From Candidatus Parcubacteria bacterium (GTDB lineage: Bacteria; Patescibacteriota; Minisyncoccia; UBA9983): a stretch of DNA of 47,755 nt. Positions 1 through 47,755 of the stretch are shown here, one piece after another. The notes below the pieces were generated by a model, which was not told the DNA's origin, searched no databases, and saw only the letters and a list, made by a program, of their open reading frames with translations. Both the position numbers and the translations under genes were made by a program. Position 1 is the stretch's first letter. Each line of letters begins with the position of its first letter. Location: assembly GCA_003599625.1 (NCBI GenBank), contig QZIU01000017.1:1-47755 (forward strand), given 5' to 3'.

Positions 1-9177: not shown

Positions 9178-9936
9178 CTAGTCAGGCCGAATATCCGAAA
9201 TAAGTCTTTCCACCTCTTCCACTATCCTCCTTAAAAGCTCCCTTAGCTGCTCCAATACCGGCAATAATTTTTCTCTATCGATCGGACCTCCGAAAACTTC
9301 ATTTATCTTCGCTATTGTTCTTGGCCCGGCTAACCCAAAGCCCGTGGTTTCCGGCGTTCCGGATGTTACAATATCGTATCTGATCTGAAATCTTTGGACT
9401 GCCTGAACGGTCAACGGACCATAGAAACCGGTAACCAGCCCTTCCGGATAAATAGTGGCGTCTCTAGCCAAAGTCATTTGCAAAATCCTGACTTGATCGG
9501 AAGTTTCCCCCACTCTAAACGGCCCCGTAACTATCTGCCTTGGCGCGCTTGAAACGCTCGAAAAGCTGGAAGCTGACGATGAAACCGAAGACACCGAGGA
9601 AGCGGAAGACATTGAGGAAACGCTTGAAGCGCTGCTCAAAGAAGAACTGACTGAGGAAAACGAGCTGGAGATAGAGCTCATTGAACTCATAGAACTCATA
9701 GAACTTGCCGATATGCTCGACATCGAACTTGCCGAACTGGAACTTAAAGAACTTAAGGAACTTAAGGAATAAGAAGATTGGGAACTGAAGCTGGAAAGAG
9801 AGGATGTTTGAGCCTGAGCGATCTGTCCGGGCAAGCCCAAAGGCGGATCGACTTTAAACAAATCGGCCGAAACAACCGTAATGAATCCCAAAAAAGAAAA
9901 AACGGTTATCGCATGAAAAATTATTTGCTTCATCAT
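9178..9936 (-). CDS. Secreted Ser-rich protein with putative peptidoglycan-binding domain
   Basis: Signal-peptide-like N-terminus, Ser tract, VRILQMTL...TGFYGPLTVQAVQRFQ...GLAGPRT pattern of PG_binding_1-like domains. Confidence 0.8.
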   Translation of the reverse strand: MMKQIIFHAITVFSFLGFITVVSADLFKVDPPLGLPGQIAQAQTSSLSSFSSQSSYSLSSLSSLSSSSASSMSSISASSMSSMSSMSSISSSFSSVSSSLSSASSVSSMSSASSVSSVSSSASSFSSVSSAPRQIVTGPFRVGETSDQVRILQMTLARDATIYPEGLVTGFYGPLTVQAVQRFQIRYDIVTSGTPETTGFGLAGPRTIAKINEVFGGPIDREKLLPVLEQLRELLRRIVEEVERLISDIRPD

Positions 9937-10079
9937 ATTTTTGATCTTTATCTTTATTTAATTGATTAATGAAAACAGGCGCAAAGCACCTTATCACTTA
10001 AAGATAACAAAAATGGAAAGAGAAAGATTTCTTTTGCAAAGGTCTAAAAAATGGATTATTATTGGCGAATGGATCATAT

Positions 10080-10150
10080 CGGGCTGTAGTATACCGGTAG
10101 TACGCGCCCATGGGGTGGGTGTAGACCGGGTTCGATTCCCGGCAGCCCGA
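10080..10150 (+). tRNA. tRNA-Pro (GGG)
   Basis: Acceptor CGGGCTG/CAGCCCG, anticodon arm CGCCC-ATGGGGT-GGGTG, T arm CCGGG-TTCGATT-CCCGG. Confidence 0.93.
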
Positions 10151-10152
10151 AC

Positions 10153-10183
10153 TTGACCTTTTTCTATTTTTCAGTATTATAAT
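10153..10183 (+). promoter_or_regulatory. Candidate sigma70 promoter
   Basis: TTGACC followed after 16 nt by TATTAT (overlapping TATAAT), upstream of two + strand ORFs. Confidence 0.45.
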
Positions 10184-10237
10184 AAGCAAAGTTTCTTACA
10201 TTATTCGGTCTTTAAAAATTTTTTGGAGGGTTTTAAA

Positions 10238-10336
10238 TTGACTACCAGTTTGATTTTGTTTGGAATTGGACTTTTTGTTCTGGCAAATTTCTTTACTGTG
10301 ATTTTCTTAAAGGGGGTGACAAATGATGGCCGCTAA
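10238..10336 (+). CDS. Putative 32-aa hydrophobic peptide
   Basis: GGAGGG 7 nt before TTG; MTTSLILFGIGLFVLANFFTVIFLKGVTNDGR; overlaps the start of the next ORF. Confidence 0.4.
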   Translation: MTTSLILFGIGLFVLANFFTVIFLKGVTNDGR

Positions 10337-10823
10337 AAAAATAGGAATAATTTTAATAATATTATTTTTAATTTTTGTTTTTATGATCTCCGGGTGCGCG
10401 AGTACCAACGGGCATCAAGAGCAAAGATATAAACCACCTGCGCAAGAGACCTACATTTGTCCATTATGTTACAGTGAGATCCCTCTCTGCGACATAAGGA
10501 TGGACAGTCGGGCGGTTAACACTTGCCCCCACTGCCACAGGAGATTTCCGTACTCCCCGCCTCATCACCATGAGGAAAAGGGAAATTACCACCGTCCTCA
10601 ATATCGGGGATACGGCGGAGCGTACGGGCCGAGTACGCGGGGATACTCCCACACCCGATCCCAAACCTTCCAGAAAGGTGGATACACATATAAAGAAAGT
10701 CCGCCTGATAAAGAAGGGCCGGTATGGTTCTCGGAAAGTTATTGGTACTTCAGGGACCGCGATGTGGACCGCGATTATGTCCGATCGCGGTGGCGTACCA
10801 CCCGACGGTACCGTTACCCATGA
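10323..10823 (+). CDS. Putative lipoprotein with Zn-ribbon-like motif
   Basis: Signal peptide ending in lipobox-like ISGC; CPLC...CPHC; Tyr/Arg/Gly-rich tail; GGGGGTGA SD-like sequence upstream; terminator downstream. Confidence 0.7.
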   Translation: MMAAKKIGIILIILFLIFVFMISGCASTNGHQEQRYKPPAQETYICPLCYSEIPLCDIRMDSRAVNTCPHCHRRFPYSPPHHHEEKGNYHRPQYRGYGGAYGPSTRGYSHTRSQTFQKGGYTYKESPPDKEGPVWFSESYWYFRDRDVDRDYVRSRWRTTRRYRYP

Positions 10824-10831
10824 AACTTAAG

Positions 10832-10870
10832 GCGGGATGCGTTTTTTAAAAACGCATCCCGCTATTTTTA
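10832..10870 (+). terminator. Intrinsic terminator
   Basis: GCGGGATGCGTTTT...AAAACGCATCCCGC hairpin followed by TATTTTTA directly after the lipoprotein stop. Confidence 0.75.
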
Positions 10871-10894
10871 TTGCGGGAATCAGCTCAGCAATCT

Positions 10895-11046
10895 TGTGTA
10901 AAACTTTTCCAACCTGCCTGGTTGTCTTCAACCTGGAAGGTTGGTTGAGTTTTGCACAGATATTTATAATTCTCGCCTGTGGATAACTTTGCCGACCAGC
11001 CAGGTTTGAAACCCAACCAGGCAGGTCTTCAAAGTTACCCACAGGC
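10895..11046. repeat. Pair of related hairpin elements in opposite orientation
   Basis: 10895-10958 and 10975-11046 each carry CCTGCCTGGTTG...CAA(A)CCTGG inside outer stems ending TGTG/CACA; third copy at 17896-17969. Confidence 0.75.
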
Positions 11047-11049
11047 TCC

Positions 11050-11151
11050 CCTAGTCCCTTCTTAAGCCTAGTCCCTAGTCCCTTCTTAAGCCTAGTCCCT
11101 AGTCCCTAGTCCCTTCTTAAGCCTAGTCCCTAGTCCCTAGTCCCTTCTTAA
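11050..11151. repeat. Compound tandem repeat (CCTAGTC)n-CCTTCTTAAG overlapping the uvrC stop
   Basis: Four units with n = 1, 2, 3, 3 read directly from the sequence. Confidence 0.95.
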
Positions 11152-12306
11152 TTCCATCTTCTTCCTCCGTCTTCTGGCAAAGTTGGCAAAACGGTGGGCT
11201 TCGTCGCGGACCTTGAGCAAAGTTCCTTTTACCGCTTCGGCCAATTCCTTGAAAGACTTTGCCGCTCCGGCGGGGAAAACCAAATTATCTTTTTGGAGCT
11301 TGGAAATTCCCACGATCGGGATCCTTATCTTACTTTCTTCCAAAACCCTCGACACGAACAAAACTTGCGGCCTGCCGCCGTCTATCAGGATCAGATCGGG
11401 AGCTTGCCACTCAGGATGATTGAATCGTCTTTCGATCGTTTCCTTTAGCGCGGCAAGGTCGTCATTGGCCGGAGCTTCCTTGATTTTGAATAATCTATAC
11501 TCATCTTTATTTTCCCGTCCATCGGAAAAAACCACCATCGCGCCGAAAGTCTCTTTCCCGGCAAAATGCGATACGTCATATCCTTCAATCCGATTCAAAC
11601 CGCCCAAGAAACCATTCCCTTCTTCTTTTGACAGCAATGCCACATCCTGAATATGTTTGAGGCTTTCCGCCCTTTCCGGATTTTCCCTTACGAGCTTTTT
11701 AAGCAGGCGTTTCTTATCGCCTCGCAAAAACATCGCCAGATCCTTTATATTCTTTTGATAATCTTCCTTGCTTATCGCCCCTATGCAGATGCCAGGGCAA
11801 AGCCCGATCTGATAATGGAAGCATGGCTTGCCCTGATTCGGGACGCAAGTGCTGTACGGAAATATTCTTCTCGCTATCTTCAGAATTTCTTTTGCGATCC
11901 TCAAGCTTGTGAACGGGCCGAAAACTTCCGCCGAACCGTTGGAAAATTTGGAAAGTTCCTTACCCCTGACCACGATCGGCTTGGGATAGTCCTTCTTAGC
12001 GATCACGATATAAATGAAAGAGCGGTCATCTCTCTCCCTTACGTTATATTTGGGCCAATGCCTTTTGATCAGCTCCGCTTCCGATATGTATGATTCGAGA
12101 ACGGTGTCCGTAACTTGGTGTTTAATCTCACTGGCGGACTCGACCATTTCTTTTATTCTTGGGTCGATATCAAGACGAAAATAACTGGCCACCCTTCGTT
12201 TCAAAAAAGTCGCCCGGCCGACATAGAGGACTGAAGCCTTGTCGTCAAGAAACATGTATATACCAGGCTTGTTGGGTAATTTTTTAGCTTGATCAATAAT
12301 TCCCAT
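11137..12306 (-). CDS. uvrC: Excinuclease ABC subunit C, short form
   Basis: GIY-YIG domain (PGIY..LYVGRA), Cys cluster, RNase H-like domain (RIEGYDVSH, LIDGG, RDEAHRFA); no C-terminal HhH region. Confidence 0.88.
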   Translation of the reverse strand: MGIIDQAKKLPNKPGIYMFLDDKASVLYVGRATFLKRRVASYFRLDIDPRIKEMVESASEIKHQVTDTVLESYISEAELIKRHWPKYNVRERDDRSFIYIVIAKKDYPKPIVVRGKELSKFSNGSAEVFGPFTSLRIAKEILKIARRIFPYSTCVPNQGKPCFHYQIGLCPGICIGAISKEDYQKNIKDLAMFLRGDKKRLLKKLVRENPERAESLKHIQDVALLSKEEGNGFLGGLNRIEGYDVSHFAGKETFGAMVVFSDGRENKDEYRLFKIKEAPANDDLAALKETIERRFNHPEWQAPDLILIDGGRPQVLFVSRVLEESKIRIPIVGISKLQKDNLVFPAGAAKSFKELAEAVKGTLLKVRDEAHRFANFARRRRKKMELRRD

Positions 12307-12416
12307 AAACTCAAAACTTATAACTCAAAACTCAAAACCACAACTTAAAATTTCAAAACTGATTTGCTTTTACTTTTTAGTTGCAGTTTTGACTTTTGAG
12401 TTTTGACCTTTGACTT
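12307..12416. repeat. Heptamer-periodic inverted array (AAAACTC type)
   Basis: AAAACTC-like 7-mers on the left, GAGTTTT/GACTTTT-like 7-mers on the right; fills the uvrA-uvrC spacer. Confidence 0.8.
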
Positions 12417-12419
12417 AAC

Positions 12420-14924
12420 TTATTTCTTCAAACCGTGAATTTTAAGGTATTTCTTAAGATATTTTCCCGTTTCCGATTTCGTCTCCTTTGCCACTTCTTC
12501 CGGCGTTCCCGCGGCCACAAGACGGCCGCCCTTTTCTCCTCCTTCCGGACCCAGGTCCAATATATGATCGGCGCTTTTTATGACATGCATATTGTGCTCG
12601 ATGATGACCACCGAATTTCCTTTTTCCACGAGCTTGTTCAAAACCTTGAGCAGCAACTCGATGTCCTGATAATGCAAACCGACTGTCGGCTCATCCAAAA
12701 TATACAACGCCCGTTTGCCCAGCGGCCCCACCAGTTCCCTCGCCAATTTGATCCTCTGGGCCTCTCCTCCGGAAAGCGTCGTGGCCGACTGGCCAAGTTC
12801 CAGGTAACCAAGCCCCACTTCTTCCAAAACTTTGAGCTTGTCAGTGATCATATATATTCCGTCAAAAAATTCTTTGGCTTCCGAAACCGGCATCCTCAAA
12901 ACATCGCTGATATTCTTTCTCTTGTATTTTACCTCCAGCGTTTCTCGATTGAACCTCTTGCCATGGCAGACTTCGCACTCCACCGTGACGGCGGGCAAGA
13001 AGTGCATTTCTATCACCTTGAACCCCGCTCCTTCGCAGGCTTCGCATCTGCCGCCCGGACGGTTGAAAGAGAAACGGGAATGGGTATAACCTCGCTCCTT
13101 GGCCTCGGGCAAAGAAGCGTAAAAATCTCTTATGTGCGTAAAGATCCCCGTGTAAGTGGCCGGATTCGATCTTGGGCTTCGCCCTATCGGGGACTGATCC
13201 ACCATCACGATCTTATCGATATATTCGGCGCCAAAGACTTTGCTTGCATTTTCCAACGGCTCATTGATCCGCGATTTGATCCTGTTCAAGTTTTTGTACA
13301 ACACGTCATAAAGAAGAGTCGACTTGCCGCTGCCTGAAACTCCGGTTATGCAAACAAGTTTCCTTAAAGGAATCTCGGCATTCAAGTTCTTCAAATTATT
13401 GGCGGTCGCGCCGATTATTCTTATGCTCTCTGTCGTTTTTGTCCTTCTTGCCGGAATTTCTATTTTCCTTTTCTCTGTCAAATAATCCAAAGTCAAAGAT
13501 CTTGCCGGCGGCGCCTTCAATAACTTATCAAGAAAGCCTGAAGCCACTACCTCTCCTCCCTTTTTGCCCGCTTCCGGACCGAGATCAACCAGATAATCGG
13601 CGGCAAAGATAGTCTCCTCGTCATGCTCCACCACTATAACGCTGTTATTTTGGTCCCTTAACGATCTCAGCGTTCTTATAAGCCGATCCGTGTCGCGTTC
13701 GTGCAAACCGATTGTCGGTTCGTCCAAGACATAAAGAGTCCCCGACAATTTCGAACCGATCTGAGAAGCAAGTCTTATTCGCTGGGCTTCTCCGCCGGAC
13801 AAGGTCTCCGCCTCTCTCTCCATCGTCAAATAATCCAAACCGACTTCTAGCAGAAAACTCAACCTGTCGGTTATTTCTTTCACCACATTGATGGCGATCT
13901 TCTTGTCCCATTCCGACATCTTATCTTCATATTCGACGAAAAATTCATAAGCTTTTTCTATTGAGAGCGCCGCCACCTCCTGAATGTTTTTGTTTTTGAT
14001 TTTTACCGACAAGGCTTCCGGCTTCAATCTTTTCCCGTGACATTCCGGGCAAATCGTTCCCAAAAACAAATCCACTTTACCGAGGCCGTTGCAGGTCGGA
14101 CAAGCGCCGTATGGGCTGTTGAAGGAAAAAAGTCTCGGCTCCACTTCCGGAAAAGCGAAGTTATCAACCGGACAAGTCCAGTTGGCGGAAAGGAGAAGTT
14201 CCTCTTTCTGAAAAATAGCAGTCAACAGTCCTTTGCTCTGAGCAAGCGCGCTTTCCACCGCCTCGAAGAGACGCGTCTGATCGCTTATCATCACCCTGTC
14301 AATGACTATTTCAATAGTATGAGGTTTATATCTCGACAAAACGATCTTCTCGTGAAGACTGTGAAATTTTCCATCTATCCTGGCTTCGGAAAAACCGAGA
14401 TTAAGCATATTATACAGAAGCTGATAGTATTCCCCTTTGCGTCCGCGGACGACGGGCGACAAAATCATAGCTGTTTCCTCCTTCAGTTTTTTCGCCTTAT
14501 CGATTATGATATTCACCATCTCTTCCGGAGAAAGTTTTTGAATTCTGGTTCCGTCGTTGGGACAAAACACATCTCCCAGTCTGGCGTACAAAACGCGAAG
14601 ATAGTCGTAAATCTCGGTAAGGGTTCCGACGGTTGAGCGGGGGTTGTGAGAGAGGGCTCTTTGATCTATGGCGATGGCCGGAGAAAGTCCGATGATCTCA
14701 TCCACGTCGGGACGATCCATCTGGCCAAGGAATTGCCTGGCGTAAGGAGAAAGCGATTCGATATACCTTCTCTGGCCTTCGGCGAAAATCGTGTCAAAAG
14801 CCAGTGACGATTTACCCGAACCGGACACGCCCGTAAAGACCACCAACTTGTTCTTGGGAATTTCCAGTGAAACATTCTTCAGATTATGCACCCTCGCGCC
14901 TTTGATGATTATTTTGTCGTCCAT
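12420..14924 (-). CDS. uvrA: Excinuclease ABC subunit A
   Basis: Two ABC ATPase modules ([22 protein letters not shown]) and Zn-finger CxxC pairs. Confidence 0.96.
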
Positions 14925-14929
14925 AATTT

Positions 14930-15808
14930 TTATATTCCAAACAGCTCCCGCGCGTTTTTTGTTGTTTGCCCGGCAACCTTGTCAAAAGACAAACCTTTTA
15001 TCTCCGCGACTTTTTGAGCCACGTACTTAACATACGATGGCTCATTTTTTTGGCCCCGGCGCGGAACAGGAGCCACATACGGGCAATCCGTTTCCACCAA
15101 AATTTTTTCCAACGGGATTTGCCTTACAATTTCGGCGTATTCATTAGCGCTTGCCCGCCGAAGAGGCGGGAAAGTAATTACCCCGGAAAAAGAAATATAA
15201 AATCCCAAATCGATATACTTTTTTGCCTGCTCTAACGTGCCGCTGAAAAAATGCATAACACCCCTATCTTGTAACGCAAAACTTGTAACTTGTAACATAT
15301 CGATAAGGGCATCATGAGCATCACGACAGTGAATTATTAATGGCTTTCTTACTTCGTTGGCAAGCTGGATGTGTTTCAGAAAAATCTCTTTTTGCTTTAC
15401 TTTAAAACTTTGAACTTTAGACTTTTCCCTCGCTTGATTTTCGCTTCTGAAGTGAAAATCAAGCCCGCATTCTCCTATAGCGACCACCTTTTCATCCTTG
15501 GCTAATTTTAAATACAGATCATGATCAAATTCCTCAGATCTGCTTTTGTATTTTATTTCTTCCCCTGATTCCTGGTAATCGACTTGTTGATCCTCCAAAT
15601 GAGAGGGATGCAACCCAATGGCAGCAAAGATTCCTTGCTCATATTTTTTTGCTATCTTTACAGCTCTTTCGGAGGTCTCTCTTTGAGCCCCCACATTTAT
15701 CATCCACACCCCCTCGTCAAGCGCTCTTTTTATCACTTCATCCTGATCGTTTTTGAAGTCATGAAAGTTAACATGCGCGTGAGTATCAATCAATTTTGGC
15801 TGTGTCAT
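14930..15808 (-). CDS. tatD: TatD-family nuclease with three short repeat-derived insertions
   Basis: [34 protein letters not shown] motifs. Confidence 0.92.
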
Positions 15809-17663
15809 CTTTTTTAGTCTGAGGAATTTCTAAAAATCTTTTAATTTCTTTTTTGATCGTTTGCGGCGTGATTCCGTGTTTCTTATTATAATCCGTCTGG
15901 ATTTTCCGTCTTCGCTCCACAATGTCGATAGCCCGCTTTATCGAGCCGGTAACATTGTCCGCGTAGAGAATAACTTTGCCGCTGACATTCCTCGCCGCCC
16001 TTCCCATTGTTTGAACCAGAGAAGATTCGCTCCGCAAAAACCCCTCCCTGTCCGCGTCCAGTATAGCCACCAGCGCCACTTCCGGCAAATCAAGTCCTTC
16101 CCTGAGAAGGTTGACCCCCACCAAAACGTCGAATCCGCCATTGGCTGAACCTTTCCTGAAATCCAAAAGAATATCGGTCCGCTCTATTGTCTTTGTGTCC
16201 GAATGCATGAATCGGGCATTGACGCCTTTTTTGTTCAAAAATTCGGACAGCTCTTCCGCCATCTTTTTCGTAAGAGTGTTGGCAATCGCGCGTTCGCCCT
16301 TGCTTATCGCCGCGGCTATTTCTTCGATAATGTCGTCGATCTGCGTTCTCCCCGTTTTCTTGTCGAAAACGGGCTTCACTTCGATCGGGGGATCGATCAG
16401 ACCCGTGGGCCTGATTATCTGCTCGACGACTTGCGAAGAATTTTCCATCTCGAAAGATCCCGGCGTGGCTGACGTAAAAATTACCTGCCCGACCAGATTC
16501 TCGAACTCCGAGAATTTCAAAGGACGGTTATCCAAAGCCGAAGGCAATCGCCAGCCGAACTCCACGAGCGATTCTTTTCTTTTTTTATCCCCTTCATACA
16601 TGCCCCTTATCTGAGGCGCGCCGATATGCGATTCATCGATGACCGTGAGAAAGTTCGGCTTGCCGTCTTTCGATCGAGTAAAGTAAGAAAGTAAAGTATC
16701 CGGCGCTTCCCCTGGCAATTTGCCCGTCAGATGCCTTGAATAATTCTCCACGCCGTGACAGTACCCCAGCGTCTTCAACATTTCCATATCATACCTCGTC
16801 CTTCTTCTCAACCGCTCCGCTTCAATGACCAATCCCTTTTTGTCGAAATAATCCAACCGCTCATCAAGCTCTTTCTTGATATTATCCAAAGCCTCCTTCA
16901 TCTGGGGAGCGGAAGTGATGAAATGCTTCGGCGGGAAAATGATTGCTTCCTTCGGCTCATCCTTGATCCGCCTTGTCAACGAGTCGATTATCTTTATCGA
17001 AACGATTTTCTGATTCTCTAGGGCAATCTGATAAAACATGGAGGCATCCGCCGCGGGAACGACATCAAAAATATCCCCTCGAACCCTGAACTGCCCTCTT
17101 TTAGGCGCCACTTGGTTTCTGGAAAACTGCATCTTTACCAGCTGTCGGATGAGATCGCCCCTCGTGATGGGCTTGTCCAATTCCAGATGCAGGGCCGACT
17201 CCATGTAATTCAGCGGCACGCCCAAGTTGTATATACAGGAGACGGAAGCCACGACAACGACATCCTTTCTGGTCATCAAAGCGGTGGTGGCTTGATGCCT
17301 CAATTTGTCTATTTCTTCGTTGATCATGGCCTCTTTTTCAATATAAGTATCGGTCGTAGGCAAGTAAGCTTCCGGTTGATAATAATCGTAATAAGAAACG
17401 AAATAATTCACCGAGTTCTCCGGAAAGAAAGTCTTGTACTCGTGATAAAGCTGCGCGGCCAAAGATTTGTTTGGCGCCATCACCAAAACAGGCATATCAA
17501 AATGACTTATCGCATTGGCCACCGTGAAGGTCTTGCCGGAACCGGTAACGCCTAAAAGCGTCTGGTATCGGTAACCTTTTCTTATTCCTTCGATCAACTT
17601 CTTGATAGCTTGGGGCTGATCGCCCGACGGCTTATAATCGGCGCGCAATTTGAATATCGGCAT
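15786..17663 (-). CDS. uvrB: Excinuclease ABC subunit B
   Basis: GVTGSGKT, YYDYYQPEAY, DESH, NLLREGLDLPEV, QTMGRAAR; start set at ATG 17663 (track start 17711). Confidence 0.96.
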   Translation of the reverse strand: MPIFKLRADYKPSGDQPQAIKKLIEGIRKGYRYQTLLGVTGSGKTFTVANAISHFDMPVLVMAPNKSLAAQLYHEYKTFFPENSVNYFVSYYDYYQPEAYLPTTDTYIEKEAMINEEIDKLRHQATTALMTRKDVVVVASVSCIYNLGVPLNYMESALHLELDKPITRGDLIRQLVKMQFSRNQVAPKRGQFRVRGDIFDVVPAADASMFYQIALENQKIVSIKIIDSLTRRIKDEPKEAIIFPPKHFITSAPQMKEALDNIKKELDERLDYFDKKGLVIEAERLRRRTRYDMEMLKTLGYCHGVENYSRHLTGKLPGEAPDTLLSYFTRSKDGKPNFLTVIDESHIGAPQIRGMYEGDKKRKESLVEFGWRLPSALDNRPLKFSEFENLVGQVIFTSATPGSFEMENSSQVVEQIIRPTGLIDPPIEVKPVFDKKTGRTQIDDIIEEIAAAISKGERAIANTLTKKMAEELSEFLNKKGVNARFMHSDTKTIERTDILLDFRKGSANGGFDVLVGVNLLREGLDLPEVALVAILDADREGFLRSESSLVQTMGRAARNVSGKVILYADNVTGSIKRAIDIVERRRKIQTDYNKKHGITPQTIKKEIKRFLEIPQTKKDDTAKID

Positions 17664-17702
17664 ATAAAGCCTTATTACACCAAAAAACCGCCTGGCGGTC
17701 AA

Positions 17703-17742
17703 TGTCTTCAAGGTTAAACCTCGAGTTTTAACCTTGAAGACA
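17703..17742. repeat. Hairpin upstream of uvrB
   Basis: TGTCTTCAAGGTTAAA-CCTCGAGT-TTTAACCTTGAAGACA, 16-bp perfect stem. Confidence 0.75.
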
Positions 17743-17895
17743 ACCTTTTCCTGATTTCGTCAATATTTCGAAAAAACTGTCGCTTGATAAAATATAAAGA
17801 TGTTCAATAAGACATCTCTGAAGTTTGTTTTAGGTTTCCTGCTTATACTCTTTTTGAGTCTGGTGAGTTTGGCGGTGGTGCGAAGCATGCAGTAA

Positions 17896-17969
17896 AATTT
17901 TTGGCAGTCCTGCCTGGTTGCCTGCCTGCCGGCAGGCAGGTCTTCAACCTGGAAGGTCGGCCAAAAATT
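17896..17969. repeat. Hairpin element containing an inserted 20-bp palindrome
   Basis: CCTGCCTGGTTG[CCTGCCTGCCGGCAGGCAGG]TCTTCAACCTGGAAGG; uninterrupted version at 10913-10940. Confidence 0.9.
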
Positions 17970-17986
17970 GGCAAGAACCTCCATCG

Positions 17987-18700
17987 CTACGCCGCCTTCA
18001 TGTAATTTTTCCAGTAGTCGTAAAGCTCCTTGGTGGCGACGAGATCGCCGACGTTGTAACGGGCGATGTCTTTGTATCTTTTTTCTTTGAACAAAGCGGC
18101 CACATCGTCCCCCGTCACGCCCTGCGCCTTGGGACTGGTTATCCCCAGGGCTCTGCACCATAAATGCAGGCCCCCCTTTCTGCGGACGGCTCCGTAAAAA
18201 GAAAGTTGATCAAGAAGATCTATGTGGACGGCTCCGAATCTTTGGCCGTTCAAATATCGGTTGGACATAAGATCCTTGGCGACCTTTACTTTATTGGCCG
18301 CCGACCTGACCATCAAGAAAGGAACATCGAAACCCCGTCCGTTGAAAGTTATGAACTCGTTGTAAGCATTGGCGCCTTTCCAGAAATTCTCAAGCATTTC
18401 CTTTTCTGAACAAGGCTTGAAGGTTATGTTTCCCTCCTGGAAGTCTTCGAATCTTTCGTTCGGAGCCTGAAAGTAAACAACTCCTTGATTTTTATCGTAA
18501 TCAAGGACGCCGATGGCGACGATCTGTCCGGTAAGCGGAGAAAAGCCCAGGCCGTTCTTGATCTCCCCGAGAGCCTTCTCGTATTCTTCGTCCCCGTCGG
18601 AATCTTTTTTTATCCAATGAGTCAGGACATCCTGAGTGGCGGAATCAAGTTCGTCGAAATTCTCTCCGATTGTCTCTATGTCGATGATGAGTTTGGGCAT
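17987..18700 (-). CDS. DEDD-superfamily 3'-5' exonuclease (PolB-exonuclease/RNase H-like)
   Basis: IIDIET (ExoI), TFNGRGFDVPFL (ExoII), YNVGDL (ExoIII); start set at ATG 18700 because the longer track ORF overlaps the TspO gene. Confidence 0.85.
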   Translation of the reverse strand: MPKLIIDIETIGENFDELDSATQDVLTHWIKKDSDGDEEYEKALGEIKNGLGFSPLTGQIVAIGVLDYDKNQGVVYFQAPNERFEDFQEGNITFKPCSEKEMLENFWKGANAYNEFITFNGRGFDVPFLMVRSAANKVKVAKDLMSNRYLNGQRFGAVHIDLLDQLSFYGAVRRKGGLHLWCRALGITSPKAQGVTGDDVAALFKEKRYKDIARYNVGDLVATKELYDYWKNYMKAA

Positions 18701-18747
18701 TGGACATATAATACAATTAAAAACGAAAAAAACAAAACCTAATTTTC

Positions 18748-19209
18748 TTATCTGTTCAGCCTCAATATCGCATAACTCAAATAAGCCACAAACCCGGTCC
18801 ATCCCGCGTAAGGAACAAGAAGCCAGGACGATAATTTGGCAACCGGCATTATGATCATGATCAAGACGATGACCGAAAGAAACAAAGCGAGAGAAATACC
18901 AAGGGAGACTTCTATAAGTTGACTCCCGAAAAGAGCGGACATCCACAGGATATTAAGCCCGATATTGATAATGAAGATAGACAGCGCCCATCGGAATCTT
19001 CTCGTTTGCGGAGCGACTGCCCAAAAAGTAAAAATGCCCGCTACGCCAAAAAAGAAAGCGAAACCCCATACCGCCGCGAGTATTCCCGGAGAAAAAAGCC
19101 ATTCCGGCAAAGAAACGCTTTCAAAGCCGCTTGCCAAACCCAAGATCCACACGCTCGCAAAAGCGGCGATCAAAATCACAACCGGCGCGATTATGTAAGA
19201 AAGGCGCAT
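18748..19209 (-). CDS. TspO/MBR-family membrane protein
   Basis: Five hydrophobic helices, LNILW..LF and LLVPY.GW..F motifs. Confidence 0.8.
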   Translation of the reverse strand: MRLSYIIAPVVILIAAFASVWILGLASGFESVSLPEWLFSPGILAAVWGFAFFFGVAGIFTFWAVAPQTRRFRWALSIFIINIGLNILWMSALFGSQLIEVSLGISLALFLSVIVLIMIIMPVAKLSSWLLVPYAGWTGFVAYLSYAILRLNR

Positions 19210-19215
19210 AACAGA

Positions 19216-21531
19216 TCAAATCAAAGCCACACCCAGGGCCTCGTCCACATTTTTAACCGCCTTGAATTGCAGCGTTTTCCTCACTTCTTCCGGGACCTCC
19301 GCAATGTTCTTCTCATTTTCTTTGGGCAGCACGATGGTCTCCACTCCCGCTCTATGCGCCGCCAAAACTTTTTCCTTAACTCCCCCTATCGGCAAAACTT
19401 TTCCGGAAAGAGTTATTTCTCCGGTCAACGCCACCTCCTTCCTCACTTTTCTTTTCGTAAGGATGGAGGCGATAGCCGTCGCTATCGCGATACCGGCGGA
19501 CGGACCATCCTTGGCTATGGCCCCCGAAGGCACATGGACATGAATATCCGATTTATAGTAAAACGCGGGGTCAAAGCCGAGTTGATCGCTTCTTGATCTG
19601 ATGTAAGAAATGGCGGCTTTCGCGGATTCCTTCATCACCTCGCCCAACTGTCCGGTAAGAAGCAGGTTGCCTTTGCCGGGGGTGAGATTTGCTTCCACGA
19701 ACATTATTTCCCCTCCGGCGGGGGTCCAGGCCAGGCCGGTGGCGATTCCAACCTCATCGCTTGCCTCTCTCATCGTCCTTTCGAATTCTTCGGGTCCGAG
19801 ATATTTCGGCAAGATATCATCCACGATCGTCTCCGGCGGATGTCCTTCCACTATTTGCCTGGCAATCTTTCTGGCTATCTCGGCGATCTTTCTTTCCAGA
19901 TTCCGCACGCCAGCCTCTCGCGTGTACTTGCTTATTATTTTTCTTATCACTCCGTCATCTATTTTGAGCGATTCTTTGTCGAGACCGTGATGTTCCATCA
20001 CTTTCGGTATGATGAATTTCTTTGCAATATTGAATTTTTCCTCATCGGTATAACCAGAAAATTCTATGACCTCGATCCGGTCTCTTAATGCCGGAGGGAT
20101 CGGGTCCAGGATATTGGCTGTGGTTATGAAAAACACGTCGGAGAGATCGAACGGCGCTTCCAGATAATGGTCGGAGAAAGCGTAGTTCTGCTCCGGATCG
20201 AGAACCTCCAGCAGAGCAGCCGAGGGATCCCCCCGGAAGTCGGCTCCCACTTTGTCTATCTCGTCCAGCATAAAAACGGGGTTTTTGGTCCCTGCTGTTT
20301 TCATCGCCTGGATTATTCTCCCGGGCAAAGCGCCGACATAAGTCCGCCGGTGTCCTCTTATCTCCGCCTCGTCTCTTACGCCCCCCAGAGACATCCGGAC
20401 GAAGTTCCTGCCGAGAGCCTTGGCTATGGACTTGCCCACCGATGTCTTTCCGGTCCCCGGCGGTCCCGCGAAGCAAAGAATGTTCCCTTTGTTTTTCCCT
20501 TCGGAAATTTTTTGCACGGCCAAATACTCCAGGACCCTTTCTTTCGCTTTTTCCAGCCCGTAGTGATCGCTGTCCAGAATTTCCTTGGCCTTCTTCAAAT
20601 CAAGGACGGCTTTGCTTTTTTTATTCCACGGCAATTCGACGATCCAGTCCAGATAATTTTGGATATATGGCGCTTCCGCCGAAGAAGGCGACATCTTTTT
20701 CAGCCTGTGAAGTTCTTTCATGGCCTTGGACTCGACATCTTTCGGAAGAGCAGACTTCCTGATCTTGTTCTCAAGTTCGGCGTATTCTTTCTGATCTTCA
20801 TATATTCCGAGCTCTTTCTCGATAGCCTTCAGTCTCTCCTGCAATATGAAGTCCCGCTGCGCCTTCCCGACCTCCCTGGCGACCTCTTTCTGAATCTTTC
20901 TCTCGGCTTGAATGATGTTCAGTTCTTTAGCGACTTTGGCGTTGAGAATCTTAAGTCTCTTTTTCAGGTCCAAAGTCTCTATCAGCTCCAACTTATCCCT
21001 AAAATCCATTTTAAGGGCCGCGGCGGCGATGTCGCTTGTTTTATCCGGGGGCAAATATTCTTTGCCAAGCTCGGAAGCAAACAAAATGGGAACGATGCCC
21101 TGCATTTCGAAAAGGCTTTTCAACTGATCAAAAACGTTTCTGGCAAGTGCCTCGAGCTCAAAAGGATCTTCCTCTTTTCCTGATTCTTCCGCCTCGCCAA
21201 CCTCGGCAATTCTCGCGTCATCCTCGGAATAAACTCTCAAAACCTTCACCCTTTTTACCCCTTCGATGATCATGCCCATGGTCATCGGAGCTATGTCCCA
21301 GTACTGGAGAAGATTGCACATCACTCCTATGCTTGATTCCTCTCCGTTCTTCCGGAAAATCATGACGATGGGCCTGCCGCCGTCAATCGCTTTTTTAAGA
21401 GTTGCGACCACTTCTTTTCCCTCTATGACGATAGGCGTTTTTTCGGAAGGAAAAATGACCGCTTTCCTGAGAGCGACGGCTGGGTAAGCATTCGGGTTCT
21501 CCGGTTTGAAAATATCAGTGAATCGGTTCAT
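19216..21531 (-). CDS. lon: ATP-dependent Lon protease
   Basis: GPPGTGKTS, RGHRRTYVGA, LDEIDK, KDGPSAG (catalytic Ser), PIGGVKEK; start set at ATG 21531 (track start 21639). Confidence 0.96.
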   Translation of the reverse strand: MNRFTDIFKPENPNAYPAVALRKAVIFPSEKTPIVIEGKEVVATLKKAIDGGRPIVMIFRKNGEESSIGVMCNLLQYWDIAPMTMGMIIEGVKRVKVLRVYSEDDARIAEVGEAEESGKEEDPFELEALARNVFDQLKSLFEMQGIVPILFASELGKEYLPPDKTSDIAAAALKMDFRDKLELIETLDLKKRLKILNAKVAKELNIIQAERKIQKEVAREVGKAQRDFILQERLKAIEKELGIYEDQKEYAELENKIRKSALPKDVESKAMKELHRLKKMSPSSAEAPYIQNYLDWIVELPWNKKSKAVLDLKKAKEILDSDHYGLEKAKERVLEYLAVQKISEGKNKGNILCFAGPPGTGKTSVGKSIAKALGRNFVRMSLGGVRDEAEIRGHRRTYVGALPGRIIQAMKTAGTKNPVFMLDEIDKVGADFRGDPSAALLEVLDPEQNYAFSDHYLEAPFDLSDVFFITTANILDPIPPALRDRIEVIEFSGYTDEEKFNIAKKFIIPKVMEHHGLDKESLKIDDGVIRKIISKYTREAGVRNLERKIAEIARKIARQIVEGHPPETIVDDILPKYLGPEEFERTMREASDEVGIATGLAWTPAGGEIMFVEANLTPGKGNLLLTGQLGEVMKESAKAAISYIRSRSDQLGFDPAFYYKSDIHVHVPSGAIAKDGPSAGIAIATAIASILTKRKVRKEVALTGEITLSGKVLPIGGVKEKVLAAHRAGVETIVLPKENEKNIAEVPEEVRKTLQFKAVKNVDEALGVALI

Positions 21532-21577
21532 GGCGATAATAGCGATATATATGACACCTGAGAAATTTCTTCTAAAG

Positions 21578-21621
21578 GCGCTGTTACCTATTTTTGCTAT
21601 AGCAAAAATAGGTAACAGCGC
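21578..21621. repeat. Perfect 44-bp palindrome without spacer
   Basis: GCGCTGTTACCTATTTTTGCTA|TAGCAAAAATAGGTAACAGCGC. Confidence 0.95.
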
Positions 21622-21659
21622 TGACAGCGCGTTGAACAAGGTAAGCTGTTACTAAACTG

Positions 21660-21878
21660 TTACATCCCTTCCTCCCATTCCTCGTCCTCTTCCTTCACCT
21701 TTTTCTTCATATCCGAAATTATTTGTTCTCTCGACGACGAGCTCATCATTTTTTTAAGCTCTTCCGTATGATTTTTTTCCATGTGTTCCAGCAACTGCTT
21801 GGCTGCTTCTTCCTCTGTCTTCCCTTTGGCCACAAAATTACAACCTGGAACATATTCCTTGCAAGCTATGGTTTTCAT
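21660..21878 (-). CDS. Small putative metal-binding protein (DUF1059-like)
   Basis: C-x6-C-x-F...T-EEE...H-x4-H pattern, 72 aa. Confidence 0.8.
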   Translation of the reverse strand: MKTIACKEYVPGCNFVAKGKTEEEAAKQLLEHMEKNHTEELKKMMSSSSREQIISDMKKKVKEEDEEWEEGM

Positions 21879-21977
21879 AAAATTAGATATTTGTTAAAAG
21901 TAAGGAATTGTCCTTACTGCACTTATAACTGAATTAATGGATAAAAAGATATCGACTGCTCGCAACATCATCGCGAA

Positions 21978-23660
21978 TTAGAAAACTATATCCATACCCT
22001 CATCCATCGTCACGACCCTCGCGTTCTTTTCCTTAAGATAATCGACGATCTGTTGCAACACTTCCGGTGTCGTGGCGTATCTTGTACCGCTGTAGTCAAC
22101 CCGGTGAAAAACGATCACGGCCCATGTTCCGTTGGACATCGCCGAGTCTATCCAGCCTTTTGCTTCGGCAAATGCCGTATCCGATTCGACGGAAAAGCGG
22201 TTAAGCAGAAACCTGTTCGAGCCGCTGTCGTTGAAACCGTCTTGCGTTCTTCTGGCGCCCTTATATCCGGCCTCTTCCACCACAGCGACAACGCTTTCAT
22301 TGTAAGCCCCGAAAGGATAGGCGAAAGTAGTTACGGAATTCACCCCCGCCGCAAGCAGATCCTCCTTCGAGCCTATTATTTCGTCCCGCATCTCTTCGGT
22401 CGAAAGAATCGTCAAATTCGCGTGCGTTTTGGTATGAGAACCGATCTCGTGACCTTTTGCCTGCATGTCAAGCATCTGATCGATATTCACGTAAGTGGAA
22501 AAATCGAATCTTCCGCTGGAGATATACTGGGTGCTTTTCAAACCGGCGGCATTCAAGATCGGCAAGGCGTTCTGATAAGTGGTTATCCAGCCATCGTCGA
22601 AATTCAGACTGACCAGTCCGGAGGGGGCCGGAGAACTTGCGACTTCCCTGAGATCATACTTGTCCACTGTCAGACCGCCGACCTCTTTGATAAGGTGGAA
22701 AATGGTTAGAGAAGCTACTTCGTCCGGAATCTTAAAATCAACTTCGCTTTTCTTCCATGCGGAGGAAGCCGGGACTGTCGCCAAGTCCCTGTAAAACAAG
22801 GAGCCTGATTTTGTTCTGTATTGAACGGTCAAGTAGCTTAGCGCGTCCGACATCGAATAGTTGGTAAACCGGTAAGTCTTCCCGGGCGTTACCGCCACCT
22901 CCTTGAAATACCACTTGGCGTCGCCGCTCGTTCTGGAAGTCAGTTCCACTTTGGCGGCTTTACTTCCGTCAAAACCGGCTGTCGGATAAGTGAAAACGGC
23001 GGTATTCGTTCCCCATCGGCCTTTGAACCAGTCCTGTGGAGATGAAGAACTCCCGGCGATCTCAAGGGAAGGATTGGCGACTTTGTTATTCGGGTCGGAC
23101 GGCGCCGAAACAACCTCCGACAAATTATAATTGTCCACAGTCAAACTTCCGACCTGGTTGATAAGGTGAAAGATCGAGATCCCCGCCGTTCCGGCAGGAG
23201 CGGTAAACTCGGCGCTGCCAGTCTTCCAGCCGGAAGACGCGGACAGATTGGCCAGATCCGCATATTTATATGTCCCATCACTCATCTTATACCTTGCCGT
23301 TAAAACGGAGGGGATCGAACTCATATAGCTGTTGCTGAATTTATATGTCTTGCCTCCTCCGGCAGCCACCTCCTTGAAATACCACTTGGCATCGCCGCTC
23401 GTTCTTGAAGTCAGTTCCACTTTGGCGGCTTTGCTTCCGTCCGTTCCGGCCACCGGATAAGTAAATATGGCAGTGTTAGTTCCCCATCGGCCTTTGAACC
23501 AGTCCTGGGGCAAACCGTTTACTTCCGTTTCCAAGGAAGGATTGGAAACGAGGTTGGTTTGGGCAAGCGCGTTATTGCCAAAAAACAAAAATAAAGCCGC
23601 TCCTCCAAGGCAAGCCGCGAAAATGCCCGCCGCGGTTTTAAACTTTCTTGCAAATATCAT
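21978..23660 (-). CDS. Secreted polysaccharide deacetylase (CE4/NodB-like) with two tandem carbohydrate-binding-like modules
   Basis: Signal peptide; two 157-aa repeats starting NPSLE; C-terminal NFDDG, HTKTH, FAYPFG, VFH motifs. Confidence 0.85.
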   Translation of the reverse strand: MIFARKFKTAAGIFAACLGGAALFLFFGNNALAQTNLVSNPSLETEVNGLPQDWFKGRWGTNTAIFTYPVAGTDGSKAAKVELTSRTSGDAKWYFKEVAAGGGKTYKFSNSYMSSIPSVLTARYKMSDGTYKYADLANLSASSGWKTGSAEFTAPAGTAGISIFHLINQVGSLTVDNYNLSEVVSAPSDPNNKVANPSLEIAGSSSSPQDWFKGRWGTNTAVFTYPTAGFDGSKAAKVELTSRTSGDAKWYFKEVAVTPGKTYRFTNYSMSDALSYLTVQYRTKSGSLFYRDLATVPASSAWKKSEVDFKIPDEVASLTIFHLIKEVGGLTVDKYDLREVASSPAPSGLVSLNFDDGWITTYQNALPILNAAGLKSTQYISSGRFDFSTYVNIDQMLDMQAKGHEIGSHTKTHANLTILSTEEMRDEIIGSKEDLLAAGVNSVTTFAYPFGAYNESVVAVVEEAGYKGARRTQDGFNDSGSNRFLLNRFSVESDTAFAEAKGWIDSAMSNGTWAVIVFHRVDYSGTRYATTPEVLQQIVDYLKEKNARVVTMDEGMDIVF

Positions 23661-23665
23661 ATTAT

Positions 23666-24559
23666 TTATTCCCCTATTGAAATTAACTTATAATTATCAA
23701 ATTCGACATCCATAAAATCGGTTCTTATGCCGGCATAACCTGACTTCAAAAAGGCTTCTCCCCCGTAAGACAAGCCGTCGTCGAAGGCTTCGGTTGCCAG
23801 TGTCCATTTGCCGGTCTTGCCTTTGTCGACATAAAGCTTGATACTGACACCTCCGGCCTCATTCTTAATTTCGCTCCTCAGGCCTATCCAAGTGTTTCCT
23901 GGAATCAAGCTGGGATTAGTCTCTCTGTCATAGTCTCTCCCGGAAAAAAACTTTTCAGTCTGGCTGAACGTGTGATAGACTCCTCCTTTCTTCTTTTTGA
24001 TAACAGCGGATCCATCAACTCTGATTCCCGCGTAATAAAGATTGTCGCTGTCCGAATATCTGCTCATAAGAAGAAGGCCGTTCGATTCGTTGCGGTTCGG
24101 ACTGTCGCTGAAGTTGCCTTTCGTTACCCTGAAATAAGCTTGCTGGCTGTAATCGAGCCACTTGCTTCTTCCCACCAGCCGGAAAATATTCTGCGGATGA
24201 TAACCGTTGTCCGTATCCTTCGGATTGCTCTGGGCATAAAGAACTCTCCATTTTGAATATTTCCAAAGCTTGCCTTGAATGGTTTTGCCCTTTCCACCCT
24301 CGGAGATCATCAGGGCGCCCGAATTGAGCCACCAGTAAGGGCTTTTGCTTTCTCCGTCTGCGGCTTCGGGCAATCTTCCGTCCAGAGAAAAATCATAGAG
24401 ATACGGAGAAACGAGCGGAGCCGGACGCGCGCTTCCGGTCGACATGTCAAAAGCATCCAGTTCGTCGGCTATCCCGTGAAAATCCAACGAAGCTTCGGCA
24501 ATGGCGGCCAAAACAAGAACAAGCAAAGTAATCAAAAAAGCAAAAATGATCTTTCTCAT
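23666..24559 (-). CDS. Secreted hypothetical protein, probable beta-sandwich/lectin-like fold
   Basis: Signal peptide; aromatic and Gly-rich; ends GYAGIRTDFMDVEFDNY; inside the polysaccharide operon; fold is an inference. Confidence 0.7.
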   Translation of the reverse strand: MRKIIFAFLITLLVLVLAAIAEASLDFHGIADELDAFDMSTGSARPAPLVSPYLYDFSLDGRLPEAADGESKSPYWWLNSGALMISEGGKGKTIQGKLWKYSKWRVLYAQSNPKDTDNGYHPQNIFRLVGRSKWLDYSQQAYFRVTKGNFSDSPNRNESNGLLLMSRYSDSDNLYYAGIRVDGSAVIKKKKGGVYHTFSQTEKFFSGRDYDRETNPSLIPGNTWIGLRSEIKNEAGGVSIKLYVDKGKTGKWTLATEAFDDGLSYGGEAFLKSGYAGIRTDFMDVEFDNYKLISIGE

Positions 24560-26151
24560 TTAAGTTCGTCTATTGTCAGTCCGGTAATTTCGTATTCGCT
24601 GTTGTTTTTTTGAGGGTCCCAGGACTTCACCCCGAAGCCTCCCCGCTGAACAGAGAGTTTGTCGCTTATTAAGCCTCTTTCCTCGTTGACTATGCAGACC
24701 AGATTCGATCCTTTCGCCAAAACAGACAACTTCAAACCATCTCCACTTCTGTCAAAAGTCATTTTTTCCGCGGCAAGGATTTTTTCCTTTCCTTCTATTT
24801 TTTCTTTTATTCTCAACCACCCTCCCGATAAATCGCAGGACGCGTAATTATCGTTATCCTGGAACCTCACAATAGCGGAAACAGATTTTCCCTTCAGCCA
24901 GGACAAACTAAGGCTCGCCGCGTAATCCGTCCAGCCGTGCGTGCCGTCCAACAGAGCAAAAGTTCCTTCAAGATCGTTTCCCGAAGCTGCTTTCAGCCGG
25001 CCGTCGCCGAATTCGAGGCGGCCCCAGCCCTGGAGCCAGTTCTTCTTGGCGGGATCGAAGTCTTCGACATACGGCAAGGCCTTGTTTTGTCCTGCCTCCA
25101 ACTTCGCCAACAGTTCCTGCCCGCTCCAGGCGGGATCAACATCTATCCTTTTGACGTAAAACATGTCTCTTCCCGGCACATTGGCGCTGAACCCGTTGCC
25201 CCCCCATGTCTGATAAAAGGCCATGGGGTAGATTTTTTTGACCGTATCGAAGACGATCGGCTTGGCCTCTTCGGCCGGAATGTTGATAGACTCCTGCCCG
25301 TAATCGCCGAAGGGAAAGGCGAAAGCGTAAGCCTCGACACCAACTCCCTTCTCAAGCTCTTCCTTGGCCTCCAAAAAGTCGCCGTAAATACGGTTTTTAA
25401 ATTCCTCCATGGTCTCCAGCCTGTTCCGCTTTTCCAGCCATATCTTGTTGCTGTAGAAATGTCCTTCGGTTCCATCGGGAGAAATTTTGTACAAGTTGTG
25501 CCCTCCTTTGGTATGGGGCTGGAGATCCCACCGGCCGCTGTTCTTCATCTCCAGCAATTCTTTGTCGTTAAGATAATATTTATTGTTAAGCTCGGTGAGC
25601 GAATAGACGGTAATCACGAATTGAACGGCTTCGTAATCCAAGGCCTTCAGAATGGGGTCGGTCGGATAATAACTGTCTTTCCTGCCGTCGTCGAAAGTCA
25701 AAAGGAATGATTTTTCCGGCAGCTCTTTTTCCCCTTTCACGAATTTGTGAAAGTCCTCCAGATTCACCGTCTCGTAACCGGCTTTCTTGAGGGTGAACAT
25801 CTGCTCGATGAAGTCCTTTCTCAAAATATTCTTGCCGTCCGGCTCCTCCAGAAGGCCGTGATAAAGAAGCACGGGCACCGATCCGGCCTTTTCTTTTTTC
25901 TCGTACTTTTGATTTTTATCGGCCATGATCTTCACAAAAGCGTCCAGCTTGTTGTCCGCCGAACCGTTAAACTCCGAGAAGTCCGCCTGATATTTGAAAG
26001 TTTTCAAATTATTGGAAGCCGCGGCGATATAAAACGGAAATTTATAAAACCCAAAGCTCAGGGCGGGAAACGTCCAAAAAGCCGAACCGCTCAGAAGAAT
26101 GGTCAGTATGGCTATCTTCGCTATTTTATTTGGTGAAAAATCTCCGAACAT
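24556..26151 (-). CDS. Polysaccharide deacetylase, IcaB/PgaB-like, with C-terminal beta-rich domain
   Basis: PVLLYH, LTFDDG, HTKGGH, FAFPFG motifs; N-terminal membrane anchor. Confidence 0.85.
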   Translation of the reverse strand: MFGDFSPNKIAKIAILTILLSGSAFWTFPALSFGFYKFPFYIAAASNNLKTFKYQADFSEFNGSADNKLDAFVKIMADKNQKYEKKEKAGSVPVLLYHGLLEEPDGKNILRKDFIEQMFTLKKAGYETVNLEDFHKFVKGEKELPEKSFLLTFDDGRKDSYYPTDPILKALDYEAVQFVITVYSLTELNNKYYLNDKELLEMKNSGRWDLQPHTKGGHNLYKISPDGTEGHFYSNKIWLEKRNRLETMEEFKNRIYGDFLEAKEELEKGVGVEAYAFAFPFGDYGQESINIPAEEAKPIVFDTVKKIYPMAFYQTWGGNGFSANVPGRDMFYVKRIDVDPAWSGQELLAKLEAGQNKALPYVEDFDPAKKNWLQGWGRLEFGDGRLKAASGNDLEGTFALLDGTHGWTDYAASLSLSWLKGKSVSAIVRFQDNDNYASCDLSGGWLRIKEKIEGKEKILAAEKMTFDRSGDGLKLSVLAKGSNLVCIVNEERGLISDKLSVQRGGFGVKSWDPQKNNSEYEITGLTIDELK

Positions 26152-26155
26152 ATTT

Positions 26156-27433
26156 TTATCTTGTTCCCCATTTGGGATCCCGTATGGTTAAAAGCGCCCA
26201 CGGCAACTGCCATATAAGCATTAGGCTCACCACCCAGAAGGCCACCACCGAGGAAAGCCACGATTTGCCGCCCTCTATGCTGTAAAATATTCCGTGAAGA
26301 AGAAGCATCAGAAACAATCCCGCCAGATAAACTATCGGCCAATTTCCCGTGGCTGCCGGATACCACGCCACGGCCCGGAAGAAAACGAGCGGCGACGTGA
26401 AGGCGATGAATATGTAAGAATAGAACGACAAAGCCGCCAGGGGATTTTTCTTCCACATGAAGTTGCTGGCAATGAGCGTTTCTCTGACCCAGGATTTTTT
26501 CCACCTTTGCTGCTGCCTGATATATTTCCTTAAAGTGTCCGGCACCACCGTCCAAGCTTTGGCTTCGTCCGAGTAAACAGCTTTGTATTTTTTGATGATC
26601 TTATTCGTAAGGCTCCTGTCATCGCCGTAGGTGCACTGCACCCCCAGAAACTTTTGCTTCAGCCACGGCTCCAGGAATTCCATCAGATATTCCTTTCTGT
26701 AAGCGGAACAACATCCCGGACAGCAGGTCACCGCGCCAAAAAGAGACTCGGCGGATTTGTATATCTTGAACGCGACATAATATCTGAGCGCCTGCATTTT
26801 GGTGAGCAGATTCGTATCCTTGTTGTAAACATCCGTATGCCCCGACACGGCCCCCACTTTCGGATCGGAGAAATATTTCACCAGGTTCTTAACGCAATCC
26901 TTGTCCACGAAACTATCCGAGTCCACGAATATGATGATATCGTGAGAGGCTCTTTTAATGCCTTCAGCCATTCCTTCTCTTTTGCCCCTGTTTTTCTTCC
27001 AGTCAATTATGTCGATTCTTATTTCCCCGCCGATCTGCCTCTTCGCCCGGAGCATCTCCCACAAGGTGTTGTCGGTAGAACCGTCGTTTATGGCAATAAC
27101 CTCGATATTGGTTTTCGGATAATCGACCCTGTTGAACCTCATGATCGTTTCCGCGATGTTGTCCTGCTCATTTTTTGCCGGAACAACGAAAGTCACGGAG
27201 GGCTGATAATTTTCGTCCATGGCGACAGGTCGGTGGAAGTAAGCAAAAAGAAAGCGTGAGAGTATGAAGCCCGTCACGATCATGCTGTATGCCTGGAAAA
27301 ACAAATTATTCTGGTAATTATCTATCGTGGCGATCTTGATCAAAAAAATCAGATACACAATAAACAAAAAAATAAACCAACCGCCCAGGTTCTTGAAAGC
27401 TTCGCCTATTCTTTTAATTCTCTCGCTTAACAT
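26156..27433 (-). CDS. Processive GT2 glycosyltransferase, hyaluronan synthase/NodC-like
   Basis: NDGSTD, GKR, FVDSD, GDDRSLTN, QQQRWKKSW motifs; two N-terminal and several C-terminal TM helices. Confidence 0.88.
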   Translation of the reverse strand: MLSERIKRIGEAFKNLGGWFIFLFIVYLIFLIKIATIDNYQNNLFFQAYSMIVTGFILSRFLFAYFHRPVAMDENYQPSVTFVVPAKNEQDNIAETIMRFNRVDYPKTNIEVIAINDGSTDNTLWEMLRAKRQIGGEIRIDIIDWKKNRGKREGMAEGIKRASHDIIIFVDSDSFVDKDCVKNLVKYFSDPKVGAVSGHTDVYNKDTNLLTKMQALRYYVAFKIYKSAESLFGAVTCCPGCCSAYRKEYLMEFLEPWLKQKFLGVQCTYGDDRSLTNKIIKKYKAVYSDEAKAWTVVPDTLRKYIRQQQRWKKSWVRETLIASNFMWKKNPLAALSFYSYIFIAFTSPLVFFRAVAWYPAATGNWPIVYLAGLFLMLLLHGIFYSIEGGKSWLSSVVAFWVVSLMLIWQLPWALLTIRDPKWGTR

Positions 27434-27492
27434 ATTTTTTGTTTTCTATAAATTTTTTCCTAAAATTTTAATTTTGATTTTTAAATTTTTAA

Positions 27493-35253: not shown

Positions 35254-36429
35254 TTAGTAACTCTTCAATCTTTCCGCTTTCTCATGCTGCCTGATCTTCT
35301 CAAGCGCCTTGGCTTCTATCTGCCTGATTCGTTCTCTGGTCACGCCGAATTCTTTGCCCACTTCCTCAAGAGTGTGCACAATGCCGTCCCCCAAGCCGAA
35401 TCTCATCTGCAAAATTTTCTGTTCCTTCGGGCTGAGATCGTTCAGAATATCCTGGAACTGGTCGGCCAGGATCTTTTGCGCCGTCTGCTGATCGGACGAC
35501 AAGATCTTGTCGTCTCTTATGAAGTCGCCCAAAGTGGATTCTTCGTCATCGCCCACCGGCGCTTCGAAGGAAACCGTGCTTTGGTCTATCTTCTGGATGT
35601 GATGGATTTTGTCCACCTCCATATTCATTTCCGCGGCGATCTCCTCCGGAAGAGGGTCCCTTCCGAGATCCTGGGACAGCCTTCTGAGAACTTGCTTGTA
35701 TTTTGAGATAGTCTCCATCATGTGCACCGGGATCCTGATCGTCCTGGCCTGATCGGCTATCGCCCTTGTGATAGCCTGCCTGATCCACCAGGTGGCGTAA
35801 GTGGAGAATTTGAAACCCTTTCGCCAGTTGAACTTTTCCACCGCTCGGAACAGGCCGAAATTTCCCTCCTGGATAAGATCAAGAATGGAAAGATCCGGAC
35901 TTCGGCCCACATATTTTTTGGCGATGGAAACCACCAGCCTTAAATTGGCTTTTATTAAAATATTTTTCGCCTCTTCATCTCCCTCCTCTATCCTTCGGGC
36001 AAGCTCTCTTTCTTTGGCCGCTTCTATCAAAGGAATTTTACCAATTTCCCTGAGATACATTTGAACGGCATCTATCGATTCCTTATCCAGACCCTGCTCC
36101 AATTTCTTGGCGTCCTGATCCGATTCGATCAGATCCTTGCTCTCGATCACATCTATCCCGGACTCCTGAAAAGTGTCGTAAATATCATCCAGGAGCATCA
36201 CGTCCTCTTCTATCGAGGGGAACTCTTTGAGTATTTCGCTGTAAGTTATGAAGCCGCGACTCTTGCCTTTCTTAAGAAGATGATCTATCTTGATCTTCAC
36301 TTCATCCCCCTTGCTTTTCTTGGGTTGGGCGGGCTTCGCCTTGGCCGACTTTGACGCAGCTTTTTTTTGGATTTTTTTCCCTAAAGCTTTTTTAGTTGTC
36401 TTTTTAGATGATTTGGTTTCTTTTTTCAT
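35254..36429 (-). CDS. rpoD: RNA polymerase primary sigma factor
   Basis: [43 protein letters not shown]; Lys-rich N-terminus; start set at ATG 36429 (track start 36465). Confidence 0.95.
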
Positions 36430-36522
36430 TTTGAGTCCGACTAATGGAAAATATTTGGCAGTCACGCCAGTCCCGATTCCAGCGAGGACTGTCGCGGTCG
36501 GCCAAGTTTTCCGCAGTTTTTG

Positions 36523-38238
36523 CTACTGATATTGATTTAATTTTTTTGTAAGATCATGAAAATCGGATAGATAAGAATCCAATTTGGATTCCCCTCCCTG
36601 ACTTCCGCCTTCGGCGACCAATTCCAGTTCTCTGATTTTTCCGGTTATCTCCTCCAGCCTCATTTTTATTTCCTCCTTTTCCGAGTCTTTTTTAAGTTTT
36701 AATATCTCGTCCTTCAGGGAAGAACACCCTTCAAAGTTAAGCTCCGCTTCCAAGCCAAGACGATCCTTTTCTTCCTGGAGCAGGACGGACAATACCGATT
36801 CCCTTGAAGTTAGAACTTCATCGACCAAGGACTTAATCTCCGCGTCAGAGGAATTTTTTTGCCACAAAGCGAACCCAAGAAGACGGCTGAGCGCGACTTC
36901 GAGCCTCGTTTTTTTTAAAGGTTTTTTATAACCATAATTCTCTTCTTTTCCGCGGGTTTTGTCAAATATAGGGGGCTTTGCCTTCTTTATTTCTTCCCAA
37001 ACTGCTTCCTCGGCCACCCTGAATTTATCGGCGATCTTTTTCGCCCACTGGGCCTTCTCGATCGCGCTGGGCAGAATGGCGATGTAAGGCAGAATCCTGT
37101 TTTCCACATCCTTTCTTTCAACCAATGTTTCCAGATAAAAATCTATGACATTTTTTGCTTCGGTTACCGCTTTTACCCAAGATTCCGGGTCGTCCATAAC
37201 GGCGTCGGCCGGATCCTTTCCCGAAGGGGAAACCGCGGCCTTGACCTGAAATCCTTCCGCCAGGGCCATGTCGATCCCCTTTCCGGAAGCCCTCGCTCCG
37301 GCCTCATCCCGGTCAAAAGCCATCACCAGTTTGTCAGTCAAGCGCTTTATGAGCTTCAGATGTTCGCCCGTCAAGGCCGTCCCGGATACCGCCACGGTGT
37401 TTATAACACCGGCCTGATGAGACATGACGACATCCATTTGCCCTTCCACGATCACGCAAAAATCTTTCCTTCTTATGTCATTCTTGGCTTTATCAAAGCC
37501 GTAAAGAAGTCTGGATTTGTCATAAAGAATCGTTTGAGGAGTGTTGATGTATTTGCCGGAATCAGCCGGCTGGTCGCCGAATATTCTTCCGCTGAAACCT
37601 ACGATCTGCCCCGAAGCGTTCGCTAGAGGAAACATTACGCGGCTCCTGAACCGGTCATGATAATTAGGTTGTAGGCTGTAGCTTGTAGCTTGTAGGTCGG
37701 AAGAAGATTTAATAATCATGCCGGATTTTTCCATTTCCGCCGCGGAGTATCCCCTTCCCTTCAAATGGTCGAACAGATTTCTCCAGCCAGCCGGAGCAAA
37801 ACCGATCTGAAACGCCTTTGCCGTCTCCCCCTTCATTCCTCTCTTTTTAAGATAATCGATGACATCCTGATTTTTCTTCAATTCCGCTTGGAAGAATTTA
37901 GCCGACTCTTCAAGCAAAGAGATCAGCCTTTGCCTCTCGCTTTGTTCGGTTTTGTTTATCTTTTGGATCTCAATGCCTGCCTTGTCGGCCAAAATTTTCA
38001 AAGCTTCGTAGAACTCCACACCCTCTATCTCCATCACAAAGCTGAACATGTCTCCTCCCCTGGAGCAGCCGAAGCAATGCCATGACTCTCTTGTCGGAGA
38101 AACGAAGAAGGACGGCGTTCTTTCGCTGTGAAAAGGGCAGTTGGCTTTGTAGTTCGTTCCCGCCTGCTGGAGTTTTACATAGGTCTGCACTACGTCGACA
38201 ATATGAAGCCTAGATTTTATTTGTTCGACGGTAGACAT
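36523..38238 (-). CDS. dnaG: DNA primase
   Basis: CPFH...CFGC Zn finger, DRFRSR, KYINTP, TOPRIM (VEGQMDV, FDRDEAG, KDP). Confidence 0.96.
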   Translation of the reverse strand: MSTVEQIKSRLHIVDVVQTYVKLQQAGTNYKANCPFHSERTPSFFVSPTRESWHCFGCSRGGDMFSFVMEIEGVEFYEALKILADKAGIEIQKINKTEQSERQRLISLLEESAKFFQAELKKNQDVIDYLKKRGMKGETAKAFQIGFAPAGWRNLFDHLKGRGYSAAEMEKSGMIIKSSSDLQATSYSLQPNYHDRFRSRVMFPLANASGQIVGFSGRIFGDQPADSGKYINTPQTILYDKSRLLYGFDKAKNDIRRKDFCVIVEGQMDVVMSHQAGVINTVAVSGTALTGEHLKLIKRLTDKLVMAFDRDEAGARASGKGIDMALAEGFQVKAAVSPSGKDPADAVMDDPESWVKAVTEAKNVIDFYLETLVERKDVENRILPYIAILPSAIEKAQWAKKIADKFRVAEEAVWEEIKKAKPPIFDKTRGKEENYGYKKPLKKTRLEVALSRLLGFALWQKNSSDAEIKSLVDEVLTSRESVLSVLLQEEKDRLGLEAELNFEGCSSLKDEILKLKKDSEKEEIKMRLEEITGKIRELELVAEGGSQGGESKLDSYLSDFHDLTKKLNQYQ

Positions 38239-38242
38239 AAGC

Positions 38243-38352
38243 TAATTATCAATTTTCAATAACCAATTTTCAATGAATTTTCAAATTTTTCAATTGAAAA
38301 TTTAAATTATTGAACATTGATTGAAAATTGTAAAATTGAAAAATTGAAAATT
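38243..38352. repeat. Heptamer-periodic inverted array (AATTTTC type), copy 2
   Basis: Homologous to 35101-35202; fills the rpoC-dnaG spacer. Confidence 0.85.
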
Positions 38353-41300
38353 CTACTCCCCCTTACTTTCAGATTCAATGACTTCCTCTTCTTTCACATA
38401 CTCTCTCCTGAATCCCGTCCCTGCCGGGATCAGCCTTCCGACAATAACGTTCTCTTTCAATCCTCTGAGCTTGTCTTCTCCTCCCACTACGGCTGTCTTG
38501 ATCAAAACGCGGGCCGTATCCTGGAATGAAGCCGCCGACAAGAAGCTGGCGGTGGACAAAGCCACTTTGGCTATAGGCATGACTATTTGTTCGACGGTGG
38601 CCGAAGGCTTGCCGTCTTGCTCGGCTTTTTCGTTGGCTTCGGTTATTTTGCGAGCGTCCGCCAATTCTCCCAAATTAAGATCCGTCTCGCCGACATCAAG
38701 AACTTTGAACCTCGAGAACATCTGTCGGATGATGACTTCGATATGCTTTTCGTTGATCGTGGCGCCTTGCATGGCATAAACCTTGTCCACTTCCTTGAGA
38801 ATGTACTCCTGGGTTTTATCCTTTCCCGCTATGGCGAAATATTCTTTGATATTCAGGGAACCGTCCGTCAGGACATCGCCTTGTTTTATCTTGTCTCCTT
38901 TTTTGACGGTAATAAATCTGGCAAAAGGAATGTAGAATTTTTTCGATTCCTCCTTGCCTTTGGCCGTTTCCCTCTCGATCAGAACGGTAATAACCTTATC
39001 GGCGGTTTTCGCCTCAGGCCCCTCGGTCACGCTTTCGATGTCTATGATCTCTCCGTCAACATCGCAAACGACAGCCGGATTCTTCGGATTTCTGAGCTCG
39101 AAAATTTCTTCGATACGAGGAAGACCCATGGTGATGTCTCCTCCGACCGCGATACCTCCTTTGTGGAAAGTCTTCATGGTCAGCTGAGTGCCCGGCTCTC
39201 CCACAGCCTGCGCCGCGACGATACCGACAGCTTCGCCGATGTTTATTTCTTTGTTGGTTCCAAGATCGTAACCGTAACATTTCTTGCAGATGCCTCTTTT
39301 GGCCTGGCAGGTTATCGGGGAGAAGATCTTGACCTCCTCGATCTCCGGATCGGCTTCAAGGCGCTTGGCGTCCGTGACGCTCAAAAGATGACCTTTCTTG
39401 AGAGTCCCGGCGGATGAGACAAGCGTCCTGCCGAAGATCCTGGCGGAAAATTTCTTTCCGTAACTTTCCACCCTTTTTCTCGATATCGTTATGCCCTCTT
39501 TCTCTCCGCAGTCTTCTTCGCCGATGACCACGTCGTGAGAGACATCTATAAGCCTTCTTGTCAAGTAGCCGGCTTTCGAGGTCTTGAGCGCCGTGTCAGC
39601 TTCTCCTTTTCTCGCTCCGTGAGTGGTAATGAAATATTCCAAGATTCCCAGCCCTTCTTTGTAGCTTGATCTGACGGGAAAATCGATGATCTTGCCAGCC
39701 GGGTTCACCATCAGACCCTTCATGCCCGTCATCTGGGCCAACTGACTAAGCGTGCCTCGGGCGGCCGACGAGATCATGGCGTAGATCGGACCCATCTTGT
39801 CTATGGCGCCGGGCACCAATTCTTCGATCTTATTTTTCGCTCCCTGCCAAATTTCTATGACTTTGTTATACCTTTCCGAGTCGGTCAGCAAGCCTTCCTG
39901 GTATTGATTCTTGATCTCGTTGGCTTCTTTCTCGGCTTGCGCCAGGATCTCTCCTTTCTTGACCGGAATCCTCACGTCTTGATAACCCCAGCTGATGCCT
40001 GAAGCGGTGGCGTATTTGAATCCGAACTCCTTGATCTTGTCAAGAATATCGGGAGTGGCGTCAATGCCGTATTTTTCTATAAGCTGCGCGACGAGCTTTG
40101 AAAGAGCTTTCTTGCCCAGCTCTTCGTTGATATACGGGAAATCTTCCGGAAGTATGCCGTTGAAGAGCAGTCTTCCGACAGTCGTCTCCAAAAATCCTCC
40201 CTCGCCTTTGTATTTCGTCGCTTCGTTCGATTGAATTTTAATTTTAGCTCTTATGTCCGTCTTGCCGAAATCGTTAGCAAGGATCGCGTCGGCCGGATCG
40301 GAGTAATAATTTCCTTCTCCTTGGGCGCCTTCCTTGACGCCGGTGAGCCAATAACAACCCAAAACCATGTCCTGGGAAGGATCCACCACCGGATCTCCGC
40401 TTCCCGGCTTAAGCAAATTTTTGACGGATGCTATGATGTCCCGCGCTTCGGCCTGAGCCTCCTCGCCAAGAGGAACGTGAACGGCCATCTGATCCCCGTC
40501 GAAGTCGGCATTGAAAGCGTGACAAACCATCGGATGCAGCTGGATGGCGTTTCCTTCTATAAGCACCGGCTGGAAGGCCTGGATGCTCAATCTGTGCAAA
40601 GACGGCGCCCTGTTGAGAAGCACTCTTTTGTCTTTGATGATCTCTTCCAAAATGGCCCAGACTTCGGGAATTTTCTCGTCGATCAATTTGCCGGCTCCTC
40701 TGATGTTGTAAGCGATCTCTCGTTTGATAAGTTCGGCGATCACAAATGGCCTGAAAAGTTCCAGCGCCATGTGCTTCGGCAACCCGCACTGGCTCATCTT
40801 GAGATCCGGGCCGACAACGATAACGGACCTTCCCGAATAGTCGACTCTTTTGCCGAGCAAGTTTTGCCTGAACCTTCCGGGCTTGCCTTTCAGCATTTCA
40901 GCCAGTGACTTAAGCGGTCTTCGCTGGCCTTGAGCCATGGCCAAGTTCTGTCCTTTTCTCATGGTGTTGTCTATCAAAGCGTCAACGGCTTCCTGCAAAA
41001 TTCTTTTTTCGTTTCGGCAAATAACCTCCGGCGCTTTTATTTCCACCAGTTTTTTAAGCCTGTTGTTTCTGTTGATGACCCTCCGGTAAAGGTCGTTCAG
41101 GTCGGAAGTGGCGTGCCTTCCTCCGTCGAGAGCCACCATCGGCCTTAAGGACGGCGGGATGACGGGCAGCGTGGTCAAAAACATCCATTCCGGCCTGATA
41201 GCGGCGCTCTTCATCGATTTCAAAAGGTTGATCCTGGCGACATACTTGAGTTTGTCCTGGCCGGTTGCCGCCTGGAGTTGAGGTTCGAGTTTTTTCCGGA

Positions 41301-41985
41301 AATCATCCAGATCGATGGATCTAAAAATATTATAAATAGCTTCCGCGCCTGTCTCAGCTTCGAAAATTTCGCCGTACTTCATGCTCAAATTGTAGTACTC
41401 CAGCTCGGTGAGCACCCTGTACAAAACCAGCGAGTCCAGCTCCGACTTGGCCTTGAGCATGGAACTTTTGAGAGCGTCTTTTTCTTCTTTTGTCTGGACA
41501 TCCTTAAGCTTCCCCTTGTATTCGACGTCCAGGGCTTTATAAGCGGCCGCTTTTTCCCCGTCTATCACTTTGGTGATTATATACCCGGCGAAATAGATGA
41601 CCTTATCCAAGTCGGTTGACTTTATATCCAAAAGCATCCCTATCCTTGACGGCGCTCCCTTGAGGAACCAGATGTGCGAAACTGGCGCTGCCAGAGCGAT
41701 ATGGCCCATCCTTTCCCTTCGGACGATGGAATTCGTCACTTCGACGCCGCACTTCTCGCAAACGATGCCTTTATATCTGATCCTTTTGTATTTGCCGCAG
41801 TAACACTCGAAATCTTTTTCCGGCCCGAATATCCTCTCGCAAAAGAGACCGTTACGCTCCGGTCTTTGGGTTCGGTAGTTGATAGTTTCCGGCTTCGTCA
41901 CTTCTCCGTGAGACCAGGACAATATCCTCTCGGGAGAAGCGAGCTTGAGAACTATCGACTCAAAATCTGTTACTTTTGTATCCAT
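38353..41985 (-). CDS. rpoC: RNA polymerase beta' subunit
   Basis: NADFDGD catalytic motif, N-terminal Zn finger, GEPGTQLT, GLKENV. Confidence 0.98.
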   Translation of the reverse strand: MDTKVTDFESIVLKLASPERILSWSHGEVTKPETINYRTQRPERNGLFCERIFGPEKDFECYCGKYKRIRYKGIVCEKCGVEVTNSIVRRERMGHIALAAPVSHIWFLKGAPSRIGMLLDIKSTDLDKVIYFAGYIITKVIDGEKAAAYKALDVEYKGKLKDVQTKEEKDALKSSMLKAKSELDSLVLYRVLTELEYYNLSMKYGEIFEAETGAEAIYNIFRSIDLDDFRKKLEPQLQAATGQDKLKYVARINLLKSMKSAAIRPEWMFLTTLPVIPPSLRPMVALDGGRHATSDLNDLYRRVINRNNRLKKLVEIKAPEVICRNEKRILQEAVDALIDNTMRKGQNLAMAQGQRRPLKSLAEMLKGKPGRFRQNLLGKRVDYSGRSVIVVGPDLKMSQCGLPKHMALELFRPFVIAELIKREIAYNIRGAGKLIDEKIPEVWAILEEIIKDKRVLLNRAPSLHRLSIQAFQPVLIEGNAIQLHPMVCHAFNADFDGDQMAVHVPLGEEAQAEARDIIASVKNLLKPGSGDPVVDPSQDMVLGCYWLTGVKEGAQGEGNYYSDPADAILANDFGKTDIRAKIKIQSNEATKYKGEGGFLETTVGRLLFNGILPEDFPYINEELGKKALSKLVAQLIEKYGIDATPDILDKIKEFGFKYATASGISWGYQDVRIPVKKGEILAQAEKEANEIKNQYQEGLLTDSERYNKVIEIWQGAKNKIEELVPGAIDKMGPIYAMISSAARGTLSQLAQMTGMKGLMVNPAGKIIDFPVRSSYKEGLGILEYFITTHGARKGEADTALKTSKAGYLTRRLIDVSHDVVIGEEDCGEKEGITISRKRVESYGKKFSARIFGRTLVSSAGTLKKGHLLSVTDAKRLEADPEIEEVKIFSPITCQAKRGICKKCYGYDLGTNKEINIGEAVGIVAAQAVGEPGTQLTMKTFHKGGIAVGGDITMGLPRIEEIFELRNPKNPAVVCDVDGEIIDIESVTEGPEAKTADKVITVLIERETAKGKEESKKFYIPFARFITVKKGDKIKQGDVLTDGSLNIKEYFAIAGKDKTQEYILKEVDKVYAMQGATINEKHIEVIIRQMFSRFKVLDVGETDLNLGELADARKITEANEKAEQDGKPSATVEQIVMPIAKVALSTASFLSAASFQDTARVLIKTAVVGGEDKLRGLKENVIVGRLIPAGTGFRREYVKEEEVIESESKGE

Positions 41986-42013
41986 AAGTTAAGGTTGTAG
42001 GTTTTTTTAATTT

Positions 42014-45000
42014 TTAAGCTTTTCCCTTCTCCTTCATTCCCTTAAGGTCTATATCCAGCGCCAGGCCTCTTAATTCGCTGATCAACACATGGAACGAGGC
42101 CGGCAAATGAGGACTCTTGAACTTCTCTCCCCTGATGATGGAATTGTAAGCCGCCGCCCTTCCCACGATGTCGTCCGATTTTATCGTAAGCATTTCCTGC
42201 AGCGTGTGCGCCGCGCCATAACCTTCGAGGGCCCAGACTTCCATTTCTCCGAATCTCTGCCCTCCGCCTTGCGCCTTGCCGCCAAGAGGCTGCTGGGTGA
42301 TAAGGGAATAAGGACCGATCGATCTCATATGAATCTTGTCCTCGACCATGTGATCAAGCTTCATCATGTAAATTTGTCCGACCGTGACCTTCTGATCGAA
42401 TGATTCTCCGGTTCGTCCGTCGTGCAGCTTCACTTTGCCGTCTTCCGATATGCCGGCTTTCTTCAATTCTTCTTTGATCTCCTCTTCCGTGGCTCCGTGG
42501 AATCCCGGGGTTACCGCGTGATAACCGAGCTTCTCCGCGGCCCATCCGAGATGCGTCTCCAGAAGCTGTCCGATGTTCATACGGGAAGCGATGCCAAGCG
42601 GGTTAAGAATGATGTCCACCGGCGTTCCATCCTCTAGATACGGCATATCTTCCACAGGCAAGATCTTGGAAATGACACCTTTGTTTCCGTGCCTTCCGGC
42701 CAATTTATCCCCGACGGAAATCTTTCTGAGTTTGGCTATTTCGACGTAAACTTGTTTGATTATTCCAGGCTCGAGTTTATCTCCCAGATCTCTCGAGAAA
42801 ATTTTGATGCCGATCACTCTTCCCTGCTTGCCGTGATCAAGCCTCAGGGAACTGTCTTTAACGTCTCTGGCTCTTTCGCCGAAGATCGATCGAAGCAATC
42901 TTTCCTCCGGTGTCAACTCCACCTCTCCTTTTGGAGAAATTTTTCCCACCAGGATATCGTCGGCTCTCACTTCCGCTCCGATTCGCACAATACCGTCTTC
43001 ATCAAGATCCTTCAATTTTTCTTCGCCGACATTCGGGATATCGTATGTGGTTATTTCCGGTCCAAGCTTTGTGTCTCTGATGTTTATGGAAAATTCCTCG
43101 ACATGCACAGAGGTAAATTTGTCATCCCGCACCAATTTTTCCGAGATGATTATGGCATCTTCGAAGTTGGCTCCTTTCCAGGAAAGAAAGGCCACCAAAA
43201 CATTTTGACCCAAGGCCATTCTTCCGGCCTCGCTGGAATAATTATCCGCCAAAACATCGCCTTTCTTGATGTTGTCGCCAACATTGACCGATGGCCTGTG
43301 ATGAATGGCCGTCAGGGCGTTTGACCTCAAAAATGTCGCCAGGTTGTATGTTCTCTTTTTCTTCGCGTCCTCCTTAATGATTATTTTGTTGGCATCCGCG
43401 TACTCTACGACACCGTCATTCTCCGCGAGTATCATCCTGCCTACATCTCTGGCGGCGCGCGCTTCCATGCCGGTTCCCACCAAAGGAGCTTCCGGCTTGA
43501 TGCAGGGCACTCCCTGCTTTTGCATGTTCGAACCCATCAAGGCTCTGGTCGCGTCGTCGTGGTCAAGGAACGGAATCATGCTGGTGGCCACGCTGTAAGC
43601 CTGGTTGGCCGACATGTCCATGAAATGAACATCCTGTTTGGCCACCAAACCCGGTTGCGACATGACCCTGGCTTCCACTTCTTCGTCCAAAAGTTCTCCC
43701 GTCTTGAGGTCTATTTTAACCTCGGCATGCGCGATGTTATACCTGGACTCATCCAGGGCGTTGAGATAAGCGATTTCGTCGGTAACTTTGCCGTCCTTTA
43801 CTTTTCTGTATGGGGTCTCAAGAATGCCGAATTCGTTGAGTCTGGCGTGAATGGCCAGATGCACGACCAAACCGATGTTCGGACCTTCCGGGGTCTGAAT
43901 GGGACAAATTCTTCCGTAATGGGAAGGGTGCACGTCTCTAACCTCGAAGCCGGCTCTTTCCCTGGTCAAGCCGCCCGGCCCGAGAGCGGAAAGCCTTCTC
44001 AGGTGCTCCATTTCGTCCAAAGTGTTCTTCTGGCTCATGAACTGCGAAAGCTGGTTTGTCGTAAAGAAATCCCGCACAGCCGTCATGAACGGCCTGCTGT
44101 TGACGATAAGAGCGGGTACCAATGTCGCGGGGTCGGCCGTAGACATCCTGTCCTGGATGTTTCGCTTCATCTTGGCCATGTTGGCTCTCAATTTCTGCTG
44201 CAAAAGTTCTCCCACGCCCCTTATTCTTCTGTTGCCGAGATGATCGATGTCATCGGGCTGCGCCAAGGGATTATTGTTGAGTTCTATTACCTTGGTAATA
44301 ATGCCGATAAGATCGTCGAGCTTGATGACTCGCGGTTCGGACCTGATCTTGTCCACCGGCTTGCCCAATCGGCTGTTTAATTTATATCGGCCGATGAGAG
44401 ACAGGTCGTATCGCTCCGCTTCGAAAATGCCGTCGATGTAATTTTTGCTGTTCTCAAAACCAAGCATGTCGATAGGCTCGCCCGGTCTGAGTCTTTTGTA
44501 CAATTCCATGTAAGACTCCTGCAAAGTTTTGGCCGAATCCTTCTCAAGCGTTTTCTTGATGAAAGGAACCTGCCCTTTGTCCACGTCGCTGAAAGCGGCT
44601 TGAATATCTTCATTGCTCTTCAGACCGAAGATCCTTAAAATTGACGAGACGGGGATCTTTCTTTTATTGTCGATCCTGGCGTAAATGACTCCGTCCGCTT
44701 CGGTTTCTATTTCCATCCAGATGCCTCTCGAAGGAATGATCTTCGAACCGAAGAATTTCTTGCCCTTTATCAGATTGGCGTTGAATTGAACTCCGAACGA
44801 TCTGGCCAGCTGCGGGACAACCACTCTTTCCACTCCATTTATGATAAAGGTTCCGCGGGTCGTCATTACCGGAAAGTCGGCAAAGAAGATCTCCTGCTCT
44901 TTTGCCTGACCGAGTTCTTTGTTAGTCAACTTGAGTCTCACCTTAAGGGGAGCTTCGAGCGTGAGATTCTTGGCTCTCGCCATGAACTCGTCGCTCTTCG

Positions 45001-45193
45001 ACTCTTCCAAAGTGTACCCTAGAAATTCCAGGGTAAACTTTTTCTGAGAGTAATCGTTTATCGGAGAAAATTCCTGAAACAATTCCTGAAGGCCTTCGGT
45101 TATAAGCCATTGGAAAGAGTCAGTGTGCATCTTCACCAGGTTGGGAAGCTGAGAGGCCGGTTCTTTAAGTTTAGCGAAAGATTTTATATTCAT
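42014..45193 (-). CDS. rpoB: RNA polymerase beta subunit
   Basis: INGVERVVV, TPEGPNIG, GDKLAGRHGNKG, GQRFGEME. Confidence 0.98.
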   Translation of the reverse strand: MNIKSFAKLKEPASQLPNLVKMHTDSFQWLITEGLQELFQEFSPINDYSQKKFTLEFLGYTLEESKSDEFMARAKNLTLEAPLKVRLKLTNKELGQAKEQEIFFADFPVMTTRGTFIINGVERVVVPQLARSFGVQFNANLIKGKKFFGSKIIPSRGIWMEIETEADGVIYARIDNKRKIPVSSILRIFGLKSNEDIQAAFSDVDKGQVPFIKKTLEKDSAKTLQESYMELYKRLRPGEPIDMLGFENSKNYIDGIFEAERYDLSLIGRYKLNSRLGKPVDKIRSEPRVIKLDDLIGIITKVIELNNNPLAQPDDIDHLGNRRIRGVGELLQQKLRANMAKMKRNIQDRMSTADPATLVPALIVNSRPFMTAVRDFFTTNQLSQFMSQKNTLDEMEHLRRLSALGPGGLTRERAGFEVRDVHPSHYGRICPIQTPEGPNIGLVVHLAIHARLNEFGILETPYRKVKDGKVTDEIAYLNALDESRYNIAHAEVKIDLKTGELLDEEVEARVMSQPGLVAKQDVHFMDMSANQAYSVATSMIPFLDHDDATRALMGSNMQKQGVPCIKPEAPLVGTGMEARAARDVGRMILAENDGVVEYADANKIIIKEDAKKKRTYNLATFLRSNALTAIHHRPSVNVGDNIKKGDVLADNYSSEAGRMALGQNVLVAFLSWKGANFEDAIIISEKLVRDDKFTSVHVEEFSINIRDTKLGPEITTYDIPNVGEEKLKDLDEDGIVRIGAEVRADDILVGKISPKGEVELTPEERLLRSIFGERARDVKDSSLRLDHGKQGRVIGIKIFSRDLGDKLEPGIIKQVYVEIAKLRKISVGDKLAGRHGNKGVISKILPVEDMPYLEDGTPVDIILNPLGIASRMNIGQLLETHLGWAAEKLGYHAVTPGFHGATEEEIKEELKKAGISEDGKVKLHDGRTGESFDQKVTVGQIYMMKLDHMVEDKIHMRSIGPYSLITQQPLGGKAQGGGQRFGEMEVWALEGYGAAHTLQEMLTIKSDDIVGRAAAYNSIIRGEKFKSPHLPASFHVLISELRGLALDIDLKGMKEKGKA

Positions 45194-45440
45194 TATTTTT
45201 TAATTATTAATAAATTAGAACGACCGTTTAAATTTTAAAAAACAAAAAATCAAAAAACCCCGGTTTTCAAAAAGGGCTTCGAATTTAAAAATTTAATTTA
45301 ACAATTTCACCACGTAAATAATAAAACCCTACCATTAATAAGGATTTTTATGAAATTTTATGCAATTAGGTCTATTGTAATGATAATTTAACGGCTGTCA
45401 AATGGGTTTCGCCAGATCCATAAAAACCGGATTGCCAGAT

Positions 45441-45476
45441 AGCAAAATCTCTCCGCCTGGGCGGAGAGATTTTGCT
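45441..45476 (-). terminator. Terminator-like hairpin with TCCGCC-N3-GGCGGA core
   Basis: AGCAAAATCTCTCCGCC-TG-GGCGGAGAGATTTTGCT after the stop of the 45508 ORF. Confidence 0.65.
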
Positions 45477-45507
45477 TGCTATTTGCCTTTTGCTTAAGCT
45501 AACCAAT

Positions 45508-47755: not shown

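Follow-up and report, generated by a model that had tools for sequence, protein, structure and literature searches.

A perfect 20-nucleotide palindrome as a candidate REP-like mobile unit found across bacterial phyla and in phages

Comparison of filled and empty sites within a genome of Candidatus Parcubacteria, extended to related genomes, to other bacterial phyla and to viral contigs, revealed a perfectly palindromic 20-mer, CCTGCCTGCCGGCAGGCAGG, which is interpreted here, with a probability of about 60%, as a non-coding and non-autonomous palindromic nano-element of REP-like kind that is mobilised in trans and enters hairpin loops without duplicating its target. The narrower statement, that the filled and empty sites differ by a discrete inserted unit rather than through deletion or chance, is very probable. 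The main rival to the mobile reading is a cellular function for the 20-mer, alone or beside mobility. The window, that is, the whole stretch of DNA analysed, comprises the 47,755 nucleotides of contig C1 of a 905,833-base assembly of 35 contigs with 43.6% G+C (genome G000).

Filled and empty copies of a hairpin repeat

Positions 10913-10940 of the window read CCTGCCTGGTTG^TCTTCAACCTGGAAGG and positions 17909-17956 read CCTGCCTGGTTG^CCTGCCTGCCGGCAGGCAGG^TCTTCAACCTGGAAGG (carets mark the junctions), and direct reading of both sites leaves exactly the 20 nucleotides at 17921-17940 as their sole difference. The junction is ambiguous by one base, since G is the last letter of the left flank as well as of the insert, and no target duplication accompanies it; the exact 20-bp insertion with at most 1 bp of ambiguity and no duplication, as claimed in a preliminary description of this DNA, is thus confirmed. 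Both sites represent the inner stem of a longer hairpin repeat (Table 1), the limits of which the preliminary description had not given. In the filled repeat the 20-mer separates the loop (AAGA when read on the minus strand) from the 3' strand of the stem, and the whole repeat folds as one hairpin (ssDNA, -26.2 kcal/mol, z -6.5), in which the 20-mer is predicted to stack directly on the host stem and the former loop to become a 4-nt bulge.

The window has five matches to the 20-mer at up to three mismatches; 100 dinucleotide-preserving shuffles of the window gave 0 matches at the same threshold. The variants reported earlier from elsewhere in the window were all recovered, at two or three mismatches, and three of them do follow the word TTCCAA, which directly precedes the copies at 719 and 34643, lies 6 nt before the copy at 47601 and is also found before the empty site at 10913.

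Table 1. Features of the window related to the 20-mer and its host hairpin repeat
Positions	Strand	Feature	Details
719..738		Degenerate 20-mer copy	2 mismatches; TTCCAA directly before it; first part of a longer repeat that recurs at 34634-34762
10895..10958	minus	Empty type-A host hairpin repeat	64 nt; ends TGTGYAAAAC...GTTTTRCACA; ssDNA -21.5 kcal/mol, z -7.4
10978..11043	plus	Empty type-B host hairpin repeat	66 nt; ends TGTGGATAAC...GTTACCCACA
17896..17970	minus	Filled type-A host hairpin repeat	Ends diverged
17921..17940		Exact 20-nt perfect palindrome CCTGCCTGCCGGCAGGCAGG	0 mismatches; single strand with 8-bp stem and CCGG loop; DNA fold -8.0 kcal/mol
28922..28941		Degenerate 20-mer copy	2 mismatches; within low-complexity spacer DNA
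34634..34762	minus	Composite hairpin insert	In frame in the tRNA-guanine transglycosylase gene tgt (33845-35113); boundaries approximate
34643..34662		Degenerate 20-mer copy	2 mismatches; loop TTGG; in frame within tgt
47601..47620	plus	Degenerate copy of the one-letter T-form variant	3 mismatches

Counted over the whole assembly, as the preliminary description had proposed, the family in G000 comprises 8 exact copies, 17 at up to one mismatch, 23 at up to two and 25 at up to three, and seven of the nine one-mismatch copies are one and the same variant, read on either strand. A half-word of the 20-mer is the top non-AT-rich 12-mer of this genome, and the 20-mer itself is its top perfect palindrome of at least 16 nt.

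The composition of the 20-mer, (CCTG)2 CCGG (CAGG)2, and the match of its arms to the outer stem of the host repeat (CCTGCCTGG...CCAGGCAGG) would be consistent with repeated de novo origin, through template switching or slippage on CCTG/CAGG tracts, independently each time. The series (CCTG)n CCGG (CAGG)n is represented in G000 by 0, 8 and 0 copies for n = 1, 2 and 3, respectively, and this lack of a length series rules out microsatellite growth or slippage; together with the same centre and length in genomes that do not have the host repeat, and with one identical one-letter variant in 96 genomes, it makes de novo origin very improbable.

Regarding the host, the repeat belongs to a family of 64-67-nt hairpins with ends TGTGGAWAAC...GTTWTCCACA, in which type A has a loop of 4 nt and type B a loop of 12 nt. 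The 20-mer is present within 7 of 39 non-overlapping matches to this family, six of the seven being full host copies. In the four filled type-A copies it is found at AAGA^CRACC, the 3' end of the loop, and in the two filled type-B copies the T-form variant is found at GGCAG^G, close to the foot of the arm on the 3' side; the gain in length is 20 nt in five of these six copies and 19 nt in the sixth. A half-length relative of the host provides a third context, CCAAC^CCGCCGGGTTGG, which is known both filled and empty. These two host-repeat sites and the half-length relative support the earlier proposal that the 20-bp unit is mobile or copied on its own. If the 20-mer is left out of the comparison, each of the six filled copies proves closest to an empty one (4, 6, 9, 21, 6 and 6 differences), the closest relative of the filled type-B copy on contig C13 being the empty copy at 10978-11043, while filled copies differ from one another at 10 or more positions. 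The filled copies are therefore not one lineage, and reflect either repeated hits on one spot or many precise losses.

The second of these options corresponds to the view that the host hairpin was originally filled and that the empty copies lost the 20-mer through hairpin slippage. Perfect palindromes are prone to deletion, the junction offers a microhomology of 1 bp, and all four filled type-A copies have the 20-mer at one same position. Matches to the host repeat, in turn, number 28 in G000 and 6 in G001, a genome of the same genus, and none of 39 other relatives has more than a single weak match; the host repeat is restricted to the genus and the 20-mer is far wider in range, a difference that speaks for entry into the host rather than for loss. 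Further against deletion are the second site in type B and the third in the half-length element, the failure of the filled copies to cluster, the absence of the 20-mer from 10 of 10 readable glyA orthologues (see below) and the state of the orthologous spacer. The spacer that holds the filled repeat of the window is bounded on one side by a conserved ORF of 31 residues and on the other by a gene that is 3'-5' exonuclease-like according to Pfam; its orthologue in G001 is 30 nt long and has neither the host repeat nor the 20-mer, and neither was detected at the orthologous place in the best 26 of 80 metagenome loci (77-84% protein identity). Loss by deletion is accordingly held to be highly improbable. 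The preliminary description had itself given loss by slippage from an ancestral filled state, in the absence of independent insertion sites, as the case that would speak against a mobile unit, and its interpretation survives this case because independent sites were found, because glyA gained the 20-mer and because the host is confined to one genus, in contrast to the widespread 20-mer.

Range and turnover across genomes

The presence/absence comparison with a related genome that had been suggested at the outset was made with G001, which has eight exact copies of the 20-mer, five of them with both flanks mapping close together on one G000 contig. Among these five mappable copies, one is common to both genomes (C17:878 in G000) and four were found in G001 only; in the case of three further copies specific to G001, the spacers orthologous to theirs are too diverged for precise empty sites to be aligned. 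The flanks of the shared copy have diverged between the two genomes while the 20-mer stayed exact in both. At this shared locus a 16-nt palindrome, TCCGCCAGCTGGCGGA, in G001 replaces ATT of G000 and is, as judged from the two sequences, an orthologous filled/empty pair for a second word. This second exact palindrome was found in 17 of 41 relatives and has a spread similar to that of the 20-mer.

Among the same 41 relatives, the 20-mer was detected at up to one mismatch in 15, and in a sample of 401 genomes of the class the exact 20-mer was present in 132, with up to 22 copies per genome, and not found in 269; the reversed sequence, used as control, gave 0 matches in every genome. The genes that flank the 20-mer are unrelated from genome to genome. 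An all-species search with one genome per species of bacteria and archaea, amounting to 596 billion bases, recovered at least 123 stretches with the 20-mer, where about one would be expected by chance for a sequence of this length. According to the record titles, from which all taxon names of carriers were taken, 80 of these stretches comprise 23 of Patescibacteria type, 22 from Bacteroidota, 8 from Planctomycetes/PVC, 8 from Gamma-/Pseudomonadota, 6 from Omnitrophota, 6 from delta-proteobacteria, Bdellovibrionales or Thermodesulfobacteriota, 2 of Thermodesulfovibrio type and 1 from Chloroflexi, with 4 lacking a taxon. The carriers include the Bacteroidota isolates Winogradskyella echinorum, Flagellimonas yonaguniensis, Longitalea luteola and Flavivirga sp., and five genomes of named records, counted whole at up to one mismatch, have 42, 20, 9, 6 and 1 copies, the 42 copies being those of a cultured Bacteroidota isolate with a genome of 7.3 Mb (locus L235; record title Longitalea luteola SYSU D00799).

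The 20-mer is also present in viral DNA, with 40 stretches in IMG/VR viral contigs. One contig of 29.5 kb with a terminase gene has seven copies, six exact and one variant, and here, just as in the genomes G000 and G001, longer repeats that are local and specific to the genome incorporate the 20-mer. A Pfam search of 31 ORFs on two phage contigs with the 20-mer detected no transposase, the matches being to terminase and to capsid/cement proteins only. The 20-mer is often embedded in low-complexity quasi-repeats.

Given that most carriers are metagenome bins assembled from short reads, a sequencing or assembly artefact, for example an adapter-like palindrome, could be suspected. Such an artefact is extremely improbable in view of the presence of the 20-mer in isolate genomes and in large contigs or chromosomes from both isolates and MAGs (among the carriers being Winogradskyella echinorum, Flagellimonas, Longitalea luteola and Flavivirga), of point variants common to several genomes, of the reading frame that is always kept within genes, with a gain of 21 nt in glyA, and of the one orthologous copy common to two genomes. 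The glyA gain, the unrelated flanks in the 132 class genomes and the occurrence in other phyla likewise support the independence of the unit as first proposed, its movement being inferred from these comparisons.

Target sites, oriented variant and copies inside genes

In G000, 3 of the 25 copies lie within verified genes, although about 90% of the genome is ORF according to ORF calls that were made by script and are crude. The flanks of the 20-mer tend to pair with each other around it: a perfect stem of at least 5 bp was found at 53 of 230 distinct sites, against 14.7 expected when flanks were re-paired, and one of at least 6 bp at 23 of 230 sites, against 3.85 expected; since several loci lie in shared local repeats, these site statistics overstate independence, the loci read being a non-random set, the first few returned per genome, some of them from the same local repeat families. 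In 33 of the 53 flank-pairing sites the 20-mer abuts one strand of the stem, and the remaining 177 of the 230 sites have no flanking hairpin by this strict test.

A further kind of target is the D-arm of tRNAs, represented by 9 of 136 loci read, in seven of which the 20-mer is located where the D-loop meets the 3' strand of the D-stem. The interrupted tRNA-like stretches represent decayed copies or 5' fragments and have intact tRNA genes next to them. The idea of a tRNA intron was rejected: ARAGORN called none of the interrupted stretches in 12 loci, and after removal of 19-21 nt in silico called one site only (L003). Some copies are nested within other copies of the 20-mer (loci L187, L211, L190 and L197). 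The suggestion that the unit favours other repeats as targets is therefore upheld in one part and revised in another: repeats do serve as targets, but the preference is for hairpin loops generally, as seen from the 53 of 230 sites against 14.7 expected, and repeats are only one kind of hairpin target.

The one-letter variant CCTGCCTGCCGGTAGGCAGG, here called the T-form, was found exact in 96 of the 401 class genomes, and among the variants listed no other single-letter change comes near this frequency. The change results in a G-T wobble on its own strand and an A-C mismatch on the opposite strand, which allows copies to be oriented. The base before the oriented T-form is G in 26 of 39 sites and a purine in 35 of 39, while the symmetric equivalent, C after the T-form, was found in 7 of 39 (Fisher p = 2.5e-5). 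With flanks this asymmetric, the element or its target is thus read on one strand, which is taken as a hint of a single-strand step. Regarding its orientation, no bias relative to adjacent genes was detected (8 copies in the same and 10 in the opposite direction), nor was a clean strand switch along the large contig of G355, on which 12 forward and 6 reverse copies are interleaved; a mechanism tied to the lagging strand of the replication fork is therefore unsupported.

Copies were also found inside genes. The glyA gene of G005 has exactly seven extra codons (CLPAGRQ) that are absent from all 10 readable orthologues, and its gain of 21 nt consists of the 20-mer and one base, with no repeat of the flank. 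Ten Pfam-confirmed genes have an open-frame 20-mer, namely those encoding SHMT, DNA polymerase III alpha, gyrase A, a class-I Glu/Gln-tRNA synthetase, a P-type ATPase, RecG, an MnmA-type enzyme, a GSDH-like protein, a pilin leader and HrcA, and the frame is kept open at all 20-mer copies in confirmed genes, so that selection evidently removes out-of-frame insertions. One frame, reading LP(A/T)GRQ, is used in eight of nine in-gene sites outside GC-rich phage contigs (p = 0.001). The tgt gene of the window has a longer insert of about 32 extra residues, which includes the copy at 34643 and is absent from six relatives; Pfam matches the TGT domain as two stretches, and the relatives, with ORFs of 356-400 aa against 423 aa in G000, align in two pieces.

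Familiar functions of palindromes were considered for the 20-mer. A role as intrinsic terminator was rejected, as at least 5 T in the next 8 nt, on either strand, were present at 32 of 270 sites against 40 of 270 controls placed 15 nt further out, and a T-run was found at 2 of 17 sites in G000. A parS or operator palindrome was likewise rejected, given that the sites are whole-unit insertions in unrelated flanks and not conserved positions near related genes; moreover the 20-mer is not parS because G000 has a parS-like sequence of its own, AGTTTCACGTGAAACT, which we take to be such from the parS consensus. Rfam matches in the window at gathering score were limited to two tRNAs, and nothing meaningful was found at 17700-18100 (best E = 0.57).

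A functional site in a broader sense would be one that a conserved protein or RNA machine binds or processes and that selection keeps exact, with mobility secondary; the candidates are a nucleoid organiser, a topoisomerase/gyrase site or an RNA hairpin. Such a site would account for the identity of all 20 letters across phyla, for the exactness of the orthologous copy in G000 and G001 despite divergence of its flanks, for the excess of exact over one-mismatch copies in the richest genomes (22 against 6 in G372; 29 exact of 42 in G407) and for the similar spread of the second exact palindrome TCCGCCAGCTGGCGGA. It does not agree with new sites that are whole-unit insertions rather than products of point mutation, as in the host repeat and glyA, with copies in broken tRNA fragments and inside conserved enzymes, with flanking genes that are unrelated among genomes, or with a T-form that lacks orientation bias to genes; the missing T-run, the separate parS-like site of G000 and the 269 of 401 class genomes with no exact copy also count against it. 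A functional site as the primary explanation is considered unlikely.

Relation to known elements and possible mechanism

Among elements to which the mobile 20-mer may be compared, Rickettsia palindromic elements (RPEs) are about 100-150 bp long, confined to Rickettsia and habitually read through in frame, and typical MITEs are also several-fold longer than 20 nt, the latter in agreement with the earlier statement that the unit is far smaller than typical MITEs. The 20-mer shares with RPEs its palindromic nature, its position in frame in protein genes and its reading as an extra peptide, but it measures 20 nt (21 in glyA), adds seven residues and occurs across phyla, whereas RPEs are several-fold longer and belong to one genus. 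The dRS3 elements of Neisseria are 20-bp inverted-repeat words among variable short spacer repeats, with fixed ends, a variable middle and a distribution specific to the genus. The likeness of the 20-mer to dRS3 and the intergenic mosaic elements lies in the inverted-repeat word of 20 bp and in its frequent position in low-complexity quasi-repeats; in contrast to dRS3, the 20-mer is fixed over its full 20 letters and extends over a very wide range. In yeast mitochondria, GC clusters are mobile and very short GC-rich hairpins.

The organelle palindromes of Volvox are similarly described, in one account, as GC-rich hairpins of very small size that have spread through AT-richer genomes, entering spacers, genes and one another (PMC2670323), and the 20-mer resembles them in this; the organelle families are each lineage-specific, whereas one sequence of the 20-mer is common to free-living and symbiotic bacteria of several phyla. 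An RPE-1 within a gene of Rickettsia conorii is mentioned in part of a survey of such repeats (PMC3733652). With MITEs such as the Correia elements of Neisseria and those of Coxiella, which the relevant passages of two reports describe as non-autonomous, dispersed and with inverted-repeat ends, and as able to alter proteins and small RNAs (PMC5896051, PMC10969869), the 20-mer has in common non-autonomy, inverted-repeat ends, dispersal and the capacity to alter proteins and small RNAs; it differs in having neither a target-site duplication nor a parent insertion sequence with the same ends in G000. The search of G000 for such a parent found the arms CCTGCCTG/CAGGCAGG unpaired at distances of 500-3000 nt with one exception, a pair 600 nt apart that involves a degenerate copy.

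The closest known kind is the REP family of small palindromic repeats, of which the 20-mer would be an untagged, symmetrical member that is independent of RAYT by the tests made. REP and REPIN sequences are, in the parts of three publications that deal with them, short (20-40 bp), GC-rich, hairpin-forming, mostly extragenic, present in many copies, inserted without target duplication and now and then located inside genes (PMC3733652, PMC3116915, PMC3337134), and the 20-mer is alike in each of these respects. Most REPs fall into superfamilies tagged with GTAG or CGTC, and an excerpt of the same survey adds that untagged stem-loop families exist, of which "many more likely occur" (PMC3733652). 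Compared with REPs, the 20-mer is a perfect palindrome with no GTAG or CGTC tag, adjoins none of 10 Y1 genes and is abundant in genomes with no Y1 match; it has tens of copies rather than hundreds, mostly single units and not inverted doublets, and the same sequence is present in many phyla and in phage contigs.

It would be conceivable that the 20-mer is an ordinary REP/REPIN family moved by the RAYT of the genome. G000 has one RAYT-like protein (C2:1121-1639; NF047646, 109.6 bits against a cut-off of 80), Y1_Tnp genes were detected in 28 of 41 relatives, with up to 15 matches, and in four of the five larger carrier genomes, the T-form includes the letters GTAG, and REPs of 20-40 bp, at times within genes, are described in part of the survey literature (PMC3733652). 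Contrary to what this would predict, none of 10 Y1 gene loci has the 20-mer, at up to four mismatches, within 1.5 kb on either side, and PF01797 was found in one of the five richest small genomes, the other four giving no match at 92-100% completeness. The correlation with a candidate enzyme that the preliminary description had called for did not emerge, Y1 being present alike in carriers (11 of 15) and non-carriers (17 of 26) among the 41 relatives. There is no conserved terminal tetranucleotide, all flank positions from -4 to +4 except -1 reaching at most 17 of 39, and an identical 20-mer in many phyla does not match the mostly vertical inheritance of REPIN-RAYT systems as described in excerpts of one study (10.1101/2022.05.22.493013). 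Mobilisation by a resident RAYT is hence improbable.

Elements of the IS200/IS605 type are single-strand elements with hairpin ends and a Y1 transposase, which make no duplication, insert 3' of a short fixed target and are biased to the lagging strand. The 20-mer sites have no duplication and do have a hairpin; the target amounts to a preference for purines (35 of 39), no bias to one strand was detected, and Y1 is often absent (the single PF01797 genome among the five richest small genomes). Neither the sequence of the 20-mer nor a description of it was found in the papers searched by sequence string and keyword. From the sequence comparisons it looks like one of the smallest self-spreading DNA elements so far.

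In the proposed mechanism, the 20-mer at 17921-17940 would have been added whole to a pre-existing 64-nt hairpin repeat, at the junction of the loop and a stem strand. New copies would be made from existing copies of the 20-mer, a step suggested because identical variants recur, and the active form may be the folded single strand. A putative strand-transfer enzyme, acting in trans, would join this strand into the single-stranded loops of hairpins, as a rule behind a purine and frequently ahead of a G. Activity would be retained by near-perfect copies alone, by which the family would be kept uniform. The chances that transfer of a single-strand hairpin in trans is the correct mechanism are rated as roughly even.

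A more far-reaching and distinctly unlikely version is that the 20-mer could, together with at least one sister word (TCCGCCAGCTGGCGGA), be a minimal pan-bacterial replicator that has no enzyme of its own and whose sequence would have been refined to make use of a near-universal enzyme of the host. The possibility of such an enzyme is raised by the success of the 20-mer in phages and in genomes of 0.5-0.9 Mb, which have hardly any transposase genes or none. The enzyme would cut and rejoin single strands at loop-stem junctions, with type IA topoisomerase or gyrase as candidates in view of the cutting preferences of topoisomerases; the type IA enzyme is put forward because every 4-nt step of the 20-mer begins with C and finishes with G. 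If true, a replicator of this kind would explain the success of the 20-mer in small genomes poor in mobile elements, its carriage by phages and its letter-perfect identity across phyla.

The mechanism is open to direct testing because a cultured Bacteroidota isolate has 42 copies. In practical terms, the 20-mer can serve as a marker in annotation, as it may split gene and tRNA calls and as short insertions of this kind could be mistaken for lineage-specific protein loops. Regarding the genomes that carry it, the 20-mer adds seven residues to essential enzymes, among them SHMT, DNA polymerase III alpha, gyrase A and glutamyl/glutaminyl-tRNA synthetase, disrupts spare copies of tRNAs, gives rise to composite hairpin repeats and adds bulk to bacterial genomes that are among the most reduced. 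If the reading as a mobile nano-element is true, the 20-mer would be among the smallest self-spreading units of DNA, letter-identical in distant bacterial phyla and in their phages.

The host hairpin repeat and other hairpins nested in it

About 33 good copies of the host hairpin repeat, the 64-67-nt family that can hold the 20-nt palindrome (20-mer), were found in the whole genome to which the window belongs (G000), and the family is restricted to one genus. The repeat termini read TGTGGATAAC...GTTATCCACA, the DnaA-box consensus, and are thus only candidate sites for DnaA. The G000 genome contains 24 occurrences of AGTTATCCACAG. Small hairpins besides the 20-mer also nest in the host family, since one type-A copy (4-nt loop) and one type-B copy (12-nt loop) hold such elements.

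Regarding transposase genes, G000 has a single gene resembling the REP-associated tyrosine transposases (RAYT), and matches to the Y1_Tnp type number 8-15 in each of several relatives (G003, G004, G008, G013, G015, and G023), which is many given genome sizes of 0.5-0.7 Mb.

Features and their locations (positions without a contig name are those of the window; other C numbers are contigs of G000 unless prefixed, and L numbers are loci outside G000)
Feature	Location	Strand	Remarks
Host hairpin repeat	10895-10958, 10978-11043, 17896-17970		36446-36515, weak match
Type-A host copy	C15:20235-20334		3' arm holds a different 36-nt GC-rich hairpin, CCCGCCAGCC...GGGCGGG
Type-B host copy	C27:7789		CCCTGCCTGCGGGAGGCAGGG hairpin replaces part of arm
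RAYT-like gene	C2:1121-1639	minus	tightly packed among other genes
Second exact palindrome, TCCGCCAGCTGGCGGA	C5:11967, C5:14177, C16:9687, C16:10584; G001:C14:18762
Spacers with short-period quasi-repeats	11049-11169, 12308-12350, 28882-28910, 35101-35142, 38243-38284
31-residue hydrophobic ORF (MFNKTSLKF...)	17800-17895		immediately upstream of the filled hairpin
Doubly mutated 20-mer copy, CTTGCCTACCGGCAGGCAGG	L067:1339, L069:961, L077:1435		three related metagenome contigs
tRNA-guanine transglycosylase gene	33845-35113	minus	insert at about 34634-34762
Tyrosine-recombinase-like ORF	C26:9181-10521		putative, identified by reading its motifs

A second palindrome

The palindrome TCCGCCAGCTGGCGGA is represented by four copies in G000 and is present in 17 of 41 relatives, with a maximum of 16 copies, while the reversed-sequence control gave 0. 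It adjoins the 20-mer in L180 and L185 (loci outside G000) and in the same-genus genome G001, and one orthologous site is filled with it in G001 and empty in contig C17 of G000. The 20-mer can be missing from genomes rich in TCCGCCAGCTGGCGGA (G006, G007).

Spacer and tRNA surroundings of the 20-mer

Short-period quasi-repeats abound in the spacers, with words including CCCTAGT-like heptamers, AACTCAAAA, and AATTTTCAAT, and DNA of this type often surrounds the 20-mer, both in G000 and in other phyla. Because both G001 and the metagenome contigs conserve the short hydrophobic ORF next to the filled hairpin, it is probably a real gene, encoding a small membrane protein. The CTTGCCTACCGGCAGGCAGG copies lie upstream of the aligned part of an exonuclease-like gene, and this shared copy looks like an old, vertically inherited insertion.

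The 20-mer was also detected in the D-arm of tRNA remnants, either 5' fragments or decayed copies (L027, L033, L037, L038, L052, L184, and L206; also L003 and L199), and these remnants directly adjoin intact tRNA genes in distant genomes; the fragment in L027 is a local duplicate, nearly identical to the 5' half of the adjacent tRNA-Lys.

Inserts within protein genes

The tRNA-guanine transglycosylase gene contains an in-frame composite hairpin insert of about 32 residues, missing in six relatives; among its parts are an end reading TGTGGACAA, a degenerate 20-mer, and a long GC hairpin. Hairpin repeats read in frame make up a stretch of ~90 residues of the putative tyrosine-recombinase-like ORF, and this stretch holds one exact and one degenerate 20-mer. 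In DNA polymerase III alpha, at the position of the LPAGRQ insert of G003, the G000 enzyme carries an insert that differs from it and exceeds it by 30 residues (C7:about 12782-13555 vs. L011), and this loop seems either to be hit repeatedly or to tolerate insertions.
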